A stretch of DNA of 64,000 nt from an uncultured Veillonella sp. (lineage in GTDB: Bacteria; Bacillota; Negativicutes; Veillonellales; Veillonellaceae), in NCBI RefSeq assembly GCF_963524655.1, contig NZ_CAURHA010000002.1, forward strand, positions 19,839 to 83,838. The letters run 5' to 3'. Below are positions 1-64,000 of this stretch, piece after piece. The notes under the pieces were generated by a model, which was not told the DNA's origin, did not search any database, and saw only the letters and a program-made list of their open reading frames with translations. The position numbers and the translations under genes were made by a program. How positions within the stretch are numbered: the first letter of the stretch is position 1; each line of letters begins with the position of its first letter.

Positions 1-276
1 CTCAACGCATTCCTTAGCAAAGGTTGTACCGCCCATTAGCTCAACAACCATTTGAATATTTTCATCTTGTAATACATCATCAATATTTGTTACATATTGA
101 GCTGTTTCAGGCAAAGTAATATGGCTATATTTTTCTGGATTACGCACATAGATTTTAGAAATTTCAACATTTACTCCAGTACGATTTTTAATAAGTTCAG
201 CATTATCTTGCAATAAATTAAATGTACCTTGTGCAACAGTACCGAAACCTAATAAAGCAATTTTTATAGTGGTCAT
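1..276 (-). CDS. hom: Homoserine dehydrogenase, N-terminal part (runs off the window edge)
   Basis: Manual translation MTTIKIALLGFGTVAQG...VVELMGGTTFAKECVE: Rossmann GxGxV motif and the VVELMGG motif typical of Hom. Absent from the ORF track because it is truncated. Confidence 0.92.
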   Translation of the reverse strand, partial: MTTIKIALLGFGTVAQGTFNLLQDNAELIKNRTGVNVEISKIYVRNPEKYSHITLPETAQYVTNIDDVLQDENIQMVVELMGGTTFAKECVE

Positions 277-300
277 AATAGTCCTACTCTCTTAACTAGC

Positions 301-750
301 CTATGCTTGGCCTAAAATCTCTACTTTAATAATGCCCTTCATGGAGCGGATATCCAATAATAAGTCTTCTAATGAGCCTTGTAAGTCCTTTGTTTCAAAA
401 GAAATACTGCTATTTGCAATACCTTGTAAGGGAATATCTTGATTGATTGTCAAAATACTGCCATTACGCTCAGCAATAGCTTTCAAAACACTGGACAACA
501 TGCCTGATTCATTAGACATGGAAACATAAATACTAACTATTTTCCCTTGAGCAATTTCAAAGAATGGAAATACATAGTCTTTGTATTTGTAATACGCAGA
601 ACGGCTTAAATCCATTTTTTCAACAGCTTCATTGATTGTTTTAACTTCACCTAATTTAAGAATTTCTTTTACTTTAATCGTCTTTTTAATCGCTTCTGGT
701 AAAATATCTTCTTGCACCAGATAAAACTTATCTTTTTTTGGTTTAGACAT
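301..750 (-). CDS. thrR: ACT-domain transcriptional regulator, UPF0735 (PheB/ThrR family)
   Basis: FYLVQEDILPEAIKKT...LSRSAYYKYKDYVFPF N-terminal HTH-like motif plus C-terminal ACT (ILTINQDIPLQG). Start set at ATG 750 after the GGGAG SD; lies directly upstream of hom. Confidence 0.85.
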   Translation of the reverse strand: MSKPKKDKFYLVQEDILPEAIKKTIKVKEILKLGEVKTINEAVEKMDLSRSAYYKYKDYVFPFFEIAQGKIVSIYVSMSNESGMLSSVLKAIAERNGSILTINQDIPLQGIANSSISFETKDLQGSLEDLLLDIRSMKGIIKVEILGQA

Positions 751-763
751 AGAGTACACTCCC

Positions 764-1756
764 TTATTGTTCTCTTGAAGTTTCTTGGGCTACAAATTGA
801 CGCCCATATAATGTTAATACTGCATACATACCGATAAAAAATGGCAAATATTCAGCCACAACACGCCATGCTACAGCAACAATACCAACTGTTCCATTTG
901 GTACAAAGGCACTAAACAATACTACAAATAGTCCTTCTGCAATCCCTGTTCCCCCTGGAGTTGGTGCAAAATATAAAATAAGATTTAATAGAATCATGCG
1001 ATCTAAAATATCGATGATAGGAATATCTGGTGTAAAAGCGTACATTAATGCTGGTGCAATACAATACAAGCATAATAAACTTAAACCAGATTCAAAAAAT
1101 ACTATGATAGATTGAATTGGCTCTTTATAGAGTAAACCTAGGCCTTGATTTAACGTTTCTAACTTAGAAAGCCAATCCTTCGTTTTATGAGCTTTAAAGC
1201 GCTGTGCTAAATTATAGACAAACTGTCTCATATATTTAGTCTGTAAGATATATGTTCCTAGTAGAGTTGCTATAACGGCAAGCACCGCAAATAACAACAA
1301 CATATCTCGTGAAATATAAGGAATCTCAATAGCATCACGTAAAAATACTAAAGGCAACATAATGACTAAAAACATAATGGAAAATACGGTTCGTATTAAT
1401 ACGATTGGCGTACCTTTAGATATGGGTACACCATAACTTTTTAGTACTAGTACTTGTGCTACGGCACCCCCACTGGCACCAGGTGTTAACATGGCCATAA
1501 AATAGTTACTAAAGATAACACGCAGTACCGCTTGGATAGATAGTTTGTAGCCACCAATTTTTACAAGACGTTGCAAGCGGAGTCCATCAAAATACATACC
1601 AGCCGCTAGTGCTACGATTGCCAACAATAAAGATACACTATTAAAAGACGATATAGTTTTTAATGATTCTAAATCGATGGTATAGTAAATAATTCCTATA
1701 GATACGGCTAATAACAAGAGAAACATAAAAATGCCTCTCTTCATCATTTTGCTCAT
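764..1756 (-). CDS. Lysylphosphatidylglycerol-synthase TM-domain (flippase-like, UPF0104/YbhN) membrane protein
   Basis: Multiple TM segments; LTPGASGG and APTPGGTGIAE...AWR motifs of the LPG_synthase_TM family. Confidence 0.8.
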   Translation of the reverse strand: MSKMMKRGIFMFLLLLAVSIGIIYYTIDLESLKTISSFNSVSLLLAIVALAAGMYFDGLRLQRLVKIGGYKLSIQAVLRVIFSNYFMAMLTPGASGGAVAQVLVLKSYGVPISKGTPIVLIRTVFSIMFLVIMLPLVFLRDAIEIPYISRDMLLLFAVLAVIATLLGTYILQTKYMRQFVYNLAQRFKAHKTKDWLSKLETLNQGLGLLYKEPIQSIIVFFESGLSLLCLYCIAPALMYAFTPDIPIIDILDRMILLNLILYFAPTPGGTGIAEGLFVVLFSAFVPNGTVGIVAVAWRVVAEYLPFFIGMYAVLTLYGRQFVAQETSREQ

Positions 1757-2607
1757 ATCAAGTCTCCATAATTAATTAGCTCTATACCATGTTGTCTTAT
1801 ATACAATCGGGTATGACTAGAACATAGTGCATGCAACTCATCTTCCCAGTGATATCCCCAATTATAACGCTTACCTAGAATTGTATTATTAATACCAGGA
1901 TGAACCATCAATTCATGGGTACCAGAATTATTATTTACCTTTTTCAAAATACCCATTAATGATTTTTGATCTATATTTCCGCCATTCACCATTCCCCAGA
2001 AGTATTGGGTGGTCAACATATTGTTATTGCGTACTATTGGCCTTGCATTAGCAGCAACAGTTGATAAACCAACTTTACCTAAAAAACGAGTTGGAGAATA
2101 TATGTAGTTCATAAAGCTTGTAGGTTCATCAGGTACTCTAATAGCATTTATACCAAAGGATTTTGCCTGTTCAATGACAATAGGTAAAACCGTAGGTAAC
2201 ACGTGCATATGTTGATGACCGTCAATATGAGTAACCTTTAATCCAGTGTCTGAAATTTGTGTAATCTGTGCATTAATCTCTTTACGTAATTCACTATAAT
2301 TGATTTTGCCAGAGTAAATGCGTTTTATAAAATCAATATAACTCTCTGGAAAAACACCTTCTGCTGTTACGAGTGAAGGAACTTCAGCTGGATCACATAC
2401 TGGTTTTAGTCCACCAACTAAAGCAATATGAATACCAATGCCCAACTTAGGGTTTTCTTTTGCCATGCTTACGGCTTCTGTAAAAGCTTCTCCTCCTGCT
2501 AATAAAGAGGTACTAGTAATAATACCTGTACGATGACCATCAATAATTCCAGCATTAACCGCACTATGAAGGCCAAAATCGTCTGCATTTACTATTAATT
2601 TGGACAT
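1753..2607 (-). CDS. ChbG/HpnK (YdjC) family carbohydrate deacetylase
   Basis: LIVNADDFG, GIH, HIDGHQHMH and ELMVHPG motifs; start trimmed to MSKLIV after the AAGGAAG SD. Confidence 0.88.
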   Translation of the reverse strand: MSKLIVNADDFGLHSAVNAGIIDGHRTGIITSTSLLAGGEAFTEAVSMAKENPKLGIGIHIALVGGLKPVCDPAEVPSLVTAEGVFPESYIDFIKRIYSGKINYSELRKEINAQITQISDTGLKVTHIDGHQHMHVLPTVLPIVIEQAKSFGINAIRVPDEPTSFMNYIYSPTRFLGKVGLSTVAANARPIVRNNNMLTTQYFWGMVNGGNIDQKSLMGILKKVNNNSGTHELMVHPGINNTILGKRYNWGYHWEDELHALCSSHTRLYIRQHGIELINYGDLI

Positions 2608-2626
2608 AGTTATCTTCCTTTTCATT

Positions 2627-2652
2627 AAAAAAAGGGAGAACTTTGTTCTCCC
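2627..2652 (-). terminator. Intrinsic-terminator-like hairpin in the 5' leader of the deacetylase operon (putative attenuator)
   Basis: Minus strand GGGAGAAC-AAA-GTTCTCCC followed by T7, located between the promoter and the SD. Confidence 0.65.
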
Positions 2653-2668
2653 ACAAAGGATATATGTT

Positions 2669-2698
2669 ATTGTACCAAATACACAACTAATAAATCAA
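2669..2698 (-). promoter_or_regulatory. Putative sigma-A promoter for the chbG-like operon
   Basis: TTGATT-18 bp-TACAAT with an extended -10 TG (TGGTACAAT). Confidence 0.6.
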
Positions 2699-2701
2699 TA
2701 C

Positions 2702-2738
2702 AAAAGCCCTCTACTTGTATACTAGTAGAGGACTTTTT
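2702..2738. terminator. Intrinsic terminator downstream of the TrmH gene
   Basis: AAAAGCCCTCTACT...AGTAGAGGACTTTTT inverted repeat with flanking A/T tracts. Confidence 0.75.
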
Positions 2739-2864
2739 ATAATGCTATAAATTTTTATAATAAATATAAAATTAAATACATTTTACGAAGCATAAATTAT
2801 AGGTGTTATGTCCTATATAAATTAATACTATATAAAAAATACAGTAGTATTTATTAGTACGAAT

Positions 2865-3659
2865 TTAACTCATCAATTGCTCTTGAACCTTATACATACA
2901 TAATGCAGCTGCTACACTTACATTTAATGATTCCATATCTCCATACATAGGAATCATGATGCGATTAGTGCATAGATTCATCACCTCTGGTGTCACACCA
3001 TTACCTTCATTACCTAATACTAGCATAGTTCGTTTAGCATACGTCACAGAATGATAAGGCTCTGAATCTTCTAAAGCCGTAACATAGGTAGTCATATTTG
3101 ATTCAGCCACAATATCATGTAACATAGACAAAGTAACATCCTCGTATAAAGGTATTTTATGTAAAGCACTCATTGTACTACGTACCGTTTTATCATTAAA
3201 AGGATCTACAGTCCCTTTCATTAAGAAAATGCCTTTTACACCTGCTGCAACTGCGGTACGAATAATGGTACCTAGGTTACCAGGATCTTGAACACCATCT
3301 AATGTAATGTATAGTCCATCCTCGATAGAAACACTTTCAATATTGTGTTTAGGTTTTGATACTATGGCCACAACACCTTGCCCATTTACAGTATTATCTA
3401 TTTTATCAAACACAGGATCTTGAACTATATACGTATGTGCAGATTGAACAGAATCTAAGGTTAATAAATCTAATACATTTTTATCTTGTGCTTTAGACTC
3501 ACGAATAACAACTGTTTTGACTGCACCCATAGCTGCAATATCACGTATAGAGCGGATGCCTTCAACAATATACTCCCCACTTTTTTGACGATTCTTACGC
3601 TGACCTAAAGCGATAATGTGCTTTATAGTTTTATTATCTTTCGATTGAATAAATTCCAT
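2865..3659 (-). CDS. TrmH/SpoU family RNA 2'-O-methyltransferase
   Basis: LDGVQDPGNLGTIIRTA, GNEGNGV and ESLNVSVAA SPOUT motifs; start trimmed to MEFIQS. Confidence 0.9.
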   Translation of the reverse strand: MEFIQSKDNKTIKHIIALGQRKNRQKSGEYIVEGIRSIRDIAAMGAVKTVVIRESKAQDKNVLDLLTLDSVQSAHTYIVQDPVFDKIDNTVNGQGVVAIVSKPKHNIESVSIEDGLYITLDGVQDPGNLGTIIRTAVAAGVKGIFLMKGTVDPFNDKTVRSTMSALHKIPLYEDVTLSMLHDIVAESNMTTYVTALEDSEPYHSVTYAKRTMLVLGNEGNGVTPEVMNLCTNRIMIPMYGDMESLNVSVAAALCMYKVQEQLMS

Positions 3660-3660
3660 A

Positions 3661-5406
3661 CTAACTCCCGCTTTGTTGATTACTCCAGAGATTATAAAAG
3701 GCACCTTTTGAATTGATAAGTTCTTCAAAAGATCCTTTTTCTATTATTTTACCATATTCCATATACACTATTTTATTAGCATCCTGTACCGTAGAAAGTC
3801 GATGAGCAATGCTTACAATAGTTTTGCTACCACGAATATTTTCAATACTAGCTTGAATTTGCTTCTCCGTATGACTATCAATATTGGCTGTAGCTTCATC
3901 TAACAATAAAATAGGTGTATTTCTAATTAGAGTGCGTCCAAATGCCAATAATTGCTTTTGTCCATCAGATAACAAAGAACCTAAATAACCTACAGGTGTA
4001 TGATAACCCTCTGGCAATTGTTCAATCATACTATCCAAATTTACTTGTTTTGCTGCATCTACCATATCATCATATGAAATAGAAGTATCAAAAAGTGTTA
4101 AGTTATCCTTTATAGAACCTTTAAATAGATACGCTTGCTGGAAAACATACCCCATCAAATGACGCAGTACGGAACTATCATAATTTGCAATATCAATGCC
4201 ATTGATATAGATTGCTCCCTTAGTAGGTTTATAAAGACCCATTAACAAGGATAAAAGCGTTGATTTACCACTACCTGAAGGGCCTACGATGCCTATAAAT
4301 TCACCAGCCTTAATGCTTAACGTAAAGTCTTCCAATGCGTATACATCGTTATTGTCATAAGAAAACCATACATGTTCAAAGTCAATAGATTCTATATGTT
4401 TAAATTCACGAGGAACTTCATTGGCGATTTGACGATCCTCTTCCTCTAATAAAGGAACTAATCTTTCCGCCCCAGCTAATGCACTTTGTAGAGAATTATA
4501 TTTATCAGCAATTTCTTTTAATGGTTGGAAGAATCGATCCATGTATTGGATGAACGCAAAAACAGTACCAGCATCGGCCACCGAATCTATTACATTTGTA
4601 GTAGTAAAAATAACGATTAGTGCCACAAAGAATAGACCATCTACGAGCGGTCTAAAAATAGAAAACGTAGTAACTTCAAAAAGGCCTGCTTCTAAAAAGC
4701 CTTTATTAACCGTATTGTAACGTTCTTCGATGTCTTTTTCACCGCCATAAGATTTGACAATGACTATGTAGTTTAATAGCTCTTTAATGCTCGCATTAGA
4801 GGCCGCTACAGATCGGCGAACTTGACGGAATGCTTTACGAGAAAACTTTTGGAATACCCAAATAATTACGCCCATTATTGGTAATAAAATCGTCATGATA
4901 ATTGCTAAAGGTACATTAATAGCATACATGAATCCTAAAATACCGATGATCATTAAACCGCTACTCGCTAAATTCAGTAATACATCTGTATATAAAGTGC
5001 GCAATGACTCTACATCATTTGTGATACGAGTCACCCAATTACCAATGGGTAATTTATAAAACTCATCATGGGACTTATGAAGTATCTTTTGAAATATAAT
5101 GGCACGTATATTATAAATAATCTTTTGTCCAAAGCTTTTCAAAAAATAATTTTCTACAAATATACATAACACACTACCAATAATAGTAAGACCATATATT
5201 ACAGCATAATATTCGATAACATTAATATCATTAGTAGCAAAGCCGAGATCAATAACTTGCTTAGTTAAATAAGGTCTTAAAAGCAAAAGTATTAAATTGC
5301 CGGCTAGCGCAATGGTAGCTAACAATAAAATACCCAAATAAGGCTTAATATACGCAGTTATATAGGAGAATAAAGCCCAATCATTTTTTAAATTACGCTT
5401 TTTCAT
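3661..5406 (-). CDS. ABC exporter half-transporter (TMD+NBD), YheH/MdlB-like subunit
   Basis: Six-TM domain, Walker A GPSGSGKS, signature LSDGQ, Walker B LLLDE, H-loop AHR; start MKKRNL after the GGAGG SD. Confidence 0.9.
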   Translation of the reverse strand: MKKRNLKNDWALFSYITAYIKPYLGILLLATIALAGNLILLLLRPYLTKQVIDLGFATNDINVIEYYAVIYGLTIIGSVLCIFVENYFLKSFGQKIIYNIRAIIFQKILHKSHDEFYKLPIGNWVTRITNDVESLRTLYTDVLLNLASSGLMIIGILGFMYAINVPLAIIMTILLPIMGVIIWVFQKFSRKAFRQVRRSVAASNASIKELLNYIVIVKSYGGEKDIEERYNTVNKGFLEAGLFEVTTFSIFRPLVDGLFFVALIVIFTTTNVIDSVADAGTVFAFIQYMDRFFQPLKEIADKYNSLQSALAGAERLVPLLEEEDRQIANEVPREFKHIESIDFEHVWFSYDNNDVYALEDFTLSIKAGEFIGIVGPSGSGKSTLLSLLMGLYKPTKGAIYINGIDIANYDSSVLRHLMGYVFQQAYLFKGSIKDNLTLFDTSISYDDMVDAAKQVNLDSMIEQLPEGYHTPVGYLGSLLSDGQKQLLAFGRTLIRNTPILLLDEATANIDSHTEKQIQASIENIRGSKTIVSIAHRLSTVQDANKIVYMEYGKIIEKGSFEELINSKGAFYNLWSNQQSGS

Positions 5407-7120
5407 GATGAGCCCCTCCTTTCTGCGCTTCATATAAGGTGAAATATAAGCCCTTATTAGCTAATAATTCTTCATGAGTACCTTCTTCTACAATACGACC
5501 CTCATCAAATACAAGGATTTTATCTGCTTTCTCTATAACCTCTAAACGCTGTGAAATACATAGAATAGTTTGATCTTTTACATTATTTAAAGTATCTAAT
5601 ATGGTTGTAACTGTTACAGCATCTAAAGCAGAAAAACAATCATCTAGCAATAAATATGGTGCATTTTTGTAGAAACCACGTGCCATATTAATACGTTGCT
5701 TTTGTCCACCTGATAAGTCTTGACCTTCTTCAGCTAACTTATGTAAATCATTGTTTAGCAAATCGCCCAAATCTCTGTATAAATCGGCCTTCTTCGCTGC
5801 TACTTCCATAGTTTCATGCATGGGTAACTCTTTACCGAATTTTATATTATCTGAAATGGTAGTACTTAATAAGTAAGATTGAGTTGGTACATAGGCAATG
5901 GAATTCCGAAGTTTCGCTAATGGTATATTCGTCAAATCTTGATTGCCAAAATAGATAGATTTTTCAGGACATTCTTGTAATCCAATTAGCAATTTAAATA
6001 AAGTACTTTTACCAGAACCTGGTTTACCCACTAACCCGATAAAAGAACCTTTAGGTATGGTGGTAGTCACTTGAGATAATGCATGACCTTTAGAGTTTTC
6101 ATAATTAAAATCTAAATAGCGAACGTGAATATCTTCAAGGGCTAATACATCTACACTATCCTCTATTGTTTCAGTGGGCAACTGCAAGAAATCCGTAATG
6201 CGATCTAAGGAGGCTAAACCTTTTTGAACAATTGAAATAAGACCACCAAAACCAATCAAAGGGCCTACAATTAACATGATGAATGAATTGATAGTTACAA
6301 ACTCACCTATAGTCATTTTGCCTTCTACAGCCAAGTGTCCGCAAATAAAGATGCTTATACTAATACAGATGAACGGAGCAATTCTAGTAAGTGGAGTTAA
6401 TATAGCATCCAACAAGGCAACATCCATATTTTTCTTATAGTTAAGTTTATTGATTTTTTCAAAGGACTTTGAAATGATGCTTTCACGATTAAAAGCGCGA
6501 ATAACATCCATTCCCTGAAATAGTTCTTGCCCAAACTCTGTCATATCACTATACGTAGCTTGAGCACTACGTTGTTTAGCTCTTAATTTTCTACCTAATA
6601 CAAATATTGCAACGATAATAAAAAATATAGGTGTCATGATTTTAAACGCTAAGACACCATTTATTTTTTGAATTAAAATTATAGATCCTACAATGGAATA
6701 GAAAATAATATCTACTATTATCATTACACCTAAACCAAGTGCAACGCGTAATGATGTAACATCATTGGTCATAAGCGCCATAACCTTACCTGGCCCATTA
6801 GATTCATAATAAGTTGTTTTTACTTGTAAAGCTTGGCTACATAGAATTTCACGAAAAAGATATTCCATACGTCGAATAGAGCCTAATAAGGTTCTACGAG
6901 AGATTACCTTTAAAATTGTAATAATGATAAATAAAAAAATAAAATAAAAAATATAATTCACTAAACCTTCTTTATTATTGCTCAATGTATCTATGGCATT
7001 GCCGATAAATTGAGGTACAAATAAAAAAGCTACATCTATAGCTATCAGCATTGTTAAACCAATGGCATATATCCACCCCTCACGGCGGAAAAATTGCATA
7101 AATAAATTTATAGGTTTCAT
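5393..7120 (-). CDS. ABC exporter half-transporter (TMD+NBD), YheI/MdlA-like subunit
   Basis: TMD, Walker A GKPGSGKS, LSGGQ, Walker B LLLDD, H-loop replaced by SQR. Confidence 0.9.
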   Translation of the reverse strand: MKPINLFMQFFRREGWIYAIGLTMLIAIDVAFLFVPQFIGNAIDTLSNNKEGLVNYIFYFIFLFIIITILKVISRRTLLGSIRRMEYLFREILCSQALQVKTTYYESNGPGKVMALMTNDVTSLRVALGLGVMIIVDIIFYSIVGSIILIQKINGVLAFKIMTPIFFIIVAIFVLGRKLRAKQRSAQATYSDMTEFGQELFQGMDVIRAFNRESIISKSFEKINKLNYKKNMDVALLDAILTPLTRIAPFICISISIFICGHLAVEGKMTIGEFVTINSFIMLIVGPLIGFGGLISIVQKGLASLDRITDFLQLPTETIEDSVDVLALEDIHVRYLDFNYENSKGHALSQVTTTIPKGSFIGLVGKPGSGKSTLFKLLIGLQECPEKSIYFGNQDLTNIPLAKLRNSIAYVPTQSYLLSTTISDNIKFGKELPMHETMEVAAKKADLYRDLGDLLNNDLHKLAEEGQDLSGGQKQRINMARGFYKNAPYLLLDDCFSALDAVTVTTILDTLNNVKDQTILCISQRLEVIEKADKILVFDEGRIVEEGTHEELLANKGLYFTLYEAQKGGAHHEKA

Positions 7121-7327
7121 AGGCCCTCTCAAACACACTATGTTTTTAAATATTAGATACCTTAATAGTGATTTACTACTAATTGAATAGAATAAAAATT
7201 CGAATCATAAATTAGTATATATAAATTAAAGTAATATTGATGTAAATGTACTCTTTATAGTATACACATTTTTCGGCTATTCATTAATACACCTATACGT
7301 ATAATTACACTATATCGAATTTTTTAG

Positions 7328-7356
7328 TTTACTTATAGTAATGTAAGTGTTATACT
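7328..7356 (+). promoter_or_regulatory. Putative sigma-A promoter of tpx
   Basis: TTTACT-17 bp-TATACT with an extended -10 TG; AGGAGG SD upstream of ATG 7419. Confidence 0.55.
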
Positions 7357-7418
7357 ATGCATAGATACAAAACGTATCTTTAATAAATTGGAATTAAAAC
7401 TCTTAGGAGGAATACAAC

Positions 7419-7934
7419 ATGGAAAAACGTACTGGCGTAGTAACATTTGCAGGTGGCCCTATCACATTAGTTGGTCCAGAAGTTAAAGTAGGTCAACAAG
7501 CTCCAGACTTCACAGTAATTGGCAATGACTTACAACCTAAAACATTAAAAGATTTCGAAGGTAAAGTAAAAGTTATCTCCGTTGTTCCTTCCCTTGATAC
7601 AGGCGTTTGTGACGCTCAAACTCGTTGGTTCAACCAAGATGCAACTTCTCTTTCCGAAGACGTTGTAGTATTGACAGTATCTATGGACTTGCCATTCGCT
7701 CAAAAACGTTGGTGTGGTGCTGCTGGCGTAGATAAAGTTATTACTTTATCCGACCACAGAGATGCTTCCTTCGGTGAAAACTATGGTTTCTTGATCGAAG
7801 AACTTCGTCTTTTATCTCGTGGTGTTGTAGTAATCAACAAAGACAACAAAGTAACTTATGTTGAATACGTACCTGAAGTAACTCAAGCAGTTAACTTTGA
7901 CGCTGCATTAGAAGCTATTAAAGCTGATATCTAA
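7419..7934 (+). CDS. tpx: Thiol peroxidase (atypical 2-Cys peroxiredoxin)
   Basis: [11 protein letters not shown] and [14 protein letters not shown] motifs. Confidence 0.96.
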
Positions 7935-7971
7935 TTGTTGGATTATTAATTCGTTTATATTATATAGACGT

Positions 7972-8002
7972 TAAAAAGACCGTACGGTGTACGGTCTTTT
8001 TT
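7972..8002 (+). terminator. tpx intrinsic terminator
   Basis: AAAAAGACCGTAC-GGT-GTACGGTCTTTTTT. Confidence 0.85.
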
Positions 8003-8040
8003 ATGTGTTGTGTTGTAATTATATTTTAATTGGAGTATTT

Positions 8041-8436
8041 ATGTGGATTCGTATTTCTCGTCTTCTATTAACCATTAAAAATATTGCCCTTATAGGTGTG
8101 GGCATTGGTCTATGCATTGCAATGATTAATAGTTTAATAAACTTTGGTTTCATTGCATGGGCTAATATTCAAGGCTATAGCACATATGATTTATTGATTG
8201 AAGAATTAATTACCTTCTTCCTTTACTTTGAGTTTATTGCACTCATCGTAAAGTATTTTAAGAACAACTTCCATTTCCCTCTTGATTTTTTCTTATATAT
8301 TGGCATTACTGCATTAGTTCGGTTACTCATTATAGATCATGAATCGGCTTTAGATATGTTATTATGGTCTATTTCTATTTTTGTATTAGTATGTTGTTTA
8401 GTTTTAGTAGAAAGATTCCTTAATAATAAAGAATAA
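8041..8436 (+). CDS. psiE: Phosphate-starvation-inducible PsiE family membrane protein
   Basis: FFLYFEFIALIVKYFKNNFHFPL..F.YIGITALVRLLIIDH signature; start ATG 8041 after the GGAG SD. Confidence 0.88.
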   Translation: MWIRISRLLLTIKNIALIGVGIGLCIAMINSLINFGFIAWANIQGYSTYDLLIEELITFFLYFEFIALIVKYFKNNFHFPLDFFLYIGITALVRLLIIDHESALDMLLWSISIFVLVCCLVLVERFLNNKE

Positions 8437-8482
8437 TATTATATATTTGTTCGTCTATATATAAAGACCATATTATATGACT

Positions 8483-8526
8483 AATGAAAAAGAGACTTTA
8501 CCTATTGGTAGAGTCTCTTTTTCATT
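8483..8526. terminator. Bidirectional terminator between convergent psiE and glnA
   Basis: AATGAAAAAGAGACTTTACC-TATT-GGTAGAGTCTCTTTTTCATT. Confidence 0.85.
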
Positions 8527-8560
8527 TTCATGTTATGTGATTTAAATATGGCCTACTATC

Positions 8561-10468
8561 TTAGAAAATATTTTTAGCGTAATTAGCGTATTTAGCCTCT
8601 AGTTCTTCCATTTTATCATTCATTTCAATTTGTAATTTGGAAGCTAAATCATATTCACTAGCATTTAAAGCTTCTGTTAAACGTGTGAATAAAGATTTGC
8701 GATCATCACTATCTTTAGCAAGGTAGAAACGTAAATCGTTAACTTCAGCAAAACGTTTATCATCTACGCTGTTACGACTATCTGTGTGAATAGCAACCAT
8801 ATTACGAACTGCATCGAGATTATTTGGGATCAAACGATTAGCTAGAACAAGTTCCCAACGTTTTAAAATAGATGCGATGAAGGATTCCATCAAATCTTTA
8901 GCAAAAGCATCACCTTGAGATAATGTTTCTACTAATTCAGGATTGTTATAGTAACCTTTTACATTTTCCCATACCGTAGCAGGAGCTACGCCGAACATTT
9001 GATTACGTTCTTCTTGTGTGAAATCATCAAATACATCTTTTTCTGTACGGTAAGCGCGATTAGTATCAAGATAATCTGCTGATTCGCCAACCTCTTTAGA
9101 AATCTCAGCTAATAATTGAGCTTGAGTTTTACCACAAGTAATAGCATATTTCATACCATCAAAAGCAGAAACGAAAATCAATGCTAATGCAGTATATGTA
9201 TTAGTGTATGGATTTGGAGAACGCAATTCAAAACGTGTAGCCATTGGATTATCGATATCGCGAATTAAACCGCAAAGAATTGTACGGTTACGATTTGGTT
9301 CGGATGGATCGGTACCAAAGGATGTTACAATACATACTGGTGCTTCGAAGCCTGGTTTTAAGCGGTTTAAAGCATCTGTTGTGGAGCTAATGAATGGATT
9401 AATAGCCTCATAATGTTTTAAGAGACCCATAATTGCACCAATACCCAAAGAGCTACAAGCCTCTTTACGCATATCTTCTGGGCTAAATAAGTTAACTAAT
9501 TTACCAGATTTAAGTTTTGCCATTACACCAAAGTGAGTATGTTCACCAGAACCAGCAACACCGATAATTGGTTTAGCATTAAAAGTTACATCAAGACCGT
9601 TTTCACGGAATACTTCACGTACTATAATTCTGGCTTGCAATTCATTGTCTGCAGTTTGTAATGGATTATTACAGAATTTCCAGTCAATTTCTAATTGTTC
9701 AAGTACAACAGCTTCATGGCCGAACTCGTCAAGTTTAGCTTTAACGCCGCCTACCTCTTTATGGCCCATTTCAGCAACCATGCCATATTTATCAAGACGT
9801 TCAACAGCTTGTTCTAAAGCAGTACGAACGGTGCCATGTGTACGTTGCCAATATTGTTCTTGTAATTTTTGAGATACAGATAATTCTTTCTTAGTAACTG
9901 TTCTAGCAGGCGTTTTAACCCAGAACTCTAACTCTGTAGCGGATGTAAAAATAATATCTACTACATCATCAGATTTAACATGTGGCATACCTGGCAAGCC
10001 ATGTTCTTTAATTAAATTTAATAATTCAGTTTTTACATAGTCACAGCTGCGTTTCAAAATAGAACGAGAATCTACGTAACGGTAATTGTGCATCAAGAAA
10101 GCAGGAATACGTAGTGTACCAGTTGGTAAGCCTGTTGCAGGATCAATATTTTCATAGTTGTAATCTACGAACCAGTTTACACTTGGGTCACCCCACATAT
10201 CTACACGAGCATTATTTAATGTAGCAATATTTGTTAATACTACAGAAGAACCATCTGTTTGAACTGCACGACCTTCAAAGAAGGATTCATAGTCATCAAA
10301 GAAGGCAGACATAGGAATTTTTTCATCTGTATCATTACCTGCTAAATCAATACCTACTAAAGATACGAATTTAATTTCTGGATGCTGTTCTAATAATGCG
10401 AGTACACCTTCTTTACCGTATTGGCCTGCAGGAATATAATACAATAATTCATGATTAGTAGTAGCCAT
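8561..10468 (-). CDS. glnA: Glutamine synthetase (long, 635-aa clostridial-type)
   Basis: TDGSS, ELEF, HKEVG, QLEI, AKPIIGVAGSGEHTH, NRLKPGFEAP, RNRT and RFELRSP catalytic motifs. Confidence 0.9.
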   Translation of the reverse strand: MATTNHELLYYIPAGQYGKEGVLALLEQHPEIKFVSLVGIDLAGNDTDEKIPMSAFFDDYESFFEGRAVQTDGSSVVLTNIATLNNARVDMWGDPSVNWFVDYNYENIDPATGLPTGTLRIPAFLMHNYRYVDSRSILKRSCDYVKTELLNLIKEHGLPGMPHVKSDDVVDIIFTSATELEFWVKTPARTVTKKELSVSQKLQEQYWQRTHGTVRTALEQAVERLDKYGMVAEMGHKEVGGVKAKLDEFGHEAVVLEQLEIDWKFCNNPLQTADNELQARIIVREVFRENGLDVTFNAKPIIGVAGSGEHTHFGVMAKLKSGKLVNLFSPEDMRKEACSSLGIGAIMGLLKHYEAINPFISSTTDALNRLKPGFEAPVCIVTSFGTDPSEPNRNRTILCGLIRDIDNPMATRFELRSPNPYTNTYTALALIFVSAFDGMKYAITCGKTQAQLLAEISKEVGESADYLDTNRAYRTEKDVFDDFTQEERNQMFGVAPATVWENVKGYYNNPELVETLSQGDAFAKDLMESFIASILKRWELVLANRLIPNNLDAVRNMVAIHTDSRNSVDDKRFAEVNDLRFYLAKDSDDRKSLFTRLTEALNASEYDLASKLQIEMNDKMEELEAKYANYAKNIF

Positions 10469-10483
10469 ATCTGTTCCTCCTAA

Positions 10484-10548
10484 AATAAAAAAGACTCCAA
10501 CAAATAGATATACGCTTACATATATCTAAAGTGGAGTCTTCGTTGACT
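10484..10548 (-). promoter_or_regulatory. glnA leader: terminator overlapped by an ANTAR-type hairpin
   Basis: AGTC-AACGAA-GACT hairpin (10535-10548) shares GACT with the terminator stem AAGACTCCA...TGGAGTCTT-TTTT just upstream of the AGGAGG SD. Confidence 0.65.
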
Positions 10549-10566
10549 AATTATTTTGTTGAATTC

Positions 10567-10596
10567 ATATTATCATATGTTGAAAATATATGTCAA
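10567..10596 (-). promoter_or_regulatory. Putative sigma-A promoter of glnA
   Basis: TTGACA (10591-10596), 18 bp spacer, TG-A-TAATAT. Confidence 0.6.
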
Positions 10597-10690
10597 TAAA
10601 CTTCTATAGAATTTTTATCTTTTAAAAGCTATATTAGAATCAATGTATTTTCAGTACAATTAGTTAGTCATAGTAAATTTAACAATATCA

Positions 10691-11134
10691 TTAACCAAGC
10701 AATTCTTTAACAATATTATTAACTACTTTACCATCTGCACGGCCTTTAGTTTTAGGCATAACATGTTTCATAACATTACCCATATTTACGCTATCACCAC
10801 ACGCAGTTATTGCTTCTTGTACAATTGTGCGAATTTCATCTTCAGAAAGCTGTTCTGGTAAGTATTTTTGTAATACTGCCATTTCTTCTTTAACATGACT
10901 AATTAAATCTTCACGACCAGCTTTTTCAAACTCGGTTAAAGAGTCTTGACGAGTTTTCATTTCTTTTGCCAATATACCAAGAATACCATTATCATCAAGT
11001 TCTACCTTGTCGTTAATTTCTGTATTTTTAATAGCGCTATTAACCATACGAATTACAGATAAAGCAGTTTTTCCTTCTTCACGAGCTTTCATAGCCGCTT
11101 TCATATCTTCTTTTAATTGATCTTTTAAGCTCAT
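10691..11134 (-). CDS. yqeY: GatB/YqeY domain protein
   Basis: MSLKDQLKEDMKAAMKARE...YLPEQLSEDE...MGNVMK..MPKTKGRADGK; start trimmed to the ATG after the GGAGG SD. Confidence 0.9.
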   Translation of the reverse strand: MSLKDQLKEDMKAAMKAREEGKTALSVIRMVNSAIKNTEINDKVELDDNGILGILAKEMKTRQDSLTEFEKAGREDLISHVKEEMAVLQKYLPEQLSEDEIRTIVQEAITACGDSVNMGNVMKHVMPKTKGRADGKVVNNIVKELLG

Positions 11135-11162
11135 AGTTCCTCCTTGTTTATAAAATAAAGAA

Positions 11163-11209
11163 ACCCCAATTCTGGATTTCATGAAGCCATGAAAAGGCAG
11201 AATTAGGGT
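11163..11209 (-). terminator. Long hairpin / probable partial terminator between rpsU and yqeY
   Basis: ACCCTAATTCTG...TTTCATG-GCTT-CATGAAA...CAGAATTGGGGT followed by TTCTTT on the minus strand. Confidence 0.6.
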
Positions 11210-11216
11210 AATCATC

Positions 11217-11396
11217 TTATGCTCTGAATTTGCGTTTTCTTGCTGCTTCAGATTTTTTCTTTCTTTTTACGCTTGGTTTTTCGTAGTGTTCACGTTTTCT
11301 TACTTCAGACAAAACACCCGCTTTTTGGCAGGAGCGTTTGAATCGACGAAGAGCACTTTCAAGCGTTTCGTTTTTACCGACTTTGATTTCAGACAT
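11217..11396 (-). CDS. rpsU: 30S ribosomal protein S21 (59 aa, missed by the ORF track)
   Basis: Manual translation [70 protein letters not shown]. Confidence 0.97.
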
Positions 11397-11459
11397 CTAT
11401 ATCCCTCCCTCCAAAATTAATCTCGGGAAGTGCTGATAATTTACATACGCACATATAAT

Positions 11460-11488
11460 ATTATATGTATAGGTATAGATGTTGTCAA
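11460..11488 (-). promoter_or_regulatory. Consensus sigma-A promoter of rpsU
   Basis: TTGACA-17 bp-TATAAT, a perfect match. Confidence 0.85.
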
Positions 11489-11553
11489 TATTTTCCGGTA
11501 TATTTTATAGGAATTTTAATAAGTATTATAAAAATAATACATTATACACAATG

Positions 11554-11898
11554 TTAAGCTTCTGGCCAGCCCATTTCCTCGCCACCTAATAGATGGGCAT
11601 GCATATGGAATACAGTTTGACCAGCTTTACCGCCAGTGTTAAAAATCAAGCGATAACCATCTTTAGAAATACCTAATTCTTTAGCTACATCACGAACAAA
11701 TGGTAGCAAACCTTCTACATAGTCAGCATTCTTTTCTGTAAGATGTGCAATATTAGATACATGGTTTTTAGGCACGATTAAAACATGGACCTTTTTCACC
11801 GGTTGAATATCATGGAATGCATAGAATTTATCGTTTTCTAATACTTTATTGGAAGGAATTTCACCATTAATAATTTTACAGAAAATGCAATCGCTCAT
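11554..11898 (-). CDS. Histidine triad (HIT) nucleotide-binding protein
   Basis: SDCIFCKII N-terminus and HMHAHLLGG HIT motif. Confidence 0.93.
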   Translation of the reverse strand: MSDCIFCKIINGEIPSNKVLENDKFYAFHDIQPVKKVHVLIVPKNHVSNIAHLTEKNADYVEGLLPFVRDVAKELGISKDGYRLIFNTGGKAGQTVFHMHAHLLGGEEMGWPEA

Positions 11899-11909
11899 AA
11901 TTAGACTCC

Positions 11910-13205
11910 TTATTCAATAATTAAATAATTATCTTCTAAACCTATAACAGTACCTCCGATTAGATCACCAATCTTATGTAATCCATCAGACTTTACTTTA
12001 CCATTTACATACTCATTTGTTAAGCCCATATAGTATCCATTCTCTTCCTTTTCGATGAGAATCTCACCAGGCTTACCAATGCGAGACTTAGCGTATGCTT
12101 CATAACCTGATTCACTAAGACCATTTAACAGTGCAACACGAGTCTTTTTAACGGCCTCAGGTACTTGATCAGGCATAGTTGCAGCCGGTGTACCTTCACG
12201 AATAGAATATGGGAAAGCGTGAATATGGGTAAACCCAATTTCACGTACTGTATTCAATGTTTCTTCAAAATCTTCATCTGTTTCTTGTGGGAAACCTGCA
12301 ATGATATCAGTCGTAATAGATAAATCTTTAATGCGAGAACGCAACTTGGCAATGAGATCTTTATACTCTTGTAATGTATAATGACGTCTCATCAATTGTA
12401 ATACATGGTCTGAACCCGCTTGTAATGGCAGGTGAAGATTTGGACATACTCGTTTATCTGTAGCCATTAATTCTACTAGCTCATCAGAAACCTCAACAGA
12501 TTCAATAGATCCAAAACGAATACGATATAACTCAGGTATTTCTAATAAGGCTTTTACTACATCAGCCAAGGTAGGTCTACCTGGTAATTCCACACCATAA
12601 TTACCTAAATGAATACCTGTTAGTACGATTTCGTGGAAGCCATGGTCTACTAAACGCTTAGCTTCTTCTACGATATCTTCAATTTTACGAGATTTCAGTT
12701 TACCACGAGTATATGGAATGATGCAGAAAGAGCAATAGTTATTACATCCTTCTTGAATTTTCATGAAAGCTCGAGCCTTATCTGATTCATTACCAAATAA
12801 TGGCATTTCCTCAAAATTAGACTCTTTCATAATATCTCTAACAGCATTGATTTGACGTTCTGTAGATTCTAATTGCTCCACTAGCTCAACGATTTTAGAT
12901 CGATTATTTGTACCAATAACAAGGTTAACACCGTCAATAGCCGCAATCGCATCTGGATCAAGCTGAGCATAACAACCAGTAACGATTACATAAGCATCTT
13001 CATTTTGGCGTTTTGCTTTCCGAATCAATTGACGGGATTTCTTTTCCCCCATATTGGTTACAGAACATGTATTAATTACATATATATCAGCTTTTTCATC
13101 GAAGTCTACGGCTTCGTAATTATTTTGTAAAAATAAACCTTTCATAGCATCTGTGTCATACTGATTGACACGACAGCCTAAGGTTGTAAAAGCAACGGTT
13201 TTCAT
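11910..13205 (-). CDS. mtaB: tRNA t6A37 methylthiotransferase
   Basis: TLGCRVNQYD, NTCSVT, radical-SAM CNNYCSFC and TGIHLG motifs; located after rsmE. Confidence 0.93.
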   Translation of the reverse strand: MKTVAFTTLGCRVNQYDTDAMKGLFLQNNYEAVDFDEKADIYVINTCSVTNMGEKKSRQLIRKAKRQNEDAYVIVTGCYAQLDPDAIAAIDGVNLVIGTNNRSKIVELVEQLESTERQINAVRDIMKESNFEEMPLFGNESDKARAFMKIQEGCNNYCSFCIIPYTRGKLKSRKIEDIVEEAKRLVDHGFHEIVLTGIHLGNYGVELPGRPTLADVVKALLEIPELYRIRFGSIESVEVSDELVELMATDKRVCPNLHLPLQAGSDHVLQLMRRHYTLQEYKDLIAKLRSRIKDLSITTDIIAGFPQETDEDFEETLNTVREIGFTHIHAFPYSIREGTPAATMPDQVPEAVKKTRVALLNGLSESGYEAYAKSRIGKPGEILIEKEENGYYMGLTNEYVNGKVKSDGLHKIGDLIGGTVIGLEDNYLIIE

Positions 13206-13229
13206 TGCACCTCTCTATTCTTGTTTAAT

Positions 13230-13961
13230 TTATAGTTCTAATTCATATTGAATCATCGCTAATGATCCAATGGCAGCAGTTTCTGCTCGTAAAATAGTAT
13301 TACCAAGAGAAACTGATTTTCCACCACTCTCTATAATAGCATTGATTTCCTTCTCTTGATAGCCCCCTTCAGGACCAATACAAATGAGAATGTCAGTTAT
13401 ATTTTGATTACTATGTATTGATTCAAGTGCAGTCTTAATAGTATGACCCTCTTCATTTTCATAAGCTACTAGTTTAAATGCATCATCCTCGATTGCAAGT
13501 ACTTGTGAAAGCTTTTCACCTACCACAAGTGTGGGCAGTTGATTACGCCCACATTGTTGGGCTGCTTCTAGCATAATTTTTTCCCAACGACTGACTTTTG
13601 ATTGTAGTTTCTTATCATCATATTTAGCTACACAGTTTGCCGTAGATACAAGATAAATGGTATCTACATTTAACTCTGTCGCCTTTTGTAATACCCATTC
13701 TAACTTTTCGCCTTTCAATAAGGATTGAACAAGAATAGTTCGATATGATGATGCATCAGACTCGACATATTCAATAAGTTTAGCTTGTGCTAGACCATCA
13801 ACTTCTTCGGTAATCTGATAAATACCACAACGATTATCACTGCCCGTTACAGTAATGGGTTTCTCCATATTATGACGAAATACATGTAACACATGATGTG
13901 TCACATCTTTTGGTAATTGTATTATTTCATCTAATGGTGTAGGGATAAATATTTTCTTCAT
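13230..13961 (-). CDS. rsmE: 16S rRNA m3U1498 methyltransferase
   Basis: QKATEL, EAAQQCGR, IGPEGG and LGNTILRAETA motifs; start trimmed to MKKIFI. Confidence 0.93.
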   Translation of the reverse strand: MKKIFIPTPLDEIIQLPKDVTHHVLHVFRHNMEKPITVTGSDNRCGIYQITEEVDGLAQAKLIEYVESDASSYRTILVQSLLKGEKLEWVLQKATELNVDTIYLVSTANCVAKYDDKKLQSKVSRWEKIMLEAAQQCGRNQLPTLVVGEKLSQVLAIEDDAFKLVAYENEEGHTIKTALESIHSNQNITDILICIGPEGGYQEKEINAIIESGGKSVSLGNTILRAETAAIGSLAMIQYELEL

Positions 13962-14821
13962 AGCTTTTCTAACGCAAAGGTATGCCAAGGGCCCGCCACG
14001 CGTTCCTCTATAATATGCCAATGTTCAGTGATATACGGCAAGATTTCATCATACCGATCATCAATAATACCACTAATGATTAAAATGCCATTATCTTCAA
14101 GTTTCTTACCTATTTGTGGTAACAATATCTTCAAAGGGTCTACCGTTAAATTAGCTAAAATTAATTGAGCAGTACCTTCAAAGTCCGTATCTAAATTACC
14201 ACAAATAATTTCGGCATGTACTTCATTGTTTTCACAGTTAATTTTTGCTTGATTGGCTGCGTATTCCTCAATATCAATACCTACTAAATGTTTTATACCT
14301 AATTGGGCGGCTACTAATAAAAGTATCCCTGTACCTGTACCGATATCTAAACATGTAACCTTATCAAGATCCATAGATTCACTATAAACTTTTAACAGCT
14401 CTGCACACGTTCTAGTCGTTTCATGGGAACCAGTGCCAAAGGAAATGTCTGAATCGATTTCTATAATTGTTTTATTATCGACGTTATCATATTCTTGCCA
14501 TGCAGGTTTAATTACTATATTTGGTAATATTTCTGTAGGCTCAATATATTGTTGCCAAGAATTTAACCACGTAGATTCGTCTAGTATATGAGCATCTATT
14601 GATTTCACCGTAATATTTGCCTCTGTAAGACGTTTTTCTAAGTCTTCTTTAATCATATCGGCATCAAGTGTTGGATCAGCGTAGAGCGTTAATTTTATTA
14701 AATTAGGTTGTTTTTCAATATCTTCTTCTATAATTCCATTGTCTGCGTAATCGTCAAAAAGAGTAGTCACCTCATCGGTGGCTACTCTTTCACAGACAAT
14801 GGATATTTCTATCCACTGCAT
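13958..14821 (-). CDS. prmA: Ribosomal protein L11 methyltransferase
   Basis: FGTGSHETT, LDIGTGTGIL and ANL motifs; follows dnaJ; start MQWIEI after the AAGGAG SD. Confidence 0.93.
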   Translation of the reverse strand: MQWIEISIVCERVATDEVTTLFDDYADNGIIEEDIEKQPNLIKLTLYADPTLDADMIKEDLEKRLTEANITVKSIDAHILDESTWLNSWQQYIEPTEILPNIVIKPAWQEYDNVDNKTIIEIDSDISFGTGSHETTRTCAELLKVYSESMDLDKVTCLDIGTGTGILLLVAAQLGIKHLVGIDIEEYAANQAKINCENNEVHAEIICGNLDTDFEGTAQLILANLTVDPLKILLPQIGKKLEDNGILIISGIIDDRYDEILPYITEHWHIIEERVAGPWHTFALEKL

Positions 14822-14876
14822 ATATGCTCCTTTATAGGGAATGTGATGGAACAAACCATTCCTTCACATGAGCTGT

Positions 14877-16034
14877 TCATTTAGTCAAAGCGTCCTTAAT
14901 TTTTTCAAAGAGACTTTTGCTCACTTGTAAGTTATTTACATCTTCGTTACTTTCGTTTGCAAAGCGTAATAATAACTCACGTTGAGTATCGGTCAACTTC
15001 TTAGGCGTTTGGACAGTTACCACAATATGTTGGTCCCCTCTTTGGTTAGGGTTACGCAAATATGGAATACCTTTGCCCTTTACGCGGAATGCCGTTCCCG
15101 TTTGAGTACCTTCCGGAATCTTTAACTCTACTTTACCATCTAAGGTGTTAACTTGTATAGTCGCACCAAGAGCAGCTTGAGCAAAGCTAATATTCGCACG
15201 GCTAATAACATCATTACCATTTCGCTCAAATTCCTTATGAGGACGAACAAAGATATATACGTAAAGGTCACCCTTAGGACCGCCCAAAATACCTGGTTCC
15301 CCTTCATTAGCTACACGTAAGCGAGAACCACTATCTACACCTGCTGGAATCTTGATAGAAATCTTGCGTTTTGCAAGCATTTCACCTGTACCACGGCATT
15401 TAGAACAAGGTTTTTCAATGCTTTTACCAGTACCATGACAGCGAGAACAAGTGCGAACGGATTGCATACGCCCAAATGGAGTATTTTGAATAACCGCTTC
15501 TTGACCAGAACCATGACAGTTTGGACAAGTATCGACACGAGAGCCTGGCTCACCACCAGTACCATGACAGTGATCACATTCTTCATGACGATGCACTTCG
15601 ATTTCCATAGACTTACCAAAGGCTGCATCTTCAAAGGAAATATCGATATCTTCACGCAAGTCATTACCTTTTTGAGGACCTTGTTGTTGGCGACCACCGC
15701 CAAACATGCCACCAAAAATATCGCCAAAGATATCACCAAAGCCACCAGCTTGACCGCCAAAACCACCAAAGCCGCCTTGGAAACCACCGGCGCCAGCGCC
15801 GCCTCCTTGTTTGAAGGCGTCGTGGCCGAATTGGTCATATTGAGCTTTTTTAGTTTCGTCAGACAATACTTCGTAAGCTTCGTTTGCTTCTTTAAACTTC
15901 GCTTCTGCTTCCTTTGGATTGTCTTTATTTACGTCAGGGTGGTATTGGCGTGCCTTTTTACGGAAGGCTTTTTTAATTTCATCTTGAGAGGCGTTTTTGC
16001 TAACCCCTAGGATGTCATAATAATCTCGTGCCAT
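14877..16034 (-). CDS. dnaJ: Chaperone DnaJ
   Basis: J-domain HPD motif, G/F-rich region, four CxxCxGxG repeats. Confidence 0.98.
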
Positions 16035-16050
16035 TAGTTACCAACCCTTC

Positions 16051-17889
16051 TTATTTCTTTTCGTCATCCACTACAGTGTAATCAGCATCAACTACATTGT
16101 CATCAGCTTTTGCTTGTTGGCCTTGTTCAGCACCACCAGCAGCTTGTTGTGCTTGTTGAGCAGCTGCATACATTTGTTCAGCTAATTTGTGTAATGGTTG
16201 TTCCAAAGCTTCACTGTCTTTTTTGATATCTTCGATGTTGCCTGCTTCGATAGATTTTTTCAATTTATCTTTTGCTTCTTCAACTTCTTTCAACAAAGCT
16301 GTGTCGCCTTTACCATCAAGTTCTTTCAATGCTTTTTCAGCTTGGTATACCAAGGAATCTGCATTATTTTTAATATCTAATTCTTCTTTTCTAGCTTTGT
16401 CTTCTGCTGCATGTGCTTCAGCTTCTTTAACCATGCGATCGATTTCGTCTTCTTTTAATCCGCTAGAAGAAGTGATTGTAATTTTTTGTTCTTTTTGAGT
16501 ACCCAAATCTTTTGCTTTTACATGTACGATACCGTTAGCATCGATGTCGAATGTTACTTCGATTTGAGGAACCCCACGAGGAGCTGCTGGAATACCATCC
16601 AAGTTAAAGCGACCCAATGTTTTATTATCTGCTGCGAACTCACGTTCACCTTGTAAAACATGGATATCTACAGATGGTTGATTATCTGCAGCAGTGGAGA
16701 ATACTTGGGATTTAGATGTAGGAATTGTAGTGTTGCGATCGATAATACGTGTGAATACACCACCCATTGTTTCGATACCAAGGGATAATGGAGTTACGTC
16801 AAGCAACAATACGTCTTTAACTTCACCTACTAATACACCACCTTGAATTGCTGCACCGATAGCAACACATTCATCAGGATTAACGTTTTTAGTTGGCTCT
16901 TTACCTAATACTTTTTTAATAGCATCTTGTACAGCTGGAATACGGCTAGAACCACCAACTAACAATACTTTATCGATATCAGAAGCGGAAAGACCAGCGT
17001 CTTGCATAGCTTTACGAGTAGGCTCGATTGTTGCTTGTACCAAGTCAGCAGTCAATTCTTCAAATTTAGCACGAGTTAATGTTACGTCTAAGTGTTTAGG
17101 ACCTGTAGCATCAGCTGTGATGAATGGCAAGTTGATGTTTGTGCTAGCTACGCCAGACAATTCAATTTTTGCTTTTTCAGCCGCTTCTTTTAAACGTTGA
17201 TCAGCTAATTTATCATTGGATAAATCGATACCAGATTCTTTTTTGAATTCTTCGATTAAGTAGTTCATAATGCGTTGGTCGAAGTCATCACCACCAAGGT
17301 GGTTGTTACCAGATGTTGCTAATACTTCGAATACGCCATCGCCAAGTTCAAGGATAGATACGTCGAATGTACCACCACCAAGGTCGAATACGAGAACTTT
17401 ACCATCTTCATCTTTATCTACGCCATATGCAAGAGCTGCTGCTGTAGGTTCGTTGATGATACGAAGTACTTCAAGACCAGCAATAGCACCAGCGTCTTTA
17501 GTAGCTTGACGTTGGGAGTCTGTAAAGTATGCAGGAACTGTGATAACTGCTTGTTTAACAGGTTCACCCAAATATGCTTCTGCATCAGCTTTGATTTTTT
17601 GAAGAATCATTGCAGAAATTTCTTGAGGAGTATAAGACTTATCTTCTACAGTTACTTTGTAGTCTGTACCCATGTGACGTTTAATAGAAATGATTGTGTT
17701 TTCTGGGTTAGATACAGCTTGACGTTTAGCCAGTTGACCAACTAAACGTTCGCCATTTTTAGCGAAACCAACAACGGAAGGAGTTGTACGAGCGCCTTCT
17801 TGGTTAGTAATAACCGTAGGCTCGCCGCCTTCCATAACCGCAACACAAGAGTTTGTAGTACCTAAGTCAATACCAATTACTTTTGCCAT
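16051..17889 (-). CDS. dnaK: Chaperone DnaK (Hsp70)
   Basis: [23 protein letters not shown] and [12 protein letters not shown] motifs. Confidence 0.99.
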
Positions 17890-17916
17890 AATATATGCCT
17901 CCTAAAACTTTATAAT

Positions 17917-18462
17917 CTATTCAACAACTTTTACCATTGCTGGACGTATACAACGACCATCAACAGTGTAGCCAGTTTGTAATACTTCACATACCGTATC
18001 AGATTCAAATTCATCTGAAGGTACTCGCATGATTGCTTGATGGAAATTTGGATCAAATGGTTGACCTACTGCTTCAATAACAGCTAATCCATGTTTAGAT
18101 AACATTGCCATCAAGTTTTGATGAATCATAATAAATCCATCGAGGAATAATTTTGCTTCCCCTTCTGCTGGACTTTGAACAGCCCGTTCAAAGTTATCCA
18201 ATACAGGAAGAAGATCTGTTAATACATCCCCTTTAACATATCCAGCAAGTTGCTCTTTTTCTTGGTTAGTACGCCGCTTGAAGTTTTCAAAGTCCGCTTG
18301 TAAACGCTTATAGCGATTATCAAAGTCGGCTTTAAGTTCTTCTAATACTTGAGCAGCATCAGCCACAACTTCTTCAGTTGCTTCCACAGTTGTTTCCTCT
18401 ACATTTGTAGCATCAACTGTTTCATCAACTGTTTCTTGTTTAATGTCTTGTTCTTCAGCCAT
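17917..18462 (-). CDS. grpE: Nucleotide exchange factor GrpE
   Basis: RLQADFENFKRR, FDPNFHQA and GY....R.IRPAMVKV motifs. Confidence 0.97.
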   Translation of the reverse strand: MAEEQDIKQETVDETVDATNVEETTVEATEEVVADAAQVLEELKADFDNRYKRLQADFENFKRRTNQEKEQLAGYVKGDVLTDLLPVLDNFERAVQSPAEGEAKLFLDGFIMIHQNLMAMLSKHGLAVIEAVGQPFDPNFHQAIMRVPSDEFESDTVCEVLQTGYTVDGRCIRPAMVKVVE

Positions 18463-19490
18463 TATATGCCCTTTCTATTTTGTTCTTTTACCATAGTTTC
18501 CATTATATGTTTCATATGAGATAGCATACCGATAATTCGGCCGTATTCCATTCGCGTTGGTCCTAGAATAGCAAGAGTTCCTATAGGCTGATCTTGATTA
18601 GTAAAATCAGCTTGTACCACACTCATCGATTGTAGTGCTTCTGTTTCATTCTCTATACCAATCTTAACCTTAACTGGTGTTGGTGAATCATCTTTTAATA
18701 ACTGTCCCAATTGATTTTGTTCTTCCACTAATGAAAGCAAGGGTTGTACCTTTTCAACAGACTTAAACTCTGGTTGATTTAACAACTCTGTGGTACCTAC
18801 CGAATAGAACAACTTACGTTTATTAATAGCTCGTAATAATGTTTCCGAAAGGATTAATAAAATCCCCTGCGGACCTTCCATATGAATCAATAAGTTTCCA
18901 AGTGCTTCAGCCGTTACATGACCAATACTTACATTCTGTAATGCATTGCTAAATTGCATAGCTAGACTTTGTAAAAGTTCTGGTGAAATACTTTCACCAA
19001 AGTACATCAGCTCATTATCAAGTGCACCTGTTTCGGTGATAACTACCATAATGGCTTGATGACTATCTAGCGGTAATACATGAATGTATTTAATTAATGC
19101 TCTATCATGGGCTGGTGCCAAGAATAAACTCATGCTATGGCTCACTTGTGAAAGTAGTTTAGCCATATTTAAGAAGAGCTCACTCGTCGATCCATTGGAA
19201 TGTTTCCATAACATTTCAATTTTTTCAGCATCCTGTAATGGAACAGGTTGTTGACTCAACATGGAATCAACATATAAGCGATAGCCCTTAGCTGAAGGAA
19301 TACGTCCAGCCGATGTATGAGGTTGCTCTAAATAGCCTAATTCCTCTAAATCGGACATTTCGTTCCGTACTGTAGCAGGACTAATACCAAGATCATAATT
19401 CTTAGCAATCGTTCGAGACCCTACAGGTTCTGCGGATTTAACGTAGTCTTCAATTATGGCTCGCAAGATGCGCTGTTTTCTTTCATCCAT
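18462..19490 (-). CDS. hrcA: Heat-inducible transcription repressor HrcA
   Basis: EPVGSR, SPATVRNEM, HTSAGRIPS and GPTRMEY motifs; start MDERKQ after the GAGGTG SD. Confidence 0.97.
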   Translation of the reverse strand: MDERKQRILRAIIEDYVKSAEPVGSRTIAKNYDLGISPATVRNEMSDLEELGYLEQPHTSAGRIPSAKGYRLYVDSMLSQQPVPLQDAEKIEMLWKHSNGSTSELFLNMAKLLSQVSHSMSLFLAPAHDRALIKYIHVLPLDSHQAIMVVITETGALDNELMYFGESISPELLQSLAMQFSNALQNVSIGHVTAEALGNLLIHMEGPQGILLILSETLLRAINKRKLFYSVGTTELLNQPEFKSVEKVQPLLSLVEEQNQLGQLLKDDSPTPVKVKIGIENETEALQSMSVVQADFTNQDQPIGTLAILGPTRMEYGRIIGMLSHMKHIMETMVKEQNRKGI

Positions 19491-19504
19491 AATGACACCT
19501 CTTG

Positions 19505-19531
19505 TTAGCACTCATAAACTTTGAGTGCTAA
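19505..19531. promoter_or_regulatory. CIRCE element (HrcA operator)
   Basis: TTAGCACTC-ATAAACTTT-GAGTGCTAA, an exact match to the TTAGCACTC-N9-GAGTGCTAA consensus. Confidence 0.97.
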
Positions 19532-19542
19532 TCGCATGTATA

Positions 19543-19570
19543 ATATTATCACATTGGTAAAAATTGTCAA
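19543..19570 (-). promoter_or_regulatory. Putative sigma-A promoter of the hrcA operon
   Basis: TTGACA-16 bp-TAATAT with TG extension, just upstream of CIRCE. Confidence 0.65.
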
Positions 19571-19861
19571 GCGAAAAAAATACCGAAAAAGTCAAATAAT
19601 ATCTGTTTAGTCAAAAAGACAATTATATATTTTCAAGTAATTAGTCAAAAAATCAAAGTATAGCAATAAGAAAACACTTATACTATCTCACTTTATGTCA
19701 TCTTCTAAATTTATTAATTAAATTGATTTAATCTAATTAATAAATTTGGTAAACCTATAAAATAGTATAAGTGTTTTAATGTATTGGATTAAATTGTTAT
19801 CGTTACGGAAAAATTTGGGACTATTCGATTATGATGTTTTATTACTATTACAACTAAATAA

Positions 19862-20464
19862 TTATAGCTCTATACCTTCCAGTGGATTCCCTAATCTAGC
19901 TAATAATTTACCCATACGCTCACGAGGTTCACCGTGTTCAGCGTACCAATCAACTAAAATATCGACAGCTTTTTTAGCTTGTTCTACTGTTAGATTTCTA
20001 GCTAATATAGTCCCTGCTTCAGGCTTAATTCCTGTATTACCACCAACTGCAAGCATATAACCTTTAGAGGTTCCAATAAAGGCAATATCTTTTACCATTG
20101 CATCTGGGCAATTACGACCACATCCACTGATGCCAATTTTGCACTTGTGTGATGTTTTTCGTCCGTAATGTTTTCTCTCTACATAATCAGCCAATTCTTT
20201 AGTTTCCATTTGGCCATTTTTACAATAGCCTTTACCTACGCAGGCAATTAAAGAATTTACACCTCTATGAACAACTGTAGTCACGCCTTCTGGTAATTCA
20301 GAGATAAGTTTTTCCTTATCGTCTTTTTCAATACCGGTAATTTGTAAACCAGTTACTACATGGCGGAAAGATCCACCATATTTTTCAGCTAATTCTATGC
20401 ATGCCTTCATTTGATCTAAAGTAAATTCATTATGTAAACCGTGTATTATGACAGATGTCTTCAT
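19862..20464 (-). CDS. Small stand-alone nitrite/sulfite reductase 4Fe-4S(-siroheme) domain protein
   Basis: ACVGKGYCKNG and KIGISGCGRNC Cys motifs of NIR_SIR; C-terminal RERMG; GAGGAGG SD. Confidence 0.8.
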   Translation of the reverse strand: MKTSVIIHGLHNEFTLDQMKACIELAEKYGGSFRHVVTGLQITGIEKDDKEKLISELPEGVTTVVHRGVNSLIACVGKGYCKNGQMETKELADYVERKHYGRKTSHKCKIGISGCGRNCPDAMVKDIAFIGTSKGYMLAVGGNTGIKPEAGTILARNLTVEQAKKAVDILVDWYAEHGEPRERMGKLLARLGNPLEGIEL

Positions 20465-20545
20465 CGTTCCTCCTCAAATCTAGCATGCTTATTCATCATC
20501 ATCCTATTTATACTAACATATTAGATTTTGAGAAACTGTGAGAAA

Positions 20546-21730
20546 TTACTCTCGAATAAATTGACTAAATACATAGTTACCATGCTTAGCCCCTTCAAAA
20601 CTTAAATGATAACTACCATTTTGATACTCTAATAAGCCTTTAGTAACTAAATCTTCTAATATATTGCCAAATAAATTATGAACAGATACGCCAAATCTAT
20701 CCTCAAATTTTTGCTCATCAAGGCCCCACTTAGTGCGAAGCGCTAAGAAGCAAAAGTCCTCTTGCGCGCGCTCTACAGTAATAGTCTCTGTATCGATAGT
20801 AGGCATAGTATATCGATCAACCGCTTGTATATAAGGCATCACATTTCGGTTGTTGCTACGGCGAATACCATCATAGAAGGAATGAGCACCAGCACCAAAT
20901 CCTAAGTAGTCTACATAGTGCCAATATTTTAAATTATGACAGCTATAAGAACTATCTTTAGCAAAATTAGAAATTTCGTATCGTTCAAAACCTTGATTTT
21001 TCAATCCTTCCATCATTGTATCATACATCGCTTCATCAATGCTTTCACTAGGAATAGAAATAAGATTCTTTTGAACTAAATGATATAAATATGTTCCTAC
21101 CTCTACTTGTAAGCCATACGTAGAAATATGATTAATTGGTAAATCTTTAAGGATATGTAAATTATGTTGAATATCTTCTAATGTTTGTCGTGGCAAACCA
21201 TAAATCAAATCTATATTGATATCTGTAAAGCCTGCCTCTTTAGCTTCATAAACAGCTTGTTTAGCCTTTTCCCCATTATGACTGCGATGCAGCATGGTAA
21301 GCGCCTTATCATCAAAGGTTTGAACACCAAAACTAATGCGATTAAAACCTAGTTTAACTAACTGAGTTAGATACTGTAGATCTATTTCACCAGGATTAGA
21401 CTCTATAGTCATATGACAATCGTCAGTAATAGTAAAAGTACTTTTGATTTTATCTACAATCATCTGTAACTGTTGAATTGATAATTCAGTAGGTGTACCA
21501 CCACCAAAATAAATAGTATCAATAGGTTTAGATTTAGACTCTGGGTGTTCCGAAACCCACAAATCCATTTCTTGTACTAATGCATATACATAAGTTTCGT
21601 AATAATCTTGTAAATTTTGATAGGCTGGAAAATCACAATACATACATTTCTGTTTACAAAAAGGGATATGGACATACAAGCCCATATCCCCAAGTGTAGA
21701 CAGATTCAGGATATTAGAATCTGTTTTCAT
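20546..21730 (-). CDS. hemW: Radical SAM heme chaperone HemW (HemN-like)
   Basis: LYVHIPFCKQKCMYCDF, YFGGGTP and YEISNF..HN..YW motifs; follows lepA; start MKTDS after the GAGGA SD. Confidence 0.9.
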   Translation of the reverse strand: MKTDSNILNLSTLGDMGLYVHIPFCKQKCMYCDFPAYQNLQDYYETYVYALVQEMDLWVSEHPESKSKPIDTIYFGGGTPTELSIQQLQMIVDKIKSTFTITDDCHMTIESNPGEIDLQYLTQLVKLGFNRISFGVQTFDDKALTMLHRSHNGEKAKQAVYEAKEAGFTDINIDLIYGLPRQTLEDIQHNLHILKDLPINHISTYGLQVEVGTYLYHLVQKNLISIPSESIDEAMYDTMMEGLKNQGFERYEISNFAKDSSYSCHNLKYWHYVDYLGFGAGAHSFYDGIRRSNNRNVMPYIQAVDRYTMPTIDTETITVERAQEDFCFLALRTKWGLDEQKFEDRFGVSVHNLFGNILEDLVTKGLLEYQNGSYHLSFEGAKHGNYVFSQFIRE

Positions 21731-21734
21731 TATA

Positions 21735-23534
21735 TTAGTCCTCAACCTTGAGAATAGCCATAAATGCTTCTTGTGGAATCTCTACAGAGCCCACAGACTT
21801 CATACGTTTCTTACCAGCTTTTTGTTTTTCTAAGAGTTTACGTTTACGAGAAATATCACCGCCGTAACACTTCGCCAAAACGTCTTTACGCCACGCTTTT
21901 ACAGTCTCACGAGCCACAATTTTTGTACCTACTGCTGCTTGAATAGGAATTTCAAACATTTGACGAGGAATGAGTTCTTTTAATTTTTCTGCTAATGCAC
22001 GACCACGTGTTGCAGCACGATCCTTATGTACGATAATGGATAACGCATCTACTGGATCACCATTTAACAGAATATCCATCTTAACCATTGGAGACTGTTT
22101 ATAGCCAATCAATTCATAGTCAAGAGAAGCATAACCCTTGGTAGCAGATTTCAATTTATCAAAGTAGTCGTAAATAATTTCACTCAATGGCAAGTGATAT
22201 ACAACAGATACACGTGTTTCATCCAAATATTCCATAGATTGATATTCACCACGTTTATCTTGAGATAACTCCATAATAGTACCAACAAAGTCTTTAGGTA
22301 CAATAGTAGTAGCTTTTACATAAGGTTCTTCAATGTAGTCGATTTCTGTAGGAGGTGGCAATTTAGCAGGATTATCTACTTCTAGCATTTCTCCATTTGT
22401 TTTATATACCTTGTAGTTTACAGATGGAGCGGTCGTAATGAGCGTTAAATTATATTCTCGCTCTAACCGTTCTTGAATAACGTCCATATGTAAAAGTCCA
22501 AGGAAGCCACAACGGAAACCAAAACCCAATGCCAAGGATGTTTCGGCTTCATATTCTAAGGCAGCATCATTAAGCTGTAATTTTTCTAATGCATCACGAA
22601 GATTTTCGTAATCTTTAGACTCTGTCGGATAGAGACCACAGTATACCATAGATACAGCTTTGCGATAACCTGGCAATGGTTCTGTTGCAGGATTGTTTGC
22701 CAATGTTACCGTATCACCTACATGACAGTCTGCTACATTCTTAATACTTGCCGCAATACAACCTACAGAACCACATGGTAATTCCTGAACAGGCACAAGA
22801 TTTGGTGTAAAGATACCGAGCTCAGTTACATCAAAATCCTTATTATCATGCATCATGCGAATGGTATCTTTTGCCTTGATAGTGCCTTCTTTTACGCGTA
22901 CATACGCAATAGCACCTTTATAGGAATCAAAGCGGCTATCAAAAATCAAAGCTCTCGTAGGTTGATCGGATTTATCTGGTGGCGCAGGCACCTTATTTAC
23001 AATAGCTTCTAAAATATCAGGGATACCGATACCAGATTTAGCAGAACATAATACAGCATCAGATGCGTCTAAACCAATGATATCTTCAATTTCATGTTTT
23101 ACTCGATCAGGATCTGCAGAAGGCAAGTCAATTTTGTTGATAACAGGAATAATTTCAAGATCATGTTCTAAAGCGAGATACACATTTGCCAACGTTTGAG
23201 CCTCTACACCTTGTGCAGCATCTACTACTAGTAATGCACCTTCACAAGCTGCAAGAGAACGAGAAACTTCATAGCTGAAATCCACATGACCCGGAGTATC
23301 GATGAGATTCAAAGTATACTCTTCTCCATCTTGTGCTTTATACAAAATTCGAACAGATTGCGCTTTAATAGTAATACCACGTTCTCGTTCTAAATCCATG
23401 GAGTCCAAAACTTGAGCCTCCATTTCACGCTTTTGTAATGTGCCAGTATATTCAATTAATCTATCGGCTATGGTAGATTTACCATGGTCAATATGAGCTA
23501 TAATACAGAAGTTTCGAATCTTTTTCGTTGACAT
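21735..23534 (-). CDS. lepA: Translation elongation factor 4
   Basis: [30 protein letters not shown] and [18 protein letters not shown] motifs. Confidence 0.99.
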
Positions 23535-23572
23535 ACTATGTAAACAAGTTCAAGGAACTTGTATTCTCCTTT

Positions 23573-24634
23573 CTAACATACGCGATCGATAACAGCACCT
23601 CCTAATAGTTGAGTGCCATTATAAAAGGCTACGGACTGACCTGGGGTTATAGCCCGTTGTGGTTCTTCGAAGATAACTTCCATCGTATCATCATCTAAGA
23701 TACGTGCAGTACAAGGTGAAGGATTTGCTGCATAGCGAATTTTACCTTCTGCTTTTAATTCTTTATGAATTGTATCATCCAGGAAATTATAGAACTTACA
23801 AATCATACGATTTGTAAAGAGTCGTTCATTAGGACCTACGATAACCTCGTTGCGATCACCGTTAAAGCCAATAACGTATAATGGGTGCTTATATGCAATA
23901 CCAAGACCTTTACGTTGACCAATAGTGTAATTAAATAAGCCATTATGCTTACCTAATACCTCACCATCTTCAGTAACAATATTACCAGTTTTTGGTTTTG
24001 CCTTCATTTCTTCTACTACCAGCTTTTGATAGTTACCATGAGGCAAAAAACAAATATCTACGCTATCTGGTTTCTTCGCTACTGGTAAATCATATTCAGC
24101 AGCTAGTTTACGTGTTTCAGTCTTACATTGTCCACCTAGTGGGAACATGAGGTGACTCAAAATGCGTTGGTTCATATTGTACATGACATAGCTTTGGTCT
24201 TTGGTAGGATCAACGCCTTTATGTAATTCATATAAACCTGTTTCTTCATTGAAATTAACTTGTGCATAATGACCTGTAACCATATGAGTGGCTCCAAGTT
24301 CAAGAGCACGGTTGAGCATCAAATCAAATTTGATATTTTTATTACAGAATACACAAGGATTTGGTGTACGACCATAGGCATATTCTTTTACAAAGTAATC
24401 TACTACATTCTCGTAGAATACATCGCGAGCATCAATAACATGATGCTCAATACCAAGAAAATCACACATCTTCTTAGCATCTGTTACAGCGAGAGGTACT
24501 GAATCATAAGGTGTACCACTCACCCACAACCATAGGGTAATACCAAATACTTTATAGCCTTGTTTTAGTAGCATTGCAGCAGTTAAAGAACTATCTACGC
24601 CGCCACTCATAGCTACAGCGATAACTTTTTCCAT
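23573..24634 (-). CDS. mnmA: tRNA 2-thiouridine(34) synthase
   Basis: AMSGGVDSS, TPNPCVFCN, TGHYA, KDQSY, ICF, YTIGQRKG and AITPGQS motifs; start MEKVIA after the AAGGAG SD. Confidence 0.96.
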   Translation of the reverse strand: MEKVIAVAMSGGVDSSLTAAMLLKQGYKVFGITLWLWVSGTPYDSVPLAVTDAKKMCDFLGIEHHVIDARDVFYENVVDYFVKEYAYGRTPNPCVFCNKNIKFDLMLNRALELGATHMVTGHYAQVNFNEETGLYELHKGVDPTKDQSYVMYNMNQRILSHLMFPLGGQCKTETRKLAAEYDLPVAKKPDSVDICFLPHGNYQKLVVEEMKAKPKTGNIVTEDGEVLGKHNGLFNYTIGQRKGLGIAYKHPLYVIGFNGDRNEVIVGPNERLFTNRMICKFYNFLDDTIHKELKAEGKIRYAANPSPCTARILDDDTMEVIFEEPQRAITPGQSVAFYNGTQLLGGAVIDRVC

Positions 24635-24643
24635 ACTTTCTCC

Positions 24644-24749
24644 TTTTAATGATCTCTTGATCATAAAACTAATCAGGGTGAAAGCCTGACGTGTAAAACA
24701 CTAGTTCGGTGTAAAAGTCCGAGTAGTATTGCTATGAAATTATAGCAAC
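24644..24749 (-). promoter_or_regulatory. Structured 5' leader of mnmA (4-5 hairpins, two resembling tRNA anticodon stem-loops)
   Basis: Hairpins TTGCTAT/ATAGCAA, TCGGA-CTTTTAC-ACCGA, TCAGG-CTTTCAC-CCTGA and TTTTATGATC-AAGA-GATCATTAAAA between the promoter and the SD. Confidence 0.55.
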
Positions 24750-24753
24750 TTAT

Positions 24754-24782
24754 ATTATAGCCTAGAATTAGGTACATTGAAA
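24754..24782 (-). promoter_or_regulatory. Putative mnmA promoter
   Basis: Perfect TATAAT (24754-24759) with a weak -35 TTTCAA at 17 bp, just downstream of a terminator. Confidence 0.55.
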
Positions 24783-24793
24783 AGATTTGAAAT

Positions 24794-24828
24794 AAAAAGA
24801 ATCCCTTTCATCAAAAGAAAGAGATTCT
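24794..24828 (-). terminator. Terminator after the ynbB-like gene
   Basis: AGAATCTCTTTC...GAAAGGGATTCT followed by TTTT. Confidence 0.75.
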
Positions 24829-24833
24829 AATTA

Positions 24834-26072
24834 TTATCTATGTTTTAGTAATTCTTCTGCAGCACCTAAAATACCTAGCATGGAATGTTCAAATACAAGT
24901 CCACCTTGCATGAAAATTGTATACGGAGGACGAACAGGACCATCTGCACTTAATTCAATAGAAGAGCCTTGTACAAAGGTACCACCAGCCATGATGATTT
25001 TATCTTCGTACCCAGGCATATCACCAGGAATAGGATGTACGTGAGCATCTACAGGAGAATATGCTTGCATACCTACACAGAAGTGCTCCATTTCTTCTCC
25101 ATTTTTTAGATTAATAGCTTGAATTAAATCATAGCGATCAGCATTTACCTTAGGGAATACATCATACCCTAACAATTCACCTACTGCAGCTGTATATACA
25201 GCCCCTTTAAGAGCTTGTAATACTACGTGAGGAGCCATAAACAAGCCTTGGAAGAATAAACGGTAACCAGGCGCATATGAGCCCATATGATCACCAAGTC
25301 CTGGAGCAGTGAGTTGGTACGCTGCATCTTCTACTAAGTCTTCACGACCTACGATATAGCCACCTGTTGGTGCTAAGCCGCCCCCTGCATTCTTAATGAG
25401 TGAACCAGCCATAATATCTGCACCAGCTTCTAAAGGTTCTTGCAGTTCTGTAAACTCACCATAACAATTATCTACAAAACAAATCGTATTCGAGTTTTTA
25501 GCTTTTACAGCATCTACAATAATCTTAATATCTGCAATAGATAATGGTTCACGCGTACTATAACCACGAGAGCGTTGAATCACTACTACTCGCGTATTGT
25601 CATTAACAGCATTAGCAATGGCTTCTACATCATAGGTATTGTCCTTTAACGGTACCTCAGTATAGGTAAACCCCTTTTCTATTAGAGAGCCACGCACCTC
25701 ACGAGATGCACCGATAACAGACTGCATCGTGTCGTATGGAGCCCCTACTGCATAGATAAACTCAGTCCCTTTTGAACCATTCCCCATTAAAGAAATCAAC
25801 GTTGTTGCTAGTGCATGAGTACCAGATACAAAATGGGGACGAACGATGGCTTTTTCACCTTTAAATACATAAGCGAATACTTCGTCTAACTTCTCACGGC
25901 CCACATCGTTATAACCATAACCAGTAGTACCTGTAAAATGATAGTCAGATACTTGGCACTCTTTAAAGGCTTCTAATACCTTTTTTGTATTGGCTAATGC
26001 AATAGGTTCAAACTTTTTAAATTCAGGTTCAGCCATCTCAAGGGCTTTACTACGTATTTCTTCTAATGTCAT
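24834..26072 (-). CDS. Methionine gamma-lyase family / aluminium-resistance (YnbB-like) PLP enzyme
   Basis: TGYGYNDVGR, SGTHA, IQRSRGY, FVDNCYGEF, GSLIKN.GGG and AGTF.QG.SIELSADGP motifs. Confidence 0.9.
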   Translation of the reverse strand: MTLEEIRSKALEMAEPEFKKFEPIALANTKKVLEAFKECQVSDYHFTGTTGYGYNDVGREKLDEVFAYVFKGEKAIVRPHFVSGTHALATTLISLMGNGSKGTEFIYAVGAPYDTMQSVIGASREVRGSLIEKGFTYTEVPLKDNTYDVEAIANAVNDNTRVVVIQRSRGYSTREPLSIADIKIIVDAVKAKNSNTICFVDNCYGEFTELQEPLEAGADIMAGSLIKNAGGGLAPTGGYIVGREDLVEDAAYQLTAPGLGDHMGSYAPGYRLFFQGLFMAPHVVLQALKGAVYTAAVGELLGYDVFPKVNADRYDLIQAINLKNGEEMEHFCVGMQAYSPVDAHVHPIPGDMPGYEDKIIMAGGTFVQGSSIELSADGPVRPPYTIFMQGGLVFEHSMLGILGAAEELLKHR

Positions 26073-26998
26073 GCTAATCCTTCTCTACGAATTAATTCCA
26101 TAGCTTTATTAAATATAAAATCTTTAGATGTATTATTATCAATATGAATCCATTCAATATATGGCATGCGCTTATACCAAGTGATTTGTCGCTTTGCGAA
26201 GTGACGAGTATTTTTCTTGATCAAATCTCTACATTCATCAAGATTAATAGTGCCATTTATATAGTCTACAACCTCTTTATAACCAATCCCCTTAAAGGCT
26301 TGGCAATCAGGATTTACACCGGACTTAACAAGTTGCTCAACCTCTTCAATTAAGCCTGCAGCAAACATCATATCGACGCGTAAATTAATGCGTTCATATA
26401 ACTGATCACGATTTCTCATAAGACCAATAACAGGCCCTTTATAAGATATGCCATCTTTAGTCTGATTACGTAACGAATCTACATCGCCATGATGCAATAT
26501 TTCAATAGCTCGATATAAACGATGCTTATCATTATATTGAATTTCTATATTGTGTTTTGTTCCTAATGTGAAAGCATATTCTCGTAAACCATCAATACCT
26601 TTAGTATTAAATAGCTCATCTAGTTCTAATCGTAAATTTTCATCAGGCTTAACGTCATTAAAGTTATAGTTCTCTAATAACGATTGAACATATAACCCGG
26701 TACCACCAGATAAAATAGGTAGAATATTCCTGTCATTTAATCTACCAATTATCTCTTTAGCTTGATTTTGGAAAATAGACACTGAATATGAATCATTTGG
26801 TTCTAATATATCGATAAGATGATGTTTTACCCGCTTAAGTTCATCCGCTGATGGTTTAGCAGTACCAATATTGAGTTGTTTATATACTTGGTAAGCATCA
26901 CCAGAAATAACCTCAGCATGTAGCTGTTCTGCTAAGTCCAAGGTAAGATCTGTTTTACCTACCGCCGTTGGTCCAACGATGGTAATTAAGGGATTCAC
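26069..26998 (-). CDS. miaA: tRNA dimethylallyltransferase
   Basis: GPTAVGKT, IGTAKP, GGTGLY, GIGYKE and TRHFAKRQITW motifs. Confidence 0.96.
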   Translation of the reverse strand: MNPLITIVGPTAVGKTDLTLDLAEQLHAEVISGDAYQVYKQLNIGTAKPSADELKRVKHHLIDILEPNDSYSVSIFQNQAKEIIGRLNDRNILPILSGGTGLYVQSLLENYNFNDVKPDENLRLELDELFNTKGIDGLREYAFTLGTKHNIEIQYNDKHRLYRAIEILHHGDVDSLRNQTKDGISYKGPVIGLMRNRDQLYERINLRVDMMFAAGLIEEVEQLVKSGVNPDCQAFKGIGYKEVVDYINGTINLDECRDLIKKNTRHFAKRQITWYKRMPYIEWIHIDNNTSKDFIFNKAMELIRREGLA

Positions 26999-27807
26999 AT
27001 TAACTCCTTCATATATACACCATAGCCTATACGACTATATTTTCCGCCCACCCATTGATGGGGTGGATAGTTTTGAAAGACCGAACTAAATGGTCGTTCT
27101 TTAATAATAACACCATACGTGGCAACACGCATAGCCTGTGCCATGATTTTATCATCTATATGACTTTCCACAGTATGTCCTCGAAGAGGTTTGAATTGAG
27201 GACTTTCCTCTACAGGAACTTCAAACATAGGATCAAAATAAATAATATCAATACTATTGTCAGATAGATTTGGTAAATAGTGTTCAAAGGTATCATGATT
27301 TACTTTAATACGTCGCAATGCATTCGTTACACTATCCTCACTATGAATATAATGAGCTAAACCATGACTAGTAGCAAGCCATATAGGTAAAGACCCTTCT
27401 AGGCCAGTTATTTGAGCCTGTGGGTAACCATAACTCACTATAATACTGTCACTACCAAGGCCAATTGTACAATCTAAAAACGTAAATCTAGCTTTATTAG
27501 ATAATCCTTTTTTATCTAATATGACTTGTACCGCATTAACTAGATGATCGCCTTCACCACGTTGTAAACGTAATATACGTAATTGAGCCATAGACAAATG
27601 AAAGGTATGTTGTTGATTTTCTGGAAAATGAATCGTTAATCCAGAACCAGCAAGAACCGCAATATATTCGCATTGATACTTACCGAATAAGGCTAGTATC
27701 GATGTTTTGCCTCGTTTTATATAGGTCATATGCATAGAGGAAGCCAAAACTTTGGCTTCCTCTTGAATGGCCTCATTAGATTTTTGAGCTGTAGTTAAAA
27801 TATTCAT
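26995..27807 (-). CDS. Class I SAM-dependent methyltransferase (RsmJ/YhiQ-like)
   Basis: FLDCTIGLGSD SAM-binding motif and DIIYFDPMF motif. Confidence 0.75.
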   Translation of the reverse strand: MNILTTAQKSNEAIQEEAKVLASSMHMTYIKRGKTSILALFGKYQCEYIAVLAGSGLTIHFPENQQHTFHLSMAQLRILRLQRGEGDHLVNAVQVILDKKGLSNKARFTFLDCTIGLGSDSIIVSYGYPQAQITGLEGSLPIWLATSHGLAHYIHSEDSVTNALRRIKVNHDTFEHYLPNLSDNSIDIIYFDPMFEVPVEESPQFKPLRGHTVESHIDDKIMAQAMRVATYGVIIKERPFSSVFQNYPPHQWVGGKYSRIGYGVYMKELM

Positions 27808-27808
27808 G

Positions 27809-29839
27809 TTAAGACCGTAAGAATAACTTACCTAATTCATCAGGCGTAAATTTTATAATCGTTGGGCGACCATGTGGACAAACGTACGGTTTTTCAGTAC
27901 TAAATAAATCCTCAATTAAGGTAGTCATTTGATACATATTTAAATTATGACCTGCCTTAATGGCCCCTCTACAAGATGCATAGGCTAGCATTTCATGACG
28001 TAACTGAGCCTTAGTAGGCTGTTGATGTTCGTGTAAGTAAGAAAATACATATTGGAGAATTTCAAAAGCCTTTGACTCTACTAAATCTACAGGCGCCCCT
28101 ACTAATTTTATTTTCGTAGGACCACCTAACTCTACATCAAATCCAAGATCTAGTAAGGTTTCTCGCTCTTCCTCTACCAAATTCATTTCATCGTCAGTAG
28201 CCTCACTATATTGAGGCACAAGGATAGATTGCATAGGAATGGATTCAGAAGACTTACAAAGCTTATCATAACGTACACGTTCATGTGCTGCATGTTGATC
28301 TATAATATAGAGATCATCACCTTTTTTAGCCAAAATATAACAAGAAGCTACTTGGCCCATAGGTAAGAATCCAGAATTTTGAATGGTACGCTCCTCTATA
28401 TTTTCTTCACGAATATCTTGAGCTAAAGACTTAAATTTCTCAACGTCTTCCTTCGTATAACTAGTATATTCAGTAGGAACAGCATCGAAGCTTTCGTCTG
28501 TAAAGGACGACTGTTCATAAGTAGCCTTTGGCGGAGGTGGTGTAAAACCCTTAGTTTTAAGACTCTCTACAAACTGTGTAGTCTCACCGCGCATGACTTC
28601 GTAACCTTTAGTACGGCGACTACCAAATACTTTGTCATAATCTACCGCAGTAGCTATATGCTCAGCAGACTGCATCTCATCTTGTACAACAGAAGGTGTT
28701 CTATACGAATCATATGTACTATTGCCATGAGAGATATTAGTATTGTCATCTCCTTGGTTGATAGCCGTATTGTGGGTATTACTACTATCTTTTGACAATG
28801 ACTCACTTATGCCCATATAGGCAGATGACTCCCGTTCATATCGCTCATGAAGTGGATTATTTAAAGCATTTAAAATACCGTGGTAAACTGCTTTAAATAT
28901 AATCTTATCATCAGAGAATTTAACTTCACTCTTACGAGGATGTACGTTAATATCTACCATACCAGCAGGTACAGTAATATTAAGTACTACTAAAGGATGA
29001 CCGTTTTTAGGTAACAATGCATGGTAAGCATTATCGATAGCCTTCATTATTGTTTTATCGGAAATAACACGGTTATTAACGATAATAGTTTGCCAAATTC
29101 TAGTACTTTTAAGAAGGGTAGGTTTACTCACTACACCATCGATATAAATAGAGTCACTTTCATAAGCAACAGTGAAAATGTCATCCTTTGTTTTATAGCC
29201 ATATAATGCAGCTACTGTATCACCAATATTACCATTGCCAGGTGTAACTATAGCTACCCGATCATCTACGATGAGTTTAAAAGAAATATGTGGATTGCTA
29301 AGGGCAAGTTTGCCTACAATATCTTGAATTTTAGAAGATTCTGTACGCTCTGATTTCAAGAATTTGCGACGGGCTGGCGTATTGTAGAACAAATCTCTTA
29401 TTTCAATAGTCGTACCCGGTGCAGCACCATAAGGAATACAATCGGTAAATGTACCACCGTCAACAGTAATGCGAGTTCCTAAATCGGAGTCTGCTTTTCG
29501 TGTAGTTAAAGAGAAATGAGATACAGAGGCAATACTAGCCAATGCCTCCCCACGAAAGCCTAGAGAAGCAATATCAAATAAATCTTCTACCTGTTGTATT
29601 TTAGAGGTAGCATGACGCAAAATTGCCAGGCGTGCATCTTCCTCTGTCATACCGATACCATTATCGGTAATCCGCATATAAGCTACACCGCCATCGCCGA
29701 TTTCAACCTCAATATTAGTGGCGGACGCATCAATGGAGTTTTCAATGAGCTCTTTAATAACTGATGCGGGACGTTCCACAACTTCGCCAGCAGCTATTTT
29801 ATTGATTGTGGTTTCATCCAATACATGAATGGTTGCCAT
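27809..29839 (-). CDS. mutL: DNA mismatch repair endonuclease MutL
   Basis: KIAAGEVVERP, GFRGEAL, DINVHP.K, DQHAAHER and CPHGRP motifs. Confidence 0.97.
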   Translation of the reverse strand: MATIHVLDETTINKIAAGEVVERPASVIKELIENSIDASATNIEVEIGDGGVAYMRITDNGIGMTEEDARLAILRHATSKIQQVEDLFDIASLGFRGEALASIASVSHFSLTTRKADSDLGTRITVDGGTFTDCIPYGAAPGTTIEIRDLFYNTPARRKFLKSERTESSKIQDIVGKLALSNPHISFKLIVDDRVAIVTPGNGNIGDTVAALYGYKTKDDIFTVAYESDSIYIDGVVSKPTLLKSTRIWQTIIVNNRVISDKTIMKAIDNAYHALLPKNGHPLVVLNITVPAGMVDINVHPRKSEVKFSDDKIIFKAVYHGILNALNNPLHERYERESSAYMGISESLSKDSSNTHNTAINQGDDNTNISHGNSTYDSYRTPSVVQDEMQSAEHIATAVDYDKVFGSRRTKGYEVMRGETTQFVESLKTKGFTPPPPKATYEQSSFTDESFDAVPTEYTSYTKEDVEKFKSLAQDIREENIEERTIQNSGFLPMGQVASCYILAKKGDDLYIIDQHAAHERVRYDKLCKSSESIPMQSILVPQYSEATDDEMNLVEEERETLLDLGFDVELGGPTKIKLVGAPVDLVESKAFEILQYVFSYLHEHQQPTKAQLRHEMLAYASCRGAIKAGHNLNMYQMTTLIEDLFSTEKPYVCPHGRPTIIKFTPDELGKLFLRS

Positions 29840-32472
29840 TATTTCCCGCCTCCTTTACGAGCCTCCTCTTGTAGTTCATATAATTTATTTAATGCTTCAA
29901 TCGGTGTCATACTCATTACATCCACTTCGAGTAAGCTATCGACTACAGAATGAGTAAATAAGTTACCTAGTGGTGAATCACTGGCTTGTTTTGTAGTCGT
30001 TTTAACCACATTAGTAGATTGTCCACCAATTACACGGTTATTTAAATCACTAGTATCATGACTTTGATCTTCCAATGATTCCAAAATTACCTCTGCACGT
30101 TTTAACACAGAATTTGGTAAGCCTGCCAATCTCGCTACATGAATACCATAGCTACGGTCTGCACCACCTCTGATGATACGGCGCAAGAATGCAACATCCT
30201 TACCTTTTTCTTTTACAGCTACAGTGTAATTCTTTAATTTACTATAGCTTTCTTCTAAACAAATTAGCTCATGATAATGGGTAGCAAATAATGTCTTGCC
30301 GTGAATATGCTTACAAATATGCTCAACTACGGCTTGGGCAATACTTAAACCATCAAATGTACTAGTGCCACGACCAATTTCGTCTAGAATAATCAAGCTA
30401 TTATGGGTAGCATTTTCTAAGATATAGGCTACCTCTTTCATTTCCACCATAAAAGTACTTTGACCAGTAGAAATATCATCACTAGCACCTACGCGTGTAA
30501 AGATGCGATCCACTGGAGAAATAGATGCTTCACGGGCAGGAATAAAGGAGCCTATTTGAGCCATAATCATCAAAATAGCAGCTTGACGCATATATGTTGA
30601 TTTGCCGGCCATATTAGGGCCTGTAATGAGCAAGAATTCCTCATCATCGTGATTTAGAACGATATCATTTGGTACAAAAACTTCACGCTTCAAGAATTTT
30701 TCAATAATAGGATGACGACCATCTCGAATATTGATTTGGCCATTCATTACAATGGTAGGGCAAATATAATTCTCTTCGTAACCTACTAGTGCCAAAGAAC
30801 ACAATACATCAAGCTCAGCAAGAGCACGAGCTGTTTCTTGTACATCTTTAATAACGAGTTTTATATCATTTCGTAATTGTTGATATAATTCATGCTCTAA
30901 AGCGATAATCTTGTCTTTAGCGCTAAGAATTTTGATTTCAAACTCCTTTAACTCAGGCGTAATATAACGCTCTGCATTAGCTAAAGTTTGTTTTCGAATA
31001 AAGTAATCAGGTACTTGTTCAGATTTACTATGGGATACTTCAAAGTAATATCCAAATACCTTATTATAACCAGTTTTAATTTTAGATAAACCAGTAGCCT
31101 CTTTAATATCAGCTTCCATCTTAGCTAGCCACTGCTCGCTATTAGTAGCTAAAGAACGTAGTTCATCTAAATCCGGATTAAAACCATCTTTAATGACGCG
31201 GCCTTCTTTTAATGTCAATGCTGGTTGGTCAGCAATAGCATGGCATAATAAATCATAAATGTCTTTATGATCTTGGATGCGATCATTAATGGATGTTAAT
31301 GCTAAACTTGAGCATGTACCTAATACATCTTTCATATCTGGTAATACCGCCAAAGATTCACGAAGAGCCGTTAAATCTCTAGGCGATACAGAACCTGTTT
31401 CTACACGACCTACGATGCGCTCAAAATCATAAATACAATCTAATAAACTACGCATATGAGAGCGTTCAGCACCACGTGTAATAAGTTCTGCCACGGCCGC
31501 TTGACGTCGTTGAATTTGATTTACATCAGTCAACGGACTTTCAAGCCATTGCTTTAATAGGCGCGCTCCCATAGGTGTCAATGTACGATCTAGCACATCG
31601 AGTAACGTCCCTTTTTGACCGCCATCACGTAGATTATGGGTAATTTCTAAATGTCGTAAAGAAGATGTATCTAAGATCAGACGATTACCTACACTTAATT
31701 GATGTACATAGTTAATATGGGAAATTTCAGACTTAATAATTTCTTCTAAATATAGAAGCATATATCCTAATGCTTCCCATACATCCTCTTCCATAAGACC
31801 TAAATCACCAAAGTGATTCACAGCCTTCTCAGCTACCTCACGCTGTGTATAGTACGTAGTGAATGGTGATAAAACAACATTACTAAATTGATTTTCAATG
31901 AAATCTTTTATATCTTGCGGTAAAGTTGTCCCTTCAGGCAATATGATTTCACTTGGTCTATACATACTGAGTGCATCGTACATATCACTTCGTTTGTCAC
32001 TGTTAGTAATGCGATGCCAAATAACCTCCCCTGTAGATACATCAGAAAACACGAGTATCCATGCGTCTTTTACCATATAAAACAATGATAAAAAGTTATT
32101 AGACCTTGCATCATTACCATTTTCAGTCATTACCGTCCCAGGTGTAATGACCTTTACAACATCGCGTTTAACGATGCCCTTAACAGCTTTAGGATCTTCT
32201 AATTGCTCACAAATAGCAACCTTATAGCCCTTTTTAACAAGTGTTTCAATATAACTTTCAGCAGCATGAAAAGGAACGCCACACATCGGTGTGCGTTCCT
32301 CATCTCCTGTAGGGCGTCCTGTTAAGGTAATATTTAGTTCACGAGATGCAACTAATGCATCATCATTAAATAATTCATAAAAGTCACCTAAACGAAAGAA
32401 CAGTAATTCATCAGAATATCTAGTTTTAATATCTAAATACTGCTCCATCATAGGTGTTTGCTTTTTCGCCAT
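29839..32472 (-). CDS. mutS: DNA mismatch repair protein MutS
   Basis: TPMMEQY, FFRLGDFYELF, TGPNMAGKSTYMRQ, STFMVEM and DEIGRGTST motifs; start MAKKQT. Confidence 0.98.
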   Translation of the reverse strand: MAKKQTPMMEQYLDIKTRYSDELLFFRLGDFYELFNDDALVASRELNITLTGRPTGDEERTPMCGVPFHAAESYIETLVKKGYKVAICEQLEDPKAVKGIVKRDVVKVITPGTVMTENGNDARSNNFLSLFYMVKDAWILVFSDVSTGEVIWHRITNSDKRSDMYDALSMYRPSEIILPEGTTLPQDIKDFIENQFSNVVLSPFTTYYTQREVAEKAVNHFGDLGLMEEDVWEALGYMLLYLEEIIKSEISHINYVHQLSVGNRLILDTSSLRHLEITHNLRDGGQKGTLLDVLDRTLTPMGARLLKQWLESPLTDVNQIQRRQAAVAELITRGAERSHMRSLLDCIYDFERIVGRVETGSVSPRDLTALRESLAVLPDMKDVLGTCSSLALTSINDRIQDHKDIYDLLCHAIADQPALTLKEGRVIKDGFNPDLDELRSLATNSEQWLAKMEADIKEATGLSKIKTGYNKVFGYYFEVSHSKSEQVPDYFIRKQTLANAERYITPELKEFEIKILSAKDKIIALEHELYQQLRNDIKLVIKDVQETARALAELDVLCSLALVGYEENYICPTIVMNGQINIRDGRHPIIEKFLKREVFVPNDIVLNHDDEEFLLITGPNMAGKSTYMRQAAILMIMAQIGSFIPAREASISPVDRIFTRVGASDDISTGQSTFMVEMKEVAYILENATHNSLIILDEIGRGTSTFDGLSIAQAVVEHICKHIHGKTLFATHYHELICLEESYSKLKNYTVAVKEKGKDVAFLRRIIRGGADRSYGIHVARLAGLPNSVLKRAEVILESLEDQSHDTSDLNNRVIGGQSTNVVKTTTKQASDSPLGNLFTHSVVDSLLEVDVMSMTPIEALNKLYELQEEARKGGGK

Positions 32473-32474
32473 AC

Positions 32475-33791
32475 TTACCCCTTTTGTATTGTACCGTAGC
32501 AAACCCAAGTTTGTGCTTTATCAATATAGGCAGGTACTGTTTCACCAATTGATAAGGAATCGTCTTTTGGGAATAACACCATTTTATTCCCCGAAGTACG
32601 ACCAAACCACATATCTTCATCGCGAGGACTTGGCCCCTCAACAATAATATCAAACACTTGTCCTTCCATAGGTTTGTTCAATTCATAAGAGATTTCGTTT
32701 TGTACATCCATCAATGTTTGCAATCGCACACGCTTAACCTCTTCAGGAATTTGATCATCCATAGTCGCTGCTGGCGTACCAGAGCGTTTGGAATAGATGA
32801 AAGTATACGCCATATCATAACGTACGTCTTTCAATAATTGTAATGTAGCTTGGAAATCTTCCTCTGTTTCCCCTGGGAAGCCGACAATAATATCTGTAGT
32901 AACCACTACATCTTTAATTTTCTCACGACAGTACGACAGTAATTCTTTATAATGCTCTACTGTATAGTGTCGATTCATCTTTTTAAGAATACGATCTGAT
33001 CCTGATTGAATTGGTAAATGTAAATGTGTAACAATGTTGGAAGAACGGCCAAGAGCATCAATCATAGATTTAGTCATATCTTGAGGATGACTTGTCATAT
33101 AACGGATACGCTCTATGCCAGGAATGCCATCCAAAGCATCTATGAGTGTACCAAAATCAGTGCCATCTTTAAAATCTAATCCATAAGAGTTTACATTTTG
33201 GCCTAATAAGGTAATTTCTTTAAACCCTTTTGCACCTAGGTCAGTCACCTCTTTTACGATGGCCTCTACAGGACGGCTGATTTCTCTACCACGAACGTGC
33301 GGAACGATACAATACGTACAAAACTTGTTACAACCATTCATAATAGGTACCCAAGCATAGAATGTACCATTTGGCTTGGCTTCTAGTTCAGGAAGTACCG
33401 TGTTATCCATATCTACACTAATTTGATGTGTATGTCCCCGTTGTACTTCTTCAATCATTTCATTAATGTGTTGAATATTATGAGTACCTAAGACAATATC
33501 GATATGGGGAGCGCGCTTAAACATTTCAGCTTGATTCTTTTGTGCCATACATCCCGTAACAGCAAGAATCAAGTTTTTATTTTTACGCTTAAGTCTCATT
33601 AGCTCACCTATGCGGCCATAGACTTTAGTTTCTGCATTCTCACGCACTGCACAAGTATTTAATAAAATTAAATCTGCAGTTTCCACGTCCTCTGTTGGCG
33701 TATACCCAACAGATTCTAGCTGATGCGATAAGCGCTCAGAATCGGCAGTATTCATTTGACAACCATAGGTGTAAATATAATAAGACTTCAT
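32475..33791 (-). CDS. miaB: tRNA i6A37 methylthiotransferase
   Basis: TYGCQMN, NTCAVRENAE, GCNKFCTYCIVP, LLGQNVNSY and TSHP motifs; C-terminal TRAM domain. Confidence 0.96.
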   Translation of the reverse strand: MKSYYIYTYGCQMNTADSERLSHQLESVGYTPTEDVETADLILLNTCAVRENAETKVYGRIGELMRLKRKNKNLILAVTGCMAQKNQAEMFKRAPHIDIVLGTHNIQHINEMIEEVQRGHTHQISVDMDNTVLPELEAKPNGTFYAWVPIMNGCNKFCTYCIVPHVRGREISRPVEAIVKEVTDLGAKGFKEITLLGQNVNSYGLDFKDGTDFGTLIDALDGIPGIERIRYMTSHPQDMTKSMIDALGRSSNIVTHLHLPIQSGSDRILKKMNRHYTVEHYKELLSYCREKIKDVVVTTDIIVGFPGETEEDFQATLQLLKDVRYDMAYTFIYSKRSGTPAATMDDQIPEEVKRVRLQTLMDVQNEISYELNKPMEGQVFDIIVEGPSPRDEDMWFGRTSGNKMVLFPKDDSLSIGETVPAYIDKAQTWVCYGTIQKG

Positions 33792-33799
33792 TCTAACTC

Positions 33800-34672
33800 C
33801 TACACTTTAACAATCTTACGTTTAGTTTCAATAATATTTTTAACTTTAATAGACATGCGCTCAATCGACATACCTGTAATGTATTCAATTTCATTACGTA
33901 CAGATTTTTGTACTTGCTGCATCAATGTTTTTACAGGATAACCATGTTCAATAACAACAGCCATATCTACAATGAGACCATTTTGACCTTTATCACCTTT
34001 TTTAAAGGAAATATCACTAGACTCATCAACACCAGCTACTTTTTTTAGGCCATTACGAATTAATTTGATGATTACATCATCATCAAAGGTAAGACGTCCA
34101 TAATAACTGAAAGCAGGGCGTACTACAGAGCGTTCAAAGCCTTCAGAACCTATTTGTCCCAATGTATCTTGATCTTGTTTTTTCAAGGTACGACGCCACA
34201 TTGTTTTAATAGGATCAATCAAATAACCTCTAAAATGAGGCTTTAATTCCATAGTTGGGACCGGAATAATATGCTTGCCTTCTTTAAGACGAGCATGCTG
34301 TGCCCTTTCAATTTCTTTAGGCGTAGCAACATCCTCAATACGTATATATCGATCTGGATTTTGTAGGCCTAAGGCTTTTGTAATTTTCTTAACCATGTTA
34401 TCGGAAGTACCAATAATCATAAGTTTATTAGGATTAATTTTATCAAGTTGTTCTCGTACTGATTTTACTTGTACTTCATCTTGGAAAATAGCTCGGCGAA
34501 CAGCTTTTAAGCGACTAGACTCTTTTTTAGCAGAAAAACCAGCAACAATTTTATTATCATGGATTAAAATGCCATCATCGATGATACATTCAATTTTATT
34601 TTCGTGAGCCAGTACAAGCGCACGATGACTTTTACCAGTGCCACTACTACCAACAAATGCAATGACTTCCAT
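33800..34672 (-). CDS. P-loop domain fused to an Asp23/Gls24 domain (uncharacterised)
   Basis: N-terminal Walker A GSSGTGKS and IIDDG; C-terminal YGRLTF.DDVI...V.N.IEYITGM.I....I.V resembles Asp23. Confidence 0.7.
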   Translation of the reverse strand: MEVIAFVGSSGTGKSHRALVLAHENKIECIIDDGILIHDNKIVAGFSAKKESSRLKAVRRAIFQDEVQVKSVREQLDKINPNKLMIIGTSDNMVKKITKALGLQNPDRYIRIEDVATPKEIERAQHARLKEGKHIIPVPTMELKPHFRGYLIDPIKTMWRRTLKKQDQDTLGQIGSEGFERSVVRPAFSYYGRLTFDDDVIIKLIRNGLKKVAGVDESSDISFKKGDKGQNGLIVDMAVVIEHGYPVKTLMQQVQKSVRNEIEYITGMSIERMSIKVKNIIETKRKIVKV

Positions 34673-34687
34673 AGTCTACCTCATTAT

Positions 34688-35515
34688 TTATAACAAACTA
34701 ATAAATTCTGATACATCATTACCAGCTACTAAGTAATCACCAAAATTATCTGGTTCCTTTCCTGGAATTCCATGATAATCAGAACCACCAGTAATAAACA
34801 ATTTATGTTTTTTAGCTAATGCTTTATATCTCTCCACATCTATATCATTATGTTTGGAATGATATACCTCTATACCATCAAAATCAAAATCTAACATTTC
34901 TAATACATATTCATCACTAGATACTAATTTAGGATGTGCCATAACAGCAAAACCACCAGCTTTATGAATAATGTCAATAATATATTGAACCTCAACTTTT
35001 ACCTTAGGCACATAGCAACGGCTGTCCTTGCGAAGAATCCCTCTAAAGACTTCATTAACATCCTTAGCATATCCACCATCAATTAAAAGCTTACCAATAT
35101 GTGGACGTCCATAAGCTTTCGTATCAGGAAATTGTTTGATTAAATCTTCTTTTGTAATGTGATAACCTTCGATATTACAGCGTCTTATCATTTCATCGAC
35201 GCGTTCTTCACGTTTTCTTTTAAAGAACGAAATAAATTCATTTAACTCATTATTATTTTCATCAAAACAATATCCTAAAATGTGGATAGACTTATCTTTA
35301 TAATCAGCACTAAATTCACAGCCGTTTATAATTTTAATCGTTTCATTAGGATCTAATTCTTGCTGAGCGGTACGCAATGCTTTAATTCCATCAATTTCAT
35401 CATGATCAGTTAAAGCCATCATAGATACATTGCAATCTAAGGCATGACGCAATAATTCCTTTGGTGTTTCAATGCCATCGGAATAAACGGAATGCATATG
35501 AAAATCTACATGCAT
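34688..35515 (-). CDS. PHP domain phosphoesterase (TrpH/YciV-like)
   Basis: DFHMHSVYSDG, ALTDHD, GCEFS, IHILGY, GRPH, AHP and TGGSDYHG motifs. Confidence 0.9.
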   Translation of the reverse strand: MHVDFHMHSVYSDGIETPKELLRHALDCNVSMMALTDHDEIDGIKALRTAQQELDPNETIKIINGCEFSADYKDKSIHILGYCFDENNNELNEFISFFKRKREERVDEMIRRCNIEGYHITKEDLIKQFPDTKAYGRPHIGKLLIDGGYAKDVNEVFRGILRKDSRCYVPKVKVEVQYIIDIIHKAGGFAVMAHPKLVSSDEYVLEMLDFDFDGIEVYHSKHNDIDVERYKALAKKHKLFITGGSDYHGIPGKEPDNFGDYLVAGNDVSEFISLL

Positions 35516-35588
35516 ATAGTACCTCCCATTACAAATATTCTATCCTTTAATTATGACTGATTTAGTCTATTAATTCAAGTTTAGAAAG

Positions 35589-35631
35589 AAAAATTGCGAC
35601 CCTAATGAGCATTCACTAGAATCGCAATTTT
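35589..35631 (-). terminator. Terminator after proS
   Basis: AAAAATTGCGA...TCGCAATTTTT inverted repeat. Confidence 0.7.
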
Positions 35632-35632
35632 A

Positions 35633-37351
35633 TTATAAGTTTTGAAGTAATTCTGTTACTTTTGTAGCTACAGAATCAATAGCACAGGAAAGTGCCTCTC
35701 CAGTTTTACGGATTTGAATTTCTACTTCATTATTTTCAAGCGTATTTTTACTTACTGTAATGCGAAGAGGATAGCCAATTAAATCAGCATCCTTAAACTT
35801 AACGCCTGCACGATCTTTACGATCATCGAGCAATACATCTACACCAGCCTCTTGTAATGCAGTGTAAATAGTTGCACTTGTAGACATCAAAGCTTCATCT
35901 TTTGCATTAATCGGTACGATAACAGCTTCAAATGGAGCAATAGAACGTGGCCATATGATACCATTTTCATCATGATATTGCTCAATAGCAGCAGCTAATG
36001 TACGAGATACACCGATACCATAGCACCCCATAATCATTGGATTAGGACGACCATTTTGATCTAAGAATGTAGCTTGTAATGCTTCAGAATATTTAGTACC
36101 CAATTTAAATACTTGACCTACTTCAATACCTTTAGCATGTTCTAAAGAACCACCACATGTAGGACACACATCATCCTTCGTGATCAAGCGTATGGGAGCA
36201 ACAATAATATCTTCTACATTAAAGTCACGTTTAGGATTAATGTTTACATAGTGAGCATCTTTTTTGTTAGCCCCACCACAAACATTGTATGTTTCCATAA
36301 CAGATTCATCTACAACAATAGCAAATTCTTCTGTTTGTTCTAAGCCTACAGGACTGATAAATCCAGCTGTTAAACCTACTTTTTCCAATTCTTCAGGTGT
36401 AGCCATTTCTGGCTCTACAGAACCAAGTACGGCATGTTGTACAGCAACCTCATTGACTTCATGATCGCCACGAACGATAGCTAATACTACTTTACCATCG
36501 ATAGAGAACACTACAGCTTTAATAGTTTTATGTAGTGGTAAGTTTAACATTTCTGCAACAGCTTCAATAGAGCTAGCATTAGGCGTGTCTACAACAGATA
36601 ACTCTTGAAGAGCTTCTTCTGCTTGTTTCATGATGCCAGGCTTGCCGATTTCAATATTCGCAGCGTAGTCGCATTTAGTGCAATATACGATATCCGCTTC
36701 ACCAGCTTCAGCGATAGCCATAAACTCATGAGTACCGCTACCACCGATAGCACCACTATCAGCCTCTACAGGACGGAATGTAAGGCCACAACGATTAAAG
36801 ATACGCGTATAAGCATCATACATAGATTTGTAGGATTCTTCTAAGCCGGCTTCATCAACATCAAAGGAATAAGCATCTTTCATGATAAATTCGCGGCTAC
36901 GCATCAAACCATAACGAGGGCGACGTTCATCGCGGAATTTACTTTGAATTTGATATAAATTTACCGGCAATTGACGGTAGGAATTAATTTCATTTTTTAC
37001 GAGGGTCGTAATCATTTCTTCATGAGTTGGTCCTAAGCAGAACTCATTGTCATGACGATCATTAATACGCATCATTTCTGCGCCATATGCATTCCAACGG
37101 CCAGACTCTTTCCAAATCTCTGCAGGTTGTAAAATAGGCATCATAATTTCTTGAGCGCTAGCACGATCCATTTCTTCACGTACGATAGCTTCAATTTTTT
37201 TAATACTTCTCCAACCTAATGGTAAAAAGCTATATAAACCATTTGCAGTTTTACGCATAAAACCAGCGCGAAGCATGAGCTGTTGGCTTACTACATCAGC
37301 GTCGGATGGAACCTCACGCAATGTAGGTGCATATAATTTAGTGGCTAACAT
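35633..37351 (-). CDS. proS: Proline--tRNA ligase (with INS editing domain)
   Basis: LGPTHEE, FRDERRPRYGLMRSREFIMKDAYSF, GIEVGQVFKLG and MGCYGIGVSR motifs. Confidence 0.98.
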   Translation of the reverse strand: MLATKLYAPTLREVPSDADVVSQQLMLRAGFMRKTANGLYSFLPLGWRSIKKIEAIVREEMDRASAQEIMMPILQPAEIWKESGRWNAYGAEMMRINDRHDNEFCLGPTHEEMITTLVKNEINSYRQLPVNLYQIQSKFRDERRPRYGLMRSREFIMKDAYSFDVDEAGLEESYKSMYDAYTRIFNRCGLTFRPVEADSGAIGGSGTHEFMAIAEAGEADIVYCTKCDYAANIEIGKPGIMKQAEEALQELSVVDTPNASSIEAVAEMLNLPLHKTIKAVVFSIDGKVVLAIVRGDHEVNEVAVQHAVLGSVEPEMATPEELEKVGLTAGFISPVGLEQTEEFAIVVDESVMETYNVCGGANKKDAHYVNINPKRDFNVEDIIVAPIRLITKDDVCPTCGGSLEHAKGIEVGQVFKLGTKYSEALQATFLDQNGRPNPMIMGCYGIGVSRTLAAAIEQYHDENGIIWPRSIAPFEAVIVPINAKDEALMSTSATIYTALQEAGVDVLLDDRKDRAGVKFKDADLIGYPLRITVSKNTLENNEVEIQIRKTGEALSCAIDSVATKVTELLQNL

Positions 37352-38430
37352 AAAGACTCCTCATCTAAACTTTCTAAATATTGATCAATTTCTCTAAATA
37401 ATGTATCTACTAATTCGGCTTCTGGCACAGTCTTAATAACTTCTCCTTTACGGAATACGATACCTTGTCCATCGCCACCAGCGATACCAAAGTCAGCTTC
37501 GCGAGCTTCCCCTGGTCCATTTACAACACAGCCCATTACAGCAACCTTTATTGGAGCTTTAATGGATGCTAATCGCTCTTCTACAATGCCAGCCATATCA
37601 AATAAATTTACTTGGCAACGACCACAGGTAGGACAAGATATCATAGTGGCACCAAAGTTTCGTAATCCTAAGCTACTTAGAATACTACGACCTACTTCGA
37701 TTTCATGAATTGGATCTCCTGTTAAAGATACCCGTAACGTATCGCCAATACCATCAAGCAGTAAAGAACCAATACCCATAGCAGATTTAATAGTACCTTG
37801 TTTAATAGTACCTGCTTCGGTAACACCTAAATGCAATGGATAAGGAATTTTATCGGATAATTTACGATAAGCTTCAACCATTAAAGGTACTTCAGTAGCC
37901 TTGATAGATAATTTCATTTGACGATAGTCTAATTTTTCTAGAATTCTTACGTGTTCTAAAGCGGTTTCAACCATTCCGTCAGCTGTAGGATGACCTCCAT
38001 GAGCATCGAGAATATGCTTTGGTAAAGAACCTGCATTAACACCTATACGAATTGGGATTTGTTTAGGTTTAGCCTTTTCAATAACAGCTAATACCTTATC
38101 TTCGCCCCCAATATTACCAGGATTAATGCGCAAGCCATCTACATTATTTTCAATAGCCTCTAATGCTAATCTATAATCAAAATGTATGTCCGCAATCAGT
38201 GGAATAGAAATACCAGCTCTAACGGCTTTTAAAGCCTTTGCAGACTCTATTGTTGGAACAGCGACACGAACTAGTTCACAACCAGCCTCTGCTAAATGGT
38301 TAATTTCAGCAATCGCCTTTTCCGTATGTACCGGATCTGTTGTAATCATTGATTGAATACTTACCGGTGCATAATCACCAATTTTAACTGTACCTACATA
38401 GATACCATTTGTTGGTTTACGTACAATCAT
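37345..38430 (-). CDS. ispG: (E)-4-hydroxy-3-methylbut-2-enyl-diphosphate synthase
   Basis: ADIHF, RINPGNIG, HLGVTEAG, SCPTCGR and MGCVVNGPGEA motifs. Confidence 0.97.
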   Translation of the reverse strand: MIVRKPTNGIYVGTVKIGDYAPVSIQSMITTDPVHTEKAIAEINHLAEAGCELVRVAVPTIESAKALKAVRAGISIPLIADIHFDYRLALEAIENNVDGLRINPGNIGGEDKVLAVIEKAKPKQIPIRIGVNAGSLPKHILDAHGGHPTADGMVETALEHVRILEKLDYRQMKLSIKATEVPLMVEAYRKLSDKIPYPLHLGVTEAGTIKQGTIKSAMGIGSLLLDGIGDTLRVSLTGDPIHEIEVGRSILSSLGLRNFGATMISCPTCGRCQVNLFDMAGIVEERLASIKAPIKVAVMGCVVNGPGEAREADFGIAGGDGQGIVFRKGEVIKTVPEAELVDTLFREIDQYLESLDEESLC

Positions 38431-38448
38431 TGTAATCTCCCATCTGTC

Positions 38449-39465
38449 TTATAGTAATCGGAAAATATCCTGAGTCGTTACATATAAGAACAATGCTACC
38501 ATTAAGGCAACACCAACCATTTGAATATACATGAGAGCTTTAGCAGGTAATCTACGGCCTGTTATAGCTTCAGCTAAAATAATAATCAAATGACCACCAT
38601 CTAATACAGGTAATGGTAATAGATTAATAACCCCTAAATTAATACTAAGGAATGCAGCAAAGCTTAATAATGGTGCAAAGCCAGATTGAGCAATGGTGCC
38701 AGCCATTTGAGAAATCCCAACTGGTCCAGACAATTCAGCGGCTTGAGTACCACGAAGCATATCATATAGGCCACTGACCATCGCAACAATAGTTTGACCT
38801 GTACGGCTAACAGCAAGGCTTAATGATTCACCAATACTATAAGTTTCACGAGTAAAACTAGGATAAATACCAATTTTAACGCTATCTTGTTCATACTTAG
38901 GTATTACTGTAGTTTCAACAGATGGTCCATCTCGTTCTACAAAGTCAGTTACTCGATGATTGGCTGTACCTTGTATGCTAGGACGAATTTCATCCCAAGT
39001 AGTAATTTTTTTGCCATCAATAGTAATAATTCTATCATTAGCTTTTAAATGAGCCTGTTCCGCAGCACTACCAGAAATGATATTGCCAATAACAGGTTCA
39101 TTTGTGTAGGTAAGGTTACCTACAGTCACATTAAGGCCAAAGAAAATAACAATGGCCAATAAAAAGTTAAATACAGCACCTGCAGAAATAACAATAAATT
39201 TCTTCCACGCAGGTTTATTATAAAAGGAGCGCTCATTAAGAGGCTCATCAGGACTCATACCTGCAATACGATTGAAGCCACCAAGAGGAATAATACGAAT
39301 AGAGTATAATGTCTCCCCTTTTTGTACCTTAAATATGGCAGGACCAAAACCTATAGCAAATTCGTCAACTTGCATACCTGACATCTTAGCTGTAATAAAA
39401 TGGCCTAATTCATGAATAAACACGATTAAACCAAATACAAATATTGTGGCTAATGCCGTTGTCAT
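38449..39465 (-). CDS. rseP: RIP metalloprotease RseP (site-2 protease with PDZ domain)
   Basis: HELGH, FAIGFGP, PLGG and NLLPLPVLDGG motifs. Confidence 0.95.
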   Translation of the reverse strand: MTTALATIFVFGLIVFIHELGHFITAKMSGMQVDEFAIGFGPAIFKVQKGETLYSIRIIPLGGFNRIAGMSPDEPLNERSFYNKPAWKKFIVISAGAVFNFLLAIVIFFGLNVTVGNLTYTNEPVIGNIISGSAAEQAHLKANDRIITIDGKKITTWDEIRPSIQGTANHRVTDFVERDGPSVETTVIPKYEQDSVKIGIYPSFTRETYSIGESLSLAVSRTGQTIVAMVSGLYDMLRGTQAAELSGPVGISQMAGTIAQSGFAPLLSFAAFLSINLGVINLLPLPVLDGGHLIIILAEAITGRRLPAKALMYIQMVGVALMVALFLYVTTQDIFRLL

Positions 39466-39473
39466 ATATTCTC

Positions 39474-40619
39474 CTATAACATCAATGATGTAGCCTTTTC
39501 ACGGGCCCATCTATCGATGGATAATAAATTATCTAACGTAAAGTCATCTTCTGGTCCCATAGATTCAAGAACAGAAGTTACAACTTTATAAATATCGCCA
39601 AAAGCGATTTTATCTTCTAAAAATGCATAAACAGCAGTTTCATTAGCTGCGTTAAATACAGCAGGCTTAAAACCACTGGCACGACCGACTTCATAAGCTA
39701 AACGAAGTGCAGGAAAATCATCGTACCGTGGTGGTAAAAATTCCAATTGTAAGGATTTCGTAAAATCAAGATGATTCATACTTAAAACTTCACGTTTTGG
39801 ATATGTCAAAGCATATTGAATAGGCTCGCGCATATCTGGATTACCCATTTGCGCTAAAATAGCACCATCCTTCATACGGATCATAGAATGAACAATACTT
39901 TGTGGATGAACTACTACATCAATATGATCAAAATCAAAACCAAATAGCCAATGAGCTTCAATTACCTCTAAGCCTTTATTAAATAAAGAGGCAGAGTCAA
40001 TAGTAATCTTATTACCCATATTCCAAGTTGGATGTCGTAAGCAGTCTGCAGCTGTAGCAGTTTTAATTTTATCAGAATCCCAGGTGCGTAAAGGACCACC
40101 AGAAGCTGTAACGATCAAGGAATCAACATTCTTGCGATTTTGACCTTCTAAGCACTGGAATATAGCACTATGTTCACTATCGATAGGTAAAATTTGTACG
40201 CCATACTCTTTAGCTAAAGATGTAATCAACGGACCGCCAGCAACTAGGGTTTCCTTATTAGCAAGGCCAATTGTTTTACCCTTTTTGATAGCCTCCACCG
40301 TTGGCTCAATACCTGCGGCACCAACAATTGCAGTGACAACCATAGTGGCCTCTTGAATCGTTGCAGCTGCTATGAGGGCTTCCTTGCCGCCTACAAGTTT
40401 TGTAGGACCTGTATAACGTACTTGTAGCTTTTTAAAAGCACTTTCATCAACTAAACCAGCTACTAATGGCTGATATTCTTTAATTTGTTTTTCTAAGAGG
40501 TCAATATTATGATGTGCCACTAAGGCAACCACCTTGAATTGATCTGGATGTTGAGACACTACATCAAGTGTCTGTGTACCGATTGAGCCAGTACTGCCAA
40601 TAATACTTAGGTATTTCAT
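39474..40619 (-). CDS. dxr: 1-deoxy-D-xylulose 5-phosphate reductoisomerase
   Basis: GSTGSIGTQ, LANKE, PIDSEHSA, HPTWNMG.KITIDSA and NAANE motifs. Confidence 0.97.
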   Translation of the reverse strand: MKYLSIIGSTGSIGTQTLDVVSQHPDQFKVVALVAHHNIDLLEKQIKEYQPLVAGLVDESAFKKLQVRYTGPTKLVGGKEALIAAATIQEATMVVTAIVGAAGIEPTVEAIKKGKTIGLANKETLVAGGPLITSLAKEYGVQILPIDSEHSAIFQCLEGQNRKNVDSLIVTASGGPLRTWDSDKIKTATAADCLRHPTWNMGNKITIDSASLFNKGLEVIEAHWLFGFDFDHIDVVVHPQSIVHSMIRMKDGAILAQMGNPDMREPIQYALTYPKREVLSMNHLDFTKSLQLEFLPPRYDDFPALRLAYEVGRASGFKPAVFNAANETAVYAFLEDKIAFGDIYKVVTSVLESMGPEDDFTLDNLLSIDRWAREKATSLML

Positions 40620-40640
40620 AAGTTTACCTCTATTCGATTA

Positions 40641-41462
40641 TTACGCGAATAGCAATATATAGACTAATGTGATAGGTGCAGCAAATAGTAAGCTATCAAA
40701 GCGATCTAATACACCACCATGACCTGGTAATAAAGTACCAGAATCTTTTACATTACATAATCGCTTAATCTTTGATTCAAATAAATCACCTAATGGTGCT
40801 AATATACCACTGATCATCCCTACATGGATACCCATCCACCAAGGAATACCAACAATATACGAAAATACTGCGCCTGTAATGATACAGCCTACAAAACCAC
40901 CAATAAAACCTTCTAATGTTTTATTAGGACTAATTGATGGTACAATCTTACGTTTACCAAATGCACGACCTGCAAAGTAAGCAAAGGTATCACTAGCCCA
41001 CGTAGTAAACAATAATAACCAAAGTGTAATTGTTCCCCAGTTATGTAGTTCAAAAGGCATTGTTAAAGACATATATATAGAGTCATGACGAATCATGAGC
41101 AAAGAAATCATGCCAATACCAACGTATAGCAAACCAAATACGCTAAAGGAGACGCTAGCCATAGAGTATTTATTTTCGCCAAACGTACATAACATATAAT
41201 TAGCAAATAAACTTAATACTAAAATAGCTATAGCTAGAATATATTGATGACATGCGAAAGCAATCATCAATAATAACATACTGATGTACCCCCATATAAT
41301 GGACATACGTACATGTTTAGCCTTACCGAGCAAAACAAATTCACGCCACCCTAATAGGGCTAACAGCGTAATAAGAACATCATACACTGGTCCGCCTAAC
41401 GTAATGGCCCCTAAGGCAATAATAAAACCTATAACAGCGGTTATAACACGTGTTTTTAACAT
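40641..41462 (-). CDS. cdsA: Phosphatidate cytidylyltransferase
   Basis: SDTFAYF.G, ISPNKTLEG and GDLFES.IKR...VKDSG.LLPGHGGVLDRFDS motifs. Confidence 0.96.
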   Translation of the reverse strand: MLKTRVITAVIGFIIALGAITLGGPVYDVLITLLALLGWREFVLLGKAKHVRMSIIWGYISMLLLMIAFACHQYILAIAILVLSLFANYMLCTFGENKYSMASVSFSVFGLLYVGIGMISLLMIRHDSIYMSLTMPFELHNWGTITLWLLLFTTWASDTFAYFAGRAFGKRKIVPSISPNKTLEGFIGGFVGCIITGAVFSYIVGIPWWMGIHVGMISGILAPLGDLFESKIKRLCNVKDSGTLLPGHGGVLDRFDSLLFAAPITLVYILLFA

Positions 41463-41465
41463 TCT

Positions 41466-42230
41466 TTATTCCTCATCACGTAAGCCACCAAATCGGCGTT
41501 CTCGTTTCTGATATGCCGCAACAGCTTCTAACAAAGTTTCCTTTGTAAAATCTGGCCAATGTAAATCAGTAAACCAGAATTCAGCATAAGCTAGTTGCCA
41601 TAACAAAAAGTTACTAATTCTAAAATCACTACTTGGACGAATCAATAAGTCTACATCGCTAAACTCTTTAGTAAATAATTGAGAGCTTACATAGTCTTCA
41701 GTAATATCGTCCGTTGTAATAGTACCCGCTTTTACAGAACTTGTAATATCGCGGATAGTTCTTACTATCTCATCACGTCCACCATAGTTAATAGCTAACT
41801 GTAAAGTAAGACCTGTATTATTCTGAGTTAACAGTTCTGCATCTCGAATGATTTGTTGTAACTCCGCTGAAAGAGCGCCAATATATCCAATAAATCGAAT
41901 GCGAACATTATGTTCATGCATATACTTAACATTATTGTTTAAGTATTCTTTGATGAGAGCCATAAGTAAAGAAACTTCCTGTTCAGGTCGTTTCCAGTTC
42001 TCTGTGGAGAAACCATATACCGTAAGAGCTCTAATTCCAATATCGTCAGCAGCGATAACGATCTGCTTTAATACGTCTGCCCCTGCACGGTGACCCATGG
42101 AACGTGGCATTCCTCTACGTTTAGCCCAACGTCCATTACCATCCATAATAATAGCAACATGTTTAGGAATAGCATTGCTATCAATAGCAGGCGTATCCGA
42201 TTGTTTACGGTTAAATAATTTCTTTAGCAT
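41466..42230 (-). CDS. uppS: Undecaprenyl diphosphate synthase
   Basis: PKHVAIIMDGNGRWA, FSTENWKRP, NYGGR and RISNFLLWQ motifs. Confidence 0.97.
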   Translation of the reverse strand: MLKKLFNRKQSDTPAIDSNAIPKHVAIIMDGNGRWAKRRGMPRSMGHRAGADVLKQIVIAADDIGIRALTVYGFSTENWKRPEQEVSLLMALIKEYLNNNVKYMHEHNVRIRFIGYIGALSAELQQIIRDAELLTQNNTGLTLQLAINYGGRDEIVRTIRDITSSVKAGTITTDDITEDYVSSQLFTKEFSDVDLLIRPSSDFRISNFLLWQLAYAEFWFTDLHWPDFTKETLLEAVAAYQKRERRFGGLRDEE

Positions 42231-42462
42231 AGTCTACCTCGATAGAATGTCCGAAGTCGCTGGCAATCATTGGTCTATATACTAGTATATGTAAACACTC
42301 ATCTACCTTAGTAATACGTGCTACATAAAATCCTTCGTCTGCAATCTCAAAAAAGCGGTTAAAGGATGCCCCAATCATTACCTTAAAAGGAATATGGGCA
42401 GCCTGCAAACGAGACTTTGCAAGCTGCCATGGCATTCCAATAAGGCTATTAGAATCTAACAT
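42211..42462 (-). CDS. Small hypothetical protein (83 aa) between frr and uppS
   Basis: ATG overlaps the frr stop (TAATG coupling) and the ORF fills the gap to uppS; no family recognised. Confidence 0.55.
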   Translation of the reverse strand: MLDSNSLIGMPWQLAKSRLQAAHIPFKVMIGASFNRFFEIADEGFYVARITKVDECLHILVYRPMIASDFGHSIEVDYAKEII

Positions 42463-43022
42463 TATACTTCTAATACGTCCTTTTCTTTTACTGCTTTTAA
42501 CTCATCAATATGCTTAACTTTAGCATCTGTAAGTTTTTGGATTTCATCTAAACCGTCTTTAGCATCATCTTCAGTAATTGTTTTAGCTTTTTCTTCTTTT
42601 TTCAATGCATCATTTACGTCACGACGAATGTTACGCACTGCAACTTTAGCATCTTCAGCTTTTTTGTGAACTACTTTAACGATTTCTTTACGGCGTTCCT
42701 CAGTTAATTGAGGAATAGTTAAGCGAATTTGAGCACCATCATTACCAGGATTTAAACCAAGGTCAGATTGTAAAATCGCTTTTTCAATTGCACCGATCAT
42801 AGTTTTATCCCAAGGAGCAATCACGATCATACGAGGCTCAGGCACGGAGATATTCGCAACTTGATTAATTGGAGATGGACTGCCATAGTAATCAACCATT
42901 ACTTTATCAAGCAATGCTACACTAGCACGACCAGTACGAATAGATGCAAATTCATGTTTTAAAGCCTCAATAGACTTATTCATGCGTTCTTCTGCTTGTT
43001 GTAACAATTCTTTAATTTCCAT
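42462..43022 (-). CDS. frr: Ribosome recycling factor
   Basis: IRTGRA, DYYG, LGLNPGNDG and LTEERR...AVRNIRRD motifs. Confidence 0.98.
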   Translation of the reverse strand: MEIKELLQQAEERMNKSIEALKHEFASIRTGRASVALLDKVMVDYYGSPSPINQVANISVPEPRMIVIAPWDKTMIGAIEKAILQSDLGLNPGNDGAQIRLTIPQLTEERRKEIVKVVHKKAEDAKVAVRNIRRDVNDALKKEEKAKTITEDDAKDGLDEIQKLTDAKVKHIDELKAVKEKDVLEV

Positions 43023-43027
43023 TTGAA

Positions 43028-43753
43028 TTATTCTCCTCGAACAATGGTACCAATCTCTTCGCCCTTAGCGGCTTTTGTAATGTTACCAGGAATGTCCATG
43101 CTAAATACAATAATAGGAATATTGTTATCTTTACATAAAGTCGTAGATGTAGCATCCATAACTTTTAATTCTTTTGTGATGATATCGTTATATGTTAACT
43201 CATCAAACTTAATGGCATTAGGATTCGTCTTAGGATCGGAATCATATACACCATCAGCAAATTTCTTCGCCATCAAAATTGCATCAGCTTCGATTTCAGC
43301 AGCCCGTAATGCAGCTGTTGTATCTGTAGAGAAGTAAGGTTTACCTAGACCAGCACCGAAGATTACGATACGTTTTTTCTCTAAGTGACGAATAGCGCGA
43401 CGACGAATATAAGGTTCTGCAATTTCTTGCATTTCGATAGCTGTTTGTACGCGAGTATCTACGCCAGCTTGCTCTAATGCATCTTGCAATGCTAAGGAGT
43501 TCATTACTGTTGCTAGCATACCCATATAGTCAGCAGTAGCACGATCCATACCTTGATTACTACCAGCCAACCCTCTCCATAGGTTACCGCCACCAACAAC
43601 AATTGCGATTTCTAAATCAGTGGATTTTGCTAAAGCTGCAATCTCTTGCGCAAATTCTTCAACAACATCAGGGTTAATACCAAATCCTTGGTCACCTGCT
43701 AATGCTTCACCACTCAACTTCAAAACAATACGTTGAAAGTTTCTCTTTGCCAT
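43028..43753 (-). CDS. pyrH: UMP kinase
   Basis: [29 protein letters not shown] and DGVYDSDP motifs. Confidence 0.98.
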
Positions 43754-43772
43754 GTTTTTACTCCTCTATTGC

Positions 43773-43806
43773 AAAATAAGAGAACACTGTACGGTGTTCT
43801 CTTATT
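43773..43806 (-). terminator. Terminator after tsf
   Basis: AATAAGAGAACAC..GTGTTCTCTTATT inverted repeat with a minus-strand T tail. Confidence 0.75.
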
Positions 43807-43815
43807 GTTTCTTAA

Positions 43816-44496
43816 TTATTTACCAACAGATGCCATTACTTCAGCTACGAAGTCATCTTGGCGTTTTTCAATGCCTTCACCTAAACCGTAGCGAACAAAA
43901 CGACGTACGTTGATGTTTTCACCGATTTTTGCAATACTTTCATTAATTACATCAGTAACAGTTTTGTCACCATCTTTAATGAATACTTGTTCTAATAGGC
44001 AGTTTTCTTTATAGAATTTTTCAATACGACCAGCAACCATTTTTTCCAAAACAGCTTCAGGTTTTGGTTTACGGCCAGCTTTTACGTCTTCTTCAGCTTC
44101 TACTTTAGCTTGTTCCAACAATACTTGTTTTTCGTGTTCGATTACGTCAGCAGGAACTTCTTCACGGTTCAAGTATGTAGGGTTAACAGCAGCGATTTGC
44201 ATAGCGATATCGCGTGCTAAGTTTTGGAAGTCGTCAGTTTTAGCAACGAAGTCAGTTTCGCAGTTAACTTCAACTAAAACGCCGATACGGCCACCAGCGT
44301 GGATGTAGGATTGTACTACACCTTCAGCTGCAATACGACCAGCTTTTTTAGCTGCTGCAGCTAAACCTTTTTCACGAAGAAGGTCAACCGCTTTATCGAT
44401 ATTACCGTCAGTTTCAACCAATGCTTTTTTAGCGTCCATCATACCTGCGCCAGTCATGTCGCGCAATTCTTTTACCAAAGCAGCAGTAATTGCCAT
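43816..44496 (-). CDS. tsf: Translation elongation factor Ts (short form, 226 aa)
   Basis: [20 protein letters not shown] and [10 protein letters not shown] motifs. Confidence 0.97.
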
Positions 44497-44611
44497 TATT
44501 TTGTTCCTCCTAGTATTAATTAAGGTAAGGATATAGTCCTTACCCTAATTATATATGTTATAGATTTATCTTTCAAATGCTAATCAGAAATGATTAAGTA
44601 GCTTTGCAGAA

Positions 44612-45331
44612 TTATTCTGCAGCTTCAGCATTGCCTTCTTCGAAGGATTCGCCTTGACGACCTTCAAGAACAGCGTCAGCCATTTTACCAGCCAACAATT
44701 TAACAGCGCGGATAGCGTCATCATTTGCTGGGATTGGGAAATCAACTTCATCTGGGTCGCAGTTAGTGTCTACTGTTGCAACTACAGGAATACCCAATTT
44801 TTTAGCTTCTGCAATAGCGATTTTTTCTTTTTTAGGATCAACTACGAAAAGAGCACCTGGCATTTTAGGCATATCTTTGATACCGCCAAGGTATTTTTCC
44901 AATTTTTCCATTTCATGACGAAGACCGATAACTTCTTTTTTAGGCAATACTTCGAAAGTACCATCTTCTGCCATAGCTTCCAATTGTTTTAAACGTTTAA
45001 TACGAGTTTCAATTGTTTTGAAGTTTGTCAACATGCCGCCCAACCAACGTTCGTTAACGAAGAACATGTTAGCACGGATAGCTTCTTCTTTAATAGCTTC
45101 TTGAGCTTGTTTTTTAGTACCTACGAACAAGATTACTTCGCCTTGGGAAGCAACTTCACGCAAGAAAGAGTAAGCTTCTTCTACTTTTTTTACTGTTTTA
45201 GACAAGTCAATGATATAAATACCATTGCGCTCAGTGAAGATGAATTTCGCCATTTTAGGGTTCCATCTTCTAGTCTGATGACCAAAGTGTACACCAGCCT
45301 CTAATAATTGTTTCATTGATACTACTGCCAT
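44612..45331 (-). CDS. rpsB: 30S ribosomal protein S2
   Basis: [33 protein letters not shown] and PANDDAIR motifs. Confidence 0.99.
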
Positions 45332-45351
45332 TGTGGCACCTCCTGTTAATT

Positions 45352-45419
45352 AACCTCCGCCGCTTCATCCTTCGGGTCACCCAAAATTAGGCACAGTACC
45401 GAAGTCCACCGACGTGCAT
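45352..45419 (-). promoter_or_regulatory. Structured rpsB leader (candidate S2 autoregulatory element)
   Basis: GC-rich nested pairings CGTCG/CGGCG, CTTCGG/CCGAAG and GCCTAA/TTGGGT between the promoter and the SD. Confidence 0.5.
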
Positions 45420-45436
45420 ATTTTTCATACCCAATA

Positions 45437-45465
45437 ATTTTAACAAATAATTATTGTAAAAGCAA
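45437..45465 (-). promoter_or_regulatory. Putative rpsB promoter
   Basis: TTGCTT-17 bp-TAAAAT with TG extension. Confidence 0.65.
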
Positions 45466-45467
45466 GC

Positions 45468-45504
45468 AAGGAGTGAGGATTTCTTAAAGAATTCCTCACT
45501 CCTT
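45468..45504 (-). terminator. Terminator-like hairpin after rpe
   Basis: AAGGAGTGAGGA...TCCTCACTCCTT inverted repeat. Confidence 0.7.
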
Positions 45505-45579
45505 ATCTTAATTCGTAGTTTAGATCATCACTATATTCTTTTTAAGCCTATAATAGGTAACTCCATTACTAATATAGAT

Positions 45580-46230
45580 TTAGTTATTACGAATGGCTTC
45601 AATCATATGAGCACGATCTTCAGCACCAAACACAGCAGAGCCAGCTACTAATACTGTAGCACCCGCTCTTTTGATTGGTACACATGTAATATCGTTGATA
45701 CCACCATCTACTTCAATTACAGCCGTAGTATTATCTACTTCCTCTAACAACATCTTAGCTTGTTTAACCTTTTTAATGGCATTTTTAATAAAAGATTGTC
45801 CACCAAAGCCCGGATTTACAGACATAATTAAAATCATATCTAAATCAGCAGCCACATCTTCTAACACGGATACTGGTGTGCTTGGATTTAAAGCAACACC
45901 AGCTTTCATACCACATTGCTTAATATGTTGGATTAAACGATGCATATGCGGTACGGTTTCTTGATGGAACGTAAAATATTCTACACCGATTTTTGCATAT
46001 TCTTCTACATAGTCACCAGGGTTTGTAACCATTAAATGCACATCAAAAGGCAATTTTGTATATGGACGAATCGCTTTCACAATAGGAGCACCAAAGGTTA
46101 AGTTTGGCACAAAATGTCCATCCATAATGTCGATATGTAATAAGTCAGCCCCCGCTGATTCAATAGATTGTAACTCTTCGCTTAAGGTCGCAAAATTTGC
46201 GGAAAGCATTGATGGTGCAATTTTAATCAT
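45580..46230 (-). CDS. rpe: Ribulose-phosphate 3-epimerase
   Basis: HIDIMDGHFVPNLTFG, DVHLMV, MSVNPGFGGQ and EVDGG motifs. Confidence 0.97.
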   Translation of the reverse strand: MIKIAPSMLSANFATLSEELQSIESAGADLLHIDIMDGHFVPNLTFGAPIVKAIRPYTKLPFDVHLMVTNPGDYVEEYAKIGVEYFTFHQETVPHMHRLIQHIKQCGMKAGVALNPSTPVSVLEDVAADLDMILIMSVNPGFGGQSFIKNAIKKVKQAKMLLEEVDNTTAVIEVDGGINDITCVPIKRAGATVLVAGSAVFGAEDRAHMIEAIRNN

Positions 46231-46231
46231 A

Positions 46232-47095
46232 TTAAAACCTCTTTCGTTGACTTTCTATATCATTACGTATAGACATATAAGCGTCATATCGTCCTTGATG
46301 AATATGACCTGCTTCTAGAGCATCTTTAATGCCACAAATTGGCTCATGTTCATGATAACATGGGTTAAATTTACAAACATCCACATATTGACTAAATTCT
46401 GGGAATAATGTAGGCAATCGCTCAAGAGATACATCATTGAACTCAATAGCACTAAATCCAGGTGTATCCATAATGAAGGAATCTGCATCTAAACTATATA
46501 GGGAAGCATGACGGGTAGTATGTTTACCACGTTTTATTTTGTCACTTACCTCACCAGTTTGAAAGGCAAACTTAGGATCGACCGCATTTAATAGACTACT
46601 TTTACCAACCCCAGATGGGCCTGCAAAGGCAGTTACCTTATGTTGCAGTACATGACGTAAATCTTCAATGCCTGTCATATCATAGGTAGATGTCATCAAT
46701 ACGTCGTAGCCGATTGATTTATAAAGCTCAACCATCGCTTCCGTATCGGAATCCATCAAATCACATTTATTGATACATAGCACGATAGGAATATCTGCAT
46801 GTTCAATCATAACGAGCATTTTATTTAGTAAAAGCTCATTAATATCTGGCTCATGAGCTGCTACAACTAATACAACTTGATCAATATTAGCTACCGCAGG
46901 ACGTACCATAGCATTATGACGTTCGTGGATGGATTCAACGAACCCATCCTCCGAAATCGTAACGCGGTCACCAACAAGAAGACTGTAACGACCTTGCTTT
47001 AGTCTACCTCGAACTTTGCATTCATGAATAGTACTCGTATCATCTTGAACATAAAAGTAACCATTCATATTTTTGACAACAATACCTGTAATCAT
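46232..47095 (-). CDS. rsgA: Ribosome small subunit-dependent GTPase A
   Basis: NKCD, GPSGVGKSSLLN, RGKHTT, DTPG and Zn-finger CKFNPCYHEHEPIC motifs. Confidence 0.96.
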   Translation of the reverse strand: MITGIVVKNMNGYFYVQDDTSTIHECKVRGRLKQGRYSLLVGDRVTISEDGFVESIHERHNAMVRPAVANIDQVVLVVAAHEPDINELLLNKMLVMIEHADIPIVLCINKCDLMDSDTEAMVELYKSIGYDVLMTSTYDMTGIEDLRHVLQHKVTAFAGPSGVGKSSLLNAVDPKFAFQTGEVSDKIKRGKHTTRHASLYSLDADSFIMDTPGFSAIEFNDVSLERLPTLFPEFSQYVDVCKFNPCYHEHEPICGIKDALEAGHIHQGRYDAYMSIRNDIESQRKRF

Positions 47096-47103
47096 AGTAC
47101 CTC

Positions 47104-49038
47104 TTATAATGCAGTCTCTTGTACTAATGCACCATTGAGATATACTTCAATACGCACATTACCTACGCCAGATACTTTACGAACGATACGATCACCAGGT
47201 TTATTGGTATCATCATAAATTACAGCCGAACCTTCATCGTCTTTCACAACGATTTTAAGTTCTTGATTTTTAGAACCTGATGGTACAGTAACATCTACAG
47301 TACCAGTTGTTTTATTGCTACTGCTTTCTTCTTTTTTCTCAGATTTCTTTTTATCCTCTTTGAATTCAGTAGTAAGGTTTAATGTGGATCCTTCATCAAT
47401 CTCATCACCAGCTTTAATACTTTGCTCAATGACTACAGCTTTTTCCTCCACAGAGCCCGCTACTTGATTTACACCTAAATGAGCATTGCTCAAAGTATCG
47501 CGAGCATCTTTTAATGTCATACCTACAAGATTAGGTACTTTTACTTTTTTAGCTTTTGCCTTATTTACAACAAGATCAATTGTAGTACCTTTAGAAACTT
47601 TAGAATCCCCAGAAGGACTTTGAGCAATAACTACACCATCTTTTTTACCATCTACAGATTGTTGTGTTATCTTACCTACAACTAAGCCAACATCTTTAAG
47701 TCTTTGGCGAGCTTGATCTACAGTTAAGTCAGATAAATCTGGTACTGTAATATCACCTACACCTTTAGAAACAACAAGGTGAATCGTACGTTGCTCCTTA
47801 ACCTTTTCCCCAGCTCCAGGAGTTTGTGAAATGACTTGACCTGCTGGAACATCTGGGTTTGTAACCTCACTTGTAGATACACGTAAATGTTTATCTTCTA
47901 AAATATTTTTAGCCACAGATACTTGTTTACCTACAACATTAGGTACATCTACCGTTGTATTACTCCAGAAGTTACCATAGCTTAAGAAAGCTCCTAAAAA
48001 TGCTACCAAGAAAATGACAGCAGCACCTAGAACGATATATTTTTGTGGAATCGATGCAATTTTACTTAACATACTCTTCTTTTGACCCTCGTCTTTACGT
48101 TCTTCTTGAATAGTGCTGAAATCCTCAAGTGCTTCAGGATCAACAGCTGGTATCATTTGAGTTGCAAAATCATATGGTTCATGACGTTGAGTTTTACCCA
48201 TTGTAAAGCCTTGAGATAATCTTAAATCACTTATCATGTCAGAAATAGAATCAAAACGATCCGCAGGGTTTTTAGATAATGCCTTCATTACGACAGCTTC
48301 TAGAAGCGGTGGAATTGAAGGATTATATCGAGTTGGAGGAGCTACTTTTTCACGTACATGTTTTAATGCTACTGCAATTGGAGTCTCCCCTTCAAAAGGA
48401 ACTCTACCTGTAAGCATTTCATATAAAACTACGCCTAAAGAGTAGATATCAGTATTACCATCTACAGGTTTTCCACTGGCTTGCTCAGGTGATAAATAGT
48501 GAGCAGAGCCTAAAATTGAATTCGTATACATAACTGTATTAGTAGCATTCATAGCACGAGCGATACCAAAGTCAGTTACTTTCACACGACCAGTCTGAGT
48601 AATAATTACATTATGCGGTTTTATATCACAGTGAACAATGCCCATTGTATGAGCGTGTTCTAGACCTTCAGCTATGGCAATAGTAAATTTAACAGCCTCA
48701 TCTATGGATAGTCTGCCATGACGAGTAATATATTCTTTTAACGTTTCACCGTTTACATATTCCATGATGATGTAGTGTAAATCTTGATCAAATCCTACAT
48801 CATACATATTTACAATATTTGGATGATTTAATTTACCTGCAGCTTGCGCTTCTCGCTTAAAGCGAGTTACGAATTCATCATCATTAGCAAAGTTTGCATG
48901 CAATACTTTAATTGCTACTTGTCTACCTAATAAGGTATCTTCTCCTAGGTATACGTCAGCCATTCCACCAACGCCAATTTTATCAACAATTCGGTAGCGG
49001 TTATCTAGAAGTATACCTTTTATATTCATAGTACTCAT
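47104..49038 (-). CDS. pknB: PASTA-domain Ser/Thr kinase (Stk1/PrkC/PknB)
   Basis: GVGGMA, VAIK, HCDIKPHN, DFGIA and YLSPEQ motifs; TM helix; three PASTA repeats (VPNVVG, VPDLSD, VPNLVG). Confidence 0.96.
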   Translation of the reverse strand: MSTMNIKGILLDNRYRIVDKIGVGGMADVYLGEDTLLGRQVAIKVLHANFANDDEFVTRFKREAQAAGKLNHPNIVNMYDVGFDQDLHYIIMEYVNGETLKEYITRHGRLSIDEAVKFTIAIAEGLEHAHTMGIVHCDIKPHNVIITQTGRVKVTDFGIARAMNATNTVMYTNSILGSAHYLSPEQASGKPVDGNTDIYSLGVVLYEMLTGRVPFEGETPIAVALKHVREKVAPPTRYNPSIPPLLEAVVMKALSKNPADRFDSISDMISDLRLSQGFTMGKTQRHEPYDFATQMIPAVDPEALEDFSTIQEERKDEGQKKSMLSKIASIPQKYIVLGAAVIFLVAFLGAFLSYGNFWSNTTVDVPNVVGKQVSVAKNILEDKHLRVSTSEVTNPDVPAGQVISQTPGAGEKVKEQRTIHLVVSKGVGDITVPDLSDLTVDQARQRLKDVGLVVGKITQQSVDGKKDGVVIAQSPSGDSKVSKGTTIDLVVNKAKAKKVKVPNLVGMTLKDARDTLSNAHLGVNQVAGSVEEKAVVIEQSIKAGDEIDEGSTLNLTTEFKEDKKKSEKKEESSSNKTTGTVDVTVPSGSKNQELKIVVKDDEGSAVIYDDTNKPGDRIVRKVSGVGNVRIEVYLNGALVQETAL

Positions 49039-49056
49039 TATTTCTCCATTTCTAGA

Positions 49057-49758
49057 TTAGATTGTTCCCACTACAATGGTCACATTATCTCCTGCTCCGA
49101 CTTCATAAACAGTATCCATCAATGATTCAACAACCATCATGTTATCATCAGACGATTGCAATGCAGAGGCAATTACATCATCTGTTACATAGCCACTTAA
49201 TCCATCAGTACAGAGTAAAATACGATCACCGGGAAGAATCGACTCAATGCCGCTATCAACCTCTAATACTTCATCGACACCGACAGCGCGTGTCAATAAA
49301 TTACGTTGAGGGTGACTTAGCATTTCATCCTTTGTAATCTCTCCAGCAGTTAATAATTCTTGTACCATAGAATGATCCGTAGTAATTTGTCTTAAAAGAC
49401 CATCCCTATATACATACAAACGACTATCACCAACACTTGCCCAATATAACTGATTATCTTTTATTGCTGTAACTACAGCGGTAGTCCCCATACCAGCAAG
49501 GCGTTCTTCACTAGCCACACGATTAACAATGCGTTGATTAGCGTGAATGATAGCGTCGCATAAATCTTGTTGACCCACCGTTTCAAGGGAGGCCAAATAT
49601 TCTCTTATTTCATCTACAGCATACGTACTAGCGATTTCACCACCGCTATAACCACCCATGCCATCAGTGACAGCGCAAACGTTACCATCAATAAAGAAAC
49701 GGTCTTCATTGCGCTGCCGCACAAGTCCAATTTTACTTAAACCAACAAAATTATTCAT
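49057..49758 (-). CDS. PP2C-type Ser/Thr phosphatase (Stp1/PrpC)
   Basis: R..NED, DGMGG..GGE.AS, GDSR.Y, LCTDGL and DNVT motifs; start trimmed to MNNFV. Confidence 0.93.
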   Translation of the reverse strand: MNNFVGLSKIGLVRQRNEDRFFIDGNVCAVTDGMGGYSGGEIASTYAVDEIREYLASLETVGQQDLCDAIIHANQRIVNRVASEERLAGMGTTAVVTAIKDNQLYWASVGDSRLYVYRDGLLRQITTDHSMVQELLTAGEITKDEMLSHPQRNLLTRAVGVDEVLEVDSGIESILPGDRILLCTDGLSGYVTDDVIASALQSSDDNMMVVESLMDTVYEVGAGDNVTIVVGTI

Positions 49759-50797
49759 GATTCTCCTTTTTCCGACCATGAGCAGCTTTTAGCTGTCCAC
49801 ATGCGGCTTGGATTGCATCGCCCATTTCCTTTCGTACCGTTACAGATACTCCATAGGAACCAACAATGTCTTTAAATGTATTCATATTCGTAATAGATGG
49901 TTTATATAATTCAATATGTTCATTGCCATTAACAGGAATTAAGTTAACATGACAATTTGGAAAATCCTTACAGATTTGTCCCAATGCATGAGCCTCCTCC
50001 ATAGATGCATTTACAGAATCTATGAGGATATACTCAAAGGTGATACGACGTTGTGTTGTATCATAATAATATTTTACCGCATCTAAGACTTCCGTCAATT
50101 CATAACGGGCACCAACGGGCATGATACTACGACGTACTTCATTATTTGTAGCATGTAATGAAAGGGCCAACGTTATAGGCAAACCTTCATCAGCTAATTT
50201 ATAAATATTAGGAACCCAACCACAAGTAGAAATCGTCATTTTACGATAACTAATATTACAAACTATAGGATCATGTAACAATCGTAGAGCTTGTAATACA
50301 TTATCATAATTTTGTAGTGGCTCCCCTGCGCCCATAACGACAACAGAGTGGATTTGCTCTTTTGTAAGAGCACCAAAAATAACAACTTGTCCTATAATTT
50401 CAGCCACTGTTAAATCGCGGTATAAGCCACCTTGCGTAGAGGCGCAGAATACACAGCCCATAGCGCAGCCTACTTGAGATGAAACACATACGGAATAACC
50501 ATAGTGTTGCTCCATCAAAACAGCTTCTACTCGGCTTTGATCTGTCATCTCCAATAGGATTTTTCTAGTCTTTCCATCTGGAGATATAGACTCTGTAATT
50601 AATGTAGGTAAAGAGATAACACAATTATCACTTAACCATTGACGCAATTCTTTTGGGAATTGTGTCATTTCTTGAAAATCGAACACATATCTATGATAGA
50701 TATAGTCGATTAACTGTTTCGCTCGAAACTTTTGTATATTATGGGTCTTAAAGATAGATTGTAATTCTTCTAAAGACTTACCCAATAATTCTATCAT
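49751..50797 (-). CDS. rlmN: 23S rRNA/tRNA m2A methyltransferase
   Basis: CVSSQVGCAMGCVFCAS, VVMGAGEPL, SLHA and AACGQL motifs. Confidence 0.96.
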   Translation of the reverse strand: MIELLGKSLEELQSIFKTHNIQKFRAKQLIDYIYHRYVFDFQEMTQFPKELRQWLSDNCVISLPTLITESISPDGKTRKILLEMTDQSRVEAVLMEQHYGYSVCVSSQVGCAMGCVFCASTQGGLYRDLTVAEIIGQVVIFGALTKEQIHSVVVMGAGEPLQNYDNVLQALRLLHDPIVCNISYRKMTISTCGWVPNIYKLADEGLPITLALSLHATNNEVRRSIMPVGARYELTEVLDAVKYYYDTTQRRITFEYILIDSVNASMEEAHALGQICKDFPNCHVNLIPVNGNEHIELYKPSITNMNTFKDIVGSYGVSVTVRKEMGDAIQAACGQLKAAHGRKKENHE

Positions 50798-50815
50798 GGT
50801 ACTCCATTTCTTATA

Positions 50816-52171
50816 TTATGATAGGCGTTTCATACGAGCCATAAAGAATCCATCCATATAATCTCGCGGAGGATATGTTGAAATCATACCATCTGTAGCC
50901 GGTGGTAACCCTTTATAGGATACAGAATCGATAACAAAGTTCTTATGAGTTGCTAGGAATTTTTCCAATACATCCTCATTTTCACCACTATTGATAGTAC
51001 ATGTGGAATATACTAAATAGCCATTAACCTTAACCATTTCAGACGCTTTTTCTAAAATTTCAAGCTGTAATGGAGGTAATTCATTTAGCAAGTCCTCTGT
51101 TTTACGCCAACGCATATCTAATTTCTTTTGTAATATGCCAAGGCCAGAACATGGGGCATCAACTAAGACACGATCAAATTGTTCCTTCCAATTATCGGGT
51201 AAATATCGACCATCTTGTAATTTAGTAGAAACAATAGATACGCCTAATCGTTCTGCATTCTGATTCATAAGATCTAACTTATGGTCATAAATGTCACAAC
51301 TCATAATAGCGCCCGTATTATTCATAAGGCTTGCCATATGCATAGACTTACCACCTGGTGCGGCACAGCAATCTAAGATACGGTCCCCTGGTTGAGGATC
51401 TACTACATGAGCAACGAGCATAGACGCTTTATCCATAAAGGTAATATGACCTTCTATAACTGGTTTTGCTTTTTCTAAGTGCCCTTGGTGGCTATCAATA
51501 TACACTACTTCAGGAATATCTTTGTCTTGTTCAACAGTCCACCCTAAATTTTGTAATTCTTTTAAGCAATCCTCGATTGATACTTTCACCGTATTAATAC
51601 GTGCTGTTAAACGAGGTTGTTCATTGAACCAAGCACATAGATCTACGGTCTTATCTTTGCCCATTTCATTCATCCACAAAGTAACAAGCCATAACGGTTG
51701 ATTGTAGATAAAAGAAATCTCTTCGGCTTCAGACTTAGCAAGTTCACCAATAGAAATACTATCGCATTCACGCAAAACGGATCGCAATACAGCATTTACA
51801 AAACCAGATAATCCTCGTGTTAACTTCTTAGCAAGTTTGACAGATTCATTGACCGCCGCACTTTCAGGAACCTTATCCATGTAGATAATTTGGTAAATCC
51901 CAAGTCTAAGGATTTCCACAACCATAGAAGAAAGTTTCTTTAAAGGTCGTTTTGCAAAGTGAACAATTATGGCATCCAAATAATTTTTTCTACGAATAAC
52001 ACCATATACAAGTTCTGTAAAAAACCGTCGATCTAAATCGGATAAATGATATTTTTGTAAATACTCTTGCAACTTAATATTTGCATAAGCACCATTACGA
52101 TTAATATCGCTCAATGCTTTCACAGCAAGCAACCGAATATTCTGTTGTTGGTTATTCTTTACTTCTGACAT
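50816..52171 (-). CDS. rsmB: 16S rRNA m5C967 methyltransferase
   Basis: NusB-like N-terminal domain; LDCCAAPGGKS, DAPCSGLG and YSTCT motifs. Confidence 0.95.
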   Translation of the reverse strand: MSEVKNNQQQNIRLLAVKALSDINRNGAYANIKLQEYLQKYHLSDLDRRFFTELVYGVIRRKNYLDAIIVHFAKRPLKKLSSMVVEILRLGIYQIIYMDKVPESAAVNESVKLAKKLTRGLSGFVNAVLRSVLRECDSISIGELAKSEAEEISFIYNQPLWLVTLWMNEMGKDKTVDLCAWFNEQPRLTARINTVKVSIEDCLKELQNLGWTVEQDKDIPEVVYIDSHQGHLEKAKPVIEGHITFMDKASMLVAHVVDPQPGDRILDCCAAPGGKSMHMASLMNNTGAIMSCDIYDHKLDLMNQNAERLGVSIVSTKLQDGRYLPDNWKEQFDRVLVDAPCSGLGILQKKLDMRWRKTEDLLNELPPLQLEILEKASEMVKVNGYLVYSTCTINSGENEDVLEKFLATHKNFVIDSVSYKGLPPATDGMISTYPPRDYMDGFFMARMKRLS

Positions 52172-52946
52172 CACTATTCCTACCAATCAATTGTTCTACT
52201 ACTGCACGAACACGTTCAGGATCTACGGTTGTATTACAACATGGCCCATTAGGACGTTCATTTAATACGCCAATAACTGGGATGGGAAATACATCAGCCA
52301 TGCCACTTGCTAAATCTCGTTCGCAAGCTATTGCTACAATAGCTTTTGGCCGCGCTTCCTTTACCTTCATTCGCGCTAAAGTACCTCCAGTGACAACTAT
52401 AAATTGACATCCATAGTCTTTAGCCACTTGTAATAAGCTACCAACTTGACACCGCCCACACTGCTTACAATTGTATACATCATGTGTTACCTTATGAACA
52501 CATGAACTTTCTTGTAAACAATGTGGCGTCAATAATAATATACGTTCTGGATCAACCGTATACATATCAAGCATCACAAGATGATTAATTAAATCAATCA
52601 TAGACTGACGAAGTTGATCCTTAGTAACCCCTCTCACCTTACCGATAGCCAAGGTTAATGGAAATAATCCATATATAAACTGATTGGCCAATCTTAAAAC
52701 AATAGGATGTAACCGTATAATACCTGTACTTGCAACAATAAGGGATAAACACAATAACCATATAATACCTATCAGAATAGAAAGAACTATACTACTCATA
52801 ATAGATGCAAGAGAATGTAATTGTGATAGCCCAGGTTCTAATACATACATTAGAAAACCAAGTACTGCAGTGAGCAAAGCACATGTAATAGTTGATAATA
52901 TCAGGTATAACGGATACGTTTCGTACTGTTTAATTTGAGTCCCCAA
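52152..52946 (-). CDS. DUF116 family membrane protein with conserved Cys motifs
   Basis: N-terminal TM helices; LLLTPHCL...C, CKQCGRC, GGTLAR, AIVAIACERDL and GPCCNT motifs. Confidence 0.75.
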   Translation of the reverse strand: MGTQIKQYETYPLYLILSTITCALLTAVLGFLMYVLEPGLSQLHSLASIMSSIVLSILIGIIWLLCLSLIVASTGIIRLHPIVLRLANQFIYGLFPLTLAIGKVRGVTKDQLRQSMIDLINHLVMLDMYTVDPERILLLTPHCLQESSCVHKVTHDVYNCKQCGRCQVGSLLQVAKDYGCQFIVVTGGTLARMKVKEARPKAIVAIACERDLASGMADVFPIPVIGVLNERPNGPCCNTTVDPERVRAVVEQLIGRNSDVRSKE

Positions 52947-53940
52947 AAACGATACCTTCCTTTATCTGATGTCCATTAATAAAATCTGTAGCAGAAATAC
53001 GCTTCTTATTTTCTGGTTGGACTTCTGTCAATAGAATTATATTTCCATCACCACAAAATACACCTAAACCGTCTATTTTAGATACGATTGTACCAGGCAC
53101 AGTTGTGGCTGATATAGCAATTGGTACATGTTTACCACGGATATCTATCAAACAGTGAGTCGTATCACTTGGAACCACTTCTCCAGACCATATTTTTAAA
53201 CGTTTTCCATCGAGGTAAGTATAACATCCCGGTGCTGGATTAAGTCCTCTAATGAGATTTGAAATTTCATTAGCAGGCTTAGACCAGTCTATATGCCCCA
53301 TTTCTTTTGTAATCTTAGCAGTATGTGTAGCCATTGTATCATCTTGTGGCGTTGCCACAATTTCCCCATTAACCCAACGAGTTAATACGGGAACAATTGT
53401 TTCACCACCAAGCACCGCTATACGTTCAAATAACTGTCCTGTCGTTTCACCAGGTAAAATATCAGTCTCCACGATATCGATAATATCACCGGTATCAAGT
53501 CCGTCATCCATGTGCATAATGGTAACACCTGTTTTAGTGTCCCCATTTAGAATGGCATAGTGAATCGGCGCAGCCCCTCTATAGTTAGGCAAAATAGAAG
53601 CATGTACATTGATACACCCATATTGAGGTAATCGAATTAGCCATGGCGGTAAGATTTTACCATATGCAATAACTACTACTACATCAGGTTTTAATGCTTC
53701 TAATTCTGCTTGCACTTGCTCATCCCGTAAAGTAACAGGTTGATAAACAGGTAAGTTATGTTCTAAAGCAGCTACCTTTACCGGTGGCATTTGAACTTGT
53801 TTGCCACGACCCTTTTGTTTATCTGGCTGACAGTACACACCAACAATAGTATGTCCTGCTTGAATTAGCGCTTCTAAAGTGGGAACAGAAAAGTCTGGCG
53901 TTCCCATAAAGACAACACGTAAAGGATTATGATTAGACAA
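52930..53940 (-). CDS. fmt: Methionyl-tRNA formyltransferase
   Basis: VFMGTPDF, QPD...GRG, AYG.ILP and NVHASILP.YRGAAPI motifs; TTG start after the GAGGAG SD. Confidence 0.96.
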   Translation of the reverse strand: MSNHNPLRVVFMGTPDFSVPTLEALIQAGHTIVGVYCQPDKQKGRGKQVQMPPVKVAALEHNLPVYQPVTLRDEQVQAELEALKPDVVVVIAYGKILPPWLIRLPQYGCINVHASILPNYRGAAPIHYAILNGDTKTGVTIMHMDDGLDTGDIIDIVETDILPGETTGQLFERIAVLGGETIVPVLTRWVNGEIVATPQDDTMATHTAKITKEMGHIDWSKPANEISNLIRGLNPAPGCYTYLDGKRLKIWSGEVVPSDTTHCLIDIRGKHVPIAISATTVPGTIVSKIDGLGVFCGDGNIILLTEVQPENKKRISATDFINGHQIKEGIVFGDSN

Positions 53941-54421
53941 TTTCTTTCTCCTCTGGATGATCTGCAATCAATCGTAAGTTTGTCGCTTTTTCTATAAATA
54001 AATGACCCTCTAAATGATCGATTTCATGCTGGAAAATACGAGCTAAGAAGCCTTCCGCTTTAATAGTAACCTTTTTGTTATGTGGATCAATACCTTTAAC
54101 GGTGATCTTATTAAAACGTTCTACATCTCCATAATAGCCTGGTACACTTAAACACCCTTCAGGGCCTACTTGAGAGCCTTCAGCATGTGTAATTTCAGGA
54201 TTAATTAATGCAATAAGGCCACTACCAACTTGATCGTCTACTACGATAATTCGTTTAGAAACAGCTACTTGAGGTGCGGCAAGACCTACACCTTCAGTTT
54301 TATACATAGTTTCAGCCATATCATCGATAAGGGCTCTAAGTTTTTTATTAACATGTTCTACAGGTTCCGCTACTTGTTTCAAAACGGGATGACCTGCTTT
54401 TACAACATCTAATACTGCCAT
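53933..54421 (-). CDS. def: Peptide deformylase
   Basis: GVGLAAPQV, EGCLSVP and QHEIDHL motifs. Confidence 0.97.
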   Translation of the reverse strand: MAVLDVVKAGHPVLKQVAEPVEHVNKKLRALIDDMAETMYKTEGVGLAAPQVAVSKRIIVVDDQVGSGLIALINPEITHAEGSQVGPEGCLSVPGYYGDVERFNKITVKGIDPHNKKVTIKAEGFLARIFQHEIDHLEGHLFIEKATNLRLIADHPEEKEIV

Positions 54422-54434
54422 TGATACTCCTATA

Positions 54435-56618
54435 CTACACAGGATCCACGTCAATCAGAAGCCCTTCTTGCGTGAAAATCCATGAGTTATATATATATTC
54501 TTTCAAATTCGTTAAATCAGTACCACGGATCATAATCGCTAAGCGATACATGTCCCGTACCTTTTTTATAGTTGCTTCGTAAGGACCATTAATAAGAATA
54601 TCTTCATCCCCTTTATGAGCCTCCAAATCATCTACAATTCGATTTGCAATGGACTCTAAGGTCTCCATATCTTGATGACGCACTACCATGTGAATCATTT
54701 CTCTAAATGGAGGATATCCTAAAGCTTTTCTATTTTGAATTTCTTCATGGTAAAAGCCTACATAATCATGAGCCTTACTCTTTATTATAGCATAATTTAA
54801 CGGATTATATGTTTGTATTACAACACTACCGGTTTTATCCCCTCGACCAGCTCGTCCAGAAGTTTGGGTAAGCAAATCAAAAGTTCTTTCAGAAGCAGTA
54901 TACACAGGAATATTTAAAACCGAATCAGCTGTTAAAATACCAACCGCTGTTACATCTTTAAAGTCATGCCCTTTAGATACCATTTGAGTTCCCAATAAAA
55001 TATCGTATTTATGAGCTCCGAAGTCATGCAAAATATCTTCTGCTAATTGTTTGTTTTTAGTTACGTCTTGATCAAGGCGGGCAATGCGGGCCGATTTAAA
55101 ATGACGTCGCAACTCTTCCTCTACCTTTTGTGTACCTGAGCCAAAGAATTTAATGCGTTTACTATTACACTTTGGACAAACCGTAGGAATCGGTTCGTGA
55201 TGTTCACAATAGTGACAGCGCAATTCCTCACCTGCTTGATGATAGACCATAGCTACATCACAATGAGGGCACATAATAGTTTCCCCACAATCGCGACACA
55301 TTACAAAGGTACTATAACCACGTCTGTTTAATAGAATAATCATTTGATTATGTTCATGTAATGTTTTCTGAATCAACCGACTCATAGCGTCAGAAAAAAC
55401 AGAATAATTGCCATGGAGGATTTCTTCCTTCATATCAACAATAGTTACCTTTGGCATGGGTTGTTCAAAAATACGATGAGGTAACTCGAGTAAATGATAC
55501 TCTCCTTGCTTGGCTTTATAGTAAGAAGTAATAGCTGGTGTAGCAGAACCTAAAATCACAGGACAATCATGTGCTTCACCACGCCATAAGGCAACATTAC
55601 GGGCATGGTATCGAACCATATCTTCTTGTTTATAAGATGTATCATGTTCTTCATCCACAACAATAAGACCGATATTCTCAGCAGGAGCAAACACAGCCGA
55701 ACGGGCACCAATAATGATATGACTATCCTTACGACGCAACCGTTCCCAATTATTATTGCGTTGTTGTACTGTCAATTTACTATGGAATACGACAACTTCA
55801 TCGCCAAAGGTTTCCACAAATCGTCGCACAATTTGATCGGTCAATATAATTTCAGGCACCAAGATAATAGCAGTCTTATCTTGACTAATACATTTCGCTG
55901 TAGCTCGTAAATATAATTGAGTTTTACCACTACCAGTTACACCATGAAGTAAGAAGGTTTTATGCTCATGACTATTCATAGCCTCTTGTATAGGCTCATA
56001 TACGGCTTGTTGAGCTTGAGTAAGAGGAATATTAACCTCTTCCGTTAAAAGCTCCGTAAAGGTCGTTTTTGTGGCTTTAAAACGTGATTCAATAGTAATC
56101 CCTTTAGCTTCACTTACTTGCTTTATGACCATGCGAGAAAAGCCTTTAGCTAATAATAATGCCTTGGACGCACCACCGACTTCAAGTAAGTATTGTGCTA
56201 ATTCACGTTGTTTCTTTTTTCGTTCACTAAATTGATCTATTGAAAAATCAGGCATAACTACAAGCCATTCTTCTTTGGGTGCCTCATAGGATTTCAATGT
56301 TTTATTTACTGTAAATAAACGTAGTGCATCACCATAAGAAAAAAGATAATACTCATTTAAACGTCGTGCCGTATCCATCATTTCTGGTGTAAACCAAGGC
56401 TCACTATCTAATACTTGCACTATATTTCGCAACGTGAACTCAGGTGGCTCAACTAATTCTTCATAACCAATGAGGATCCCTTCTTCACGACTATGACCTA
56501 AAGGAATGAGTACGCGAGTACCAGGTAGGACGTTACCAAACTTTTCAGGCATTAGATAGCTCAATGGTTTATGAAGTTGTTTGGCAGGTCTGTTAATAAT
56601 AACTTGTGCTACACGCAT
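54435..56618 (-). CDS. priA: Primosomal protein N' (replication restart helicase)
   Basis: GVTGSGKT, DEEH, four CxxC Zn motifs, GTQ...KG.DF and QTSGRAGR motifs. Confidence 0.96.
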   Translation of the reverse strand: MRVAQVIINRPAKQLHKPLSYLMPEKFGNVLPGTRVLIPLGHSREEGILIGYEELVEPPEFTLRNIVQVLDSEPWFTPEMMDTARRLNEYYLFSYGDALRLFTVNKTLKSYEAPKEEWLVVMPDFSIDQFSERKKKQRELAQYLLEVGGASKALLLAKGFSRMVIKQVSEAKGITIESRFKATKTTFTELLTEEVNIPLTQAQQAVYEPIQEAMNSHEHKTFLLHGVTGSGKTQLYLRATAKCISQDKTAIILVPEIILTDQIVRRFVETFGDEVVVFHSKLTVQQRNNNWERLRRKDSHIIIGARSAVFAPAENIGLIVVDEEHDTSYKQEDMVRYHARNVALWRGEAHDCPVILGSATPAITSYYKAKQGEYHLLELPHRIFEQPMPKVTIVDMKEEILHGNYSVFSDAMSRLIQKTLHEHNQMIILLNRRGYSTFVMCRDCGETIMCPHCDVAMVYHQAGEELRCHYCEHHEPIPTVCPKCNSKRIKFFGSGTQKVEEELRRHFKSARIARLDQDVTKNKQLAEDILHDFGAHKYDILLGTQMVSKGHDFKDVTAVGILTADSVLNIPVYTASERTFDLLTQTSGRAGRGDKTGSVVIQTYNPLNYAIIKSKAHDYVGFYHEEIQNRKALGYPPFREMIHMVVRHQDMETLESIANRIVDDLEAHKGDEDILINGPYEATIKKVRDMYRLAIMIRGTDLTNLKEYIYNSWIFTQEGLLIDVDPV

Positions 56619-56643
56619 AGACTCATATCCTTTCATTTACTAT

Positions 56644-56678
56644 AAAAGGTCTCAGTAGAAATTCTACTAAGACCTTTT
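56644..56678. terminator. Terminator after metK
   Basis: AAAAGGTCTCAGTAGAA-A-TTCTACTAAGACCTTTT. Confidence 0.8.
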
Positions 56679-56681
56679 GTA

Positions 56682-57872
56682 TTATAAGCCAGCTTCAGCT
56701 TTTAAAATTGCTGCTTTGTCTGTACGCTCCCAAGGTAAATCTACATCAGTTCTACCAAAGTGACCATATGCTGCAGTTTTGCGATAATGAGGTTTTAACA
56801 AATCAAGCATTTCGATGATACCTGCTGGACGAAGGTCGAAATGTTTCTTAACGAGTTCTTGAATTTTGGTTTCCTCAATGCGAGCTGTACCAAACGTATC
56901 TACCAATACAGATACAGGATGTGCAACGCCAATAGCGTAAGCAACTTGTACTTCACATTTATCAGCAAGACCTGCTGCTACAACGTTTTTAGCTACATAA
57001 CGAGCTGCATATGCTGCAGAACGGTCTACTTTAGATGGATCCTTACCAGAGAAAGCACCACCACCATGACGAGCCATACCACCGTAAGTATCTACGATAA
57101 TTTTACGGCCAGTTAAACCAGCATCACCATGAGGGCCACCGATTACGAAACGACCAGTTGGATTGATGAAGTATTTAGTATTTTCATCAACAAATTCTGC
57201 AGGTAAAGCCGCATCGATAACATAGCGTTTCAAATCAGTTTTAATTTGTTCTTGAGTTACTTCAGGGCTATGTTGTGTGGAGATAACAATTGTATCAATA
57301 CGTTTAGGTTTACCATCAACATATTCAACAGTAACTTGAGTTTTACCATCTGGACGAAGATATGTTAAAGTGCCATCTTTACGAACTTCCGCAAGACGAC
57401 GGGACAAGCGGTGTGCCAAAGAAATTGGTAAAGGCATGAGTTCAGGTGTTTCATTAGATGCATAACCAAACATCATACCTTGGTCACCAGCACCGATTTT
57501 ATCAAGTGCTTCACCATTACCTTCTTTGGATTCAAGTGCTTCATCAACGCCCATAGCGATATCAGCAGACTGTTCATCAATGGATACAAGGACACCACAA
57601 GTATCACAGTCAAAACCGAATTTTGCACGTGTATAACCGATTTCACGAACTGTATCACGTACGATGCGAGGGATATCTACATAAGTGTGAGTAGAAATTT
57701 CACCTACTACATGTACTAGACCAGTAGTAACTAAAGTTTCACAAGCTACACGAGCAGTTGGATCCTTTTCAATAATCGCATCCAAAACAGCATCAGAAAT
57801 TTGGTCAGCTATTTTATCTGGATGGCCTTCAGTAACAGATTCAGAAGTAAAAAACATATGTTTTTCAGCCAT
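56682..57872 (-). CDS. metK: S-adenosylmethionine synthetase
   Basis: [30 protein letters not shown] and GGGAFSGKD motifs. Confidence 0.99.
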
Positions 57873-57889
57873 TTTATCCTCCTAATACG

Positions 57890-58021
57890 AAAAAAAGCCT
57901 CTCATGTACTCATGAGAGACCCTCCCATCTAACGACATTTGTCATAGGAATTAGCACCTTTTCCCCTTGGAATGGTTGCTGTAGCTTCACAGGGCCTATC
58001 CCTCCGCTACTCTTGATGAGT
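57890..58021 (-). ncRNA. SAM-I (S-box) riboswitch with terminator expression platform, upstream of metK
   Basis: CTCATCAAGAG-TAGCGGAGGGATAGGCCCTGTGAAGCTACAGCAACC...AAGGTGCTAATTCC...AGATGGGAG core, followed by the terminator GTCTCTCATG..CATGAGAGGC-T7. Confidence 0.95.
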
Positions 58022-58030
58022 TACAGAAAT

Positions 58031-58059
58031 ATTATAGTGTATTTACAGTGAGAAAGCAA
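58031..58059 (-). promoter_or_regulatory. Promoter of the S-box-metK transcript
   Basis: TTGCTT-17 bp-TATAAT just upstream of the riboswitch P1 stem. Confidence 0.75.
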
Positions 58060-58066
58060 GTCATTA

Positions 58067-59731
58067 TTATACTTCTTTACCATCTTTCAAGGCTAAATCA
58101 TGTTCAGCTTTATGAAGAGCACTGTCGAACAGTCGATACATATGATGACGTCCTAGAACATCTAAAAAGTCAGATTTATACATTTCTCTACGAATATCGT
58201 AACTCACATCGCTAAGTAAAACTTCAATGTCTCTCTTTTGAAGTTCTTCTATGATGCCTCGCAGAATACGTAATCCCGTCAAATCTACAAACGGCACCTT
58301 TACAAAACGAATAATTAAATATTTTGGATCTTTATGTATAGAACTTAAGGCTCTATCAAAAGCGCTGATGGCACCAAAGAATAAAGGTCCTTCCACGGTA
58401 TATACCATAATGTCAGGATGAAGTGTTATTTCGTGCTTAATTTGTTCAGATAATTCAGCACAACTCGCTTCATGGACATCGATAGTATTAACCATTTTAC
58501 GCATAAACTGTAAGACTGCAAGGACCACACCAACGTTTACAGCAACTACCAAATCGGTAAAAATCGTTAAGAAAAAGGTGAGCAATAAGATTATCTGATC
58601 TGGTCTTGGTGCTAAGATGAGCATTCGTATAAAACGCGGTGCATCACTCATATTATAAGATACTACAAACAATATTGCTGCCATAGATGCTAATGGAATA
58701 TAGACAGCATAAGGAGCTAAAAATAATAAAATAGCCCCTAATGTAATAGCGTGAGCAATACCTGCTATTGGAGAATTACCGCCTTGCCGAATATTGGTAG
58801 CCGTTCGAGCAATTGCACCTGTAGATGCAATACCGCCGAACAAAGGTGCAAAAATATTGGCTAACCCTTGTCCAAATAGCTCAGTATTAGACTCATGCTT
58901 AGTACCACTCATACCATCTGCCACTACTGCAGACAATAAGGACTCAATAGCACCCAGCATGGCAATTGTAAAAGCTGGACCAATTAATGTTAAGATTTTA
59001 TCAACATCAAAGTGTGGCACGGAAAATGCAGGTAAACCTTGTGGAATACCACCAAAAGCACTACCTATAGTCAAAACGGTAGGAAACTGATAAACAGCTT
59101 GTATGACTGTAGCGACCATCATGGCTACAATGGGAGCTGGAACTTTATTAATATAAGGAATTTTCGGCAAAACTAATAAAATGATTAAACTCAGTAAAGC
59201 AATCCCTAAGGTTGGTATATCAGAATACGGCAATGATTGAATCATAGCCCATAATTTTTCATGGAAATGAGGTATATACGGTAACTGAGGGAATCCAAAG
59301 AAGTATGGCCATTGACCTACCCAAATAGTAACACCGATACCCGCAGTAAAGCCCATAATAACCGGCGTTGGTATAAATCTAATAACAGTACCTAATTTGG
59401 CTATACTCATTAAAATAAGCATAACGCCAGCCATCATGGTTGCAATTTGCAAGCCATCAAAACCATAATTAACAACGATACTGCTCAATAAGACAATAAA
59501 GGCTCCTGTAGGCCCTGCTATTTGTACGGGTGAGCCGCCAAACAAAGATACAAAGATACCGGCAATGATAGCCGTATAAATACCAGCTTGAGGTGTAACA
59601 CCACTAGCGATAGCAAAGGCCATAGCTAAAGGTAATGCTACTACTCCTACCACTAAGCCAGCAATAATATTATTACTCCATTTATCTTTACTTAAGGACC
59701 CATTTAAATATGCTTTTTGAATAGCAAACAT
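58067..59731 (-). CDS. SulP/SLC26 family anion transporter with STAS domain (DauA/YchM-like)
   Basis: AGLVVGVVALPLAMAFAIASG, GPTGAF, GAIESLLSA and TGAIARTATNI motifs; STAS GPLFFGA. Confidence 0.92.
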   Translation of the reverse strand: MFAIQKAYLNGSLSKDKWSNNIIAGLVVGVVALPLAMAFAIASGVTPQAGIYTAIIAGIFVSLFGGSPVQIAGPTGAFIVLLSSIVVNYGFDGLQIATMMAGVMLILMSIAKLGTVIRFIPTPVIMGFTAGIGVTIWVGQWPYFFGFPQLPYIPHFHEKLWAMIQSLPYSDIPTLGIALLSLIILLVLPKIPYINKVPAPIVAMMVATVIQAVYQFPTVLTIGSAFGGIPQGLPAFSVPHFDVDKILTLIGPAFTIAMLGAIESLLSAVVADGMSGTKHESNTELFGQGLANIFAPLFGGIASTGAIARTATNIRQGGNSPIAGIAHAITLGAILLFLAPYAVYIPLASMAAILFVVSYNMSDAPRFIRMLILAPRPDQIILLLTFFLTIFTDLVVAVNVGVVLAVLQFMRKMVNTIDVHEASCAELSEQIKHEITLHPDIMVYTVEGPLFFGAISAFDRALSSIHKDPKYLIIRFVKVPFVDLTGLRILRGIIEELQKRDIEVLLSDVSYDIRREMYKSDFLDVLGRHHMYRLFDSALHKAEHDLALKDGKEV

Positions 59732-59775
59732 ATAAACAACACAACTTTCTCAAACTACATACAAAAAATATGATA

Positions 59776-60975
59776 TTAGGGGTGTTTATTTGCTACTAAC
59801 TCAACTACTTCTTTCATAATATATTGAGCTAATTCAGATTTCTTCATATTAGCCATTTCTTTAGGCTCTTTATCAGGATATAAAAAATAACCTTCGTTTG
59901 TATCTACGTTAAATCCAGCATTAGATTTGCTTACATCGTTCGCTACAAGCATATCTAAGTTTTTTCTTGCTACTTTATCTTGACCATACTTAATTACATG
60001 CTCTGTTTCTGCCGCAAAACCAACAAGGATTTGATGTTCTTTATGAGAGCCTAAACCTTGTAAGATATCTGGATTTTTTACAAGCTCCAGCATCATAGAT
60101 TCCATTTTCTTAATCTTTTGCTCCGCTTTATGAAGCACTCTAAAATCGGAAACCGCTGCCGCCATAACCACAACATCTACATTTTTATATCTAGATTCAA
60201 CAGCTTCTTGCATGGAAAGTGCGGAATCTACTGGAACAAATTCAACACCACTTGGTACTGATAAAGATGTAGGGGCACTCACTAAAATAACATTCGCACC
60301 CATTCGTACAGCTTGTTCAGCAATAGCATATCCCATTTTACCGCTTGAACGATTTCCAATATAACGAACTGGATCTATGTTCTCCTGAGTACCACCAGCA
60401 GTGACAAGCACTGTAGTACCTTCAAGTTCAGAAGTTTTACACAGATGGGCTTCAAGCCATTCTACAATAGCTACAGGCTCTGGTAAGCGACCAACACCTG
60501 TAACGCCACAAGCAAGCCAACCTTCAGCTGGTTCCATAATATGATAACCCAAGGAACGTAGACCTTCTAGGTTGCGTTGCGTAATTGGATTGTTATACAT
60601 TTCTGTATTCATAGCAGGGCAAATATATTTAGGTGCTGTAGTTGCCATAATAGTAGTAGTCAACATATCATCTGCAATACCAGCATAGATTTTACCAATT
60701 ACATTAGCCGTAGCTGGTACTACTACATACGCATCAGCCCATGTAGCCAATGCAATATGCTCCACATCCCATTGATGCACTTGTTCAAACATGTCTAATG
60801 CTACAGGGTGACCACTAATCTCACCAAAGGTCAATGGTGATGCAATATTCGTAGCATTACGAGTCATCACAACCTTGACCTCTGCCCCTTTTTTACGAAG
60901 ACGACTAACCACTTCAATTGCCTTATATGCTGCAATACCAGCAGAGACTGCGACAATGATATGTTTTCCGCGCAT
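59776..60975 (-). CDS. coaBC: Bifunctional phosphopantothenoylcysteine decarboxylase/ligase
   Basis: GIAAYK, PATAN, PAMN, LACG..G.GRL, DPVRYIGNRSSGKMG and VGFAAET motifs. Confidence 0.97.
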   Translation of the reverse strand: MRGKHIIVAVSAGIAAYKAIEVVSRLRKKGAEVKVVMTRNATNIASPLTFGEISGHPVALDMFEQVHQWDVEHIALATWADAYVVVPATANVIGKIYAGIADDMLTTTIMATTAPKYICPAMNTEMYNNPITQRNLEGLRSLGYHIMEPAEGWLACGVTGVGRLPEPVAIVEWLEAHLCKTSELEGTTVLVTAGGTQENIDPVRYIGNRSSGKMGYAIAEQAVRMGANVILVSAPTSLSVPSGVEFVPVDSALSMQEAVESRYKNVDVVVMAAAVSDFRVLHKAEQKIKKMESMMLELVKNPDILQGLGSHKEHQILVGFAAETEHVIKYGQDKVARKNLDMLVANDVSKSNAGFNVDTNEGYFLYPDKEPKEMANMKKSELAQYIMKEVVELVANKHP

Positions 60976-60989
60976 GTTCTTCTCCTTTT

Positions 60990-61021
60990 AAAAATTCCTT
61001 GTATCAAGGATACAAGGAATT
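60990..61021 (-). terminator. Terminator-like hairpin after rpoZ
   Basis: AATTCCTTGTATC-CTT-GATACAAGGAATT followed by TTT. Confidence 0.7.
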
Positions 61022-61029
61022 GATTTATC

Positions 61030-61245
61030 TTATTTAATGCCTTCTTTAGTACGTTTATACGTCACTTCACCTTCGGCAATTTCATAGAATGCCAAGGAAA
61101 CAGGCTTGTCAGTTGCATGTGTAGATTCAGCTAAGCATGGTTCACCATCTGTTAGTTCACGAGCTCGTTTAGCTGCCAATGTTACCAAAGTGTATTTGCT
61201 ATCTACTTGACTTTCCAATTTTTTCAATGGAGGTTTTACCATCAT
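61030..61245 (-). CDS. rpoZ: RNA polymerase omega subunit
   Basis: MMVKPP...VDSKYTLVTLAAKRAREL...KPVSLAFYEI; start trimmed to the ATG after the AGGAG SD. Confidence 0.95.
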   Translation of the reverse strand: MMVKPPLKKLESQVDSKYTLVTLAAKRARELTDGEPCLAESTHATDKPVSLAFYEIAEGEVTYKRTKEGIK

Positions 61246-61249
61246 ACTA

Positions 61250-61879
61250 TCACTTCTCCTTAGACTCTTTATATTGTTTATAAATAAATTGAATTTGCTC
61301 TTTATTGCGACTAATCTTACAGGATTCAGCCCGTAAAATAGATGCAACCTTCTCTGACGCATCTGCAAGATCATCATTTACAACTATATAGTCATATCGA
61401 TGAGCTAATGCCAATTCAGAACAAGCTAATGACAATCGTTTATCAATAACCTCTTTTGCATCAGTACCACGATTATGTAATCGTTCAGATAATTCAGTTA
61501 AGGATGGCGGTACAATATAAATAAATACGGCATCACTAAAGCGTTCCTTAACTTGCATAGCACCTTGAATATCAATTTCTAATAGTACACTTTTACCATC
61601 ATCTAATAAATCCATTACATGTTGTTTAGGCGTACCATAGTAATTATCATATACCCTTGCATACTCCAAGAATGCATCTTCACTGAGTAAAGTCTCAAAT
61701 TCCTCCTTGGAGCGGAAGAAATAGTTAACCCCTTCCTCTTCACCAACACGCGGTGCACGTGTGGTCATAGAAACGGAATAAACTAAATTAGGCATTTCTT
61801 TACGAATATTCGCACAAATCGTACCTTTACCTGCGCCAGATGGCCCGGATATAACGATTAATAATCCTCTGTCTGACAT
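61250..61879 (-). CDS. gmk: Guanylate kinase
   Basis: SGPSGAGKGT, SMTTRAPR.GE..GVNYFF, YYGT and EIDIQGA motifs. Confidence 0.98.
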   Translation of the reverse strand: MSDRGLLIVISGPSGAGKGTICANIRKEMPNLVYSVSMTTRAPRVGEEEGVNYFFRSKEEFETLLSEDAFLEYARVYDNYYGTPKQHVMDLLDDGKSVLLEIDIQGAMQVKERFSDAVFIYIVPPSLTELSERLHNRGTDAKEVIDKRLSLACSELALAHRYDYIVVNDDLADASEKVASILRAESCKISRNKEQIQFIYKQYKESKEK

Positions 61880-61887
61880 ATGTACTC

Positions 61888-62157
61888 CTATGATTCCACT
61901 GTATCTACATCTACATCATGTTGCACAAGTCGATGTGCTACGGTTTCTGTTTGAATTGCAGATAATACAATTTGACCACTATCCATAACTAATACAGCAC
62001 GAGTCTTACGACCATATGTAGCATCAATGAGCAGGCCCTTATCTCTAGCATCTTGAACCATTCGCTTAATCGGTGCAGATTCAGGACTAATGATAGCCAT
62101 AACACGGTTAGCAGATACCATATTACCAAAGCCTATATTCAGCAATTGAATACTCAT
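61888..62157 (-). CDS. remA: RemA/DUF370 family regulator
   Basis: [23 protein letters not shown]...[13 protein letters not shown]; yloC-remA-gmk synteny. Confidence 0.92.
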
Positions 62158-62171
62158 TCATGGACCTCCTA

Positions 62172-63053
62172 TTACTCTACATTCTGTACTTGTTCTCTAA
62201 TTTTCTCTAACTCACATTTAAGTTGAACCACAAACTCTGTAATACTAGAATCCATAGCCTTGGATCCAATTGTATTTACTTCACGATTCATTTCTTGCAA
62301 AATAAAATCGACCTTTCGACCGATTGGATTTTCATCTGTAAGTGTGTTTTTTAATTGTACCACATGTGAGCTGAATCGGACAATCTCTTCCGTAATATCA
62401 GTCTTATCAGCTAATATAGCAATTTCCTGCAGAAAACGCTCTTCGCTGATACTTGCTTCTAAAGAAACTAAATACTCTTGAATTTTACTTCTAATATGTT
62501 CACGATACGCTTCTACAGCACCAGATTTATTAGTATCAATATGAGAAATAATATTTTCTAGTGTGGCGATACGGCTCACTAAATCTTGTTGAATATGTTC
62601 ACCTTCCACAGTTCGCATAGCAATCAAAGCATCTAATGCAAAACCTGTAGATTCTTTCAATATATCTGAAAGTACCTCTTCTGCAATGGGAGTATCTTGT
62701 TGTTGAATCCAATCATTAGAAATTGAATTTACAGCTTGTAATGGTACCTTTTTAGGATCATCATAAAATTCTTCTTGAACTAGCAATTCTTGAATTTGTT
62801 TTCTTAATACACTATTTATAGTAAAAGTTTTAGGTCTCTCACCTGCATCTTGAATAGAAACCGATACCTCTACCTTACCGCGATTTATACAATCTTGTAC
62901 CATCCCACGAATGATACTTTCAAAAGGATTCATTTGTTTTGGACAACGTATAAATAAATCCAAGAAACGTGCATTGACGGACTTAATTTCTACCGTACAG
63001 GTAATGCCATCTTTGGTTGCTGTACCAGAACCAAAACCGGTCATACTTTTCAT
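62172..63053 (-). CDS. yloC: YicC/YloC family endoribonuclease
   Basis: MKSMTGFG, EIKSVN.RFLD, RGKVE, DITEE..R and GRK.DF..QEMNRE.NTIGSK...LEKIREQVQNVE motifs. Confidence 0.94.
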   Translation of the reverse strand: MKSMTGFGSGTATKDGITCTVEIKSVNARFLDLFIRCPKQMNPFESIIRGMVQDCINRGKVEVSVSIQDAGERPKTFTINSVLRKQIQELLVQEEFYDDPKKVPLQAVNSISNDWIQQQDTPIAEEVLSDILKESTGFALDALIAMRTVEGEHIQQDLVSRIATLENIISHIDTNKSGAVEAYREHIRSKIQEYLVSLEASISEERFLQEIAILADKTDITEEIVRFSSHVVQLKNTLTDENPIGRKVDFILQEMNREVNTIGSKAMDSSITEFVVQLKCELEKIREQVQNVE

Positions 63054-63180
63054 AAGATATCCTCCTTAGTAGTTTTTATTATTGTACCACGAATTACACA
63101 ATCCGTGTTTAAATACTAAGAATTATATTTACACTATGGTATACTAAACTATACTTCTAAATAAATTTGAAAGGAGTACT

Positions 63181-64000
63181 ATGAATTTAGACGGTCTTAC
63201 CATGTCTGTACTCGCTAAAGAGCTAAATGAGCGATTACAAACTGGCCAAATACAAAAACTATATCAAATAGATAAAACTACACTATTATTTAAAATTCGA
63301 GCCCTTAATGAAGATCAAAACTTGATCATCACCGTAGGTGCTACCCCAGCCATGTATCTTAGCAAGCCACTGCAAGATTTACCAAAAGAGCCTAGCTCAC
63401 TTTGTATGTTCTTACGTAAACATATCGAAGGTAGCCGCATTGTAAAAGTTGAGCAAATCAATGGGGACCGTATTATGTGTATCCAAACGGATAAACTAGA
63501 AATGGATGGTTCCATTACAAGTACACTTATTTATGTTGAATTAATGGGCAAATATTCTAACTGTATCTTTGTACAAGATGGAGTTATCTTAGAATCTTTA
63601 ATTCATGTTTCTCCACTGATGAACCGTGAGCGTTCTATTAGCCCTAAACTTCAATACGAGTTACCACCAAATGCTAATCGCGTTAGTCTAATGGACTTTG
63701 ATTATAATGAGATTAGAAATCTACTAGTCTCCTTTGGTAATGGCAGCGTTCAACAATCTATTCGCGCTATTTTTAACGGCTTTGGTAAACCTTTACTTGA
63801 TGAGGTTTTATATAACGCTAATTTAAATGGTGATGAAATTATAACTGATTTAGAGGCACCACAAGTCGACAAGTTAGCAAATGCTTTGTACGATTTAAAA
63901 ATGATGCTTCAAAACGGCAATGGATTACTCTCCTTAGTAAATGATAACCATAAAAAAGCATATTCTACCTTTATCTTACACAACTATAATATTGTAAAAA
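63181..64000 (+). CDS. rqcH: NFACT/FbpA family ribosome quality-control protein RqcH, N-terminal part (runs off the window edge)
   Basis: Manual translation MNLDGLTMSVLAKELNERL..GQIQKLYQ...PSSLCMFLRKHIEG.RI..VEQ..GDRI...VELMGKYSN.I; AAGGAG SD; open to the window end. Confidence 0.9.
   Translation, partial: MNLDGLTMSVLAKELNERLQTGQIQKLYQIDKTTLLFKIRALNEDQNLIITVGATPAMYLSKPLQDLPKEPSSLCMFLRKHIEGSRIVKVEQINGDRIMCIQTDKLEMDGSITSTLIYVELMGKYSNCIFVQDGVILESLIHVSPLMNRERSISPKLQYELPPNANRVSLMDFDYNEIRNLLVSFGNGSVQQSIRAIFNGFGKPLLDEVLYNANLNGDEIITDLEAPQVDKLANALYDLKMMLQNGNGLLSLVNDNHKKAYSTFILHNYNIVK

Follow-up and report, generated by a model that had tools for sequence, protein, structure and literature searches.

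The mRNA leader of mnmA, the gene for the tRNA 2-thiouridine(34) synthase, contains in Veillonella short hairpins that resemble the anticodon arms of MnmA's own tRNA substrates, and comparison of leader sequences indicates that these hairpins belong to a real, mnmA-specific conserved RNA element in two families of the Veillonellales. By analogy with the thrS operator of Escherichia coli, we consider the chances slightly better than even that the mimics form an operator of the same kind, to which MnmA would bind and thereby limit its own translation. The stretch of DNA analysed here (64,000 nt, the window) comes from a Veillonella of the parvula group (closest MnmA matches 97–99% identity, titled Veillonella). 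A first-pass annotation of the window had described two anticodon-arm-like hairpins in the mnmA leader, and both the sequence and its folding agree with that description. The features of the locus are the following, given in the direction of mnmA transcription.

24834-26072: upstream gene, methionine gamma-lyase family (Pfam PF06838)
24798-24828, minus strand: intrinsic-terminator-like hairpin after the upstream gene (12 pairs and a T-run)
24754-24783, minus strand: candidate promoter 1, TTTTCA, 18 nt, TATAAT (10 of 12 consensus matches)
24739-24747, minus strand: candidate promoter 2, extended -10 box TG-C-TATAAT (TGCTATAAT) inside the 5' hairpin (from sequence)
24728-24749, minus strand: 5' hairpin of 8 bp (folding, and variants in 62 leaders)
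24697-24730, minus strand: module 1 (copy 1), outer stem, internal loop and anticodon-arm mimic (folding)
24691-24701, minus strand: linker with a variable T-run (alignment of relatives)
24673-24689, minus strand: module 2 (copy 2), anticodon-arm mimic with the outer stem largely lost (folding)
24650-24663, minus strand: SD-proximal hairpin with a 6-bp core (folding and covariation)
24636-24645, minus strand: Shine-Dalgarno (SD) sequence AAGGAG (24640-24645), then AAAG
23573-24634, minus strand: mnmA, tRNA 2-thiouridine(34) synthase with a CxxC + C (C-type) motif (NF001138, 2DER, motif)
21735-23534, minus strand: lepA, downstream of mnmA
20546-21745, minus strand: hemW, downstream of lepA

The gene matches the NCBIfam model NF001138 (407.5 bits, cut-off 284) and E. 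coli MnmA 2DER (E = 4e-76), and it was the sole match in a search of the genome for mnmA. MnmA proteins fall into motif classes that include a C-type and a D-type, and the C-type enzyme of Thermus thermophilus depends on a [4Fe-4S] cluster that is sensitive to oxygen (PMC7025502); for E. coli MnmA there is disagreement over what part a cluster plays (PMC11784392). MnmA reads U34 and U35 of its tRNAs (PMC4227215). One genus (g9 of family f3; L116, L453; G093) carries a D-type (DxxC) MnmA, unlike the C-type of its order, which groups with other Bacillota enzymes, and a horizontal replacement of mnmA in this genus is possible on these sequences.

Both candidate promoters lie upstream of both mimic hairpins, and an extended -10 box of the promoter 2 type also precedes the motif in family f2. 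The terminator that the first-pass annotation had placed upstream of the mnmA promoter was found at 24798-24828; it is missing in some relatives (L087, L090, L114), where the upstream stop is close to the -10 box or the motif. Variation of the 5' hairpin among relatives (62 leaders) includes U·G wobbles, one G-C to A-U change and one variant that breaks a terminal pair, and the retained pairing suggests that the 5' hairpin is transcribed from promoter 1. One contig (depth 6.7, from a run guessed to be RNA) ends at 24734, near the predicted start of promoter 2, which as a single contig amounts to no evidence.

The leader folds into four hairpins, and both mimics are present in the minimum free energy (MFE) and centroid structures of the 114-nt sequence. 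Copy 1 (UCGGA-CUUUUAC-ACCGA, 24706-24722) has a Lys-type UUU loop closed by A·A, with an outer stem formed by 24724-24730 with 24697-24703, and copy 2 (UCAGG-CUUUCAC-CCUGA) has a 5-bp stem that extends to 6 bp via a G·U pair. What had been read as a third UUUUAC copy between them proved to be the 3' arm of the copy 1 outer stem together with the 5' flank of copy 2, with a T-run that varies in relatives. Adding 25 nt of coding sequence lowered the predicted probability of both hairpins together to 0.03, since the start of the reading frame offers copy 1 an alternative pairing partner. The folding z-score of the leader was -2.71 on the minus strand versus -2.69 on the plus strand, so folding energy gives no choice of strand.

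The SD-proximal stem covaries among species (GAUC/GAUC, GGUC/GACC, GGACC/GGUCC) and its loop is unconserved. Its outer extension (24644-24668) overlaps AAGGAG by 2 nt in the MFE structure and is missing from the centroid. In several Veillonellaceae (L099-L106) the SD-proximal hairpin starts with GGUCAAGCG, nine bases shared with the start of the tRNA-Glu D-arm; elsewhere the loop is unconserved. Copy 2 is 39 nt from the ATG in the window, and between the mimics and the mnmA ribosome site there is no terminator; a terminator prediction lists hairpin 2 only by way of an interrupted T tail that is not retained in relatives. An alternative start ten codons upstream and in frame (ATG, 24664) was rejected, having no SD and no conservation.

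The loop CUUUCAC is identical to the anticodon loop (nt 32–38) of tRNA-Glu(UUC) in three genomes related to the window, in agreement with the first-pass annotation, which had equated it with the tRNA-Glu loop of E. coli and Bacillus subtilis; tRNA-Glu was not among the 26 tRNAs found in the window assembly. The commonest 15-nt core of the element is identical at 14 of 15 positions to nt 28–42 of this genome's tRNA-Gln(UUG) and differs at position 36 alone, and the core of window copy 1 is identical to the same stretch at 13 of 15. Copy 2 of the window has the Glu loop on a stem unlike that of any substrate. Every sole or SD-proximal copy presents the Glu anticodon UUC on a tRNA-Gln-like stem. 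Position 36 varies between C and U, and MnmA is not reported to read it; the copies with U36 are conserved without exception in the parvula group. No copy has G36, and U36 is confined to extra upstream copies, which makes the loop narrower than the known specificity of MnmA. A second helix adjoins the mimic in most Veillonellaceae copies and could stand in for a D-stem. On the plus strand, the 11 bases at 24669-24679 are the same as those on the 3' side of the tRNA-Lys(UUU) anticodon arm in this genome, which makes the leader complementary to that arm there; this match is unconserved outside the parvula group and is probably due to chance.

The hairpins are rare within the genome itself. Over both strands of the whole genome, three hairpins have a CUUUCAC loop closed by five or more Watson-Crick pairs (about 0.0001 per 115 nt); the family pattern is found at two places, both of them in the mnmA leader, and other CUUUCAC or CUUUUAC hairpins lie mostly in coding DNA. 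An A/U-only hairpin with a CUUUCAC loop is located near 41433 of G000:C1, in the spacer right after a gene that we take from its sequence to be trmL-like, and is probably a chance occurrence. A comparison with Rfam, proposed in the first-pass annotation as a check, found no family at gathering threshold over the mnmA leader (Rfam 15), the best match being preQ1-II with 16.3 bits against the 47 needed (E = 4.9). Elsewhere in the window a SAM-I riboswitch was identified at 57922-58022 on the minus strand (RF00162, 81.1 bits).

A set of 80 mnmA loci was taken from the genome collection, of which 78 were usable (L068 and L093 were dropped, their 5' regions being missing or broken). The core C(A/G)G(A/G)-CUUU(C/U)A(C/A)-NC(C/U)G, a 4-bp stem around a 7-nt loop, was present in the mnmA leader of 78 out of 78 Veillonellaceae loci, with two copies in 62 loci, one copy in 15 and three copies in a single locus (V. 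absiana). Among 62 close relatives, none of the 17 sites of either hairpin varies (0/34 for both), while 155 out of 199 third codon positions of mnmA and 39 out of 74 sites of the upstream terminator and spacer vary in the same genomes. In one Veillonella locus (L108) copy 2 remains but copy 1 is missing, apparently deleted between short repeats.

The same core was found within 320 nt upstream of mnmA in 39 of the 41 genomes of family f2 with a located mnmA, and the four f2 genomes without the motif are the same four without a located mnmA. We take f2 to be probably the Dialisteraceae, which belong to the same order as the window, and the names of families f2 to f4 are likewise presumed. The f2 leaders have one core each, their MnmA is 44–46% identical to that of the window, and the f2 pattern search returned seven matches elsewhere versus two for a reversed control. 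A covariance model, which by construction matches the rows used for its training, had matches in 65/65 genomes of f1, 38/45 of f2, 0/7 of f3 and 0/33 of f4, with one locus each, and all 106 matches listed lie just upstream of mnmA on the same strand (compared by eye). The gene neighbourhood is mnmA-lepA-hemW in f1 and unrelated and varying in f2 (enoyl-CoA hydratase, CrcB, GmrSD, transglycosylase, TerC), and f4 keeps mnmA-lepA but lacks the motif; the motif thus stays with mnmA across changed neighbours, which indicates that the element belongs to mnmA. On the MnmA tree the motif requires three changes and is compatible with one gain in the order followed by losses. In metagenomes, mnmA lies within 330 nt downstream of 53 of at least 118 loci with the exact pattern, and the remaining loci have no common neighbour among the matches listed and look like scattered chance matches. 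The first-pass annotation had proposed alignment of relatives as a check, and loop conservation with covarying stems holds across two families, always directly upstream of mnmA.

In the other Negativicutes and Bacillota sampled, the element was not recovered. A generic search for anticodon-like hairpins gave 1 match in 71 mnmA upstream regions of other Negativicutes (0.7 expected) and 1 in 89 of other Bacillota (0.8 expected; one further locus had no start), with 0/18 and 0/27, respectively, in the regions crudely filtered as intergenic. In many of the sampled genomes iscS/iscU-type genes precede mnmA, and the regions counted are those upstream of mnmA itself. A model search of 151 Bacillota genomes gave ten weak matches outside this genome (E 0.002–0.04), none of them at mnmA, and the matches were rejected on inspection as terminator, coding sequence or unrelated spacers. 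Likewise rejected were 20 pattern matches in other Negativicutes families, which have no mnmA downstream and 19 of which lie in open frames. The mnmA leaders of two f4 loci (L134, L135) have in common a hairpin of another kind, GC-rich (GGCGGCGGCUCCUG ... GCCG) and located downstream of the promoter, which may be a leader element in its own right. Three leaders of family f13 (L168, L174, L182) have a conserved, terminator-like GCAGUC-N4-GACUGUC hairpin with a U-run directly after the -10 box.

Base pairing was analysed in an alignment (A1) of 33 of the 59 distinct instances, whose rows are related and were selected in part by the stem pattern; a regex match in upstream coding DNA (L235:883-923) was left out. 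Numbered as in tRNA, pair 29-41 is G-C in 18 rows, A-U in 9 and G·U in 6, and is never unpaired and never A·C (n = 33). Pair 31-39 is A-U in 24 rows, G-C in 4 and mismatched in 5 (A·A in three, A·C in two), pairs 28-42 and 30-40 are invariant, and pair 27-43 is formed in 15 and unpaired in 18 of the 33. The covariation score of the alignment was reached by 0 of 500 shuffles; for the Veillonellaceae rows alone, covariation was not above shuffles (53/500). Within the loop C32, U33, U34, U35 and A37 are invariant, the first three of which formed part of the row selection; U35 and A37, which did not, are invariant in 33/33. Position 36 is C in 28 rows and U in 5, and position 38 is C in 31 and A in 2. 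An outer stem of 5–9 pairs is present in 12 of 19 Veillonellaceae rows, with 1–3 uninterrupted pairs in the other 7, and in window copy 1 its arms have changed yet remain paired; RNAalifold did not recover it. The occurrence of G-C, G·U and A-U, and never A·C, at pair 29-41 favours an RNA on the mRNA strand. The first-pass annotation had named expression of the structure from the plus strand as an outcome that would refute it, and this wobble pattern speaks for the other strand.

The mimic lies between a promoter-like box and the mnmA ribosome site, and in the favoured operator reading spare MnmA would bind the leader of its own mRNA and block ribosome loading. Plentiful unthiolated tRNA-Glu, tRNA-Gln and tRNA-Lys would draw the enzyme away and translation would run, and once these tRNAs are modified, MnmA left free would occupy the leader. 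In the Veillonellaceae, where the last hairpin is 22–65 nt from the ATG, the block would be steric. Across all leaders this distance is 22–233 nt, with one f2 leader at 233 nt. Some extended f2 leaders of about 233 nt (L141, G088:C49, and similar metagenome loci) have an apparent decayed second module near the SD. In f2, MnmA binding could lock the SD into a D-stem-like helix, since the invariant UCCUU that adjoins the hairpin on its 5' side can pair with AAGGA of the SD; this helix is present in the MFE structure of 7 out of 17 f2 leaders.

Predicted energies speak against a switch in which the hairpins simply close the SD: with the hairpins constrained to form, opening the SD became cheaper by 0.5 kcal/mol or more in 11 of 32 leaders, and no leader showed an increase above 0.4. 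The duplexes of UCCUU with the SD and of the loop with the SD are no stronger than those with the ribosome sites of other genes, and loop-SD or anti-SD pairing was therefore rejected as a proven switch, its energies being unexceptional. In the f2 leaders (alignment A3: L137-L149, L235, L249, L283, L295) the base of a hairpin, UG(C/A)GAU ... AUGAUGGUU, is conserved 3' of the mimic around a variable insert. The conserved base includes UGGU, complementary to the ACCA end of tRNA-Glu and tRNA-Lys, which may be chance. A kink-turn reading of this base was rejected as its register does not fit (A3).

An unlikely alternative is that MnmA acts on the leader catalytically, or that the sign of its control is reversed. 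Pairing with A is stronger for a thiolated U, and 2-thiolation of U34 would strengthen the CUUUC/GAAAG pairing and shut translation, in which case the leader would report the activity of the enzyme (sulfur, Fe-S) rather than its amount; in the form with reversed sign, MnmA on the leader would keep the hairpin formed and the SD accessible. In favour of this alternative, GAAAG is present at the ribosome site in 29 of 32 leaders (13/15 among the Veillonellaceae) and is complementary to CUUUC of the loop, GGAGAAAG is infrequent ahead of other genes (3/1189 in this genome), and the start regions of lepA and of the upstream gene at the same loci are unconserved; a conserved, otherwise rare GGAGAAAG that is complementary to the loop makes a refolding or modification-dependent switch conceivable. 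In the free MFE structure of several leaders the loop strand pairs with the SD region, which a forced hairpin frees, and the CxxC + C motif is that of the oxygen-sensitive Fe-S MnmA (PMC7025502). However, 4–88% of other ribosome sites pair with the loop equally well, and L111, L114 and L443 have no GAAAG yet keep the loop. That MnmA 2-thiolates the U34 equivalent of its own leader mimic, and that this modification sets mnmA translation, we accordingly hold to be improbable to the same degree. Somewhat less probable again is a different anticodon binder, such as a non-discriminating GluRS or MnmE/MnmG, that would couple mnmA to the status of tRNA-Glu and tRNA-Gln. The UUC anticodon on a tRNA-Gln-like stem in each sole or SD-proximal copy would suit a non-discriminating GluRS, which charges both tRNAs (PMC9976931), and since nearly all copies have C36 and none G36, a GluRS-like reader is conceivable. 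Against another binder, the element is found at mnmA alone, with no copy at other loci of the genomes searched, the U36 copies are perfectly kept in the parvula group, and in the known cases described in PMC9976931 the binder is the product of the downstream gene.

The two remaining readings dispense with an anticodon-binding enzyme. It is very doubtful that the hairpins have a structural role at the mRNA 5' end, in stability or processing, and no part in feedback, possibly as descendants of a tRNA-Gln gene fragment. The leader is indeed a run of hairpins, the f2 core lies at the predicted 5' end, and the 14/15 identity to tRNA-Gln(UUG) would fit such an origin, but a structural element has no need for a 7-nt loop that stays invariant between families whose MnmA proteins are 45% identical, or for tandem duplication to two or three copies, and its stem is weak. 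The reading to which we give the least credence is a DNA operator for a transcription factor, in the form of an imperfect inverted repeat with a 7-bp spacer at the transcription start. In most f2 leaders the nearly invariant core starts 12–15 nt downstream of the -10 box. At pair 31-39, two lineages show A·C, a wobble on the other strand alone, and no row has G·U. Such an operator would be expected to have conserved half-sites, a spacer free to vary and no strand bias between G·T and A·C; instead, the spacer is the most conserved part and the arms covary, pair 29-41 has six G·U and no A·C, the distance to the -10 box is 9–67 nt in the Veillonellaceae, and the single site per genome leaves no regulon.

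A search of the full-text literature, in which most subscription journals lay outside the search, returned nothing on anticodon-based autoregulation in an mnmA leader and nothing on bacterial tRNA-modifying enzymes that autoregulate via their own mRNA. A study of V. parvula intergenic regions (Brewer 2021) makes no mention of mnmA, trmU, thiouridylase or anticodon in its main text and one supplementary file, and its other supplements may name the motif differently; the main text of Weinberg 2017 has no such element, which the supplement may list under another name. No autoregulation or feedback was found in the portions consulted of a 2026 review of bacterial RNA modifications (PMC13602947). 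In the parts of the sources cited here that bear on it, self-regulation by anticodon mimicry is described for aminoacyl-tRNA synthetases alone (PMC3858243, PMC9976931). We found no prior description of the mnmA leader element, which by analogy probably works like the thrS operator in the service of a tRNA-modifying enzyme.

If MnmA reads the leader, a modification enzyme would adjust its own abundance to how much tRNA is still unmodified, and the amount of such tRNA would here depend on the supply of sulfur and probably on an Fe-S cluster that is sensitive to oxygen. If MnmA thiolates the leader, translation of mnmA would be switched by a modification that the enzyme makes in its own mRNA, in response to its sulfur and Fe-S competence, and a bacterial mRNA would carry a site-specific thio-modification. 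The mimic is a candidate natural minimal ligand of MnmA and a candidate thio-modified mRNA. Because the element is short and precisely placed and occurs in commensals common in the mouth and gut, binding and reporter tests are direct, and its natural variants (one to three copies, C36 or U36, C38 or A38) indicate the bases to mutate.

The closest known system is thrS of E. coli, in which ThrRS binds two leader hairpins and prevents binding of the 30S subunit (PMC3858243), with recognition that follows tRNA identity rules (PMC9976931). In both leaders 5' hairpins copy the anticodon arm of the enzyme's own tRNA, often in tandem (PMC3858243, PMC9976931), near the ribosome site and without a terminator. 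The mnmA element likewise occupies the 5' leader of the gene for an anticodon-arm-binding enzyme, between predicted promoter-like boxes and the SD, and the loop of the enzyme's own tRNA is conserved as RNA with covariation at two pairs. Unlike thrS, mnmA encodes a tRNA-modifying thiouridylase rather than an aminoacyl-tRNA synthetase, its mimics number one to three and are not tied to a dimer, the mimic joins a Gln-like stem to a Glu loop, and the target base of the mimic could itself be modified; there is no sequence homology between the two, and the mnmA element is known from sequence alone. The mRNAs of several yeast synthetases (AspRS, HisRS and others) also contain an anticodon-like structure bound by the encoded enzyme (PMC9976931, PMC6542539), as is proposed here for MnmA, although these are eukaryotic synthetases and the account in PMC9976931, as far as consulted, names no modification enzyme.

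With T-box leaders the element would share the coupling of a tRNA-metabolism gene to tRNA status in the Bacillota. No T-box model matched the window at gathering score, none was among the 11 matches (E up to 10) in 24550-24900, and a terminator/antiterminator ahead of mnmA is absent. A T-box binds tRNA by codon-anticodon pairing, usually with a terminator switch, whereas the mnmA element displays the anticodon itself, in modules of about 35 nt.
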